Positions 1 to 64,000 of a stretch of 64,000 nt of DNA are shown here, one piece after another. Source of the DNA: Blepharisma stoltei ATCC 30299 (lineage: Eukaryota > Protista > Ciliophora); NCBI GenBank assembly GCA_965603825.1, contig CBFDEM010000030.1, positions 1 through 64,000 on the forward strand, written 5' to 3'. Position 1 is the first letter of the stretch. The number at the start of each line of letters is the position of its first letter. Made by a program: the position numbers and the translations under genes. The notes beneath the pieces were generated by a model. The model saw nothing but the letters and a program-made list of their open reading frames with translations, was not told the origin of the DNA and made no database searches.

Positions 1-3000
1 AACACCCTAACACCCTAACACCCTAACACCCTAACACCCTAACACCCTAACACCCTAACACCCTAGACACCCTAACACCCTAACACCCTAACACCCTAAC
101 ACCCTAACACCCTAACACCCTAACACCCTAACACCCTAACACCCTAACACCCTAACACCCTAACACCCCTAACACCCTAACACCCTAACACCCTAACACC
201 CTAACACCCTAACACCCTAACACCCTAACACCCTAACACCCTAACACCCTAACACCCTAACACCCTAACACCCTAACACCCTAACACCCTAACACCCTAA
301 CACCCTAACACCCTAACACCCTAACACCCTAACACCCTAACACCCTAACACCCTAACACCCTAACACCCTAACACCCTAACACCCTAACACCCTAACACC
401 CTAACACCCTAACACCCTAACACCCTAACACCCTAACACCCTAACACCCTAACACCCTAACACCCTAACACCCTAACACCCTAACACCCTAACACCCTAA
501 CACCCTAACACCCTAACACCCTAACACCCTAACACCCTAACACCCTAACACCCTAACACCCTAACACCCTAACACCCTAACACCCTAACACCCTAACACC
601 CTAACACCCTAACACCCTAACACCCTAACACCCTAACACCCTAACACCCTAACACCCTAACACCCTAACACCCTAACACCCTAACACCCTAACACCCTAA
701 CACCCTAACACCCTAACACCCTAACACCCTAACACCCTAACACCCTAACACCCTAACACCCTAACACCCTAACACCCTAACACCCTAACACCCTAACACC
801 CTAACACCCTAACACCCTAACACCCTAACACCCTAACACCCTAACACCCTAACACCCTAACACCCTAACACCCTAACACCCTAACACCCTAACACCCTAA
901 CACCCTAACACCCTAACACCCTAACACCCTAACACCCTAACACCCTAACACCCTAACACCCTAACACCCTAACACCCTAACACCCTAACACCCTAACACC
1001 CTAACACCCTAACACCCTAACACCCTAACACCCTAACACCCTAACACCCTAACACCCTAACACCCTAACACCCTAACACCCTAACACCCTAACACCCTAA
1101 CACCCTAACACCCTAACACCCTAACACCCTAACACCCTAACACCCTAACACCCTAACACCCTAACACCCTAACACCCTAACACCCTAACACCCTAACACC
1201 CTAACACCCTAACACCCTAACACCCTAACACCCTAACACCCTAACACCCTAACACCCTAACACCCTAACACCCTAACACCCTAACACCCTAACACCCTAA
1301 CACCCTAACACCCTAACACCCTAACACCCTAACACCCTAACACCCTAACACCCTAACACCCTAACACCCTAACACCCTAACACCCTAACACCCTAACACC
1401 CTAACACCCTAACACCCTAACACCCTAACACCCTAACACCCTAACACCCTAACACCCTAACACCCTAACACCCTAACACCCTAACACCCTAACACCCTAA
1501 CACCCTAACACCCTAACACCCTAACACCCTAACACCCTAACACCCTAACACCCTAACACCCTAACACCCTAACACCCTAACCCTACACCCTAACACCCTA
1601 ACACCCTAACACCCTAACACCCTAACACCCTAACACCCTAACACCCTAACACCCTAACACCCTAACACCCTAACACCCTAACACCCTAACACCCTAACAC
1701 CCTAACACCCTAACACCCTAACACCCTAACACCCTAACACCCTAACACCCTAACACCCTAACACCCTAACACCCTAACACCCTAACACCCTAACACCCTA
1801 ACACCCTAACACCCTAACACCCTAACACCCTAACACCCTAACACCCTAACACCCTAACACCCTAACACCCTAACACCCTAACACCCTAACACCCTAACAC
1901 CCTAACACCCTAACACCCTAACACCCTAACACCCTAACACCCTAACACCCTAACACCCTAACACCCTAACACCCTAACACCCTAACACCCTAACACCCTA
2001 ACACCCTAACACCCTAACACCCTAACACCCTAACACCCTAACACCCTAACACCCTAACACCCTAACACCCTAACACCCTAACACCCTAACACCCTAACAC
2101 CCTAACACCCTAACACCCTAACACCCTAACACCCTAACACCCTAACACCCTAACACCCTAACACCCTAACACCCTAACACCCTAACACCCTAACACCCTA
2201 ACACCCTAACACCCTAACACCCTAACACCCTAACACCCTAACACCCTAACACCCTAACACCCTAACACCCTAACACCCTAACACCCTAACACCCTAACAC
2301 CCTAACACCCTAACACCCTAACACCCTAACACCCTAACACCCTAACACCCTAACACCCTAACACCCTAACACCCTAACACCCTAACACCCTAACACCCTA
2401 ACACCCTAACACCCTAACACCCTAACACCCTAACACCCTAACACCCTAACACCCTAACACCCTAACACCCTAACACCCTAACACCCTAACACCCTAACAC
2501 CCTAACACCCTAACACCCTAACACCCTAACACCCTAACACCCTAACACCCTAACACCCTAACACCCTAACACCCTAACACCCTAACACCCTAACACCCTA
2601 ACACCCTAACACCCTAACACCCTAACACCCTAACACCCTAACACCCTAACACCCTAACACCCTAACACCCTAACACCCTAACACCCTAACACCCTAACAC
2701 CCTAACACCCTAACACCCTAACACCCTAACACCCTAACACCCTAACACCCTAACACCCTAACACCCTAACACCCTAACACCCTAACACCCTAACACCCTA
2801 ACACCCTAACACCCTAACACCCTAACACCCTAACACCCTAACACCCTAACACCCTAACACCCTAACACCCTAACACCCTAACACCCTAACACCCTAACAC
2901 CCTAACACCCTAACACCCTAACACCCTAACACCCTAACACCCTAACACCCTAACACCCTAACACCCTAACACCCTAACACCCTAACACCCTAACACCCTA

Positions 3001-3147
3001 ACACCCTAACACCCTAACACCCTAACACCCTAACACCCTAACACCCTAACACCCTAACACCCTAACACCCTAACACCCTAACACCCTAACACCCTAACAC
3101 CCTAACACCCTAACACCCTAACACCCTAACACCCTAACACCCTAACA
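1..3147 (+). repeat. Telomeric repeat array (CCCTAACA)n, chromosome end
   Basis: Near-perfect tandem 8-mer CCCTAACA from base 1 to about 3147; this is the known heterotrich (Stentor/Blepharisma) telomere unit. Variant units at ~61-69, ~166-170 and ~1575-1587. Confidence 0.98.
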
Positions 3148-4821
3148 CTCCTTCTAATATTTCAAAAAGATATGAAAAAAGCTGAACTAATTTAATTATT
3201 TATAACACTGAATCTAATACCCAAGAAGAAATCAAAACCTTTCAGATTCCAGAGCAACTAGACTTCGAAACTTGCATAACTCAACTTCCAAATGGCAAGC
3301 TATTCTGTTATGGCAAATCTGATCCGATTTCTGGAATTACAGTACTGATTGATGTGAATGGTGGAGTCGAAGTTCTGCCATCTGGAACTCCTTGCCTTTT
3401 CTCATCATGTATCTATTTCAACAACAGTGTTTATTGCTTTGGAGGATTTAAAAAAAAGATTTTAAATCTTTCCTGCAGATTTGATTTGGATCGAAACCAA
3501 TGAATTAAATTAACTCCAATGCCGAAACATGATTATATGTGCAGTACTATAATATTTAATGGAAATATTGTGATTTCGGGAAAGGAAAATAAAAAGATTT
3601 TGCAATATTCAATTGGTAATGAATCTTTTTCGGCAATTCCTTATTGCTTTGTAGAGAATAAAATAAAGATTCTGATAAGCACAGACAGACTATATGTGAT
3701 TGAATGCCCTGGATCAATCTGTGAAAGCGAAATTGGAAATTGCTTGAAATGGAAACGAATAGGAGATCAACAATCAATTACGATCCTATTCAAGTGTATT
3801 GTTCATATAATAAAGGAGGAATATACATCTCAAGTCATTCTGAATTGGCTAAAGAATATTATTATTTTGATTTAAATCAAAAAACCATTATTGATATTGC
3901 TCACATTAATGGGCATGCCTCACTTAGAAGAGCAGGTCAAAAGATTGAAGTAGTAAAATACAGTAACCAGAATTTTAAGCTCGATCCTCATTTTCTGGAT
4001 GAATGAAATCTAATGGCAATACTCTAAAAGAATTAGGAAAAATTCTATGAACAATCGAAAGCTTAGACGAAGCAATCAAAGACAACCCAAACAATGTTGA
4101 TTTATACAATGAAAAATGCAAAATTTTTTGTGGAATAAAAAGATATCAAGAAGCAATAGAATGCTATGACGAAGCAATCAAACTCAACCCAAACAATGCT
4201 AAAATTCACGATAATAAAGGCCTCGTTTTTCATAGTTTACAAAGATATTTAGAAGCAATCGAATGCTATGATGAAGCAATTAAAATCAATCCAAATAACG
4301 CGACTTTATACGATAAAAAAGGCATCGCTTTTACTAATTTAAGAAGATATCCAGAAGCAATCGAATGCTTTGACGAAGCAATCAAACTTAATCTAAGAAA
4401 TAGTAATATTTACTTAAAGAAAGGATATCTTTTAAATGAATTAGGAAGATATCAAGAAGCATTAGAAAGCTATGATGAAGCAATTAAAATCAATCCAAAT
4501 AACGACAAGCTTTATAATTATAAAGCAGACATTCTTATTGTTTTAGAGAGATATCAAGAAGTAATACCATGCTATACTATGGCAATCAAAATTATACCCA
4601 ATAATCCTTTGTATATATGCAAACGAGCTAAAGCATTTTATAATCTCAGACAAGAAGCAAGGGCTTTGGAAGACTTTAATAGGGCTTATAGTTTAAAGCA
4701 AGAAAAGCAAGGTAGTGTTTTCACTAAAAATGAATGAAAACTTTCAGAAAATGAGATCAATTTTATTAATGACTTATTAGGCCGAGAGCGTATTGAACTA
4801 CTCCAAAAAATGCAGATTTAG
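3148..4821 (+). pseudogene. 5'-truncated, frameshifted Kelch-like beta-propeller + TPR-repeat gene
   Basis: Frame is open from the telomere junction with no ATG before the Kelch-like motifs (QLPNGKLFCYG, VYCFGG, RFDLDRNQW[TGA]IKLTPMP). Apparent 1-nt deletions at ~3765 and ~4012. About 5-6 TPR repeats follow (RYQEAIECYDEAIKLNPNN), ending at TAG 4819-4821. Confidence 0.75.
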
Positions 4822-5291
4822 AATAAAATTAGTTCTAATAAGCCTTCTTTATAATATTATATAGAGCATATGCAATGTTTTTATTTGAATACAACCTTGA
4901 AGCTGAATATGCAAGCCCATACCTCTCTTCTTAAACTTTATCTTATGACTGCAATTAAGTTTATCTTATTAATAGTAGTCAAAGCCTATCATCTTATCTC
5001 ATCTCATCTCTTTTCTTTTTTGCTATGCTTATGACCAATCAAATTTGCCTGTTTATTGAAAGAAGATGTGCAATAACTTTTGATACTTTAGAAGAATTAA
5101 ATTATTAAGTGTGCATTAATCAATTTCAAAATGGGAATTATTTTATTTTGATAGCTATATAACTCCAATAGTTATTGATAGTAATTATAACATTTGCAGC
5201 ACTATCTAAATATAAAAACATTAATATTATTTTTATCTTCAATTAACTCGAATACATGAAAAGCTAATTTTTTAAAATGGAGAGAATAACC

Positions 5292-5525
5292 CTATAAAGT
5301 AGGACTCATTATTTTACTATTAAAAACCAAATGGAAAAATGATCCGCTTTGAACATTGTAACTTGCAAGTGTTCCTATGTTTTCTAATATTTTTCCCGCA
5401 AAAATAAGTCTTTGTTTATTAATAGAGATGCGCTTGAGGTTTTTAAGCTTAGTTTTGACATCATAAACAGTATCTGAAGAATTAACATCAAGCACAAGTG
5501 TTTCGCCCTCCAAGGTCTTAGCCAT
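5292..5525 (-). CDS. Divergent ubiquitin-like protein lacking C-terminal di-Gly (possibly a pseudogene)
   Basis: KTLEGETLVLDVNSSDTVYDVKTKL...QRLIFAGKILE..TLASYNVQ..FHLV aligns with ubiquitin by eye. The MQIFV start and LRGG end are missing. Confidence 0.6.
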   Translation of the reverse strand: MAKTLEGETLVLDVNSSDTVYDVKTKLKNLKRISINKQRLIFAGKILENIGTLASYNVQSGSFFHLVFNSKIMSPTL

Positions 5526-5599
5526 CGAAGCTCACGAAGAAATAAAGGATAATAATATCTACGCACCAATCAAAAAGATATAAAGTGATGACGAAACTC

Positions 5600-6210
5600 A
5601 AAAATTAACTTCCAAGATAAGCAAAGAATTTAGTCTATATCAGTAATGCCCATTGGATAGCTTCACTCAAATTGCAAAAAAAATTGAATTAGTAGAAAAA
5701 CTGTAGCTAAAATATTGCGAGAGTGAAACGATTTCCAGTCTCATCAAGAAGATAAAAGAGGGAGAAAAATATAAATATATTCTAATAAAGCAATGCAACT
5801 ATTAAAAACTATTAAGACTGAGATCCTACTCTTTCAGTTTCAGAAAAAATAAAAATAGCAAATGAAGCAGATAATACTTTTAATTTCTTAGTCAACCAAG
5901 TTTATTATTTTATGAAAAAGAATGGTTATAGTTATAAAAGATGCAGAGTTCATCCATAAAAAGAAAGTTTAGATTAAGCAAAACTAAAAGACTGGTCTTG
6001 CCATGAAGTTTTAGATTTAGTTGAAAGCAATAAAGACATTATTAATATTGATTAATTTTATACAGTCAATGAATCCTGATTTCAGAATTCTACGAGACCA
6101 TAGATTTATATCGAGGCCTTATGATGACAGTAATTTTTAACGCCCCTTATACTCCAAAATTTGCTTTTATCGAAAGAGTGGCCAGCTAATCAAGCATAAA
6201 TTCAAAATTA
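5600..6210 (+). pseudogene. Degenerate Tc1/IS630-family (DDE_3) transposase relic
   Basis: Manual translation gives HTH-like RKTVAKILREW...DKRGRK, then FMKKNGYSYKRCRVHP*, IINID* and VIFNAPYTPKFAFIERV. These match the GYSMKR / ISIDE / NAPMTPQLNPIE motifs of the intact transposase at 55986-57638. Multiple TAA stops, frameshifts and an internal deletion. Confidence 0.75.
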
Positions 6211-7963
6211 ATTCAGAAAAAAATCTCTTGAAACGGCTTAAACAATCAAAATGAGGTTCAAATAAAAATTTCAATTAAATCGATTAAAAAAAATAATAAT
6301 TTTCATATAATTGTCAGCTCAAATATTACTATAAATACTATCTATGCACTATAAACAGCATGAAAGCATAAGAAATAATCTTAAACTGTTATCTCATAAA
6401 AATTGTTTAAAGCTAAATGTTAATATACTCTTAAAAAAAGGAAATAATATCTTTACTTATTAGAAAATATTTGAAATAAAAGCAATACATTTTTAATTAA
6501 GCTAATTTATGATATATATTTTATTCAATTATTTAAAGATTGGGTGCTTTCTTGTTTAAAGTCTTTACCCAATACAATCTTCAAAATTTTTGTCTGCTGT
6601 GGGTGAACCATCCTGATTAACCAGAGCTTGAACTCTTAAATTTTAATCAATCAAATATTTAATAACGTTTAATAATGTCTTAATTAAATCATTTTCAAAA
6701 TCTTAGAAGATAGATACTGCAAGTTTGACTATGATTAAGTTACCATAAGCGATATAGCCACAATGGCAAGCTCCTGCCAAAAAGCTTGAGCTTTTCCTTA
6801 GCGCAAGAGCACTATATAGGATGAATGCAAAAAATAATCACTTGGAAACTTAAATTGGCTGGATCGGAGCACAGAATACAAAGAAGATTTATATTTGTAT
6901 ATCTGTTAGATATGTATTTTGCTTTACAAGCCAAGCTTATCGTGGCAACTGCATAAGTGATTTACTTAGAATTTGTAAGAATTCATAAATTATTCCTAAG
7001 ATTTTATTGCTGTTTATATAGCATCTCTCTTTTTATTAATAAAGCAATCGCATTTCATTCAATACTCCAAAAACAAAAAATAAAGCTTCAAGCACAATTA
7101 CTTTCAGAAAGATTCTAACAAATACTAATTCGCCAGCTAAATTTCTAATTTTGCAGGCTGCATACATTATTTCTCTATGTAATCACGCTTGCACTTGCCT
7201 CATCCTACATGGCCGAAGAGAGGCAATGATGATTTTAAGCTGACCATGCATCTGAATCTTCCACAATCTTTAACTTTGCAAAGTTGCATACTTTGGATCT
7301 TTGACGCATCCCTAAACAAACTACCACTACTATTTTTTTGTACAAAGTGCGAATAACGACCAAAAAATGTGCATTTTCATCGATTTTGATCAAAAGAATG
7401 TAAAAAATGATTACCTCCCTCTGTGTGATAAAGAAAATTTTTTGACCGCACCGAGAGGAAGTTAGAGTCTAATTTTAATTATAAAATTATGAGAACAGCA
7501 AAAAATTCTTAAAATCTTGAAAATTTGTCAGAATGCGTGCATTTCCTATTCACCATTGTCGCCAGGAGTCTTAATGTCAGGGCAGACAAAAATTAAAAAT
7601 ATTTAACATTTTTTTTTATTTTGAGAACGGTCTTCATTTTTCTTTAAGAATAATAAAATTCCATAAGAAAACAAAATACATGCACTGATTGACAAATAGC
7701 ATTGCTAATTTTATAATGAATTTCACAAATAAATTTCATTTAAGTCTCTGGAGACCTCATATATTATATCCCCATCCTCCCAAAAGTATTTATTTGATGT
7801 TTTTTAACTCTCAATTTCCTATTAAATATGTATCATTATAAAATCTATAATGACTTGGCACCTGAACACCCCATCACCTCATATCTATTTGTTAATTCTT
7901 GATAGGTGAAGTGCCAAAAAGAAAATGCACAATGCATATTAATTAATTTATAAAATTAGCATT

Positions 7964-10900
7964 ATGAACATCAATCTAATTTTAGCTATCCTTATGCCCT
8001 CATTTTCACTCATGGTGAATTTTTTATGCAATCCTTCTCTCTGCCCTCCTTCATCAGTAAATTTAATGTAGAGAGGTGACCAAATCTGTAACCCAAACTG
8101 CATGCTTTCCTATTGCAATTATGACTCAAGCTCTTCAATAAACCCAAAACTGAATCCTGAAAAATCTGATTGCTATAAGTCTTGCACCGAAAATTTCGCT
8201 TGCTTACCTTCAAGTCTTGGAAATGGGATTTGTGATCAAAATTGCAATAACCCCACATGTGGTTACGACTTTGGAGATTGCGGGTATTGCTCTTCTTCAT
8301 GTAAGCTGTTATATAGGTTTCCAAACCGATTTATACTCAAGCTGCTCTCAATCTTGTAATAACCAAAATTGCTATTATAATCTTGGATCTTGTGCAGATT
8401 GCTCCCCAGGATGCTATGGCTCTATGCTTGGAGATGGAAATTGTGACTCAAAGTGCAATGTTTCCTCCTGCAATTATGATTTTGGAGATTGCACTGCTAA
8501 TGAATGCAGCTCTGGCTGCAAGCTTTGAATGATTGGGGACAATAATTGTAATGAAGAGTGCTATAATGAATCTTGCAATTGAGACGGAGAAGATTGCGAT
8601 TGCTCTGAAGGCTGTCATTCTTATATGAAATCTAACGGAACTTGTGACGAAATTTGCAATACTCCAGAATGCGATTATGATGGAGGCGACTGCGGCAACT
8701 GCGCTAGTGGATGTTGAGAATCTATGCTTGGAGATGGGCACTGCGATGCTCCTTGCAATGTAAGTAGCTGCTCTTATGATAATTACGATTGTGGATGTGC
8801 TAATGGGTGTACAAAAGAAAGTTATGGACAATGCAAAGATGCATGCATGACTGCTTATTGTAAATATGACACAATAAATGAAAATTCTAAATGCCAAGAC
8901 CAAAATTTGAGTTTATTTTCTTTACATTATACGCTTATTAATAAAAACATTACTTTAAATGCGAGTGTGCAAAACTGCACAAGCATTACAAACTGTACTT
9001 CCAGCGAAGCCCTTGACACAGAAAACTGCTATGATACTTGCAATAGCCAAAACTGCATCTATTCTTGAAATCAGTGCTCTGCCAATACTTGTGCAGATTC
9101 CAACTGCTTATCTTGCTATTCTAAAGCTGTTGGGAGTTGCTTTAAGTGCAAATCTAATATGAATCAATTTTATGGGTACTGTCTTAGTTATTGTCCTGCT
9201 GGATACGAATCTATTCAGTTGTTTGAAAGCTATAAGATTTGCTCCATAATCCCAGACCGTTCAACCAAGAAGAATCCTGCAATATATTATGTGACTTCAG
9301 TGCTGAACAACGTTACCAATGGAGGAAACGGAACTTATTCAAACCCATTCACAACTCTTTCTATAGCTTTAGCCTCAATATATACAAAATATTCAATTAT
9401 TTATCTATTGGATGACGGACAGCATTATTTGTATTGCATTGGCGCAGTTAATCCCCTGCTAACTTTGCTTCCTGATAGCTGCAACCCTTTAATTAGAAAT
9501 TTCAATCTAACTGAGCTTCTTATTGCTCCATATAGCAATTCCTCAATTGTTTTAAAAACAAAGCCAGGTTTTAAAATCCTGACATTTACAGTAACAAATA
9601 CTACAACTTTAACACTAAAAAACATTAGTTTTAGCGGAAAGGAGATCTTATCTACCTGTCCACCAGACAACCAATATTGCACATACTGTGCCAACATAAC
9701 TTTGGGAACTGATGGAAATTATTATAGCGATCAAGGCACAAAAGTTACTACTTTTTTGACCTCAGCAACTTGTGCTACTTTTCACACAAAAAATTTATTT
9801 TATTTATACTTAGGTGCCCAATTATATTTAGAAAATGTGAACATATCTAACTGGAGGATGGAATTTAACTCTATAATATCTAGCTTCGGAGGAAACGTGA
9901 CTCTCAATAAGGTGAATTTTGATAACATTCGGTGCATGTATGGAAGTTCAAATAGTTATCAGAAGAAATACTCAGTGATATATTTCCAGGACTGTGGAGA
10001 CCCAAACTATAACTGTGGAAGCTTTAGCTATACAAGCGGCGTTATTACAAGAATTAACAATGGCTATGAATATGGATATGCTACGTTTTCGGCATTTTTC
10101 ACTGCTGATAGAATAAGAAAGGCAAGTTTTAAAAATTTGAATTTTACCAATAATATTGCTTATTTTCTATCGACTTCCAAGGACAGCTACAGCAATGCAT
10201 ATAACTCAAACCCTTTAATCAAGTTAACGATATTTCGAATTTTAGAAGTTAGCAATTGCATCTTTCTTAATAACGCTGCGAATTCAAGCCTTATTTACCT
10301 GTATCCAAGATACCTTAGTTATCGAAGTGATGTAAACTCATTTAAAGAATTAATTGATTTGCTACCTTATCATGTATGAATTCATGATTCAATTTTTGAA
10401 AGCAATTATGCTGATTATGGTATGATTGTAGCTTCTTATCAAAACCAACTGCAAAGGATCCTACTAGAAAACATCACCATGACCAATAATGGGGTGACTT
10501 CAGGACCTTTAATATCATTCAGCAATACTAAGTATTCATCTGATTATCTGGCAGACACAATCTTCAGCATAACGAGTAGTGATGGAAATCTGGTTAATGC
10601 TCTTTTTAAAAAGAGAGAGTTCATCTTAAGGGATTCTGTTTTCAAAAATAATTATATTGGTGGAAATGGAATATACGATATCAGCCAGCTATTCAATGTG
10701 AATATCCATAACTTGACTATAGAATCCAACGGAAGCAGAGATTTACAAAATATTAATACAGTTTTGTGAAGCAAGTACGTGGCTGACGACTCTGTATACA
10801 TGAATAAGCTCGTAAGCACTCCAAATAATATAGATTGCCTAGCCCTTTCATCTGCGACATCTTGCTATAATTATAAAATCTCTGATAGCAGTTTCAATGA

Positions 10901-13900
10901 GAATTTTTGTAATAACTCGAGCCCTTCTATAAATTTTATACAAACTCAGAACACCACCGTTACAAACTGCAGTTTTGAAGGCAATATTGGCTCGTCTCTT
11001 ATGGGGATATGCATCCAGTCGACTGGCTCGAACAAAATGAAAATAAAAAGTTCAACTTTCACATATAACATTAATAATAACACTGAAGGAGTTGGGGTAA
11101 TGAGTTTCAATGGAAGTCTACAAAATGTTACAATTGACGATACTTTGATGTCAGATAATTATGCTATCCATGGAACAGGAGTTTATTTTCAAGGTTTGAG
11201 CTTAGTTTTAAGCGACATGATATTTGACTCAAACATTGCCTGCTCAGGACTTGGAGCCGTCTACTTTTCACCTTATACTGGAGCTAATACTTATTTCTTG
11301 AAAGTTTATAATTCCACCTTTAAGAAAAATAAAAGTCTAGATGCAAAAGGGGGAGCTATTTATTTGAACAGCCTATTGCAAACACAAGTGCTTTTCAATT
11401 TAACTATAAAGAACTCTTCCTTCATATCCAATTCAGCTCAAAGTGGATCCGCATTATACATTGAAAACAGTGTTTCTTTAACAAAGGATTCAGTAATAGA
11501 TTCTTGCAAATTCTCTCAAAATAACGCAGAAGTTAAAGGCACTATTGGGAATTTTTTTGAAAGCGGGATTCTGACCATTTCTCACTCCTCATTCATCTCT
11601 AATTATGCTGGGCTAGGATCTGCTCTGTTTTTTTCGCCTGGATTAGAAACAAGTGCTAGTGAATCAAAAATGATGATCGTTTCCAGCAATTTTACTAATA
11701 ATTCAGGGAAATATGTGATATGCACTGACGATATGGCAATTTACTCTTATATTGAAACAGTTGGCTGCCTTTTTGAAGATAACGAAGGGCCAGTCCTTTA
11801 TCTGATACATGATCACTGGAAAGATACTAAATCAACCATTTCGAGATCATTCAACTCTTCAGAGCACTCAGGAGGAGCTCTACATTTAACCTCAAACTCA
11901 ACAGCCAGCTGTGAGTCAACCTTTTTTTTCAACAATACGTCAAGCAATTTTGCAGGTGCAATAAGGGCTGAAGGACGCTCCAGCTTTTATTGTAGCAGCT
12001 GCATATTTAGTAAAAACACTGCCCAGTATGGGGGAGTGCTTTATTTTGATCAAGAGTCTTTTTTTAATGTTGATAAATCTTCATTCAGCGAAAATTGCTG
12101 CTCTGAAAAGGGTTCAGCCATTTATGTGGTAGGCTCTTCTCAATCCAGCTCTTTAAGTAACTCCAAGCTTTTCAAAAACCATGCAGCAGCTGAAGGATTA
12201 ATTGCTTTGCTGACGTCAAAAATTGACATTGATGATAGCGAGTTTTTTGATAACACTGCAGATGGGATTACTCCAGGCATCTACTCCACACTTTCTAAAG
12301 TAAATGTGACGAATTGTAAGTTTAGCGACCAGACAGGTAACTATGGAAGTTTTGTTTACTTAGCTTCAGACAGCGAAATAAGAATTGAGAGCTCATCTTT
12401 CATGAATGGGATATCTTTGGTATCAGGTGGATCTATCTCTTCACTTTCAAGCTCAATAAATGTCATTGACAGTGTTTTCCAAAACTCAACTTCTGCATCT
12501 GGAAACGCTATAATGGGTTTTTCAACAGTTTTGAGTGTTTCTGGAAGCAAATTTTTAGATTCCTATAGTTCAGGAGATGGAGCAGTTATAGATATTTATG
12601 ATAGTAAAATCTTCATTGAAAAATCCTATTTCGAAAATTTCTCTTATACTGCCATTGGCGGGATAAAAATAAAATCTGTGGGCATTACAGGGAGCAGCTT
12701 TATCAACGGGAAGGGTAAGACAGGAGGAGCATTAAGCTTCACAGCTACTGAATCCATAAATATTGCTTCATGCACTTTTAGCAACAATACAGCAGTCCTA
12801 GGAGGAGCTTTATATTTTATTTATTCTTCTGACTCAGTCAATAAGCAAACTTACAGTATATCTTCAACTGAATTTTCGAACAACACCTCTTCTTGTGGAG
12901 GAGCTATCTATGTGGATAATGTGAATATAGATATCAATTCGTGCAAGTTTACCGAAAATTCAGTATATTCAGCATCCCAGTCCACAGGTCTGCATACATC
13001 AGGAATAGGAGGTGCACTAAACTTAGCATGCAGTTCCTCAGGGTCATGCAATTTTAATATTGGCTCAAACATTTTTTCAGAAAACAAAGCTGTTTATGAT
13101 GGAGGGGCAGTCTGTTGGAGGGATAAAATGCCTGTTCTTGATAGCAATACTTTCAGCAATAATGAAGCTGCTTATGGAGGTGATATTGCTTCTTATCCTG
13201 TAAATATTATCACTCTCAATCCAAACACAATTGAAGGATTGAAAGGGCTAGCATCTGGACAGCTCACAACGACTCCACTAATCCTTGCGCTTGTAGACCA
13301 TCTGAATCAAGTAGTGATCACAGATAACTATAGCCAGGCTGAGCTAATTTCACGTTCTAAAGATGTAACTCTGTCAGGAAATATCAAGGTAACTGCAGTC
13401 AATGGAGTTTTCAATTTCTCGTCATTTCTCATTTCTGCTGAACCAGGAAGTAATGTTTCAATTAAAGTGCACACTGACGGGGTGGACTCGTCCAAAAGTG
13501 TCAAAGCCAATGATGGGCTGACTTATAATTCAAGTTTGCTAGTAAGTGTGTCTTTAAGAGAGTGCGCACTAGGAGAAGCAACTATTGGCATTAATTGTGT
13601 TGTTTGTCCAGAAGGATATTACAGCTTGAAGCCAAAAAGCAACCAATGTTTGAACTGCCCAGACTCTGCAATCTGCTATGGAAATTATACGATTGTGCCG
13701 AAGAAAGGATATTGAAGATGTGGCATGCTTAGTGACAAATTTTGAAGTTGCTCTAATTCAGATGCCTGCATAGGCTCTGATCCTTATAAAATCTCTTATA
13801 CAGGAGAATGCGCCACCGGATATACTGGAAATTTGTGCCAGAACTGCGAAAAAGGCTACTCCAAGCAAGCTAAAGATCACTGCATTAAGTGCGATGGAGC

Positions 13901-15338
13901 CACTCTGAGTATTTTAAAAACTGTTGGGATTATGCTGGCTTTTGTTATGCTTTGCTGCATATTCATAAGAACCACAAAAAAATCTGCCTATAAGCCTAAA
14001 TCGATGGCAAGTGTCCACTTCAAAATATTCATCAACTATGTTCAGTTGATAGCGCTTACAACAACTTTTAATTTGTCGTGGCCAAATTATGTAAAGCAAT
14101 TGTTTGCGGTGCAAAACAATGCAAGCTTTGTAAGTGACCAAGTCTTTTCTTTTGACTGTCTTTTGTATTCCACTTACGACTTGAAAGGAGACAACGAAGT
14201 TTACTATCAAAAACTGTTTATTATGGCTGTGATCCCATTTGGCATCCCAATTATCGCAGGGTGCGTATGAATCTCGATATCCCTACTGAAAAGATCTTTC
14301 AACCTATTTAAGGACAATATGGCGACCACTTCAATTATCTCAATATTCTTAATGCACCCGAGCTTATTGAAGGCTTATTTTAGCTCATTCGATTGCAAAG
14401 AACTTGACTATGGAAAATATTGGCTTGCAGACGATTTAGATTTGAGATGCTGGAACAGCCAGCATATTTTCTATGTAACCGCTGTTTCTGTGCCAGCCAT
14501 CCTTCTGTGGGGTATAGGAGTCCCTACCCTATGCCTATTTTTACTATGGAAAAACAAAAAGATCTTGACAAATATTAATGTAAGAATTAAGTACGGATTT
14601 TTGTTCAATGGCTATAAAACAAGAAGCTACTATTGGGAATTCGTAATCATCTACCGGAAAATCCTTATTATTTGTTGCTCAGTATTTTTAGGCACCATTT
14701 CAGTTAATATTCAAGCTCTTACAGCTCTTTTTGTATTATTAGCTTGCTTATACATGCAATTAAAAATTCGGCCGTATAATGGAGATATTTTAAATAAACT
14801 TGAAGCAATCTCTATCACAGTCTCTGCAATTACGATTTATTGTGGGATGTACTATTTGACTGGAACCCTTGACTATTTTACTGAACTTCTTTTTTTCATT
14901 TTAATAGTTTCGGCCAATGTCTATTTTGTGGGTTACTGAATCCTCAAGGCAGGGCACGCCTGAATCCACTTGATAATTGAAAAAATTCCAATCCTTAAGA
15001 AAAAGTTCCATAAGTCGACTTATGATATAATTCATGATTCAGCTTTGCGAGAATCTTATAAAAGTGGTGGATTTGATATCCCAGATTCCCCCAATCGAAG
15101 TGTTTTGAATTCTAAGAATACTAATTTCCAAGCTCTCAACATTATGGATTTATTCTTAGGCTCTCTGAAAAAGCACAATGATCTGAATGGAGGAGGTGGA
15201 GCAAATATACATTCAAGCAATTCAGAGAGAAATAACCAAAATGATGAAAAATCAAATGGCAACCAAGTTATTCATTTGACTGAACAATTGCAGTCAAAAA
15301 ATTCAAGTGATTTTGCAGCTTTTATTAAAAGCTCATAA
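7964..15338 (+). CDS. ~2447-aa surface protein: signal peptide, LNR (Lin-12/Notch) repeat array, beta-helix (GGAI/FxxN) repeats, Cys-rich domain, multi-pass TRP_C-like membrane domain
   Basis: ATG 7964; introns 8057-8071 and 8301-8316. All downstream ORF fragments (8724, 9159, 10422, 10779, 13833, 14319, 14970) share one frame and are joined by 11 TGA=Trp codons (e.g. KGYW[TGA]RC). LNR motifs such as LGDGNCDSKCNVSSCNYDFGDC; C-terminal KYGFLFNGYK..YYWEFVIIYRK..RPY..LNKLE. Confidence 0.88.
8057..8071 (+). other. 15-nt spliceosomal intron
   Basis: GTAAATTTAATGTAG; removal deletes an in-frame TAG and joins the signal-peptide exon to the first LNR repeat. Confidence 0.85.
8301..8316 (+). other. 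16-nt spliceosomal intron
   Basis: GTAAGCTGTTATATAG; removal accounts for the frame change between ORF fragments 8102 and 8217. Confidence 0.85.
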
Positions 15339-15493
15339 AATAGCAGCTCTTTTTCCATAAATTTTTAGAAGTTCTTCAATCAGTTCTATTAGCTTTTTAA
15401 AATATAGCGGATGGCATTTTGTGAGCTTCTTAATAATAATTTATTATTTTTCTCCTTAGGTAGAAATCTTTCTTATCTGAACTTCATGATAAA

Positions 15494-16320
15494 ATGGTAG
15501 AAGAGTTCCGTCGAGAATTGGATGAAATGTTCGGTAAAGACCGCGACCTGCCTCGTTCAGAGCGTCTCAAAAAGCGTGACCATTTTGACGACAACGACGT
15601 TTGCAAGTATTTTCTCGTTGCTTTTTGTCCTCATGAGCTCTTCATCAACACACGCAATGATATCGGCAGATGTAAAAAACGCCATGACTCCTTTTTCAAG
15701 CAGCAATATCAAAACGACCCAAATAGGCTGTATTATCAAAAAAAATACGAGCAAGAATTATTAGGTAATCCTCAACTTTAGCTTTACTAGAACAGCTTGT
15801 AGCTTCAGTCGATGCTCGAATTCGTAGAAGCTTGGCTAGAATCGAAGCACCTCTCCCAGACGTAGAAAGCTCTATGGAAAATCAAGACAAAAAGAATTCT
15901 CTCAACGCCTTGATTGATAGACGAATGAGAGAGGCAGAACAGTTAGCTGAGGCTGGGAGGGTAAACGAAAGCGAACAATTGATCAAAGAAATCGAGCAGC
16001 TGAAAGAGCAAAAAGACGATCAAGAAGCCATGATTTGTGAAATTTGTGGAGCAATGCAGAGCGCGACTGATACAGAGAGAAGACAAGTTTCTCATTTAGA
16101 AGGGAAGCAGCACAAAGGGTTTGCTGCGATTAGGAAGTGTATTGAAGAACTGAGGGGACATAAAGATCTTTATAGGCATATCGACTTATCCAAGCCTCCA
16201 CAAAAGCCAAATCAAGATAAAGAAAGGAATGAAGAACGAAAGAATAAAGACGAAAATAGATATTACGAGAGAGATAACTATAATAGGCAAAGAGCGCGGC
16301 ATAGATCCAAATCTAAGTAA
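15494..16320 (+). CDS. LUC7: U1 snRNP-associated splicing factor LUC7
   Basis: LDEMFG..R, VCKYFLVAFCPHELFINTRNDIGRCKKRH zinc finger, second finger CEICGA..HLEGKQHKGF, RS-like tail. One intron at 15765-15781. Confidence 0.93.
15765..15781 (+). other. 17-nt spliceosomal intron
   Basis: GTAATCCTCAACTTTAG; a length of 2 mod 3 is required to join the two LUC7 frames, and splicing gives ELLALLEQLVASVDARIRR. Confidence 0.82.
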
Positions 16321-16452
16321 TCTTAAGCAATGAGTTTATAGGGCAAGTTTAGAGATTGATGAAAAGCTTTAATGAAATTATCATTATTCTTTTAGTCTAT
16401 TAAAAACATAGTCTATTTCGATAAATTATTAACAATCTAACTTCTCTCCGCA

Positions 16453-17784
16453 TTAATTGGCTTCATTTACTGCTGTTTCCAAAACCACATCTTCCTCATC
16501 AACAATACTCATTTCTTCATTTTCCTGGCTCTGTGATGCCTGCCTATTTCCCTGATTTCTATTCTCAGTTGTTACTAAGTGTTGTAAGCTTTCATACAAG
16601 CTCCCGTATTTCAAGTTTCTCTTGCACAAAGGGCACTTTGCTTTGCTTACAGCTCAAATATCAATGCATTTTACATGAAATACATGTCTGCAGCTAAGAA
16701 CTCTTACACGATCATTTCTTGCGAACTCTTCCAAGCACACTGCACAGGAATCCTGATTTCTGTGCAATTTTTTTCATTTCTGCGATGGGTACATTTTTTC
16801 CATGTCTTCACAGGTGATTTCATAGACTTGTTCTTCTTCATTATTTCTTCGATGTCGTGCACAAACACAAACTGTTACTGGAATGATAATGCACATGACA
16901 ATAAACGCAGCAATCGAGGTAAAAATAGCTCAAAATATTGACTTCTGGGTTGAGCTGCCTATAGAATGATCCTCGATGTTCACTTTAAAGCTGCAAGGAG
17001 TTGTGCTATTGCAGAAGGCAGAAAAGATCCAATCACTGTCTGTTGCATCGTTTATATAATACAGACCTTTAGAAAGTCCTGCTATGTAAATTTGATTGGA
17101 AGATGAAAACATGCTTGGCAAGATACTTTTGCTATCATAGCTCATGAAATAGAGGAGAAAATCACCTTGAGCTTCTTTTATCTCGATGCTAAAATAAGTC
17201 TTAGATCCTTTGATATCGATATCGAATGTTTTAAACTCTCAGCTGTTTCCATTTATTTCAATAAGATCTGAAAATGAATTTGTCTCAATTTTTGATGTCA
17301 AAACATTGCAATTATAGCCTCAATAATGAGATGCGCATTTGCAATTTCCTGATAAGCAGTGAGCGCCATTCGTTCCACTGCAAGCAGGTAAACATGCATT
17401 TATCTCTTTTGAATAGTATAATAAGCTATATTCAAAATTTAAATATTGAGAATATACTGCAAGGTATCATATGTCATTTAAAACCAAATTTTCTTTTGGA
17501 ACGATGATATAACTTGAGTTTAAGTTTCGGCTTCAAGAGTCAAAATCGTAATAATCCGCACTTCATTTGTATTCGCCAATCTCACTAAAATAAAAGCTTG
17601 GATTTGAGTTCCTCTTTGCCAGAAGCAGTACAGGAGAAAGCTTTGTTTTGTGTGAAAGATCAATGATCAAGTCATTTTGAACCATGGAAGTGTTGACAGT
17701 AAACTGCTGGTATATTATATTTGAAGTTTGGGAAATTGCGTGTGTTTGAGCCAAAATCGAAATAATAAGAACTTCTATTAGCAT
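16453..17784 (-). CDS. Signal peptide-EGF-transmembrane-RING-H2 E3 ubiquitin ligase (paralog A)
   Basis: Single 443-aa frame with TGA=Trp. EGF (CLPACSGTNGAHCLSGNCKC), TM (AIFTSIAAFIVMCIIIPVTVCVC), RING-H2 CAVCLEEF..LSCRHVFHVKCIDIW[TGA]..CPLCK; TAA at 16453-16455. Confidence 0.88.
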
Positions 17785-18121
17785 ATGTTTATCCTTATTA
17801 TCTCCAAATCAAATAAAATGGATATTTATATTCGAGAGTAAGTGCTTAATTAAAACAAGACTAATTCTATTATTATATTGCAAGAATTAAGTACTTTAAG
17901 GTGGTATTCAATTCATAAATAACTGACCTATAGAATCATTTTTATATTTTTTATTGTTAATTTTTAAGGATACTGATACTCTAAGGAATTATTCAAATCA
18001 GTTTAGAAAATTTATATATAAATTTATGTCCAATTAATTTTTAATATTAAAATGGATTTTTTCAGTGATTTCATTGACTCTGAAATTTAATAAGACACAG
18101 CAAAGCGCTTATGATTTTTAT

Positions 18122-18946
18122 TTACTCTTCACTTTGATTATATTTCTGAATAATTTCCCTTATAAGTACAACATTATCCAAGCCAATATCTTCTAATTCT
18201 TTTTTAAACTTCTCTATTCTTTCAAAATCTTCATCAAAATGTTCGAGCCAAAACTCTTTGATCTCTTCCAAAAGAACTAGCTTTTCCACCTGTCCAAAGC
18301 TTTCATATTCTAGCTTTTTTAATTTTTCATTTGCTTCTTTTTTTAAGTTTTGAATTGAATTTAGCCTCTCATTCTGCATTCTTATTGCTGCTTCTGCGTG
18401 CTTTCTCTTCTCAGTAATTTCGAGCAGCATTTCATTAATATCAATATCATCAACTCTTTTGCTGATTCTGCTTTCTTCTGGTATAAAAGGAAGCTTGGCC
18501 CTGGGTAAAACTTTACCTCGATTCATTCTTTCTCTAGTCCACTCTTGGACTTCGGGGTCGTCTTCATCGCTAAAATTGCCAATTCTCCCTAAATCTTCAT
18601 ATTCATCTCTTTCGCATTCTCTGATACTTTCAGTTAATTTTGTAATATCTGATCTCAGCTCATTTTCATAGCCAGAGCTTTTGAGATTTCTTGCAAATTC
18701 TTCTATTTTTTCAGGCGGGACTGCAATTTCGCTTTCAATGATTTCCATCGCTTCTTTATTAGACTTAGCTTGCTCCTCTTCTGATTTTTTCATTTCATCA
18801 AAATCATAAGCAGCAGATTGGATTGGCTGAGGAATTCATCGGTTTTGTTTTCGTTTGGTTGCTTGGTGCTTAATAATTACTTGGCTGTTTTCTTCTGTAA
18901 AATCTTCTATTTTTACTTTGCTTTTCTTGTGTTTTTTGTTAAACAT
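18122..18946 (-). CDS. Coiled-coil protein, possibly NTR2/GCFC2/PAXBP1-like spliceosome-disassembly factor
   Basis: Frame extends through a TGA to ATG 18946 (MFNKKHKKSKVK). EDDPEVQEWTRERMNRG resembles the acidic 'WEQEQIRKG' motif of GCFC2/PAXBP1. The ORF is solid; the family call is tentative. Confidence 0.55.
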
Positions 18947-18962
18947 AATTTATTAATATTTC

Positions 18963-20348
18963 TTAATTTATATCAATGATTTCTGTTTTGTCAGATTGCT
19001 CTTTCTGAAGAGGCTCAATTATAGGGGTTTCTTGGTTTGTATCGTGCTCATCGTTATCAATTGAACTAGCAAACGCTATACGTGGTACAATTTGCGGCTC
19101 AAGAAGGTTTTCTGCCTGATCAACTCTTTCAGACTCTTGAGCCTCTAGGTTTTCTTGGCTCAAATTCTTTTTACATAATGGACACTTTGCATTTGTTTGT
19201 GCCCATTCATCAATGCATTTCGTATGGAAAAAATGCTCACAGCTTAGCATTCTGACTCTTGCTTCAGCTTCGAAATCTTCTAAACAAATCGCACATGATT
19301 CTTTTTCTTTTCCAAGTGTGCTTCATTCTTTTTCAGGGAAGAGTTTTTCCATTTCTTCAGGAGTTAATGGATTAGCCCTTCTATCTGCAATTATCTGGGC
19401 CATTCTTATAGACCGATATCTGATTAGCGTTCGAATTGCAATTGGAATTAAAAAACAGACTAAGCAGACTGTGACAACGATTGCTACGACCAACCATATG
19501 TAGTTTTTACTTGAGTCTGAATACGTGCTTTCTTTTAAAGTAAACTTGCATGGGATTGACCCTCTACATAATACTGAGAAAGTTCACAGTAAATTTTCCC
19601 CATTTGGGAAATCATAAGAAATCGCAGTTTCATCGTCGCCAAACCACATTTGAAGTCAAGCATAGAACATGCTAGGGAGGTACTGATCTTCAGTGAATAA
19701 CTTAAAATAAAACCTTGGATCTCCACTGGGGTTTGATATTTTCAGAGTAAAATCTTTAGTATATGAGAGATTAAAATAAAAAAAAGCTCATGACCCAGCC
19801 ATGACTTCTAAATCCTCTCCAGTGTCATTCGCCATCAATCCCGTGAATGGAACGCCACAGTCATAGCCTGAATAAGGCCCGCTATCGCATTCGCACGACC
19901 CACTATTTGTGCATCGTCCATTGCTAGCAACGCATTGTGGCGTGCATTCATTACTTTGGCTTTGAGTTCATGAGATTGTATATGTAACGCCCATAACCTC
20001 TGAGTAAATTCCAATATGCAAAATATCATTCGAGTTAAGAGAACTGTTTGGCAGTTTTATGTAGCTGTTTGGCAAGTTTTGGCTTCAAGCTTCGAAATCA
20101 GAATACGACGCATTGACTTGATAATTATCAACTGTAGCATTAAAGCGAAATAGTGGATCCCAATTTTTGTTTATAAGTAGCAAAAGTGGGACTGATATAT
20201 CCTTTGATGACAGCTGTATAACAAGATTCCCACTACTATTTGGAGCGCGTTGTTTAGACAAATCTAGAAGGCATATTTCAATGCTTTCCCTCTGAGTTAT
20301 GACGCATTGCCCAGCTGCTAAGGTAAAAAGGACCAAAAATTCCAGCAT
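18963..20348 (-). CDS. Signal peptide-EGF-transmembrane-RING-H2 E3 ubiquitin ligase (paralog B)
   Basis: ATG 20348 (MLEFLVLFTLAAG), in frame via TGA=Trp with EGF (CTPQCVASNGRCTNSGSCEC), TM (IWLVVAIVVTVCLVCFLIPIAI) and RING-H2 CAICLEDF..LSCEHFFHTKCIDEW..CPLCK. Confidence 0.88.
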
Positions 20349-20615
20349 TAAAAATCGCAATAATTTTTATTATAAAGGAATGCTTCTTGAGTGAGAATAT
20401 TTCAGATAAATTAGAAGTACCTCTTCAGTATATTAAATTTAATCAAATTTAAGTTTAATCATAATTATATAGGTAGAAATAGCTGCTCACGCTGCGAGGC
20501 CGAACATAACTCCATAACATTAAATTAAGAAGATCACATCAAATAATAAAACCTGCTGATCAATAATGTTATTAGAAATTAACTAACATTCCGAATAATT
20601 GAATAGATATTTTAA

Positions 20616-21218
20616 TTACTGTGATTTATATACAGAATTAATTCTTGCACTTCTTTTTATTAATAAATCCCGATCACTCAATCCTTGCTTTATTTTTTGA
20701 TAATTATCTAGCGAGTACAGCTTTCTTGGTGGCATGTTTACTGATGCATCTTTCAGTATTTTTCTTCCATAATTTGTTTTTGCCAGCTCTTCAACCAACT
20801 CTTCTGGTATACTTGTAATGGAAATTCTAGGCTTCTTATACGATCTTTCATATTCGTTTAATTTTATAATGATATTTGCTTTATCAAGGTGCTCCCCTCT
20901 CCAAGTGATAGCAAGCTTTTCAAGAGGATGAGCATAAGGGACAGTCTCTTTATGTTCCTCATGGCTTGGCCTTCAAGTATTTAATTGCTCAATAGAATTT
21001 GTCATTCAGTTAAGTGATGGGAGATGCCTATCAAAGTCAATACTATAGGCAATACACCTTTCAATTCTTTTTCTAATATTTTGATTTGTGAGGTTTCCTT
21101 TGATCCCAGTTCTGGGTGTGTACATTGAGCCTGAAACTGCTAATTTCTTTAAGTTTGGTAAGGATTTTAGCCTTCTGAAAGTATATGGCTCTTTAAATTG
21201 GGTGTTTTGATAAAACAT
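20616..21218 (-). CDS. Hypothetical basic protein (200 aa)
   Basis: ORF fragments 21006-21218 and 20616-20798 are in one frame and joined through two TGA codons with no TAA/TAG; no recognisable domain. Confidence 0.7.
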
Positions 21219-22819
21219 TGTAAAGCATCCATTAGGCCATTGAAATCTATTTTTTTTAGAGTCAAAACTTAGAATTAAAGTGCATAAGTAATTAAAGTTT
21301 TATATTATTAGCATATTGAGTCGCTTAATTTTTTTTCTTCCAAACAGAAACTTATAACTTTTTTATTTTATTATAAGATTCGGTTCTGGTAAACATGGCT
21401 AAGGTTATAGAATTAAAGGGCAGATGGTTTTTGTCTCAGACTCCTAACATTAGGAAATGATATTTTCTAATAATCATTTCTCATGCATAATGGCGCATTT
21501 GCTCCCAAAGTTTTGGGATGTGCTTTTCCTGAGAATTTGTGAAGAGTTTGCAATTCGACGAAGGATTCTGCTTTGGAGTGGACCTTTCTAGCACTGAATC
21601 TAAGTTGAATTGGAGATGGAAATATAATCAATGATTAATCATGGAGACTGTATGAAGATTTTATAATTTTTTTTACTATGAATTATTTTTGCTGTTGCTG
21701 ATATAAATGATATTGGATGATGGTGCTGCTGCTGCTAATCTTTGATGCTGCTGATGTTGAAGGTTTGGTAAAAGCTATTGGAGAAAGCAAGAGAAATGCT
21801 GTTTAGTGTAACAGTAAAGTTTAATAGAATATGGAATGCATTTTCCAGAAGTATAATTAATGCAATTGCATATACCTACCACAAGCAGTGAATGCTTAAA
21901 CCCCTAGGGTTCCTGATGAATTCAAAATAAACACTTAAACTCGAAGTCATATTTTCCAGGTTTGCGATTTCACCGTGACAAGACCAAGGAAGTCCACTCT
22001 GGAGGGGAATCATATGAATCACCCAAGTGTAGTTTTGAAGGAGGTATTGGAAAGGCAACCTGGCAGCAAATGCGAATGCTATAGCTAATTAAGATTGAAT
22101 TAGAGTTTTTATGGATATATAATATGATTATAAGATCTCTCTGTAGACTGCGTGAATATAAACTACTTTATAGATCTTCATGAAAAAAATGAGATATTAA
22201 TTTTAAATAAAACAAAAATAAGGCCATTATTAGAAGCATATAAGCAAATTTATGAATCAGTTGAAGATTATTTTACGCTATTTAATTAATGAAGATTCCT
22301 GATATTAAGATATTATTTTAAAAATTATCAAGCCATGTCTTAAAAAGTATACTTAAGAGCACTCTAGATATGTTCTGTATTAAACTTGAAGACTAAAATC
22401 TATGCACATTTACTTTTATAAGCAATGCAGCATTTGAAAATAAATGATGAGATTAATTGAATCAAATTTCCTACTACTTAGCCCAAGCTATTGCTCGCAA
22501 AATAACTTACCTCTGTAATAAACAAAATTCAGCCAAATTCAGAGTTTGCGCGTATATTTCTAGCATACAAAATTTATTTTTGAGAAGTTTACTTATGCAG
22601 GCTATCTCTTATAAGAAGAAAAGCGAGAAAATATTGCAGAATATTAAGGGATTTCTCTGAAAAATAAAATGCATAAATTTACTGATAACAAAGAAACTTA
22701 AAAATCTAAAGGCACTTGCCTATAAAACTTCATAAATTATTCTTGAACAAAGAAAATAAGTAGAAGGAGACTTAATTTAAAATGTTTTTATGGATAATGT
22801 AAGTCTGTTGCAATATAAA

Positions 22820-24202
22820 ATGGAAGAAACATACGATGCGATTGTCTTAGGGACTGGGCTCACAGAATGTATCATTTCTGGCCTATTGTCAGCCCACGGC
22901 AAAAAAGTCTTGCATCTAGACAGGAACAACTTTTATGGGGGCGAAACAGCATCGCTAAACTTGACGAATCTTTACAGAGTCTTCTACCCAGGCACAGAAC
23001 CTCCAGCAGAGCTTGGAGCGAACAGGGAATGGAACGTCGACCTCATCCCTAAGTTCACAATGGCCAATGGCAAGCTCGTCAAGCTTATTCTTCATACCGA
23101 GACTGTGGCAAACAACTTAGAATGGAAATGTGTTGACGGCTCTTATGTCATGCAAGTTTCAGCTGGTGGTGTCTTTTCAAAAGCAAAAGCTAAGGTTCAC
23201 AAAGTCCCTGCAACAGATTCAGAAGCCCTCAAAAGCGATTTGATGGGACTTTTTGAAAAGAGAAGATGCAAGAAATTCTTCAAGTTCGTCCAAAATTACG
23301 AGCCAAATGACCCAGCGACTCACAAGAACATGAATTTGCAGAGACAGCCAGGAAGAGAACTTTTTGCTGCCTTTGGATTGGAAGATAATACCATTGACTT
23401 TATTGGGCATGCAGTCGCTCTCTATACAAGTGACGCCTTCTTGGATCAGCCAAGTCACGATTTGATTATGAAAGCTAAGCTCTATATGGACAGCATTGGG
23501 CTCTATGGAAATTCTCCTTTCTTGTACCCAGTCTATGGCATTGGTGGGATTGCTGAAGGGTTTTCTAGGCTTTCTGCTATTTATGGAGGAACTTATATGC
23601 TTAACAAGCCTATTGATGAAATTCTGTTTGGAGAAGACGGAAAGGTCTGTGGAGTGAGAGCTGAAGGAGAAGTAGCGAGAGCGCCATTGATTCTGTGTGA
23701 CCCTTCATACGTTCTTAGCTTGGACAAAGCAAGATCAACTGGCAGAGTCATCAGAGCTATCTGCATCCTCAACCACCCAGTTCCAAATAGTGACAACGCC
23801 CCATCAGGCCAAATTATAATCCCGCAAAGACAAGTAGGAAGACGCAACGATATTTATGTTTCATTCATGTCAAGCTCCCACTGTGTATGCTCTGAAGGGT
23901 ACTACATTGCGATTTGCAGCACAAGTGTAGAGACTGATGCCCCAGAGGCAGAATTACAGCCTGCTTATCAGCTGATTGGAGACGTGCTTGTGTCTTTTAT
24001 CAAGGTTTATGACACTTTTGAGCCAACTGAAGATGGTAGAGCTGACAATCTTTTTGTGAGCAAATCTTATGATGCGACCTCTCACTTCGAAAGCGCTTGT
24101 GACGATGTGCTGAATCTTTGGGAAAGAATGATGGGAGAGCCTATTAATTTGGAGACCACTCTCAGACCTCAAGTCGCCCAGCAGCCACCAGCAGATAGTT
24201 AA
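22820..24202 (+). CDS. GDI1: Rab GDP-dissociation inhibitor
   Basis: MEETYDAIVLGTGLTECIISGLLS..GKKVLHLDRNNFYGGETASL, WNVDLIPKF, SPFLYPVYG, YDATSHFE. Start set at 22820 by homology rather than the upstream ATG at 22790. Confidence 0.96.
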   Translation: MEETYDAIVLGTGLTECIISGLLSAHGKKVLHLDRNNFYGGETASLNLTNLYRVFYPGTEPPAELGANREWNVDLIPKFTMANGKLVKLILHTETVANNLEWKCVDGSYVMQVSAGGVFSKAKAKVHKVPATDSEALKSDLMGLFEKRRCKKFFKFVQNYEPNDPATHKNMNLQRQPGRELFAAFGLEDNTIDFIGHAVALYTSDAFLDQPSHDLIMKAKLYMDSIGLYGNSPFLYPVYGIGGIAEGFSRLSAIYGGTYMLNKPIDEILFGEDGKVCGVRAEGEVARAPLILCDPSYVLSLDKARSTGRVIRAICILNHPVPNSDNAPSGQIIIPQRQVGRRNDIYVSFMSSSHCVCSEGYYIAICSTSVETDAPEAELQPAYQLIGDVLVSFIKVYDTFEPTEDGRADNLFVSKSYDATSHFESACDDVLNLWERMMGEPINLETTLRPQVAQQPPADS

Positions 24203-24456
24203 ACATTTCTTAATGCATAATTGCAGATTGATAAAAAATTTCTTAAAAGGAAAATAATTGATATCTCTCATGAAGATTATTTAGCATTACTATTTATGAT
24301 GAAATCATACAGGTATATCATTTTTATTTCTTAAATATATAAATTAAATCTTAAGATAATGATTAAGATTAAATTTTCAAACAAACTTTATATTAAACTT
24401 AGCATAATAGTCCCAATAGAATGAAAATCAATATTACTCATAAAAAATTTCAATCT

Positions 24457-26733
24457 CTACTCACTCGTTTTCTTTTGTGCTAACAGCTCTACAAGTCTCT
24501 TCAAATTCGCTACTAAATCTCCCTTCACAGGAGCAGGAACCTGCTCTTGCACCTTCTTCTCTTGCACAGGCATCGATACTCCTCTATTATTGTTATAAGA
24601 CGCGTTTACATTTGCAAACGGATCAGCTCTTTGCTGCTTCCATGACTGGGAGTAAACATCTTGTGTCAGGTTCCTGCTGACTAAATTGATAAGGGTAAAT
24701 CCTCCAAACTGTCTCCGATCTCCACATCTAAATACGTGCTCGTCCACTTCTGGGTTGCTTTCAACAACTCCAGGCAGTCTTTGAGAGGAATGAGGCCTCT
24801 TAGGAGGGTTTGTGACGACATAAAGCAAAACGTTTGAGCCAACTGGGACTTGGTATCGCTCAGAGAATTTGGGAGCTGTCCCTGTGTAAATTAAGGTAAA
24901 CTCGGGATGGAGTTTTGGAGTGTACAGCAGTGTGTCACCAAAAGTGTTTCTTAATGTGTCTTGAGCATTCAGTAAGCTCAGCTTAGGCTCTAATGCAGCT
25001 AAAAGTCGTTTCTCATCAATAAATGGCAATAAAACAACTCCTTGCCATGCAAACCTTTTGCCATTTATATCGAATTTAAAGGAGTCTGGGTAAAAGTCAA
25101 TGATTTCTGAGTTGGGATCAAGCAAAAGTGGCCGAATTGGCTCTGGAAGAGCTTTAGCACTGGCAGGGGGCAGAACAGCTAATAGTTGTGCATATGGTTG
25201 AAATGGCGATCCTTGTATGAACTCAATTTTTATCAAATGAGAGTTATATAAATCAGAGGCAAATGGAGCGTAATGGAAGGGATAGTACCACCCCCATGAT
25301 GGGCAGCCATCATAGTAATATTGGAAAACCCAGGAAATTCCTTCCATGTAGCTTTTATGTATTTTCTGTCTAAAACTTTCAAACTCTTCAGGGCTGACCT
25401 CAAATTTCTCTTGATAATACCTCAACCTCCACCCTTCTTCTCCTAGCCTGATATTGTCAACAACAGCATCCTCCTCTTCCATTTCCTCCAATAGCTTTTG
25501 AGCTGCCATGCTATTTTTATCTTCTTCACTAGCGTCCTCAGCTTTCCTTTTCCTTGGCGCATTCTGTTGGTTTCTCTTTTTCATATATTCTTCTCTTTCT
25601 GATTTTTGTTTAAAATACTCATCCTCCACCTTTGCAATTTCTGCAAATAAAATATCGACCCTATAAAGCACAACTTTCCCATTTTCTGTCAAATAGCCCC
25701 CTAGTTTGTAAAAGATTTTGCAATAGAGATAGATAAGCCCATCAATGGCGCCGTCTCGGATCTGCAGAGATGGCAAATGTGGGAGAAAATCGTTCCCCAC
25801 GAAAAAGCACAAGAAAATAAAATCGTCCAAAACCCTTTCAAAATCGTATATAGGGTACCTACAAAGCTCTTGAAATTCATAATAAAGATATTGCCGAAGC
25901 ACAGGAAGTCTTATAAATTGGAACTTTGCAGATGCGATGACAGGCTGCAGGGTATCATTTTCGTCCACCCTCATGCGTGCTGAGCCTTTGCAATCATACT
26001 CAAAATGGCCAGGCTGGCCGCAGATCTTGCAAAACACTTTTCTGTAGTCCATCACATTTTCTCTGATGATGTAAAAGTGAGCTTCATGAGTTACCAAGGA
26101 AAGCATGATCAGATCAGCGTCGGCTCCGTATATGACATGCTTTATATTCGGGTTATGGTCCGGCTGCGCTCTCTGTGTCCTGATAAATTCAAGAATCTTA
26201 TGCTCCCCTTCTCCTGGGTTATTTGAGTCAGAAAAAATGATATTCAGATGTTTCCAATCTCCCTCTAGCTTTCTCATCACGAACCCGTGCAAGGCTTCAG
26301 CCAGTCTTTCCATGAAAGGTGTGCCAGGGGTGATTTCATTTGTGTCAAACTTAAAACCTGAGCTTTCTTTTGCTTCTTCATGATTCGCAGATGACACTTT
26401 TTCTTTTTCGTCTAAAACTTTTCTGAATCTTCTGGCCCTTTGCTGATTCATTTTGGCTCTTGGCGCAACCCCATCAATGGCCATATAAATCAGTTTTTTC
26501 GGTTTGACGAGCCTTGTGAGGTCCTCAATGTACACAAAAATGTTCTGAAAGATGTCAAACTCTGACTCAGGCTGTTTACCTTCAGGATGGCAGCAAGGGT
26601 GAATGATCCCGTTCAAGTCCAAGTACAAACAGTCGAATTGGGGAAGGTCATGGGCTAAGCTGGAGTCGTTAGCGTCCACTACGCATTTAGGGTAGCGGAG
26701 AGTGAGCCATCTAAAGAATGTTGGTACTCCCAT
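24457..26733 (-). CDS. XRN2: 5'-3' exoribonuclease 2 (Rat1/XRN2 family)
   Basis: MGVPTFFRWL, LYLDLNGIIHPC, AIDGVAPRAKMNQQRARRF, PGEGEHKI, GNDFLPHLP and a CCHC knuckle (CKICGQPGHFEYDC) typical of XRN2. Confidence 0.93.
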   Translation of the reverse strand: MGVPTFFRWLTLRYPKCVVDANDSSLAHDLPQFDCLYLDLNGIIHPCCHPEGKQPESEFDIFQNIFVYIEDLTRLVKPKKLIYMAIDGVAPRAKMNQQRARRFRKVLDEKEKVSSANHEEAKESSGFKFDTNEITPGTPFMERLAEALHGFVMRKLEGDWKHLNIIFSDSNNPGEGEHKILEFIRTQRAQPDHNPNIKHVIYGADADLIMLSLVTHEAHFYIIRENVMDYRKVFCKICGQPGHFEYDCKGSARMRVDENDTLQPVIASAKFQFIRLPVLRQYLYYEFQELCRYPIYDFERVLDDFIFLCFFVGNDFLPHLPSLQIRDGAIDGLIYLYCKIFYKLGGYLTENGKVVLYRVDILFAEIAKVEDEYFKQKSEREEYMKKRNQQNAPRKRKAEDASEEDKNSMAAQKLLEEMEEEDAVVDNIRLGEEGWRLRYYQEKFEVSPEEFESFRQKIHKSYMEGISWVFQYYYDGCPSWGWYYPFHYAPFASDLYNSHLIKIEFIQGSPFQPYAQLLAVLPPASAKALPEPIRPLLLDPNSEIIDFYPDSFKFDINGKRFAWQGVVLLPFIDEKRLLAALEPKLSLLNAQDTLRNTFGDTLLYTPKLHPEFTLIYTGTAPKFSERYQVPVGSNVLLYVVTNPPKRPHSSQRLPGVVESNPEVDEHVFRCGDRRQFGGFTLINLVSRNLTQDVYSQSWKQQRADPFANVNASYNNNRGVSMPVQEKKVQEQVPAPVKGDLVANLKRLVELLAQKKTSE

Positions 26734-26763
26734 TTATTTGAATTACCCAGAAACTAAATTAAG

Positions 26764-27534
26764 TTAAGATTCACTGTAGATGTACCCGAAGAAGTACATT
26801 TTGAAAGTAAGACCAAGAACAAGCTGGAGAACTCCTATTAAGCCGAGCACTGAGTATTTCTGTTTGAGCTCAGTGTAGCTTTCCATTTCTTGCTTGAGGT
26901 TCACGACTAAGAATCATGCTGAAGAGACCATAGAATATAGAACAAATACCCACCTCAAGAAACTGACAGGAATAATGCAGAGCATTGCTGAAGGGACGTA
27001 AACCACCAATGAGTAACCATAAAGGCATAGGACTTGCAAGTACTTGATTTGGCTTCCAGAGTATTTCAATAATCCCCATATCAAGAGAGGTGCTAGAAAT
27101 CCGATGAGATAGATAAAAGTGCAGGCTCCAGTGATGAACTCAAGGTTGTTCTTGGTCTCTCCTCCTATGGCTAATGAAAAATTGCTTGCAGAAGCCAGTA
27201 GAACAATGAGCGTTGTATATATCCAAAATGGTCCATATAAATCTGTCCTGTACTCAATTAGTTCAATAAATTTGGAATAAGTCGGATTGAATGCTTTTAA
27301 GACTCGTGTTTTTATGTCCTCGGTGTCAATGTCGAACTGAGGCTTGAGGCAGGATAAGCACTTCCTTATTGGGTCTGAAAGTCGATTTGGAGGACTCAAA
27401 TCTTCTGCTTCTTTGATGTCGTCAATTGATGGTCTCTCCCATGAAGTCATGTTAGTTGCCTTGTTTATATAGTAAACTTTCCCACTCTTGTCTTTAGCTT
27501 CTTCCCAGTTTGGTGGGAGAACGGACTTATCCAT
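26764..27534 (-). CDS. WW-domain + Yip1-domain (YIPF1/2-like) membrane protein
   Basis: N-terminal WW (LPPNWEEAKDKSGKVYYINKATNMTSWERP), Yip1 motifs FDIDTEDI..R, DLYGPFWIYTTLI, LCLYGYSL; read through TGA 26914 to TAA 26764. Confidence 0.85.
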
Positions 27535-27711
27535 TTTAATTATTTAGGAACACTAATGAATATCGTTGACTAGAAGTAATAAAGATCTAATAATTTATTC
27601 ATATAAATATTTTTCTTTTATTTTCATTTATTTCTAAATGAAATGCTCCTTTCCTGCTAAAGCTTAAACACGCATAATTTATCTATATTAATAGCCTCAA
27701 TATCTTACTTA

Positions 27712-30700
27712 TTAGTTGCCCAATTTTTGAAGTATTCTTGTCGCATATTTCATGACCTGTTGATCTTTATGATGCAAGTATCCTTCTATAACTGACCGAA
27801 TATTCAGCCGCTCAAATTCTTCTTTACACTGGGGATAAACACACAAGTTCCCTATTGAAAACAAAGCGACTTGCCTAGGCGACTGCGATTGGGCTTGGTC
27901 GCTTCTGACAACCTCCAATAGCTGCTTTAATGCTCCGTGTCTTATTAAATCCATACACAGCAAATCAGAATTCCTTACAAGGTTTCCCAATGCCCCAGCT
28001 GCATTTGCCCTCGTCTTTTCTTCTTCATCGCTTAATAAATCCACTAGCAAAGGCACGCAAGGTCTTAAGTGCTCATATAATTTCTGATTATGGAACCCTG
28101 CATTTCCAACAGCAAAGCAAGCGAATTTTCTTGTGGTCCTATCTGGGTCCTTGCAGCAGTTTATAGCGCATGCAATAAGCCCATGCTCTAAGATATAATC
28201 ATAGAAGAAGGCTGAGTGCCGGCAAATATTCCCTATCAGGTTGCAAACTTTGCTTCTCACAGTTGATTCTCGATGCTCTATGAGTTTTCTTAAGTCTCCA
28301 TAAATGTTTTCATTGTGAATTAGCTCATAGTTTTCTCGCTGTAGCCTCGCTAGTTGGCTTATGAGAGATAAAATATCGACTAAGAGATGGGTAGGGTTGT
28401 CTTGGGCGAGAAGGTTGTATTGACTTATAATATTCATACCTCCTGCGTTTACAAACTGCTGGGCAAATGGCTTGGAGCCATCTGTATTCACTATCATTTT
28501 CGATAGCAATGAAACTGCGATCCCCAAGTGCTCTCTTGACAGGAATTTCATAATATTTAGCGTTGAAGTTATAATCTCAGAGTCAGCACATTCTTTATTG
28601 AACTGTTCGAGCTCCTTTGCATAGTTTTGCATGGAGTGTGGCAGGTTAAAAATTCTTAAAACCTGAGCAATAATAAGGTTGACTGCACTTGGCCCACCTC
28701 CGCACACAACTGGCCATTCTTGGATGCTGGCAAGCTGGCTTTCTTTCAAATATGATGCTAAAACTTTGATGATGCCGTCATGAATTAGAGTCTGCAAGAG
28801 GACTCTGAACTGCTCATAAATTGCATCATGAATAAAGGTTAAAAGCGAAATCAGTCCTTTAGGGGAAATTTCACATTTGGCATTCAGACCATTGATGAGC
28901 GTCACAATCAGTGCTGGGACTCCAGACTGATTAAGCCCCATAATGAATTCTCTAACATTGTCGTTTGCAATTGATTTCGCGAGCATCCTTTGCAGAAGCA
29001 AAATAATCCCATCAGAAAAGCCCATAAACAAACACCCATACCCTGACCCTTCAATTCTCTTAACTTCCTCTTGTCTGTTATTTCTCGGGGTCAGAATTTC
29101 TACAATTATTGAGAGAGATGCAGGTGTTGACAGTCTCTGCATGATCATATCAACGTGCTTTGGGCTTCCGCTCTGCAGTATCTCTGACAGTAAGCATGCA
29201 GAGCTCATAGCAATTATGTAAGATTCTTGAACCAGGCAATTTTCTTCAAATGACTCTAATAGGTATCCTACATCAACTTCAAGGTCCAAATTTTTCCTCT
29301 TATAAGCTGCGATCTGCTTTAGCATGTGTGTCAAGATCTGCAGAGAAATCGACGCAAGTACTGGATCTGGATTTGAAATCAGCCCATAGAGCAGATTCAT
29401 CGCTCCTTTGTGAGGCAGCACGACGTCGACAGCGTCTCTAGAAATCCTCATCATTTGTAGTAGGACCCTTAAAACTGACAGTTTCGTGACATTACCTTCG
29501 TCGTCTGAGTTAAAGATCTGAACTAAGCACTGGAGTCAGTCAAATTGGTTAAACGCTTTCCACACAACTTGTCTGAGGTTTTCGAAGAAGTGGAAATTTG
29601 CATTGTAGTCGTCAACAAGTTCGTTTCGGCCTCCGCGCTTCCAAGGAAAAGGAATCACATCTCCGCTTGAAGGGTGGATGATAACTTGGATGGCTTGGAT
29701 CGCTGATTTGTGGAGCGAGCTTACACCTTGAGAGATCCCTTGCTTTATGAGCAGACAAATTTCATGCAAAGTGTTGGTTTCTATTATGTCTGTATAGACA
29801 AAAATGCATCTGAGTGGGATTAGTCCTGCTTGGTTTAGGATAATTCCGACTGATTTTACAGTGTTGACTTGTAGCAAAGTCATTGCTTGGTCTATATTAC
29901 AGTTTGAGCCTGGGCCATTTGGGTAGTACAGCAGTTGAGGTACCAGCACAATAAAGCCTTTTACCATATTTGGCTCGATGCCTAATGATTTATTGAAGGT
30001 AGCTCTTGCAATCAGCCCAGCTGCTCTTACAATTTCAGATACCATGTCTGTCAATACTGGCGCAGGCGATCCTTGATCAAGTCTAATGCATCGTTTTATT
30101 AGTCCAATTAGTCCACTAGTCAACGCTGCAGACTTCAAAATGTCTTGGTTTGGGTCTTCAAGCTTAGCTTTGGATACAATCAAAATTATCGCTCTCAAAG
30201 CCGAAATTATATTGTTTTTTCTGTCCTTTGCAGTCCTGAAATCAGCATTCATTTGGAACAGCGACATCACTCTGTCAAGGAACTGTGCATCATGTCTAAG
30301 CCTTGTAGCCCCTGCTTCATCACTAGCCATAGTTTCATATCTTTGCCAGATATCTGATCCTTCTGATACAGATGCAGCTTGCTTTTTAGGGGCTGAGTCA
30401 GATAAAGGGTGCTCAATCCCAGCCCATTTCAGATATTTATTAGTCCTGGACTCTCTGGCTAGTTTTTCTTCGCTGGTTTCCCTTATAAATGGGTGGTTCA
30501 GTAAATCAGGCCACGCAAGTCTTTCTTGGGGAGCTTTATTGAGCAGTCCTTTCAGGAAAGACTTGAAGTCAGGGTTCATGTTGTCAGGGAACTTCACAGG
30601 ATCTTTCACAATCAAATTGATCAAAGTGTATATAGAATTCGTATAAAATGGAGGCTGTCCCACAAACAGCTCATAAATAATGACCCCCAAGCTCCACAAA

Positions 30701-31245
30701 TCTGCTGTGTGGTTATATGGCAGCTCTTGTACAAGCTCTGGAGCCATATATAGCGGAGTACCTTTAATGGAAGTCAAAACTATTGTGTTTGAGCTCATAG
30801 CTCTAGCGAACCCAAAATCACATAGCTTAACTGTCCCGTTCGCAGTAATCAAAATATTCTGTGGCTTCATATCTCTGTGAATAATCCTATTGCTATGTAA
30901 ATAATGTAGCGCAAATACCAGCTGCTGAGCGATTTTTCTTACTTCATTTTCTGGCAGATTTTTATCATCTTCTAAAATTTCAAAAAGCTCTCCTTGTCCA
31001 AACTCAGTAACAACGCAAAACTCGTGAGGAGTTTCAAAGGTATCAAGCATAAGAATGATATTTTCATGATGCAGCCCGCGGAGGATGTCGATTTCTTGCC
31101 GGAGATTTGATAAATCTTTTTCTGTTTTTCCACGCTTGGTAATAAACTTTAAGGCTACGATCTGGCCTGAGAATTTTCTTCGGCCTTTGAAGACCTTGCC
31201 GAATGAGCCTTCTCCGATGGGATGAAGCACGTGATAGTTGTCCAT
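27712..31245 (-). CDS. STK36: Fused/STK36/TIO-type Ser/Thr kinase with C-terminal ARM repeats (1177 aa)
   Basis: [50 protein letters not shown]; C-terminal [31 protein letters not shown]. The two ORF-track fragments are in frame across TGA 29536. Confidence 0.93.
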
Positions 31246-31258
31246 TTAAATCTTATAA

Positions 31259-32471
31259 ATGTGGAGGCTACTTATAAGGAATTTTTCAAGAATTGGACCA
31301 ACTCTGCCCCCTGTGCCTAGGATTGAAGAAGCAAGAGGTTTGAACGAATTTGTGAGAGCAATAGAGTATATAAATGCGAAAAGATACCAGATGGCTGAGA
31401 TCGAGCTGAATCTGTGCTTAGAAATCCTCAAAAATGGAGGGTTATTTGCTGAGCCTGCTTATAATTTCACTTTGAAAAAGCTTGCTTTTGTATATAAGCA
31501 GCAAAATAAAACAAAGCAGTGTGAAAAAGCATTGAAAGACATCGTAAAGCACTATGAATCAAAAGCAGAGACATACCCAGATCTATTTTTGGCAGCACAA
31601 GAAACCTTGGCAATGTATTTACTAGAGGCCGACGTTGGAAGATGCGTTGACCTTTGCAGAGAAGTGTTGGCTAACACCCCTTCTGAATTTTTCCATTATC
31701 TTTTTGGAATATCCCTAGTTCTCAAAGGGGAAGATTTCATCACAGCAAAAGAGCACTTACAAGCACTTGTACTTAACAAAGACCCTCAGCCTGAAGTCTT
31801 ATATAATTTCGCCTATGCCCAACTAGTCCACCCTAGAAAATTCACTAATCCTAATAAATTGAATACTCAAGAAATCAAGGAAAACAGAAATGCAGTCATC
31901 GAGTACGTGCACGCAATTCCTAACTTCAAAAAAGCAATACAATACTTTGAAAATCTCAGTGAGCCCTATGAGCCAAACCCTGACAACCCAGGACTTAAAA
32001 AGAAAGAAAGTGGGCTTGTGCTTACAACTTTGGCAGAAATGGGGTGGGGAGACGGCTTGACATTACAAGTAATTTAGATTTCAGGAAACTGCAGCATGGC
32101 TTAAATGCGCACTAAAATTATACGAAGAAGTCGACAAGACAAAACTAGGAAGAGTGCTTACCTTGACTGGGAGACTGCTGAGAGACCAAAAACAATTCTT
32201 ACATGCAGAAGGGCTGTTGAGCAACGCAATGAGCATTTTAGAAGGAGTAACAATTATATAGAGAGGAGACTGGGACGAAGCGTTAGTCTGTGAAGAGTAT
32301 GGAGGACTGCTTAACAAAATTTCCAAGCGAGAAAACGAAGGCGAGCAACTGATAGCAAAAGCCAAGCTTATTAGAAGCAAACTTCCATTCTGGGCTGAAA
32401 GGGCAGCTCATATGTTTATTCCTAAATGGACCTTAGAGATGCAGCCCTTTACTTCATCCCCTAGTTATTAA
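31259..32471 (+). CDS. Helical/TPR-like protein with a probable mitochondrial presequence
   Basis: MWRLLIRNFSR start; two tiny introns (32069-32084, 32247-32261) remove in-frame stops and give a continuous frame to TAA 32469-32471. Confidence 0.72.
32069..32084 (+). other. 16-nt spliceosomal intron
   Basis: GTAATTTAGATTTCAG; contains the in-frame TAG that ends the ORF-track call, and removal restores the frame. Confidence 0.8.
32247..32261 (+). other. 15-nt spliceosomal intron
   Basis: GTAACAATTATATAG; removes an in-frame TAG. Confidence 0.8.
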
Positions 32472-32510
32472 GCTAAATCTAGCCTATTTTAATAGTAAAA
32501 TCAATTAAAA

Positions 32511-34370
32511 ATGAGTTTCCGCGAAAATTTGCACGACCAATTCGAACTAGTTCACAATCATTGTCTACACAGGCGGAAGGGAGGAGAAGAATTCATTCAG
32601 CTGCTTAAAGAAAGGGCACAGCATGAAGAGTCATATGCAAGAGGTTTGGAGCGATTAGGAAATCATCCATATTTTGTGACCAGCCAAGGCACCTTGTCTC
32701 ACGCTATCTCAGCAATGAAAAATGATAACCTGAATAAGGCCATGCAAGCTAAAATACTAGCAGAAAGCATTACCAATGACTTGGTCGAGCCTTTTAAAGA
32801 ACTTTTAAGAAATCAAGGAAATACCCTTAAAAAAGCAAGTGCAGAAGGGAAAAAACTTGAAAAGGACAAAGCAATGCTAAAGGAAAGAGTTGAAAAATCT
32901 AAAGGGAGGTATGTCAGAGCATGCATGGAATGCGAGCAGCTCACAATTTTGCTTGAGCAGCCAATCCCTCAAGTGAAAAGGGAAAAACTCGTACAAAGAT
33001 TGATTCTGAGCAAGAAAGAAGTAGAAGACAGCATGAAGCAGAACATTGAGGCTGTCAATGCTTATAATTCCTATCAAACCCGTTATTGTGATATGATGGC
33101 TATGATTCTTGAAATTTATCAAAAGCAAGAAGAGCAGAGGTTGGAAGCTATGAAGGACTCTCTGAGGAAACTGGTAGTTTACGAGACTAGCTGCTTAAGG
33201 AATCTACAGTATGATATTGATAATTTGGCTCATTCCATGGAAAGTGTTAATATTCAAGCTGACATCAACCAATTCATTGATGAAAACACTTCAAATAATC
33301 CTAAAATGATCTTATTAGAATTTGAGCCTTACCAAGGAACTCATCCATCATTTAAAGAAGTAAAGCATAATGCACCCATTGTGACGATTCCACATAGCAT
33401 CACCACCAGCGACTCTCAAGCTTTAAATGCTCTACAAGACGTGTACAAGTCCGAAATCAGCAATATTTTACAGAAAACCTGAAACGCGGAGAATCTTTCG
33501 CCAGAAGAGTTCCATCAATTTAGAAATATAATCAAAGATCCTTCTGCAAGACAATGTTTTACTTCTGTTCTCGGCCAGAAAAAGACACAAGGAGATGTCT
33601 CTCTCAGTGAAAAAAGCTTCGAACAGATGGGAGAACTTCTACTAGTAGTCCTCAACGAATGTGCCTTAACCACTGATATAAGAACCTCCAGAAACCTCAT
33701 CCAGCTTTCACAAGTTTTCCGCAAAGCCCAAGGATCACCAAACGCCCCGCTTGAGTATTTGCAAAATCTTATTATTTCGCATTCTATATGAGCAAGTATG
33801 GAGTTCTGGGAAGGAATTATTCAGTCTGCGATTGATGAAGATATACAGAGTCATGAAGTGTACGGTCTTCATGAAAATGAAACTCAGGAATCAATTGAAA
33901 ATCGCATTAAAAATATCGTGTTTTGTCAGCTGGGGGTGTTTGGAAATACTATGCTAACTTTTCAGGTTGACACTATGTATGCAGCTGAGCTGGTGTCGAA
34001 ATATGCGTGCAAGTACCAGTTGAGCTCAGAAGATATGGACACCTTGATGGCAACGATTGATAAAAAATTTTCTGCGAAGACAGATAAAGAAGAAGAGGTC
34101 GTCCAGGAGGTCCAGAGGGGTGTGCCAAAATGGCTACATGAACTGGAAGGGGCAACTGCAACTATGAATAAGAGGATAAAGAAAGATAATAAAGTTAATG
34201 AAGAAAGTAAAACAGAGGAGCATGAAAACCCTGAAGAAACGTACAAACAAGCTGAAAATCCTGAAGAAACAAATAAAACTGAAGAAATAAAAGAAAGTGA
34301 TTCGCTTGAAATAGTTAGGGAGGAGGTAAGCAAAGAGGAGATAGAAAAAGAGGCTGAGCAAGAGCCATAA
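32511..34370 (+). CDS. F-BAR (FCH) domain protein with SBF2-like C-terminal domain and acidic tail
   Basis: SFRENLHDQF..LLKERAQHEESYARGL (FCH), YQKQEEQRLEAMKDSL (F-BAR), HSIW[TGA]ASMEFWE (SBF1/2-like motif); one frame through two TGA codons. Confidence 0.8.
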
Positions 34371-34437
34371 TTAATTTCATTAAATATCGAAGAAATCTGT
34401 TTGGATTTTAATTAATTAGGGTTGTCAAATGAATAAT

Positions 34438-34442
34438 AAAAA
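34438..34442 (-). terminator. Pol III oligo-T terminator of tRNA-Sec
   Basis: TTTTT immediately 3' of the discriminator base on the minus strand. Confidence 0.75.
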
Positions 34443-34529
34443 CGCTCAGAAGGGCGAATCGAACGCCTGAGGCGCTAGCCTCCCTAGGATTTGAAGTCCT
34501 AGCCAGGCACCAGCCCAGATCATCCAAGC
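34443..34529 (-). tRNA. tRNA-Sec (anticodon UCA)
   Basis: Reverse complement GCTTGGATGATCTGGGCTGGTGCCTGGCTAGGACTTCAAATCCTAGGGAGGCTAGCGCCTCAGGCGTTCGATTCGCCCTTCTGAGCG (87 nt). It has a 9-bp acceptor/4-bp T stem, a 6-bp D stem with UGGU loop, a 6-bp anticodon stem, a CUUCAAA loop, a long variable arm GAGGC-TAGC-GCCTC and a G discriminator. Confidence 0.95.
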
Positions 34530-34552
34530 ACTATTTTAAGACGTTCCGCATG

Positions 34553-34559
34553 ATATATA
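34553..34559 (-). promoter_or_regulatory. Putative TATA box about 30 to 24 nt upstream of tRNA-Sec
   Basis: TATATAT at the spacing where eukaryotic tRNA-Sec genes carry an upstream TATA element; the AT-rich background lowers certainty. Confidence 0.5.
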
Positions 34560-34863
34560 CATTGAATTTTTGACTTAAGATAATTAATATACTTTATATT
34601 TACGATTAAGATAAAATTTTATAAATCTACTGCCTTATTTAGAAAGCGAAAAATATTACCTTGTTTTAATGCTATATATAAACCACCACACAAAATACGG
34701 CCATAGACTTAGTAAATATATTAAATAACTATATTTCCTATGAGAATCTTTAGCGATTAATTTTAGTTTTTCTTTCTTTTGTATTAAACTCCAGAGTTAG
34801 TTCCATTGGTTAAAAGCTTTTAATTAAAACTTTTTTATATCAAAAGATTATATAGAATGCAAA

Positions 34864-36627
34864 ATGGTTGAAACAGAACCAAATTCGATGATAAAAGTCA
34901 TGCAGGATGAACTATTGCCATTAGTTATTTCCTACATCCGCCAGAAAACATATCCTTTTCTAATTGAAGATTTTTCTAAACTTGCTTCATATTCATCTTT
35001 GACGTGTGGAGAAATCGAATCTATTTGATTAAAAATATCTGACTCACAGCTTCCTACAGAAATCATAGAAAAACTCAGCACATTGTGCAGCTGTGCCTTT
35101 TTGATGAAAGCTTCTTATGACTCAGATTTTACCTCTAAAATTGCTAAAAAGTGCTTCGCAACTCTTCAGACTCTAAAGAAACAAAATTTTAAAATCGAAG
35201 AAGTTTCTGAAGACATTTCAAATCAATTTATTACCTGCATTCTAAGTTCACAAAGCTTTCAAGAGCTCTCTGAGTGAATAATATTTATAAATCAATACTC
35301 AATGAATTTCTCTGATTGCAGACTTGCTAAATCTGCTTTGGAATTCAAGTTTAAAGCTCTATCATGAACTCAGCTCTCAACTACAGATTTCAGTTCTCTT
35401 ATAGCTCTTCTCTCAGAAATTAATAAAGCCTCACCCGAGCACTGAGATTTCCAAGACCTTGCCCATATTCTCACTATCCTCGCTCTTAATCTAATTGAAA
35501 ACAATTTAAGCAGCACTGACCAATTTATAAACTCTCAAATATCCAAATGCCTGAGATATCTCCAAAGTTTTGACTACCTAGATGAGCCTTTAAAAGCAGA
35601 AATCAATGAATTTATCCAAATTAAAGGCACTGGAAGCTCTACATCAACTGCTATTAATTTAACAGAAAATGGCGAAAATGAAAGCCAAGGCAAGTTTTCT
35701 GATGAAGAAATCAAAACATTTGGGATTATTGATAAGTGAGGAGAAAAGCTAGTCATACAAGAAACTGACTGGATATACTTTTTACGGAAAGGAGACAACA
35801 ACTCAATAGCTGTTTTGAAAGCCAACTTGAGACTTGATAATGGGGAATCCAAAATCGTTGCAGTAAAATATTATAAATCGACTGAAAGAAAATGGCTGCT
35901 TAATTATCACACAGAAATTGAAATATTAAAGAAACTCAGCGACACAAGGCATAAGGCTTTTCTGCAGCTTTATGGGTCATTTATGGATACAGTAGTAGAA
36001 AATGAAAGAGAATATCACAGACTGAATATAATCATGGACTATTGCCAAAAAACTCTTATGAATGACATTGATATGAGAAAAAAAGAAGGTAGGAATTATA
36101 CTCAAATTGAACTATGGGACGCCATCAAGCAGCTAATTGAAGGCTTTGCAGTGCTATCAAATATGAAGATCTACCACCAAGACATCAAGCCACACAACAT
36201 TTTAATCTCAGACGATGTCTATAAAATCTCTGATTTCAATGTAAGCAAGACTACTAATGGGATAACGACAATAACAAAAGAGGCAACGATACAAGGAACG
36301 TCTGGATATTTCTCTCCTGAGCTCCAAAAAGCATTTAATGACTATAAATCGAAAAATGGGCCAAGCAGAGTTAAATTCAACCCTGGAAAGTCTGATGTTT
36401 TCTCTTTAGGCTTAACAATTTTGCAAATGGCAAGCTTAAAAAGTGTGATCGACCTGAATTTGCCTGAAAACCAAAGTGACTTGATCAATAAAATAGAAAA
36501 TCTACCTTATGATGGCAAAGTAAAGGATATTCTAAGAAGAATGATGATTTTGGACTACCACCAAAGGCCTAGCTTTATACAGTTGGTATCTTTGGTGACT
36601 GAAGAAAATACAGTCCGCTGCGAATAA
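34864..36627 (+). CDS. Divergent Ser/Thr protein kinase with helical N-terminal region (587 aa)
   Basis: ATG 34864, in frame through several TGA codons with a kinase domain: VAVKYY, YHQDIKPHN, ISDFNVSK, GTSGYFSPE, KSDVFSLG. Confidence 0.85.
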
Positions 36628-36663
36628 TCGTAGTTTTGCATAATAATTCTAACTTGTGATAAA

Positions 36664-37770
36664 ATGGACATGAATATGGAAGAGCACATGGAAAAATCCT
36701 CTGAAGAGGTGGGATCTGAAGACAGTGACACATTAACCCGGATCTTCCCCATTTCAGAGCTCGAAGCCCACACAGACTCAGTTTGCTCTGTCCATTTTCA
36801 TCCCACAAATCCAGAAGTTTTTGTTACAGGCGGAGTGGATGATAAAGCCTTCTTTTTTCATAATGATGACTATACAGAATTGGCCTTCCACACAGACACA
36901 ATAGTCCAAGCGAGGTTTTCCAATGATGGGGAATATCTTGCACTTGCAAGCATGGATTCTAAAGTCTCTATATGGCAGATCTCAAGCCTAGATGAACCTA
37001 TAGCTACCCTTGAAGGCCCATCAGACGAAATCCTAAACATTGAGTGGCATCCTAAAGGGCCTGTTATTGCTGTAAGCAGTGGGGACCAGTCTATATGGGT
37101 CTGGCATATAAGGAAAAACACACCTTTAGCTGTTTTATATGGACATCCTATCAACATGTGCAGGATTTCACCCAATGGGAGGTATCTTTATTCAGGCGGA
37201 AAAGACGGGTCTGTAAAGGTGTGGGACATGAAAGAAGAAAATTACTCTGAAAGGCCTAGTGAGTGCACATTTTCAGGCAGGGATTTTCACCAAGAAGAAA
37301 TAGTGTCAATAGTAATGTACCAAGACAATAATGTTATATTATCAGGAGGTAGAGATGGCTGTGTCTGTCTGGCAAATAGAGCAGGAAACAGAATTTTGAC
37401 AAAAATACAGGCATTTGAAGACTCTGTAGAGGCAGTGGATTTTTGTAAAGAAATGAGCCTGTTTTTGGCTGGGGGTATGACTGGGGAGATCAAGATTTAT
37501 GAGCTAGAAAGTCTTCAGTGTAGAGTTACAATCAGCATGGGAAGCGGAATAGTCAAGGCAATCTGGGTAGGCATTGAAGTTGTAGCATCGACTGTGGAAG
37601 GGAAATTGAAATGCTATGACGGAAGAAATGGAAATGGGCTGAGAAAATGGATCGGACATGAAGAGACAATCTTGGATTTCGATATAAAGCATGACAAAAT
37701 TATCAGTGGGAGCGATGACCAGAGGATTTTGATACACCCTTATAGGTTTGTTCCTCAGCAAATTTCTTAA
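36664..37770 (+). CDS. WD40 protein, SQT1/AAMP-like ribosome-assembly factor
   Basis: Acidic N-terminus, HTDSVCSV..TGGVDDKAF, IEWHPKGPVIAVSSGD, repeated GH..WD units typical of AAMP/Sqt1. Confidence 0.78.
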   Translation: MDMNMEEHMEKSSEEVGSEDSDTLTRIFPISELEAHTDSVCSVHFHPTNPEVFVTGGVDDKAFFFHNDDYTELAFHTDTIVQARFSNDGEYLALASMDSKVSIWQISSLDEPIATLEGPSDEILNIEWHPKGPVIAVSSGDQSIWVWHIRKNTPLAVLYGHPINMCRISPNGRYLYSGGKDGSVKVWDMKEENYSERPSECTFSGRDFHQEEIVSIVMYQDNNVILSGGRDGCVCLANRAGNRILTKIQAFEDSVEAVDFCKEMSLFLAGGMTGEIKIYELESLQCRVTISMGSGIVKAIWVGIEVVASTVEGKLKCYDGRNGNGLRKWIGHEETILDFDIKHDKIISGSDDQRILIHPYRFVPQQIS

Positions 37771-37957
37771 ATTTTTTACAACTGAACTTGATTAATTTTA
37801 CAGATGCTATAAGCAAATTTAATTAAGAAATTTTATTTAAAATGCATATTTAAGAGTATAAAAAGCTAAGCTCAAGAATTAGCCTATCAATTTTGAGTTT
37901 CAATCTAGCCCGATACATATGATTAGTTATGAGTCAGATTGTGAAGAAGATTATAAC

Positions 37958-38206
37958 TTACTTAGCGAAAGTCAAGAGTCCTTTCTCTTTGAAAAGTCTG
38001 TTAAGGCATCCATCAGCAAATCCTTGTCTTCTGACTCTCCCTGAGATGCAAAAAGTTTGGTTTGTCTTGAGTGCAACTCCGTCTTCGTTTACATCAGCTA
38101 TATTTAACTGAACACTTGAATAATCGCTAGGTCCGACAAGTCTGTTGGTTGCAGAGCACTTTCTTGGGATGTAAAGATCAACTATCTTTTTGTCCTCGTT
38201 CTGCAT
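37958..38206 (-). CDS. RPS21: 40S ribosomal protein S21 (eS21)
   Basis: MQNE..IVDLYIPRKCSATNRL..DYSSVQLNIADV. Confidence 0.97.
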   Translation of the reverse strand: MQNEDKKIVDLYIPRKCSATNRLVGPSDYSSVQLNIADVNEDGVALKTNQTFCISGRVRRQGFADGCLNRLFKEKGLLTFAK

Positions 38207-38496
38207 ATTTATGGTTAATTATGGACTCATTCCATTTGCCTAATGCAAACTTAATTTCATTTCTCAGAATTGCTGCCTTTTTAAGCCTACATTTGCCTTT
38301 AGCTGAAATTTATGGATAAGTTATCTCTTGGATTATTTTTAGCTATAAATAAATAATCATAAAGGCTAGGTAAATTATTTATATTTCTCAAATATTTATT
38401 TAGGTTAAAAATGCTTATAATAGATAAATCAATGCATTTTAAATTTCTAAGCTCGCTATCAAAGCTTTAATTAAATTATCATTGTTTGAAATCAAA

Positions 38497-40593
38497 ATGG
38501 ACTGCCCAAGATGTATCAATCCTTTTGGCGAAACTCACAAAACGCCTCGCATCCTTCCTAAATGTGGCCATTCATATTGCTCTGATTGCATTACAGAGCT
38601 ATGGTGTGATTCCAAAGTGACCTGCCCATTATGTGGAAAATTGAATAATTCTGATTCTCCAGAAGATTTTCCAATAAACCAAGCTTTGCTTCAAATAGCA
38701 ATTTCAAGCTCACAGCTCTGCTCAGACCACAGTCGACCATTTGAAGCCTTCTGCAAAGACGATCGAAAGCTTATGTGTGTGCGCTGTCTTCTCGAACCCC
38801 ATCACAGAGTTCATGAAGTCGCCAGCATTTTAGAAGAAGCTCAAAACGAGCGAGAGCGCCTATTAAAAATCTCTGAAACAGTAAGAAGCATTGAAGAAAA
38901 TATATCGAAAAATGAAAAAGAGCTCAAGGACACTGAATTTCTACTTAATTCAGAGTGCGAAAGACTGTTAAAAGACTACAAAGATTTGTATGATATGGTA
39001 AGAGGAGAAATTAATAAAAGGGAGACTGAGACTATAACACAAATAAAAAATATTTTGAATAAAGAACAAGGATTAATTGAAGAAAAACAGTTTGAGTATA
39101 AAAAACAAATATATTTATTGCAAACTTTAAAGCAGGAAATAGAAAAAGTGCAGGCTGAAAAGGATTTAGAAGTGCTTTCTAAGGTGACAGAAAGAGAAGC
39201 TGTCATTAAAAGTGCCTGCTGTGAGATAAATCCTATTACAAAAAATAAGCCTTATTCTGAGTATTCAAAAGACAATGAAAAACAAATTTTAGGGAAAATT
39301 ATATGTGGCGTTTTGGAGTTTTCTGAAAAAGAAACAAATTATCAAACGATAATTAAACCCAAAAGCGAAGTTACTGATAATGACTCAACAATAACCAAAA
39401 CTGCACAAATAATAAAATCATATGTATATCCTTTCAACACTGAACAGAAGTTTAAATCCAAAGCCCAAGCTCAGACAATGAGAATTACTACACAATCAAG
39501 ATTTATCAGAGATAAATCTCCTGTCACTATAAGAAGCTCTATGGACACTAAAACTGGGTGAAATACAAGAAGGGACCTTAACAGGATTTCTTTGGATTTT
39601 TCCCCAGAAAATATCCCAATCGAGCCATTTTCAGCCAAAAATCTTTTTGAAGACGATTTATCCTCAGTCCACTCCTTAGATTTAGCCTCATTTTGTAAGG
39701 TACCTAAATCAATAATCTACAACATTGGCGGGTTTTCTGAGTCCACAGCTTCAAAAGTCGAAATGTTTGACGCAGCCAATGATATATGAAAAGAAATAGG
39801 AGACTACCACTCAGCGCGCACTCAATTTGCAGCAGTTCAGTATCAAAACAGAATTATCGCCCTTGGCGGCAAAATTGTAATTTTTATACAGAAAAGTAAG
39901 CCAGTTGACACATGTGAAGAATTTGACAGGGCAGAAGTTTTTTGGAGGACAAGTGATATTTTTTTGACTGGAGCCAGAAGTGGCTTTGGGGCAACAGTGA
40001 TTTCAAGTAAAACATATTTAGACGACCTTTACGTTATTGGTGGAAGCGATGGAGTTCCTATAAAAACAGCTGAAATGTTTAGTGGGGACCGATGAATAAC
40101 AGTAAATTCTTTGAAATTAAGGAGAGATGAGCTTTCTGTGTCACTAGGACCTGATAATAACATATATGCGATAGGCGGATATGGAGGCCCAGATATGACT
40201 TCACAGTCCTCTGCTGAAAGATTTAGCATAAAAGAAGGAATTTGAAGCTTTTTGCCACATATGAAAGAAGCGAGAAGAGCACTGGCGTCAGTGACCTTGC
40301 CAGATGGGGTCTATGTGTTTGGAGGATTTGATGGATTGAGGTACTTGAATACAATGGAAAAATTTGATATAAGGGCTGGAAAATGGATGCAGCTAGCTCC
40401 TATGAACACAGCACGATGCAGCTTGAGTGGAGTTGCTTGTAGTGATTGTCAATATATTTATGCAATAGGAGGGTTTAATGGTGTTGGTGTCAGGTCTGTA
40501 GAAAGATATTCTGTTGTGGAAAACAGCTGACAAGAAATGTCTTTGTTATGCTACCCAAGATTTTCTCATTGCTCTTTAATGTTTAATGAGTAA
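38497..40593 (+). CDS. RING-B-box-coiled-coil (TRIM-like) protein with C-terminal Kelch repeats
   Basis: CPRC..PRILPKCGHSYCSDC..CPLC RING; CSDH..FCKDDRKLMCVRCL..HRVH B-box; coiled coil; Kelch units (YVIGG, IYAIGG, YVFGGFDG) whose terminal Trp is often TGA; TAA at 40591-40593. Confidence 0.88.
39877..39891 (+). other. Probable 15-nt intron (in frame, no stop)
   Basis: GTAATTTTTATACAG matches the consensus of the other introns (A at -6); not forced by frame. Confidence 0.65.
40007..40021 (+). other. Probable 15-nt intron (in frame, no stop)
   Basis: GTAAAACATATTTAG; splicing gives Kelch-like spacing ATVISNDLYVIGG. Confidence 0.7.
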
Positions 40594-41492
40594 ATTAAAT
40601 AATAATAAAATAGGAGAGAGAACATCAGATAATTAGACTTTTTTGATTTTTTATAGAAACAACTCCATAGTGCTCAGCATAGCGATAAAATCTTCTGACT
40701 CAAAGAAATAAGTGTAGGCTTCTTCTGGAAGACTAAGAAGGTGAAAGATTGTGCGCAAACTGGAGGGTAATAGGTGAATTGCTATGGAAGGTACGAGGCC
40801 TTTGGGATACCAACAGTAGACTTCTCTTATATGCATATATAACTATTATTAAAAGATGTAAGCAGCTTTCTAGGACTTTAAAATATCTATAATATGTTAA
40901 AACTATTAGATGTATTCAATTTCTATTTTCAGTATGATTTATTGAATAAAGGATTTTTGTGCAGGCTAGTATCCATAATGAAAGGGCCAGCTCTTTCTAG
41001 TGAGACTTAATTGTAATGCTTTCTGATAATTTTTTCATCTTTCTTATAGATTTTTTCTTTTGGGCCTTTTCAGCAGCCTATTATATTCCTGCAGTGTTGG
41101 GTATTCATATATTTTATTGATATTTTGGCACAGAAATTTGCTTTTTCTAGTTATATAAACTGAAACTGCTATATTATAAACTATCCACTTTTTTAAAATG
41201 TTATTTTTCAAAATTTAAATATTATTATAAAACCCCTATGAAGTAGCAAATTATATTCAGGCTGTAGTATTAAAGTTATTAAACAGCTTTTACATCTCGA
41301 ATAACTTTGCTGATATATTAATTTATAAATAAAAACTATAAGATCTCATCAATTCCTTTAATTCTCCTTAAAACCTAAACTAATCATATTTTTGTTGTAA
41401 TAAATATCAATTTCTCTCCTCACCAACCCAGGGTGTTTTTTTCCTTGTTTTTACGTCTTTTGACTGTACTGAAACCTACATAAAAACTAAAA

Positions 41493-43178
41493 ATGCAAAA
41501 TCAGTTCTCAGAATATCAAAGTTCAAATAACGAAAGTATCGTCACTTTTTCAGGAAGTCCTACATCTCCACGAAGCCAGCAAAATTTCAGTGGCGACCCC
41601 CTTGATTCTTCAGAACCTGAAGAAAATTCAAGCGACAACAATTCGTCAGACAAGGAAGATATCATGTCTTTAGAAGAAATCTCTAGCAAGCACATGGCGC
41701 TAAGAGCCTCAACAGCTCCCGCAAGGCCTTTGAGTGACATTGAAGAGTTCCGTAGGACTTCTGATTTCCTTTTATTAGAACATACAGTTATATGCGCATC
41801 CCAATTAATCCAAAATCAAGACCAAAAGTACGATCTCGACTCAGAAGAAGGCCAAAGAGCTTGCAAAAAATTTTTAAATCAAATTGAAAGACTTTGTGAA
41901 GTTTTTAAAGTGAACTGTGTTTCTCGTGATTATAGGAAGGCTTTTTCAAAGGCCTATCAAGTCTTATATAAAGAAGGCACGCTTTGCTTTCTTACTGAAA
42001 TATTGGATTCAGCACAGGAAGGGTTTCCTTACTTGTATGTGAATGGGGAAAAATATTTATTTTCAAGCGAAGTTTTAGATGCAGGCAGCAAATTATTCCA
42101 TTCATTTTGCAAAATCCAGCATATCTTTCGTGAAATCTACAACCGCATTTGTGAAGAAACGTCCACAGGTGTGGTAGGAGAAATAATTAGCGACTTAACA
42201 GAGGCTCTGCAAGATTTTGACACAAATTGGGTGGATTTCGAGCATTTGTATGTCCATGAGCTGATGGTAATAGAAACCGACGCAAGGAGATTTATCACAC
42301 AAGCCATTGAGCTGGAAAGGGAAATGTCACTGATTGAGGTAAAAGAAAAGGCGAGAGGAAGGGTGACTTTGGACTCCGAGGAATTTAATGGCCTGAGGGA
42401 TAAGTTTGTAACGATTATTGGCAAAATTAACTCAGTTGCAAATGTGGAAGGAAAAGGAAGAGATGATTTATCACTTAATATTTTGCTAGCTGCAGAGGGG
42501 ATTTCAAGAAGAATGCATCCTATGCAAAGTCACCCAATAAAAAAATTGGCTGATAAAATTAGGCAGGCTTTTACAGCATTTCGCACATTATTTAGAAAAT
42601 ACGACCAAAACATTGAAGTCGTTGACCCACAGCTTAAAAACAATCCAGAACTCGTTGAAGCATTAACCAACTTTGAAGGAAGCTGGGAGCGCGGAAAAGA
42701 GTACATTTTAAATTCCAAAAGATGCAACCAAGTCGTCTACATCTACAATATGATTGAAAAGCACGCTGAAAAATACCCTACTTTCAAGGAACAGCTTGAA
42801 TTTTCGGACTCACAGCTCTTCGTAAGTGTTCCTTCCCTGCTCGTTCTAAAGTGCCTAGAAGACGACGATAAAGGGATTTGTAAGCACTTCTGCCCACTTA
42901 TTTATGAAGAGCACGAAGAAATCGGGATCGTCTTTAAGAGGCTGAAAAGAAGCTACAAACTAGGAAAACTCGCCAGTTCTTCAGTGCAGGAGTATGCAGA
43001 ACTGCTGGAAATGATGATAATTGGCGAAAAAGTGAACCAAAAATCACGTACACAGATCATAAACCCTAAATTTGACAACTTAGACCATGTACTGACGAAA
43101 ATTACTAATTTATCGATTGCAATTCAAAGAAATAGGCCGAGTGAATGGAACAGATTTCTAGATGTTGTTCTTTGCTAA
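41493..43178 (+). CDS. Hypothetical helical protein (561 aa)
   Basis: Long uninterrupted ORF with Ser/acidic N-terminus; no domain I can name. Confidence 0.85.
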   Translation: MQNQFSEYQSSNNESIVTFSGSPTSPRSQQNFSGDPLDSSEPEENSSDNNSSDKEDIMSLEEISSKHMALRASTAPARPLSDIEEFRRTSDFLLLEHTVICASQLIQNQDQKYDLDSEEGQRACKKFLNQIERLCEVFKVNCVSRDYRKAFSKAYQVLYKEGTLCFLTEILDSAQEGFPYLYVNGEKYLFSSEVLDAGSKLFHSFCKIQHIFREIYNRICEETSTGVVGEIISDLTEALQDFDTNWVDFEHLYVHELMVIETDARRFITQAIELEREMSLIEVKEKARGRVTLDSEEFNGLRDKFVTIIGKINSVANVEGKGRDDLSLNILLAAEGISRRMHPMQSHPIKKLADKIRQAFTAFRTLFRKYDQNIEVVDPQLKNNPELVEALTNFEGSWERGKEYILNSKRCNQVVYIYNMIEKHAEKYPTFKEQLEFSDSQLFVSVPSLLVLKCLEDDDKGICKHFCPLIYEEHEEIGIVFKRLKRSYKLGKLASSSVQEYAELLEMMIIGEKVNQKSRTQIINPKFDNLDHVLTKITNLSIAIQRNRPSEWNRFLDVVLC

Positions 43179-43209
43179 ATATATAAAAAATTAATTTTTC
43201 ATAACAAAA

Positions 43210-44820
43210 TTAATGTATAGCATCATGCAGCAGGTAGTAGGTTGCTGTAGCATGATTGAGTTCATTGCAGTTTAATGAATTCAAGACAAAACTTTTTGGG
43301 AAACCACAAGCCACCACTTTTTCTAAGATGAAATCATCAACTTTGAATCTTTTTTCTCGAGATGGCTCGATGTTTCCTATAAATCGTGGGGATACACTTT
43401 CTTCTTCAGTTTCATCAGAAGATCGGAATCATGGATGCCTTAGCAAAGAGTCCAATGGGATCCTGTTGTGTGGGACAAGCTGCAGCATACTTCTTATCAT
43501 ATCCTTGGCATTTTCACTTAAATAGTCTGGCAGATTGTATTTTCCTGTCAAAATCAGCTTGTTTAGCTCTGGAATACTGTGAGCCTTAAAGGGAACAGTT
43601 CCACACAGCATTGCATACGCCAAGATTCCTAAGCTTCACATATCTGCCCAAAATCCTTCATAACCTCTATCTACAATGATTTCAGGAGCTAAATAAGCTG
43701 GGGTTCCGCATTGCTCATTGATTATTTGTCCTTTTTTTACAAGCTTACTTACCCCAAAATCACAGATTTTACAGCAAGAATACTGTGAATCTAATAAAAT
43801 ATTATCAAGCTTGAAATCTCGATGCAAAACCCCATTTTCGTGGATTTCTATTGCACCTTCAATAATTTGTCCAAAAATTCTCCTAGCTTCATTTTCTGTT
43901 AACCTCCCTTTTTGCTTTACAAATTGCAATAAATCTCCACCCCCTGCATATTCCATGACAATCAAAAAATGCTTCGAGCTTTCGAAAACCTCGAAAATTT
44001 TTACCACATATTTGTTTCTGATTTTTTTCAAAATATACACTTCTTGGAATACTTTTCTCTTTGCGTGCTCATTCCTTAGCTGAGCTTTTTCGATAGTTTT
44101 AATTGCTACGTTCATTCCTGTCAGCTTATGGACACCTAGCAAAACCTTTCCAAAAGCACCTTTTCCTATCATTTTCCCAATTTTATAAAAATCTAAGGTT
44201 GTTGGCGGGTCGTCTAAATGTTTGCCAAAGTAACTTGAAATATAGCTCACCAGTTTTTCCTTTTCTTCTTCTTGCTCTTGAAAAGACCCTGCAGAGACAT
44301 TTAGGTTTTCATATAAGTGTGTTGGTGTGTGTCTTTCTTGCAACAAGCTTTGGTTTACTTCTATCAGAGATCGGTCGTTTTTAGAATTTATTGGAGTATT
44401 TTTTTGAAAAGAATTATTTCCATTTCGTCTTGATACTGAGCGTATCTTGAAGATACTGCTTATTTTATCCGAAACAACTCTTCTGTGTCCAGGTTTTGAG
44501 GTTTGTTTAGGAGTTAGCTCAGGACTTCGTGCTGGAGTCCGAGATTGTCGATCAGGAGTGATCTCCTTTCAGCCTTCGATTCTCTTCTTTACATATTCAT
44601 GAAGGTCTTTGTGAGCTGGGGGTTGAATTTCAATTGCAAGATTTTTAATTATTCTTGTTGTGACTGGGCTGGTCTTCTCGCTCTTCGAAATTCTACGTCC
44701 CTCATCTTTACTAGAAATTCTGATGCGATTGCCAACCTTAAGGAATTCTTTTGATGCTTTTGAAGCTGGCTCAGCGAAGTCTTGGCTAGATCCATGAGCC
44801 CTGATTTTCCTTTTAAACAT
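43210..44820 (-). CDS. CAMK-group (SNF1/MARK-like) Ser/Thr kinase
   Basis: IGKGAFGKV, HRDFKLDN, CDFGVSK, CGTPAYLAPE, ADMW[TGA]SLG, HPW[TGA], C-terminal NHATATYYLL; fragments in one frame from ATG 44820 to TAA 43210. Confidence 0.9.
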
Positions 44821-44920
44821 TCTCTAATATGATCAAGTGAAATTTGATTTAATAATCAAACGGCTTAGAAAATAATAAATCACATAATTTTGAACATTAA
44901 TTTATTATTTTTTGCTGAAG

Positions 44921-47470
44921 ATGTCAAACAAAACTACTCAGTATTTCAACCAAGAAAATGTTATCCTTATTGACTGGGTCAATTCTTTAAGCATCCCCTC
45001 ATGCTTGCTGGTGTCAAATTCCAACGATTTAAAAGGCGGCTGTGCTTTGTGTGACATTGCAGCCCAAATTCTGAATAAAATCCCTTTCCAAAATATCTAC
45101 AGAGACCAAGCTTTGCCAGAGCACAAAGCTATTCACAATTTGCGAGTCCTTATCAAAGAAATCAAAGGAATTTTGCCTGAAAGTCTAAGAAATCTGACTG
45201 CGGAGCTGCTTTACCAAGACGATTCCAAAATTTTTGCGCTCTTAAAATGGTTTGTCAGGGTTCTTGACATGCCTTTTTATGATAAGCTTCGTTCCATATT
45301 CAGAAGAATCCAAACCGAAGGACGTGTAATTTTTACCCAGGAATCCGAAATGACTGACCGTCCAAGAATTTCCGAGTCAAACGAACGCATCACAACTCCC
45401 TCCTTATCAACTGTAAAGCCAACCCTGGGAGTAAACAAGCAGCTGATGAGCACATACGAGGATTTAAAAATGAAAAACCTCAATCAAGTGCTAAACAGCA
45501 CTGACGACAGGCCAAACCAAGTTTCAAAAAGACTGTTTGAGCCCTTAGCATATAAAGGGACTAATCTTGTCAGTCTACTCAAAGATCTGCATGTTATAGA
45601 CGCAAATTCGTCTGATGGCGACTTTATGAACCTATGCACAAATGGAGTTTTATTTGGAGACCTAGTAAATGTGCTGGAAGGAAGGGAAGAAAAAGTAAAA
45701 GGAATTAATAGAAAAACAAGAACGCCGACAGATAAAGCTGCTAATATAAGCAAGGCGCTTAAGTATTTAAGAGGAATGTCAAAGATGGACAGCACTTATC
45801 TGTGGAGTGAAAAAGAAATCTTAGCTGGGAATATTGAAGTCATTTTAGGGCTGATTTATCAGATTTTGACGTTCTATAGAAGAATTCCTAGAAATGAGCA
45901 ACAATTGTTGGTGCCGAGAACTCCCAGAGAGCCGAAACATGACTTTGAGCCAATTTTGACAAGAAATAGCGACGTGTTATCATCATCAAAATCGGTGAAA
46001 AAATTAAATAGAGAGTATCCTTCACTGCTTGTGACTCCTACATATGAAAATATTCATACAGCTCCTATCATGATTACTCAAGAAATTATTGATAGGACTA
46101 TTGATTGGCTTGTCTCATTAGAGTTAGGACATCTTATATCAACTCAGAGTAGGGAGTTTACTACTGATAACTTAAGGAATGGGGTGCTATTCTGTGAGCT
46201 TGCTTCGATTATCACAAAGATACCAAATCTGGTTAAATACAAAACTCCCAGGACTCTTGCTGAAGCTAAAGAAAATATTGAAATTGCTTTTAATACCTTA
46301 AGAGAAGTGGCACGAGAAGTCCCAGTTTCATTTTTTTATCAGGCAGAAAACGTTATAAAAGGTGATATTAACGCTATTTGGGGACTTCTCTGCCATTTGA
46401 TGCTGAGTTATCCTAATTTATTGCCTATTTCTCCTAACATAGCTGAGTTGCCTTATTTTCCTCTACAAATTCAAGAATTGGAAGCATCACTTTTAGACTG
46501 GATTATGTCCTTAGGCGTTGTCGACAGAAATAACGCTCCTTCTACTTTCCAAGAGCTTATCCCTGACTTAATTTCTGGCGTCCTCTTATGCGACCTCGTA
46601 AGCCGAATCCTAGAAAAGCCAATAACAGGGATATTCCGTTCCCCCAAAACTGAGCAATTAGCCTTATCCAATATCAAGCGTGCGCTGGCTCCTTTAAGAA
46701 TTGAACGAAGAATGAGCTTAAAGTACGTCTTCAGCGAAGCTGAAATTCTTAAAGGAAATTTAGGGGTAATATTAGGACTCCTAGAGGACCTAAGAAGATT
46801 TTCTGATGGACTTCCTCCACGTAAAAGAGGCACTAACTATCATAGCAACGGCCCTTATCTTGGATCAGCCTTATCCAGGAGTACCTCAGCACAGAAACTC
46901 AACCAAAGCAAGTTGCTGACAAATGTTGAGGATTCTCCTATGGTTTCTCCTATATATAGTCCACGCTTTTACTTGTCTAAAGAAACCGCAGGCTCTCAAT
47001 CACGAAGGCTACTGTCTACAGAAAGGTCAGCTTTGTCTATTTTCAAAAGCTTGAACAGCAGCTCAGAAGAAGCCAAATATCAATGTCCTGAGGGCTTTTC
47101 CTGGCTAGAGCATTTAAATATAAAGCTTCCTGAAAATTTGAACTTAGAAGCAGACAATATACAGGAATTTCGGACTGGCCTTTTCTTATGCGAAATTATA
47201 TCAAAGCTGGAGAGAAACCCTATTGAAGGGATGCATTATAAAGTAAGCAGCCAAGCTGCATGTCGGCATAATATAGCTAAAGCGTTTCAGATTTTGAGGA
47301 CCAAGCCTTCATTTCCAAGCGAGCTTTATTTTTGTGAAGATTTTGTGTACTGCGGAGATGCAAAAACTATTAGAAAAGTGCTAAGGGCGATATACAAAGT
47401 TTATAGGAGAACAATTAGCAACTTCATCAGCTTTAGTAGAAGAAAAAATTCAAAATTAGCTGTTGAATAA
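44921..47470 (+). CDS. Multi-calponin-homology (CH) domain cytoskeletal protein
   Basis: About five repeats of W....L..G..LC.L...NI..AL..L (e.g. DNLRNGVLFCEL, DLISGVLLCDLV, EFRTGLFLCEII). First ATG is 44921. Confidence 0.8.
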   Translation: MSNKTTQYFNQENVILIDWVNSLSIPSCLLVSNSNDLKGGCALCDIAAQILNKIPFQNIYRDQALPEHKAIHNLRVLIKEIKGILPESLRNLTAELLYQDDSKIFALLKWFVRVLDMPFYDKLRSIFRRIQTEGRVIFTQESEMTDRPRISESNERITTPSLSTVKPTLGVNKQLMSTYEDLKMKNLNQVLNSTDDRPNQVSKRLFEPLAYKGTNLVSLLKDLHVIDANSSDGDFMNLCTNGVLFGDLVNVLEGREEKVKGINRKTRTPTDKAANISKALKYLRGMSKMDSTYLWSEKEILAGNIEVILGLIYQILTFYRRIPRNEQQLLVPRTPREPKHDFEPILTRNSDVLSSSKSVKKLNREYPSLLVTPTYENIHTAPIMITQEIIDRTIDWLVSLELGHLISTQSREFTTDNLRNGVLFCELASIITKIPNLVKYKTPRTLAEAKENIEIAFNTLREVAREVPVSFFYQAENVIKGDINAIWGLLCHLMLSYPNLLPISPNIAELPYFPLQIQELEASLLDWIMSLGVVDRNNAPSTFQELIPDLISGVLLCDLVSRILEKPITGIFRSPKTEQLALSNIKRALAPLRIERRMSLKYVFSEAEILKGNLGVILGLLEDLRRFSDGLPPRKRGTNYHSNGPYLGSALSRSTSAQKLNQSKLLTNVEDSPMVSPIYSPRFYLSKETAGSQSRRLLSTERSALSIFKSLNSSSEEAKYQCPEGFSWLEHLNIKLPENLNLEADNIQEFRTGLFLCEIISKLERNPIEGMHYKVSSQAACRHNIAKAFQILRTKPSFPSELYFCEDFVYCGDAKTIRKVLRAIYKVYRRTISNFISFSRRKNSKLAVE

Positions 47471-47493
47471 TTTATTTAAGAATATACATTAAT

Positions 47494-47841
47494 TTAGTCG
47501 AATTTAAACTCTTCTGTTTCTCCCCAGCTGCCGAAATCTGCTTCTTCCATATCAAACCTAGTTCCTCTTTTAGGATTGTTTTCAGGTTGCTTGCTAGTCA
47601 TGACCACATAGTCCACTTTTTTAGGAGCTGTATAGGTCGGCTCAATTTCTTTTAACAATTCGTCCACATCCGATTCTTTTTTGTTCGGCTTCTTTTCTAT
47701 AGGCTTAGGAGCCTCGCTCGGCATTTGTGATGAATCTAGCTGTGAAGGCCTTTCTACCTCAACCAGTGTAGGCTCATTAGAAGGTGTGGGTGGGTAGCAT
47801 CTTGAGAGAATGAATTTTTCAAGAAAAGTGAAGCAGCTCAT
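47494..47841 (-). CDS. Small hypothetical protein (115 aa)
   Basis: Clean ATG-TAA ORF between neighbouring genes with coding-like composition. Confidence 0.7.
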   Translation of the reverse strand: MSCFTFLEKFILSRCYPPTPSNEPTLVEVERPSQLDSSQMPSEAPKPIEKKPNKKESDVDELLKEIEPTYTAPKKVDYVVMTSKQPENNPKRGTRFDMEEADFGSWGETEEFKFD

Positions 47842-47904
47842 TTATTTAATATTGTCAATTTGAATCTATTAGATTATGTATATACATACTCTTACGATTT
47901 TTTT

Positions 47905-48441
47905 CTAAACATTTGATGCCACCCCTTCTTTGACCATTCCCTGGTCATTTTTGATGGTATCAGCCGTCAGTTCATTCTGGCTTAGGCCGAAATGACTGAT
48001 GAGCGTGGTCGAGTAGCTATTAAACTCTGCATCAGAAACAAAAAGCTCGAACTCAATCATCATCAAAAATTGGTGTTCAAGCATGTTCATTTCTGAACAA
48101 GGAATTCCTCCGACCTTGGCGTAATAAGAGTTTTTGTAAAATGTGTCCTCTGCAAACTTGGCTGAGACCATGACTGATGTTAGTATCAGTCTATGGATGC
48201 AAAGGGTGTTAATGGTGAAGCTTCTGTGTTTGGAGGTAATTCGATCTATATAAATAAGGGCGAGAATATAGCATTCTTCGGAACATTTCATATATTGCTT
48301 GAGTCGGCTGAGGTAGCTGCTGATTGAAATGTTAGGGACTTTTTTTGAAAAAAATAGTGAGGAAGTCTTGGGGGAGTTATTGATAGCTGTTTGTTCAAGG
48401 TAGGTTTCCAGCATACATGTCACAGCTTCTATGATGGACAT
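47905..48441 (-). CDS. PHO80/U-type cyclin
   Basis: FFSKKVPNISISSYLSRL..CSEECYILALIYIDR..HRLILTSVMVSAKFAED.FYKNSYYAKVGGI..EMNMLE. Confidence 0.92.
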   Translation of the reverse strand: MSIIEAVTCMLETYLEQTAINNSPKTSSLFFSKKVPNISISSYLSRLKQYMKCSEECYILALIYIDRITSKHRSFTINTLCIHRLILTSVMVSAKFAEDTFYKNSYYAKVGGIPCSEMNMLEHQFLMMIEFELFVSDAEFNSYSTTLISHFGLSQNELTADTIKNDQGMVKEGVASNV

Positions 48442-48673
48442 TTTTAAAATTTGTAAAAACAAAGAGGATAAGCAATTTAGGCCTGGAAAATAGAAGTTTT
48501 TATAGATTTTAATATATAGAAATTATTTAAACAACTTTTATAAGCAAAAAGTAATTTATTGGCAGTTTTTAATTAGGCGTCAGCTTATAATAAAATTGAT
48601 AATTTTCAAATTAAATTTTAAAAAAATAGATATGATAAAATTATTTAATTTTTAATTTTTCTATAATTTTTAA

Positions 48674-49150
48674 ATGATGGAAGTTTATACTAAATTCAAG
48701 GGTTACTTTTGCATCTTCCCAATACCCGATAGATTTGAAGAACTTTACCAGATGATTATCAATAGCTATCAATTAGAGTCTGGGAAATTTGAGATTCATT
48801 ATGAAGACGATGATTTAGGAGAAATCTCTATAGATAGTGACAGGGCATATGAGAAAGCATTATACCAATGCACTGGACAAGGAATTTACTTAATTATTAA
48901 AGAGCAATTTCCCCCAAATCGGCTTTCAGCCCAATTTAATCCTACTTCTCCTCTTACTCTTCCTCCTCCTCTAATAATTAAGCCTAAATGTATATGCCCA
49001 ACTGAAAAATCAATTTCAAACAAAAATTGAAGGTGCGAAACCTGTTTCTCACTAAACAGCTATAAATTCGCAAAATGCCCAATATGTGGAAGATCAAGAA
49101 ATCTTAAAGATTTGTTATGTCCTCAATGCAACAATTATTATGCAATATAG
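48674..49150 (+). CDS. PB1-like domain + RanBP2-type zinc finger protein (short paralog)
   Basis: IHYEDDDLGEISIDSD (PB1 acidic OPCA motif); KCIC..W[TGA]RCETCFSLN..KCPIC..CPQC; TAG at 49148-49150. Confidence 0.8.
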
Positions 49151-49492
49151 CCAGCTGAAGCATTATTTAATTATATCTGTTTTCCTGACAAGTTTTTACT
49201 AGCTTATTTCGACTAAAATTTAATATTTAATGATAATTTTAACAATATAGCCCTCCAGCCAGATATCAGACTGCCATCTAGCTAAAGTCACCGTGTGGCA
49301 TGCTATCATAAAATATAAGTATAAGGAAAGAGCTAACACTTAATGTAAGATCAAAAAAATTGAAGAGCCAATTCGCTAATAATCTCTAGGAAACTTATGC
49401 CTGGAAAATAAAAGTACAAAACAATTCAGAGGCATTGACCTTATATCATAAATTTATGCATGCTAGTCCTAATTCTATAATATTAAACTAAA

Positions 49493-50962
49493 ATGGAGCA
49501 TTTTGACTATAAAGGGATGGAAGTTTATACCAAATTCGAGAGTTATAGCCAATGTATTGAACCAATACCAAAAAGCTTTGATGAACTTTGTCAGAGTATT
49601 ATGCGCTGCTATCGATTAGAGTCTGAAAAATTCGAGATTCATTATGAAGACGACAAATTGGGAGAAATTGCTATAGATAGTGACAGTGCATATGTGAATG
49701 CATGATACCAATGCACTGGGCAAGGAATTTACCTTATTATGAATAAAAAATCTGCTTCTCCAGGCATTCCGATGAACAGAGAATCTATGCCACCATCTAT
49801 TTCAATGAACAGAGGACCTATGCCACAATGTATTCCAAATAATGGTGGAATCCCACCTATAAATCCCAACAACTTAGCTCAGCCTTATCAGCAAGCTAGA
49901 AATCCTAATGTGATAAGCCCAACAACTTTGCTCCCAAACATTTCGCCTTATCAGCCTATAAATAATTTCGGTGATCCTTCAAGAAGCGTGCAAGTAAATG
50001 GCCCTTATAAGCCAGCACAAAACCCTCCCCAATTTGCAAATCAAAATAACATGCCCCAATTTCCGCCTCAAAATAACTTTGGTCCTTCTCAATTTCAACC
50101 AGCGAGCCCTGTGCATCCTACTAAATTTATGAATTCTCCTGATATATCTATTCCTTTAAATCAGTCCCAAAATAACCTTAGAAATCCTACAAATAGTACT
50201 CCTCCCATTCATCCTCCTTCAGTTCAGCCTCCTTCAATTCAGCCTCATCTAGTTAAGCCTCCTCAGCTTCAGCCTCCTCAGTTTCAGCAGCCTCCTTTTC
50301 AGCAACCACCTTTTCAGCAACCTCCTTTTCAGCAACCTCCTTTTCAGCCACCTCCTAATTTTGCAAATAGCCAACAAACCCTGCCTGCTTCGCCACTTAT
50401 AAAAAATCAAGCAGGAAGTCCAGGAGGGCCATTTCAAGCTAACAAAAATCAAGGAATTTCTTTCCCTCAGGGACATTCTGCGAATCAAAGTTTAAATTTG
50501 CCTAGCAGAAACTCTTTCGATCAAACTATCCCTAATCCTAGATTTATACCTCCGCCACCTAGATTTCCCAATTTTTGCCCTTCAAATGATACCTCATTTC
50601 ATCCGAGACCTCCTCCAAACTCAGGATTATTCTCTCAAAGTGATTCTCAGCCAAACCAAGGATTTTCCCCAAATCAGTTATCCCATCCTTCATCATTTCA
50701 ACATCCAAACGTCAATATTCAGCAAACGCTCCCATCAGGAAGAAATCACAATCAAAATATTAATTCTAGTGGGACCCAAAGTTTGCAAATAAAAGTTAAA
50801 TGCATATGTGGAGCTGATAAGGTGTTTCCAAAAAAGAAGTGGAGGTGTGATCGCTGTGCTTCGCTGAATGATTCTTCAGATAAAATGTGCCCTATATGTC
50901 ATTTAATTAGAGGTGATATGGAATCAAGTTGCCCTAACTGCCACGCCAGCTATAAAGTATAA
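49493..50962 (+). CDS. PB1-like domain + Pro/Gln/Asn-rich region + RanBP2-type zinc finger protein (long paralog)
   Basis: N-terminal domain closely similar to that of 48674; read through TGA 49703; ~350-aa low-complexity region with QQPPF repeats; KCIC..WRCDRCASLN..CPIC..CPNC. Confidence 0.82.
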
Positions 50963-51046
50963 GAAGCATTATTTTAATAGTAAATTCTGTTTCTCTATAA
51001 ATTTTGCTTATTTTAGAGTAAAATTTAATATTTATTAAAACAAAAA

Positions 51047-51406
51047 ATGAACGTCCCTCCTCAACTTCAGCAGCAGATGTTCGAGCTCTCTACCCAGCTC
51101 TCAGAAACTGTGAACCAGCTAAAAGTAACTGAAGCCAATGCATTTGCCCTGGAAAATGAAAGGAGAAGACAAGAGCTTACACTTAATGAAATTTCAGGAC
51201 AAAATGAAGAAGCACTTCTTTATAAGCCTGTGGGGAAACTTTATATCAGAAAATCAAAGAACGAAATGGTCGTAGATTTGACGAATAAAATAAGAAGAAC
51301 TGAGGTTGAGCTAGAAGAAGCCAGAAGGAAGCTGGAAACTCTTTCCAAAAAGCGAGATGAGGTAAGCACAAATATTCAAGAATTAGTAGCATCAGTTAGC
51401 TCTTAA
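51047..51406 (+). CDS. PFDN1: Prefoldin beta-type subunit (subunit 1-like)
   Basis: Coiled coil - ELTLNEI...LYKPVGKLYI hairpin - coiled coil; 119 aa. Confidence 0.75.
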   Translation: MNVPPQLQQQMFELSTQLSETVNQLKVTEANAFALENERRRQELTLNEISGQNEEALLYKPVGKLYIRKSKNEMVVDLTNKIRRTEVELEEARRKLETLSKKRDEVSTNIQELVASVSS

Positions 51407-51739
51407 ACTTAACTATTTATGAGTATAGAACTACTTATCGATAAATTGCTTTTATTGATTTTTTCTAATGTCAAAATTTTTAATTTAGTCTGTATGGTTT
51501 CTATCTGAAATAGGCTTATGCTGCAGGCTGATATTTGCAAAGACTTTAGGGTGTATTATAGAATATGATTGTTTGATTTCTATTTAAATTAATAAAAAAA
51601 TTGATTATTGAGAGCTGATGGATACTTTTATTATAAATTTAAGCTTACTAGCACTAATGAGATAATAAACCATAAAAACTTAGGCTAAATCTCTATGTTT
51701 ATAGCTTAGCTCTCTTTCTCTATATAATTAGTGGTAAAT

Positions 51740-52378
51740 ATGGGACGTAGACCTGCAAGATGCTATAGGTACTTATCAAACAAGCCTTATCCTAAGTCCA
51801 GATACTGCAGAGGTGTCCCTGATCCAAGAATCAGAATTTACGACAACGGCTTCAAAAAGGCTGATTGCGAGTTCTTCCCTAAGTGCATTCATCTCGTTTC
51901 AGATGAAAACGAAAATCTTTCCTCAGAAGCTCTCGAAGCAGCCCGTATTACAGCCAACAAATACCTTTTGAAGAAGACTGGCAAAGAAGGCTTCCACCTC
52001 AGAATCAGATGTCACCCATGGCACGTCTTGAGAATCAACAAAATGCTTTCCTGTGCCGGAGCTGATAGACTCCAAATGGGAATGAGAGGTGCCTTCGGCA
52101 AGCCAACTGGAAAGGTTGCAAGAGTCAGGATAGGAGACGTCATCATGTCAGTCAGAGTCAAGGACAGAGATGTGGAAAATGCCAATGAAGCCTTAAACAG
52201 GGCCAGATATAAGTTCCCAGGCAGACAAAGAATCATTGAAAGCGACAAATGGGGCTTCACCAAGCATACAGTTGAGAAGTACGAACAGCTTAGAGCAGAA
52301 GGCAGACTTGTGCCAGATGGAATCAACGTCAAAGAAATCACCCAACATGGACCTTTGGCAAGATTAAACATCTTCTAA
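51740..52378 (+). CDS. RPL10: 60S ribosomal protein L10 (uL16)
   Basis: [50 protein letters not shown]. Confidence 0.98.
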
Positions 52379-52739
52379 GCTTAATAGTTAGATTTTTATA
52401 TAATTCAAGCTCCTATTTTTGCATTCGGTGATGATTAGCAGTGAACTAGAATTTTAAATAAAATAAAAATGGCTTTATAGGTCTTTTTTAAGTCAAAAGG
52501 TGTCGGTTATTATTCTTTTATTTGGGTTGGATTACATTTTTAGGGAAAAGGTAATTCACTCACAGAGGTGATTGTTTAAATATAATATAATATTGTATAA
52601 ACAAGCACTTTTAGTTTGAACTATTTATCCTGTTTTTCAAAGCTAGAGGTAAAAAATAATGTTATTATTCTAATTATAAATATCGATATATACGTCTATT
52701 CGATTCTGACTAGATATTAAAAATCTTGATTGGATAAAA

Positions 52740-54194
52740 ATGGGTTGCTGCAACTCAAAAGTTGACTCTCCAGAGAAAAAGCCAAACCCAAGTCTTCCTC
52801 TTCCCAAGGCTAAAAAAAGCTTTAGTAAAGCTGACTTCGTTTCTCAAAAGAAAGGCTCAGCCGAAGAATATTATACAGTCTTGAAAAAGTTAGGAAGCGG
52901 AGGCTTTGGGACAGTTTATCAAGTTATAGATAAGCGGACAGGCATAGAAAGAGCCATGAAAGAGCTGCCGAGATCTAAAATGACTCAAGAAGCAAGTGTC
53001 CAGATGCTTTCTGAGGTCGAAATTTTACGTAACTTAGACCATCCTAATATCATGAAAGTTTATGAGCTTATCGAGTCAAAAAAAAGTTATTTCATTATAA
53101 CTGAGTTTTTAACTGGCGGCGATTTGTTTGATAAAATTGTGAAAAAGCAAAACTTAAGTGAAAAAATCGCAGCTGAATATGCATATGGGTTTATGAGTGC
53201 TATTAATTATTGCCATAAAAATGGTATTGCCCATAGAGATTTAAAGCCTGAAAATCTGCTGCTTGAAAGCACAGAGCCAAATGCCAAAGTAAAAGTTATT
53301 GACTTTGGAATTTCTCAAAAAATCCAACCAAACCATAAGCTTAGACAAGCTGTTGGGACAATTTTTTATATGGCGCCTGAGACTTTTGTAGGGTCTTATG
53401 ACGAAAAATGCGATATATGGAGTGCTGGAGTTATTTTGTATATGATGCTTTGTGGGTCTCCACCGTTTTATGCTGAAAAAACTGAAGATATGCTTCAAAT
53501 TATTAATAACGGCAATTTAGAATTCAAAGAGCCAGCTTGAAAATCAATATCAGAGAACGCCAAAGACTTAATCAGAAATATGTTATCTGTAGATCCAGCA
53601 CCAAGATATAGCGCTGAACATGTATTAAACCACGCTTGGTTTAAAAGCTACATCAGCGATGAGCTTCCTCAGACTAAACTCAGCATTGAAGCTTTAGGAA
53701 ACCTCAGCAAATTCCATGCCCAAGGCAAACTTGAAAAATCCATTATGACCTTCATAAGCTCACAAATAACTAGTATCCAAGAAGACCGAGAATTTGCAGA
53801 TTTATTCAGTAAGATGGACAAAAATAAGGACGGAAAACTGAGCCAAAGGGAAATTTTTGATGGTTATAAAGAGCTAGGGATCACAACACCGCCTGGAATA
53901 TCAGAAATTTTGAAGAAAATCGATAGTGATGGAAGCGGTTTTTTAGATTATACTGAATTTGTGACAGCTTCTAAGGACTGGAAGAAAGCTTTTGAGAAAA
54001 ATGAGCTTGAAAGTGCCTTTAAAATCTATGACCAAGGAGGAGATGGCAAACTATCACTTAAAGAGCTTAAAGATAGTATCCCTGATATAGAAGAGTCTGA
54101 GTGGGGAAAATTTTTAGCTGAAGCTGATGAGAATGGGGATGGGCTGATTGGCTTTGAAGAGCTAAAAAGCTATTTAATGCAAAAAGCAGCTTAA
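52740..54194 (+). CDS. Calcium-dependent protein kinase (kinase + 4 EF-hands), N-acylation motif
   Basis: MGCCNS, LGSGGFG, HRDLKPEN, IDFG, EPAW[TGA]KSISENAKDLI; EF-hands DKNKDGKLS, DSDGSGFLD, DQGGDGKLS, DENGDGLIG. Confidence 0.94.
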
Positions 54195-54603
54195 GAGCCG
54201 CTTTAGCATAATTTAGATAAATATCATTAAAGGTGAAAATTTATATAGTTTATTTTTTCCGATATCTTCTGAAATAAAAAATATAATTGTTTATTACTTT
54301 TAAAAATACTATTAATCTCATTCTTCTTCTTTTATTGCTATTTTTATCAAAGTTATTTAAATACATAAGAGAAAATAATTTTTAATTTTTTAAAAATTCA
54401 AATAAATGCCCTTGTTTTCAATAAACCCTCTTGTTCTTATTAAATATCCTCCCACTTTTCCTATTCCTGCTTTAAAAGCTAAGTGTGAACTTTTTTAAGT
54501 TTCAACTAAAATAAAACTTTTCACATTTTTAAATCCCTGCAATCTGATTGGCTGATTTTCAATATAAATAGGGCGGGTCTGATATTGACTTAAAAAATAT
54601 AGA

Positions 54604-55953
54604 ATGGGAAAAGATAAAATACATGTAAACATTGTAGTTATAGGACATGTCGACTCAGGCAAGTCCACCACTTGTGGCCATCTTATCTACAAGTGTGGTG
54701 GGATTGACAAAAGAACAATTGAAAAATACGAAAAAGAAGCATCCGAAATGGGAAGAGGATCATTTAAATATGCATGGGTGCTTGACAAGCTTAAAGATGA
54801 AAGAGAGCGTGGGATTACAATTGATATTTCCTTGTTTAAATTCCAAACTGACAAGTTTTACTTTACTATTATTGATGCTCCAGGACATAGGGATTTTATC
54901 AAAAATATGATTACAGGCACCACACAAGCTGATATTGCTTTACTAGTCATCGCAGCTGGCAAAGGTGAATTTGAAGCTGGGTACTCAAAAAATGGCCAAA
55001 CAAGAGAGCACGCCTTATTAGCTTACACCCTTGGAGTCAGACAAATGATAGTAGCTGTCAATAAAATGGATGACAGATCAGTAGAATGGTCTGCCATCCG
55101 CTATAATGAAATCAAAGACGAAGTAAGCACTTATCTAAAAAAGGTTGGTTACAACCCTGCTAAAATTCCATTTATCCCTATTTCAGGATGGCTCGGTGAC
55201 AATATGATAGAGCCTTCAGCCAATATGCCATGGTATGCTGGCCCAACCTTAATTGGAGCTCTTGACAATGTAATTCCTCCAAAAAGACCATTTGATAAGC
55301 CTCTTAGACTCCCAGTTCAAGATGTATATAAAATATCAGGAATTGGTACAGTCCCGGTTGGCAGAGTTGAAACTGGAGTTTTAACCCCTGGGACTTTCAT
55401 TACTTTTGCTCCTTCAGGAATCCAAACTGAAGTGAAGTCTATAGAAACGCATCATGAAGAACTGCAGAGGGCTGAGCCTGGAGATAGTATAGGGTTCAGT
55501 ATAAAGAATGTCGCTTTTAATTTGATTAAGAGAGGATACGTAGCTTCTGATAGCAATAATGATCCTGCTAGGGAAGCCTCTGATTTTACTGCTCAAGTGA
55601 TTATTATGAACCATCCTGGACAAATAGCGGCTGGCTATACTCCAGTCCTAGACTGTCACACTTCACATATTGCATGCAGATTCCAAGAACTAAAGCAAAA
55701 AGTCGACAGAAGGTCTGCAGCTGTTTTAGAAGAAGAGCCTAAGTTTCTCAAGACTGGAGACTCCGCCATTGTAAATATGATACCTACCAAGCCTATGTGC
55801 GTTGAGGCTTTTACTGAATACCCACCATTGGGAAGATTTGCAGTCAGAGATATGAGACAAACTGTGGCGGTCGGAGTTATTAAATCAGTTAATAAGCTTC
55901 ATCCAGGACAGCTTAGAGCTGCTATTGGAAAGAAAGGCCAAAAAAAGAAGTAG
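54604..55953 (+). CDS. EEF1A: Translation elongation factor 1-alpha (somewhat divergent copy)
   Basis: [60 protein letters not shown]. Confidence 0.96.
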
Positions 55954-55985
55954 ATAATTAACTTCATTATTATAAATTATACATA

Positions 55986-57638
55986 TTATGTCTGAAGTTT
56001 CGCAAAATTAATCAGCGTTTTGACGTGCCTTCCCGCGAATTTAATGTGAGCCTCTACTCTACTGTGACCTCTTGGATCGTGCATGGACTCAAACATCAGG
56101 GCTGGCTTATAGGATCTGATTGCATGAATGTAGGTATTATAAATGTGCCTTGACCGGATTTTTCTGAAAGCGTGATAAATAAATTCTATTAAATCATTAT
56201 GCTCACTCATAGGCAGCCTTCGCAAGTTATTCTTAAACATAGAAAAGATATATTCAATTGGATTTAACTGAGGTGTCATAGGTGCATTGCACAGCACAGT
56301 GATCCCTTCTAGCTCACAGAAATCTTTAATCATCTTTGTCTTGTGAGCTGAAGCATTATCCATAAACAAAAAATATTTTTCTTTGTAATTTTCGTCCATT
56401 TCTTTTAGTTTGCCAATAATGGCTTGCAAAAAATGCTTGTAGCCGAATTCGTTTACTTTGTTAGGTTTGACCATATATCCTAGCAGCTTGTGTGAACTGC
56501 ATGCTACAACAATTTGGAGAGGGGGGCCTTTTCTTCCACAGATATTCATAGCTTTTTGGCCTTCTTTAGATCAGCCGTAGTAAGCAGTTTCTCCTCTGTT
56601 TACTTGACATTCATCAATACTAATAAGCTGTTTCCCCTCCCTTTGCAGTAAAATCAGCTGTTGCACCACCCTACACCTGGCGTTTTTATGAGAAATCCTA
56701 TCAGCTTCAGGCACGTGTCCTCTGACCCTTTTCATACTATATCCCATATCTTTGAGTGCCCTTCTTACTTCATCAGTCCTAATTTTAATCCCAAAATGAT
56801 GGCAAAGTAGCAATTTCCTTTCCCTCCCAGTAAGCACAGTATTCCTCGGGTCTTCAGAAATTTCTTTTAAGAAGCTTATATGTTCTGGCCGAAGCTTAGA
56901 AATTTTTTTCTTTAAGACCCTGTTTATGTATTTTTTTCCATCAAGCTTGTAATTTCTATGGATTTCTCTGACCCTTTCTAATGAAACTCTATCCCTCATT
57001 TTTTGATAAGTTTCTTTAATTGATAGTCCTCGTTTTAAATAATTAATTGTCTCCATAATTAGTTCTTCGTCTTTAGGCCGCTTTGTAAGCTTATTGATAG
57101 TAGAATATTCGTAGTCAGCAAGGAAACTTTTGAATTCTATGTTATAAGGGCTTATTTTTATAGCGTTAATCATGTCACCGATAGTAACAGTTCGAGAAAG
57201 GGGGTAGTTTAGAACGTTTAAGGTAAGATGATAATCAGGAGCATTATCGAGAAAACTGGTCATAAGGTCGTCAGCGTATTTGCAGTATTCAGAAATTTCG
57301 CTAGGCGAAAGAGGGTCTTCTGGAGAGTCAGTTTTATAGAGAAAATCCATATGGTGGGTATAGATATAGTTAGGAGGCAGGAAAAAGCCATCTTCTTCGG
57401 GTAGACTGACTCGGAAGTTTTTAAACCTACAAGCATCTAAAATTTCTTCTCGGTTTCGCTCGATGTAAGGATTGATTAGATCTGAAGATACAGAGATGTT
57501 AATAGGAAGCTGAGGTTCTTTTACCCCATTCTTTGTTTTCGCTTTTTTAATAGGTCTTTGCTTTACCATCTGTTGATGTAATATATATTTAATTAATGGC
57601 TGATTTAATTTCCATTTTTTATCTGAGTTCTTAAACAT
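55986..57638 (-). CDS. IS630/Tc1/mariner (DDE_3) transposase-like protein with intact DD34E triad; candidate domesticated transposase
   Basis: Fragments joined by YYGW[TGA]SKEG. Motifs GYSMKR, ISIDE, FMDNASAH, NAPMTPQLNPIEYIFS; 34 residues between the second D and E. The start may be 57569 (MVKQRP) instead of 57638. Confidence 0.88.
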
Positions 57639-57899
57639 ATCTTGATATATGCTATATTAAGTATCTAAATCATTGATTGAGCTTTTTAAATAGCTATTGA
57701 AATAAAATTCCTTACAAAGCATTTCTACAAAAATATACACTTTGACTAAACGAGTAAATTGGTATTTAGAATTTTGATTTCAAAAGCTAAGGCTTCAGAT
57801 AATTGATTAATACTAGAAAATTAAAGCAAAGTCTACTCACAAAGCGGAATTTCTCACTCGCAAAATCCCCTAATTATACACTTCCACCAAATAAATAAA

Positions 57900-58463
57900 A
57901 TGGGCTTTAAAGATCTAACTTTATTCTTGCCAGCAGAGTACCAGACAAAGAAAATCGGTTTAGCAATATTTTATACTCTAATCATCCTCGTCATTACCAT
58001 CTGTATTCTATGCAGAAAGCGCACAAATCCAACTCGTCCACCTCCAGCTCGACGACCTCAAGAAGACATCCGCCCCAAAATCTGTATCAATGGCAAGCTA
58101 GTTCTCGGCTCAGAAAGACTGGAAACCTTACGAGCCCTCGGCAAGTCCTGCCGAGTCTACGTAGTCTTTGAAGTCAGAACTGATGACGAAGAGCGCGAAA
58201 TCCGGGACATGCTCGCAAAAATCGAGACCCTTGAAAAGTACAGAATCTTGTTCTGTGAGACTGAAATTGGGTACAAAGCGCTTGTAAGACAGCTAAATCC
58301 TCGGCTTCATGTGGAATGTGACATATCAAGAGCTATGGAGATGAAAAGTTACTTGAATTCCATTACTATGATTACTCATGATCAATGTGAAGGGTTCTAT
58401 CAAATTGTGGATTTCGCTGGGAGCGAAAGCTTAATATTGAATATATTGCGTGATATAAGCTAA
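57900..58463 (+). CDS. PEX22: PEX22-like peroxisomal membrane anchor protein
   Basis: N-terminal TM followed by ILFCETEIGYKALVRQLNPRLHVE, resembling the plant-type PEX22 'LFCSTEIG..FVRQLEP..HID' motif. Confidence 0.68.
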   Translation: MGFKDLTLFLPAEYQTKKIGLAIFYTLIILVITICILCRKRTNPTRPPPARRPQEDIRPKICINGKLVLGSERLETLRALGKSCRVYVVFEVRTDDEEREIRDMLAKIETLEKYRILFCETEIGYKALVRQLNPRLHVECDISRAMEMKSYLNSITMITHDQCEGFYQIVDFAGSESLILNILRDIS

Positions 58464-58483
58464 ATTTATTGTATAATTATTTT

Positions 58484-59350
58484 TTAGAAATTACATAGAT
58501 CGGAAATGTCAAAAATACTTTGATTTCCGCAGGCAAAATAAGTCCAGGCTTCATTTGACCTTCGAGTTCGAAGAGGTCTTGGGATAGAAAATTCTAAACG
58601 GCCTGTTTTGGTTTGTTTTGGCTGACTAAATGAAAGCTGGATATTTTTTGGGCTTTTTTTTGCTTGTCTGCTAATAAAATTTGAGTACATTTTAGTGCTT
58701 TCATTAAAAGCTATTTTTGAATTGCTATATTCGCATCGGCTTCTTCTTTCACTAGTAACAGGTCTTGCATTTTCTCTTTTTTCTGGATCAAAAATATCCT
58801 CCACATAATAAATTGCAGTCCTTTGTTTGGGCTTGTTTTCTAAAAATGAGTACTTAGTTTCTGGCTCCACAACGGAGATGTTGCTTCATTTATTGTCAAT
58901 GACATCAATAATTTCTGGCCTAAATTCTATAATTGGCTGCTTTTTCGTTCTTTTTCCTTCAGGATTTGACCTGACTTCTGAGTTTCTCCTATTGATAAGT
59001 GACTTTGTCTCATATTTTCCTTGGGTATGAGGTCTTGAGTCTTGGCTTTTAATTGCAGACACATTTATATTAAATATAGCAATATCATTTCTCACCCCAG
59101 AGTCCTGGCTTATGTGCCTTGGTGAAACACTAGTTTCCTCATCGGCTACAAATGTTGGGACTTTACATTGGAATACTTTTTTTTTGTTCCGAAAGCGATT
59201 TATCAGCAGATTTCTTCTAATAATTTCTAATTTTCTGCCTTCTTCTAACACTTCACTGGTATTGAAATCTATTTTCTTCCTTTCTTCGCTTTCTCGCCTT
59301 TTAGAACTTTTTCAGGTCCCGTTGGCTGCATTTGAAATATATAAATCCAT
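58484..59350 (-). CDS. Hypothetical basic protein (288 aa)
   Basis: ATG 59350 (MDLYISNAANGTW[TGA]KSS) is in frame with both ORF-track fragments via TGA codons. Confidence 0.7.
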
Positions 59351-59355
59351 AAAAA

Positions 59356-60753
59356 TTAATTATTCATATCAACTCTATCAACAACTACAGAGCCTCTCCT
59401 CGGGTCTCTGACCTGAACATCATGCGTTGTCGGAGCTCTTTTCAGCTGATGCGTCCCAGCATCTTCTCCTTGATTTCCATTGGCATCAGGCAAGTCTCCT
59501 GACTCTCTCGCAACAGCTACACTATCGCTTCTGAACTCTATAATAACGCATGAGATATCGTCAATAATGACGTCTTCTTCTTCAACAATTGCATACCATC
59601 TCATTCTGGCTTCTTCACATAATAACTGTGCTATACAAGTATTGTCGCTGCTTATTTTATCGTCGACTGGTCTTTCTGACATCCCTCTTTTGCATTTATT
59701 TCGATAGTATTCAACAAAGTTAATGGCGTCTTTGTTCTCGAATACATCTCAAACTCCGTCAGATGCTGCTATAATGAAGCAGTCATCGTCTAAACTCATA
59801 TGATGTACAGTCGTAATAGGGTTAGCCACGACTCCAAGTCTTGTCCCTACTGAGTCTCCGATAGATCTCGACATAGCGAGTCCTGGGGAGTTTGAGTTCA
59901 TTTCTCACACCCTATAAGGCCCAATTTTATTTCCATTTTGGTCAGTCAATCTTTGGACTCTTCCTCCCGCTTGATAAATTCTTGCCAATTCATCAGGGTC
60001 TTCTGGCTTCTGGTCTTTAGTTAATTGTACAGGATGAATCAGCGGGTTTGCCACACTATTTCGCCTTTTATTAGCTTCTTCCAGTAGTTGGCGCTCTTTA
60101 CCTAAAACCGCTTGTGGGGCAGGCGGGTGCAGCGGAGGACAGGTAGTCGATAAAACCGCCCTGGAATCTCCTACGCTAGCAGAAAAAACTGTATTATTGT
60201 AGATAAGACAAAGGACTTCTGTAGATCCTGACTGAGAAACATCTATCCCGCTTGAAGGTTTTCTGATATCTTCATCACATTTAAGAGTTATGTTTGTAAG
60301 AAAACTTGAGGGGTTTGACTGAATAAAGGTTACCTGGTATATAAATTTTGAGGTGCTATATTCTCGCTGGACGATGTTGCCGCAGAATTCGACCACTTTT
60401 TCTCCATAAGTGCCATGACCATCGAATTCTGCAAGAAAAATGCTGTCTCCGTCACAAAGAAAAAGACAACAGTCTTGGCATTTTTTCTCTTGCTCCTTGT
60501 GGGGGTCGAGGCCTGGGAGTATACAAGCTGATGCTCAGACTTGCTGATTGCCTAAATTTAGTAACTTTGAAATCACCAACTTTGGTTCAGTTAGCTCAAA
60601 AGTGAGATCATGAGTTCCTGTCACTTTGCCAATGTGATTTCTTTTTTTGATTTTAACTGTTCCTACACGAGGGAATTCTCTTTTATCGAAAGATTGCATA
60701 GGCTTTGGCCTGATTGAGTTTTTAATTTTACTCATTGAGTTGCAGCTACCCAT
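59356..60753 (-). CDS. Protein phosphatase 2C (PPM) with N-myristoylation motif
   Basis: MGSCNS, CQD, FDGHG, SVGDSRAV, LTKDQKPEDPDELARI, RVW[TGA], GLAMSRSIGD, ASDGVW[TGA]DV, IDDISCVII. Confidence 0.92.
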
Positions 60754-61079
60754 TCTATTTACAGGAATATAAAATAATATAATCGTTTATCATTTGTTAA
60801 GAGTCCATTGGTAAGATTAAATATTTTCCTGCTATTTATAAGCTTAAAAGTTCAGCATTTCTAACTAAAGTCTGAGTGGACGAAAGTAATTTATCTGAGA
60901 GATATTAAGTTTTTTATAAGTAAATGTAGCAATAATTACTAATTTTTTGTTTAGCAAAGATTATTATATTAAATGCAACTTTGCATAACTTTTAACTTTG
61001 TTCTTTTATTAATTTTGTTTATTCTAAAATTAATAACTATATTTTTATTTTATTTATTTAAGAAAATATTTTGAGAAAT

Positions 61080-62105
61080 ATGGATTTAATCCTAACTGCA
61101 GATATAGGAGGAACAAATGCCAGATTCAAACTAATCAATTTCTCTAAAGAAAATATCGAAGAAAAATCAATTACTTATTCCACTAAAAATTACTTGTCAA
61201 TTACTGATTGTATTAATGATTTTCTTGAAAACTTACAGAAACCTTCAATTGGTGTTATTGGGACAGCTGGGACAATCTATGAAAACACTTTGGTTACCAC
61301 TAGCACAGGATGGAGAGTCCCTATCTCCGCCGAGGAAATTCAGCAGGAAACTGGTATCAATAAAATCGTTTTCCTAAATGACCTTGTAGTTGCAGGACAT
61401 GGAATCCATGAAATTACCTCTGATCAATCGCTAACTATAAGAGATCTCCCAATCAGCTATGGCAAGCCCAAAGTCTTAATGTCCCTCGGAACTGGTCTTG
61501 GCGTTTGCTATCAGGTCTGAAATGGTTCAGAATACCTATTATCTCCTTCAGAAGGAGGTTGGGTCGATTTTTCCCCAAAAAAAGAAATCGACTGAAAATT
61601 CATGCAATTTTACCGCAGATACAAAGACGCAAATAATTTAGAAAACACTGGAATTAGGGTCGAAGAATGCATTGCAGGAAAATTCGCTCAGATAATTTAT
61701 ATATTTTTAAGAGAAGAATTCCCAGATTTAATTGACCCAGCTTTTGACCAAAAATTTAACTCTGATCCGAGCAAAATGGTAGCAACCATGATGCATGAAG
61801 GGTTTAATGGGACTAACCAATTAGCACAGTTATCAGTAAGGACATGGGCAAGATACCTTGGCTATGAATGTGGAAATCTAATAGCAGCTTTTTTGCCGTT
61901 TGGAGGTCTTTATTTGTATGGGACTTTAATATATACCTACGCAGAGCAGATTTCGAAATCCCCTGATTTCCTTGAAGGATTGTTTGCAAAAGACTCAGGA
62001 TTATTAGCAATTATTGAAAAAATCCCGATTTCAATTATTACAGCGCAGGATTTAGGCCTGGCAGGGTGCAATAGAGTTGCTAGACAATTAAATTTGAGTA
62101 TTTAA
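61080..62105 (+). CDS. Bacterial-type glucokinase family protein
   Basis: ADIGGTNARF, FLNDL, SLGTGLG, SEGGW.DF, FLPFGGLYLYG, LGLAG; two TGA=Trp codons join the fragments. Confidence 0.88.
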
Positions 62106-62108
62106 TTA

Positions 62109-62651
62109 TTAAGCTAATGGGAGAAATCTATTATAATATCCTTGGGTTAGTTCTGTATGCATAAACACAGTGCTATCAGGCATATCTGCAAGATAAGTTG
62201 CTGGTTTTCCTCCATAAATTGTGAATGACGGCACTTCAGTGTCAGGGCTGAGAATGGCCCCATCTTCAATTTTGCAGTTATCTCTAAGGACACATCTATG
62301 AGATATGATACAATTTTTCCCAACGTGGACATTGTTGCCGATTTTACTAGCGCACACAATGCTGCCTTCTTCAATAAGTACATGTTCTCCTATCTGCATA
62401 GTAATATATTTTAATTTTCCTTTAGCTCTCTTATAAGATGGTCTCAAAACTACATCTTCTTTAAAAATCGTATATTTTCCAATCTTTACGGGTGCTAAAT
62501 CGCCTCTTATTACAACTCCAGGAGAAATAATGCATTTTCCGTTCAAGTGAATGTTATGGCTTCCTCTTATCAAGGATTTCCTGCAAACTTTGTTGCCTGT
62601 ATGTGTTTCTAAATACTCCTTTTTATTGTAAAATACTTTTACAGGTTCCAT
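62109..62651 (-). CDS. DCTN5: Dynactin subunit 5 (p25)
   Basis: YLETHTGNKVCRKSLIRGSHNIHLNGK..IRGDLA.VKIGKY..LRPSYK, hexapeptide beta-helix, YGGKPA. Confidence 0.93.
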   Translation of the reverse strand: MEPVKVFYNKKEYLETHTGNKVCRKSLIRGSHNIHLNGKCIISPGVVIRGDLAPVKIGKYTIFKEDVVLRPSYKRAKGKLKYITMQIGEHVLIEEGSIVCASKIGNNVHVGKNCIISHRCVLRDNCKIEDGAILSPDTEVPSFTIYGGKPATYLADMPDSTVFMHTELTQGYYNRFLPLA

Positions 62652-62656
62652 TTATA

Positions 62657-63415
62657 ATGGAAGAAATTCTTAAAAAAGACCAATATAACTTTTCAGTCTT
62701 CGGCGATAATGATCAATCTTTGCAATTAATTTTATTACAAAACCAAACTGTATATACACAAATACAAAATATTGTTTATGCCTCAGGAAAACTCTCAATT
62801 AAAAAAATCAAAGAAAATTGCTGAACCAAGATTTCGAACTTTTTTTCTTCAAAAATGCTTTATAACTATCGAATAAAAAACAGAAAAGGAGCTATAGAAT
62901 ATGCAGGACTAAGCAAATCAACTGGAGGGAAAATAATAGCAATAAATCCTGAAGTTATAGGAGATTCAATAATTACTAGGTCGAATGCAATTTTAGCTTA
63001 TACAGATGGGGTTGAGATGCAGGAAAAAAAAGAAATGATAATTTTCTTGCAGAAGGAAGACTGAAAAGAAGTGAGTGGGGATGGGATTATATTTATGCAG
63101 ACGCCTGGAATGCTGACTGAAAAAAATTTGGGGCTAGAAGAAGAAATTTCAGTTGCTTTTAACTCTTTGGTCGCATTTTCAAAAGATGTTAAAATTTCTC
63201 ACTCGTCAAAACAAATGTCTTTTGCTAATATGCTACTATATGACTGGGCTTTTTTGAAAATCAAAGGACCTGGAGTAATATATATGGAATCCACAGGCTT
63301 TTCTAAGCTTGAAAGAACTAAGCAAGCAAAGAAAATGGAAATCATGTATTTTTTCTTATTTTTTGCATCAGCATTAATTATTTTTGGAATAGAAAGATTA
63401 ATGATGCATAGATAG
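62657..63415 (+). CDS. AIM24-family protein with C-terminal TM segment
   Basis: One frame through two TGA codons. Motifs Q.LQLILLQNQTV, GKIIAI, SGDGIIFMQ, NSLVAF, KIKGPGVIYMES. Confidence 0.78.
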
Positions 63416-63423
63416 CTTATTAA

Positions 63424-64000
63424 TTATACAGATGGTCTTAAATGGTATTCGTGTTCTAAATTCTCAATTTTTGAGTTTAAATTGACTGCGTTTACTTCAA
63501 TCCAGTCCAAAGCTTCTAAATACGTGTCTAAAATTGTTTCTAAATCCAGTCCATTTTCCTGCTCAGTCTCAAATGTATCATTTACACTTTTCGTGATTTT
63601 TTGCATATTTTTTTCAAGGTCACTTATATTTAGCTTCACTGAGTCTGCTGCCTTATAAATATTTTCCTTATCATCATGCCTTAGTCCTTTTCCAAAAAAT
63701 CCACCTATATTCATTTGTGTCAGGATTTTTTCCAGCTCTTTATCAATTACATCTAAAGCTCCTGACAAGTCGTTTTGTTCAGCAGTAATCAAGTCCATCG
63801 TTTCATTAGCTAGCTTACTATCGCTTTTTACCTTATCTAATACATCTCTCAGTGTGATTATTTCTTTTTGGCAATCATAAGCTGATTTTTCAATGCCAAT
63901 GGATTTTTCAGTGACTTCTCTAAATGCAAGTGCTTGACTGTCGAGCTCAGTTTTCCAGTCCTGGAATAAGTCTTGAATTCTTCTTTTGCTTAAAATCTGC
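63424..64000 (-). CDS. NUP62: Nucleoporin NUP62/Nsp1 C-terminal coiled coil (5' end lies beyond the window)
   Basis: Frame open to the window edge: IQDLFQDWKTELDSQALAF..MDLITAEQNDLSGALD..ILDTYLEALDWIE, matching the Nsp1_C pattern. Confidence 0.75.
   Translation of the reverse strand, partial: QILSKRRIQDLFQDWKTELDSQALAFREVTEKSIGIEKSAYDCQKEIITLRDVLDKVKSDSKLANETMDLITAEQNDLSGALDVIDKELEKILTQMNIGGFFGKGLRHDDKENIYKAADSVKLNISDLEKNMQKITKSVNDTFETEQENGLDLETILDTYLEALDWIEVNAVNLNSKIENLEHEYHLRPSV

Follow-up and report, generated by a model that had tools for sequence, protein, structure and literature searches.

Blepharisma stoltei ATCC 30299 carries a single nuclear gene for tRNA-Sec(UCA), and UGA in this ciliate would have two meanings, Trp and Sec, which are sorted by the 3' UTR of the mRNA and not by the codon. 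We assign this reading as a whole a probability of about 0.93. The gene lies in a contig stretch of 64,000 nt, referred to here as the window. It is genuine, and it is present in one copy. Dual Trp/Sec decoding had been proposed in an initial annotation of the window, and the proposal is supported by the presence of the Sec machinery, by ten genes that combine a UGA codon with a SECIS element, and by a tRNA that has no tRNA-Trp features. It should be noted that the gene, its uniqueness, and the idea of Trp/Sec decoding are all already known for B. stoltei (bioRxiv 10.1101/2023.10.09.561518).

Identity and fold of the tRNA-Sec gene

The sole tRNA called by ARAGORN in the 64-kb window was tRNA-SeC(tca), located at 34443 to 34529 on the minus strand (87 nt including the discriminator G; anticodon at 34492 to 34494). 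The same interval matched Rfam family RF01852 over the full model (positions 1 to 91) with 75.6 bits and an E value of 1e-13, the gathering cut-off of this family being 47 bits. In the Rfam alignment and likewise in an MFE fold, the acceptor stem comprises nine positions, of which eight are paired and one, position 8, is a U.U mismatch. The D stem has 6 bp and a loop of 4 nt, the anticodon stem 6 bp and the loop CUUCAAA, and the variable arm 5 bp and the loop UAGC. A T stem of 4 bp completes the 9/4 arrangement with its 13-bp acceptor/T helix, and the discriminator base is G (G73). These features are of the Sec/Ser type, and none typical of tRNA-Trp were present.

Two flanking signals were read from the sequence. 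A run of five T residues (34438 to 34442, minus strand) abuts the discriminator and, by its position, would serve as the RNA polymerase III terminator. Upstream, TATATAT at 34553 to 34559 (minus strand) occupies positions -30 to -24 from the 5' end of the tRNA and represents a putative TATA-like promoter element; vertebrate tRNA-Sec genes typically have a TATA box at -30. The structure described in the initial annotation (9/4 fold, 6-bp D stem, long variable arm, UCA anticodon, T run, and TATA) was reproduced by ARAGORN, RF01852, and the MFE fold, and its interval of 34438 to 34559 brackets the T5 run, the tRNA gene, and TATATAT exactly. Positions 1 to 3147 of the window hold approximately 390 copies of the telomeric repeat CCCTAACA and represent a contig end.

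Copy number and conservation

Whether further UCA tRNAs exist had been raised as a point to check. In an RF01852 scan of the whole genome (41.46 Mb, 64 contigs), 34443 to 34529 was the only locus above the cut-off, and the next-best matches genome-wide were tRNA-Ser and tRNA-Leu. A single tRNA-Sec locus is also what has been published: tRNAscan-SE and ARAGORN revealed no second nuclear UGA-cognate tRNA in B. stoltei (bioRxiv 10.1101/2023.10.09.561518 supplement). The same supplement lists Contig_36.trna4 (34529 to 34443) of strain ATCC 30299, with a length of 87 bp, SeC as its type, TCA as its anticodon, and a tRNAscan-SE score of 97.8. Its sequence and coordinates are identical to those of the gene described here, with zero differences; it is the same gene. 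A tRNA-Leu(TAA) at 344074 on this contig also matches its position in that supplement, and the window accordingly corresponds to the initial 64 kb of Contig_36. From a different contig, a tRNA-like RNA that is well expressed and whose anticodon may be UCA has been reported (bioRxiv 10.1101/2023.10.09.561518 supplement), so tRNA-Sec is perhaps not the sole UGA-cognate RNA. YAMAT-seq data have been published for B. stoltei (bioRxiv 10.1101/2023.10.09.561518).

The locus was compared with four public sequencing runs, three of which contain it, all of them DNA assemblies. In another strain, all differences fell outside 34443 to 34529, and in a second species the differences were likewise confined to the sequence outside these positions. 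In a third and more distant organism (run X10), the alignable part was just 34434 to 34568, with unlike sequence on both sides. The alignable part includes a block of 39 nt upstream of the tRNA (34530 to 34568, minus strand), beyond which the sequences have diverged. This pattern supports purifying selection, which would act on tRNA-Sec together with approximately 39 nt of its upstream sequence.

UGA as a tryptophan codon

In Blepharisma, UGA has been reported to specify Trp only and not to act as a stop. According to published work, its decoder is tRNA-Trp(CCA), a near-cognate tRNA whose anticodon stem has 4 bp. Direct evidence within the window comes from a protein kinase gene at 43210 to 44820 (minus strand), which carries TGA at the Trp of the DxWSxG motif. 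In a local alignment, ADMxSLG of this kinase is matched by ADLWSLG of the kinase at 27712 to 31245, and the Trp of this motif is near-invariant; judged from the alignment, TGA would be read as Trp here. Paralog pairs elsewhere in the genome have TGG opposite TGA at the same position. Among eleven confident genes of the window, TGA accounts for 17 of 65 Trp codons (~26%).

The genes that flank tRNA-Sec had also been described as using TGA at Trp positions. An ORF scan with TGA read through returned a left ORF at 32511 to 34370 (plus strand; 619 codons) and a right ORF at 34864 to 36627 (plus strand; 587 codons, with a kinase-like C-terminal half). In-frame TGAs are indeed present in reading frames that are otherwise open, two in the left ORF and five in the right; no alignment to a conserved Trp was obtained for the TGAs of these two ORFs.

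Selenocysteine machinery

The initial annotation had named eEFSec, SBP2, SepSecS, PSTK, and SPS as genes to look for. All five are encoded in the genome, PSTK being a probable assignment. SepSecS (C40) was matched with 423 bits and SelD/SPS (C13) with 214 bits; the active site of the latter holds Cys, and the enzyme is of the Cys form. eEFSec (C14) was identified by its similarity to human eEFSec (E value of 1.7e-132) and by the Pfam domains euk_SelB_III and eEFSec_4th, both of which are eukaryote-specific. The probable PSTK (C5) matched archaeal PSTK over its full length with an E value of 2e-8 and is distinct from the true KTI12; the match is weak (29 to 37 bits), making it the weakest of the five assignments. 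A gene for SBP2 of 306 aa (C53; 1363 to 2280 of the extracted piece) matched the RNA-binding domain of human SBP2 with an E value of 1e-20.

The B. stoltei SBP2 is shorter than its human counterpart of 854 aa, and the match between them is limited to the L7Ae-type RNA-binding domain. An EF-Tu-family GTPase gene within the window (54628 to 55608; 454-aa open frame) surfaced in the selB search and is not eEFSec.

Selenoprotein genes and SECIS elements

Ten selenoprotein genes were verified, each with a UGA at the Sec position and a SECIS element. This number is a lower bound, as the five-gene SECIS model R2 (see below) was applied to only 150 of the 24,918 candidates from a first look. UGA occupies the family's known Sec site in GPx, TrxR, two SelW genes, and SelM. 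An HMG-SelW fusion, a PUB protein, two membrane proteins, and a 49-aa protein were assigned by motif and SECIS. Sec is internal in GPx, with TGA where seven paralogs carry the catalytic Cys, in the two SelW genes (CGSUGY), in SelM (CSGU), and in the fusion protein, which comprises 243 aa with an N-terminal HMG box and a C-terminal SelW-like CGSUGY (SECIS at C35:719452-719503, minus strand). It is the second-to-last residue in TrxR, which ends in GC-U-G, in the PUB-domain protein, which ends in GG-U-R, and in the two paralogous membrane proteins (C12 and C25) and the 49-aa protein, all three of which end in U-R.

The occurrence of TGA at catalytic Cys/Sec sites, which had been suggested as a check of the initial annotation, was thus found in genes such as GPx, TrxR, and SelW. 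Both MsrB genes were rejected as selenoproteins because they use Cys. The SelT-like and SelH-like Rdx genes were also rejected; they encode Cys instead, and the TGAs that they contain are aligned with Trp. Pfam searches for SelS, SelK, and SelO gave no match, and no Pfam family matched the C12 and C25 membrane proteins. Selenoproteins had been expected to be hidden, since annotation writes W at their UGA codons. The supplement of Swart et al. 2023 reports the same, for example, for GPx, and describes selenoprotein genes that are mistranslated with Trp and have long SECIS-bearing 3' UTRs (bioRxiv 10.1101/2023.10.09.561518). GPx is the one selenoprotein named there, and the publication is without a list of Sec machinery or SECIS features.

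The short 3' UTRs of the window had raised the question of where SECIS elements might fit. In all ten genes, the core of a SECIS-like hairpin begins 13 to 27 nt past the stop codon. MFE folds exhibited the expected features, namely a UGA/GA kink-turn core, helix 2, and an unpaired AA 11 to 12 nt after the core. The sequence of all ten cores is A[A/U]GUGA, as opposed to the usual AUGA. When the elements of five genes were aligned, 91.9% of cells were paired, compared to 41 to 54% in slid controls, and changes on both sides were observed in 11 of 15 pairs, demonstrating covariation.

The Rfam SECIS models returned nothing at the GPx locus, the one tested, even at E values of up to 10. MAFFT misaligned SECIS sets of two sequences, and a covariance model built from a single SECIS was too specific, yielding 12.7 bits only for the SelW SECIS and missing that of TrxR. 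With the five-gene covariance model R2, the five genes used for training were found again, together with one that was new, the HMG-SelW fusion. Three more R2 matches (C44, C36, and C30:360739) were rejected, as they were without a matching ORF.

Sorting tryptophan from selenocysteine

The need for a sorting rule, anticipated in the initial annotation, proved to be real. The C25 membrane-protein gene (approximately 53,500 to 53,970; 151 codons) contains a TGA at codon 35, which is aligned to TGG (Trp) of its C12 paralog, and another TGA at the Sec site, codon 150. Both meanings of UGA most likely occur in this one mRNA, as far as can be judged by comparison of the paralogs. Internal Sec codons are located 227 to 382 nt upstream of their SECIS, and the distance between the codon-35 UGA of C25 and its SECIS is similar. 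Since a Trp-aligned UGA is about as far from SECIS as internal Sec codons are, distance alone cannot sort the two meanings.

The five genes with C-terminal Sec share a module that consists of UGA, one codon, UAG, NNC, A[A/G]AAGAUUG, and a SECIS with its GUGA core 35 to 36 nt after UGA. In the extracted pieces, it is located at 1492 to 1600 (C33, C25, and C41) or 1422 to 1530 (C54 and C12). A stop-proximal search pattern was derived from two of the five module genes and did not contain the SECIS distance. Genome-wide, it returned seven matches, compared to none in the reversed control, and five of the seven had a SECIS at the same distance. For the other two (C14 and C48), neither an ORF nor a SECIS was present, and these matches are probably fortuitous. 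The motif of the module forms a 5-bp hairpin from the G of UAG in both TrxR and PUB, with compensatory changes in the stem. The stop codon is UAG in all five C-terminal-Sec genes and UAA in the five internal-Sec genes.

The five internal-Sec mRNAs are without the module, and the Sec codon is the sole UGA in each of them. Avoidance of Trp-encoding UGA in selenoprotein coding sequences was not significant, with 0 of 7 Trp codons being TGA in the internal-Sec genes versus ~26% in the window genes (P ~0.12). In Euplotes and mammalian TR1, SECIS has been described to restrict where Sec is inserted, namely to the C-terminal region (PMC3737529). We tentatively suggest that Blepharisma may employ two contexts of Sec recoding, a C-terminal module which would confine Sec to one UGA and internal-Sec mRNAs without the module, although we consider it rather unlikely that this distinction holds. 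Confinement of Sec to one UGA would explain how the upstream UGA stays Trp in one such mRNA. If true, the two contexts would amount to a sequence-defined positional rule that sorts Trp from Sec.

Proposed mechanism and alternative explanations

Gene anatomy and the standard eukaryotic pathway suggest the following mechanism. The tRNA-Sec gene would be transcribed by RNA polymerase III from the upstream TATA-type promoter, with termination at T5. Seryl-tRNA synthetase would charge the tRNA with serine by way of the long variable arm and G73, and the serine would be converted to selenocysteine by PSTK and SepSecS, with SPS as the source of selenophosphate. The acceptor/T helix of 13 bp (9/4) is predicted to permit eEFSec only and to exclude eEF1A, and SBP2 on the SECIS of the 3' UTR would recruit eEFSec to the ribosome. 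As a result of this recruitment, reading of UGA by tRNA-Sec would be limited to roughly a dozen selenoprotein mRNAs. The remaining UGA codons would be translated as Trp by the published near-cognate tRNA-Trp(CCA).

No other nuclear tRNA with full complementarity to UGA is predicted; tRNA-Sec might instead have been repurposed as an ordinary UGA-Trp decoder, a role in which TrpRS would charge and eEF1A deliver it, and two cytosolic TrpRS paralogs have been reported in B. stoltei (bioRxiv 10.1101/2023.10.09.561518 supplement). However, one gene copy is unlikely to cover tens of thousands of UGA codons, a complete Sec machinery and SECIS-bearing genes are present, and the published Trp decoder, with its 4-bp anticodon stem, is tRNA-Trp(CCA). 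The fold of tRNA-Sec is moreover of the Sec type throughout: the 9/4 helix, 6-bp D stem, long variable arm, and G73 are determinants for SerRS, PSTK, and eEFSec and disfavour eEF1A. We consider repurposing to be extremely improbable. That the gene is a relic, unused or barely used while selenoproteins are being lost from the lineage, is very improbable as well. Most GPx, MsrB, SelT-like, and SelH-like genes encode Cys and SPS is the Cys form, as might be expected from such a loss, but ten genes retain a Sec-site UGA and a covarying SECIS (covariation on five), the five machinery genes are all intact, and tRNA-Sec is invariant in relatives in which its flanks are variable.

A functional tRNA-Sec that shares UGA with tRNA-Trp is hence the explanation that we favor. 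It might need to be refined, not replaced, if sorting were leaky, that is, if Sec-tRNA and Trp-tRNA competed at Sec-site UGAs and gave rise to Sec/Trp mixtures. The distances are compatible with such leakage, as internal Sec codons lie 227 to 382 nt from SECIS and one Trp-aligned UGA is similarly far away. On the other hand, Trp at a catalytic site would mean a dead enzyme, and selection should therefore minimize leakage. We regard leaky sorting as possible but doubtful.

Comparison with known systems

The tRNA-Sec gene would assign a second amino acid to UGA in a genome which already reads this codon as Trp, and it would explain why genes that are automatically translated with Trp at UGA, as noted for GPx, encode selenocysteine there. 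No new principle is involved, both points having been published for B. stoltei and related protists. The practical value of the present analysis lies in a checked list that covers the genes of the Sec machinery and ten selenoprotein genes, the latter together with their SECIS.

Vertebrate tRNA[Ser]Sec, as represented by the human sequence, shares with the Blepharisma gene the 9/4 fold, the U.U at the eighth acceptor position, the 6-bp D stem, and the 4-nt D loop. The CUUCAAA loop, the UAGC variable loop, G73, and a TATA element near -30 are also common to both, whereas the variable stem has 5 bp in Blepharisma and 6 bp in vertebrates. In Condylostoma magnum and Parduczia sp., heterotrich and karyorelict relatives, UGA specifies Trp, stop, and Sec, and a tRNA-Sec(UCA) is present (PMC4967479). 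Their TrxR genes carry a UGA just before the stop codon, and the SECIS is nearer than the minimum of 51 to 111 nt proposed for mammals (PMC4967479). The distance between UGA and SECIS is likewise short in TrxR of Blepharisma (36 nt). In contrast to these two organisms, in which UGA is also a regular stop, it has been reported to be Trp only in Blepharisma.

Double use of UGA for Trp and Sec has been published for Blastocrithidia, and the C25 gene of Blepharisma resembles SelTryp of that organism (PMC12153298). Blastocrithidia is, however, a trypanosomatid, and SelTryp belongs to a different protein family from the C25 membrane protein. In Euplotes crassus, UGA specifies Cys and Sec, with Sec insertion depending on position (Turanov 2009 as cited in PMC12153298; PMC3737529). 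As in Blepharisma, one codon stands for two amino acids, sometimes within a single mRNA, and in E. crassus the SECIS and 3' UTR restrict Sec to the C-terminal UGA (PMC3737529). The two ciliates differ in the meaning of the ordinary UGA, which is Cys via a cognate tRNA-Cys(UCA) in Euplotes and Trp via a near-cognate tRNA in Blepharisma.
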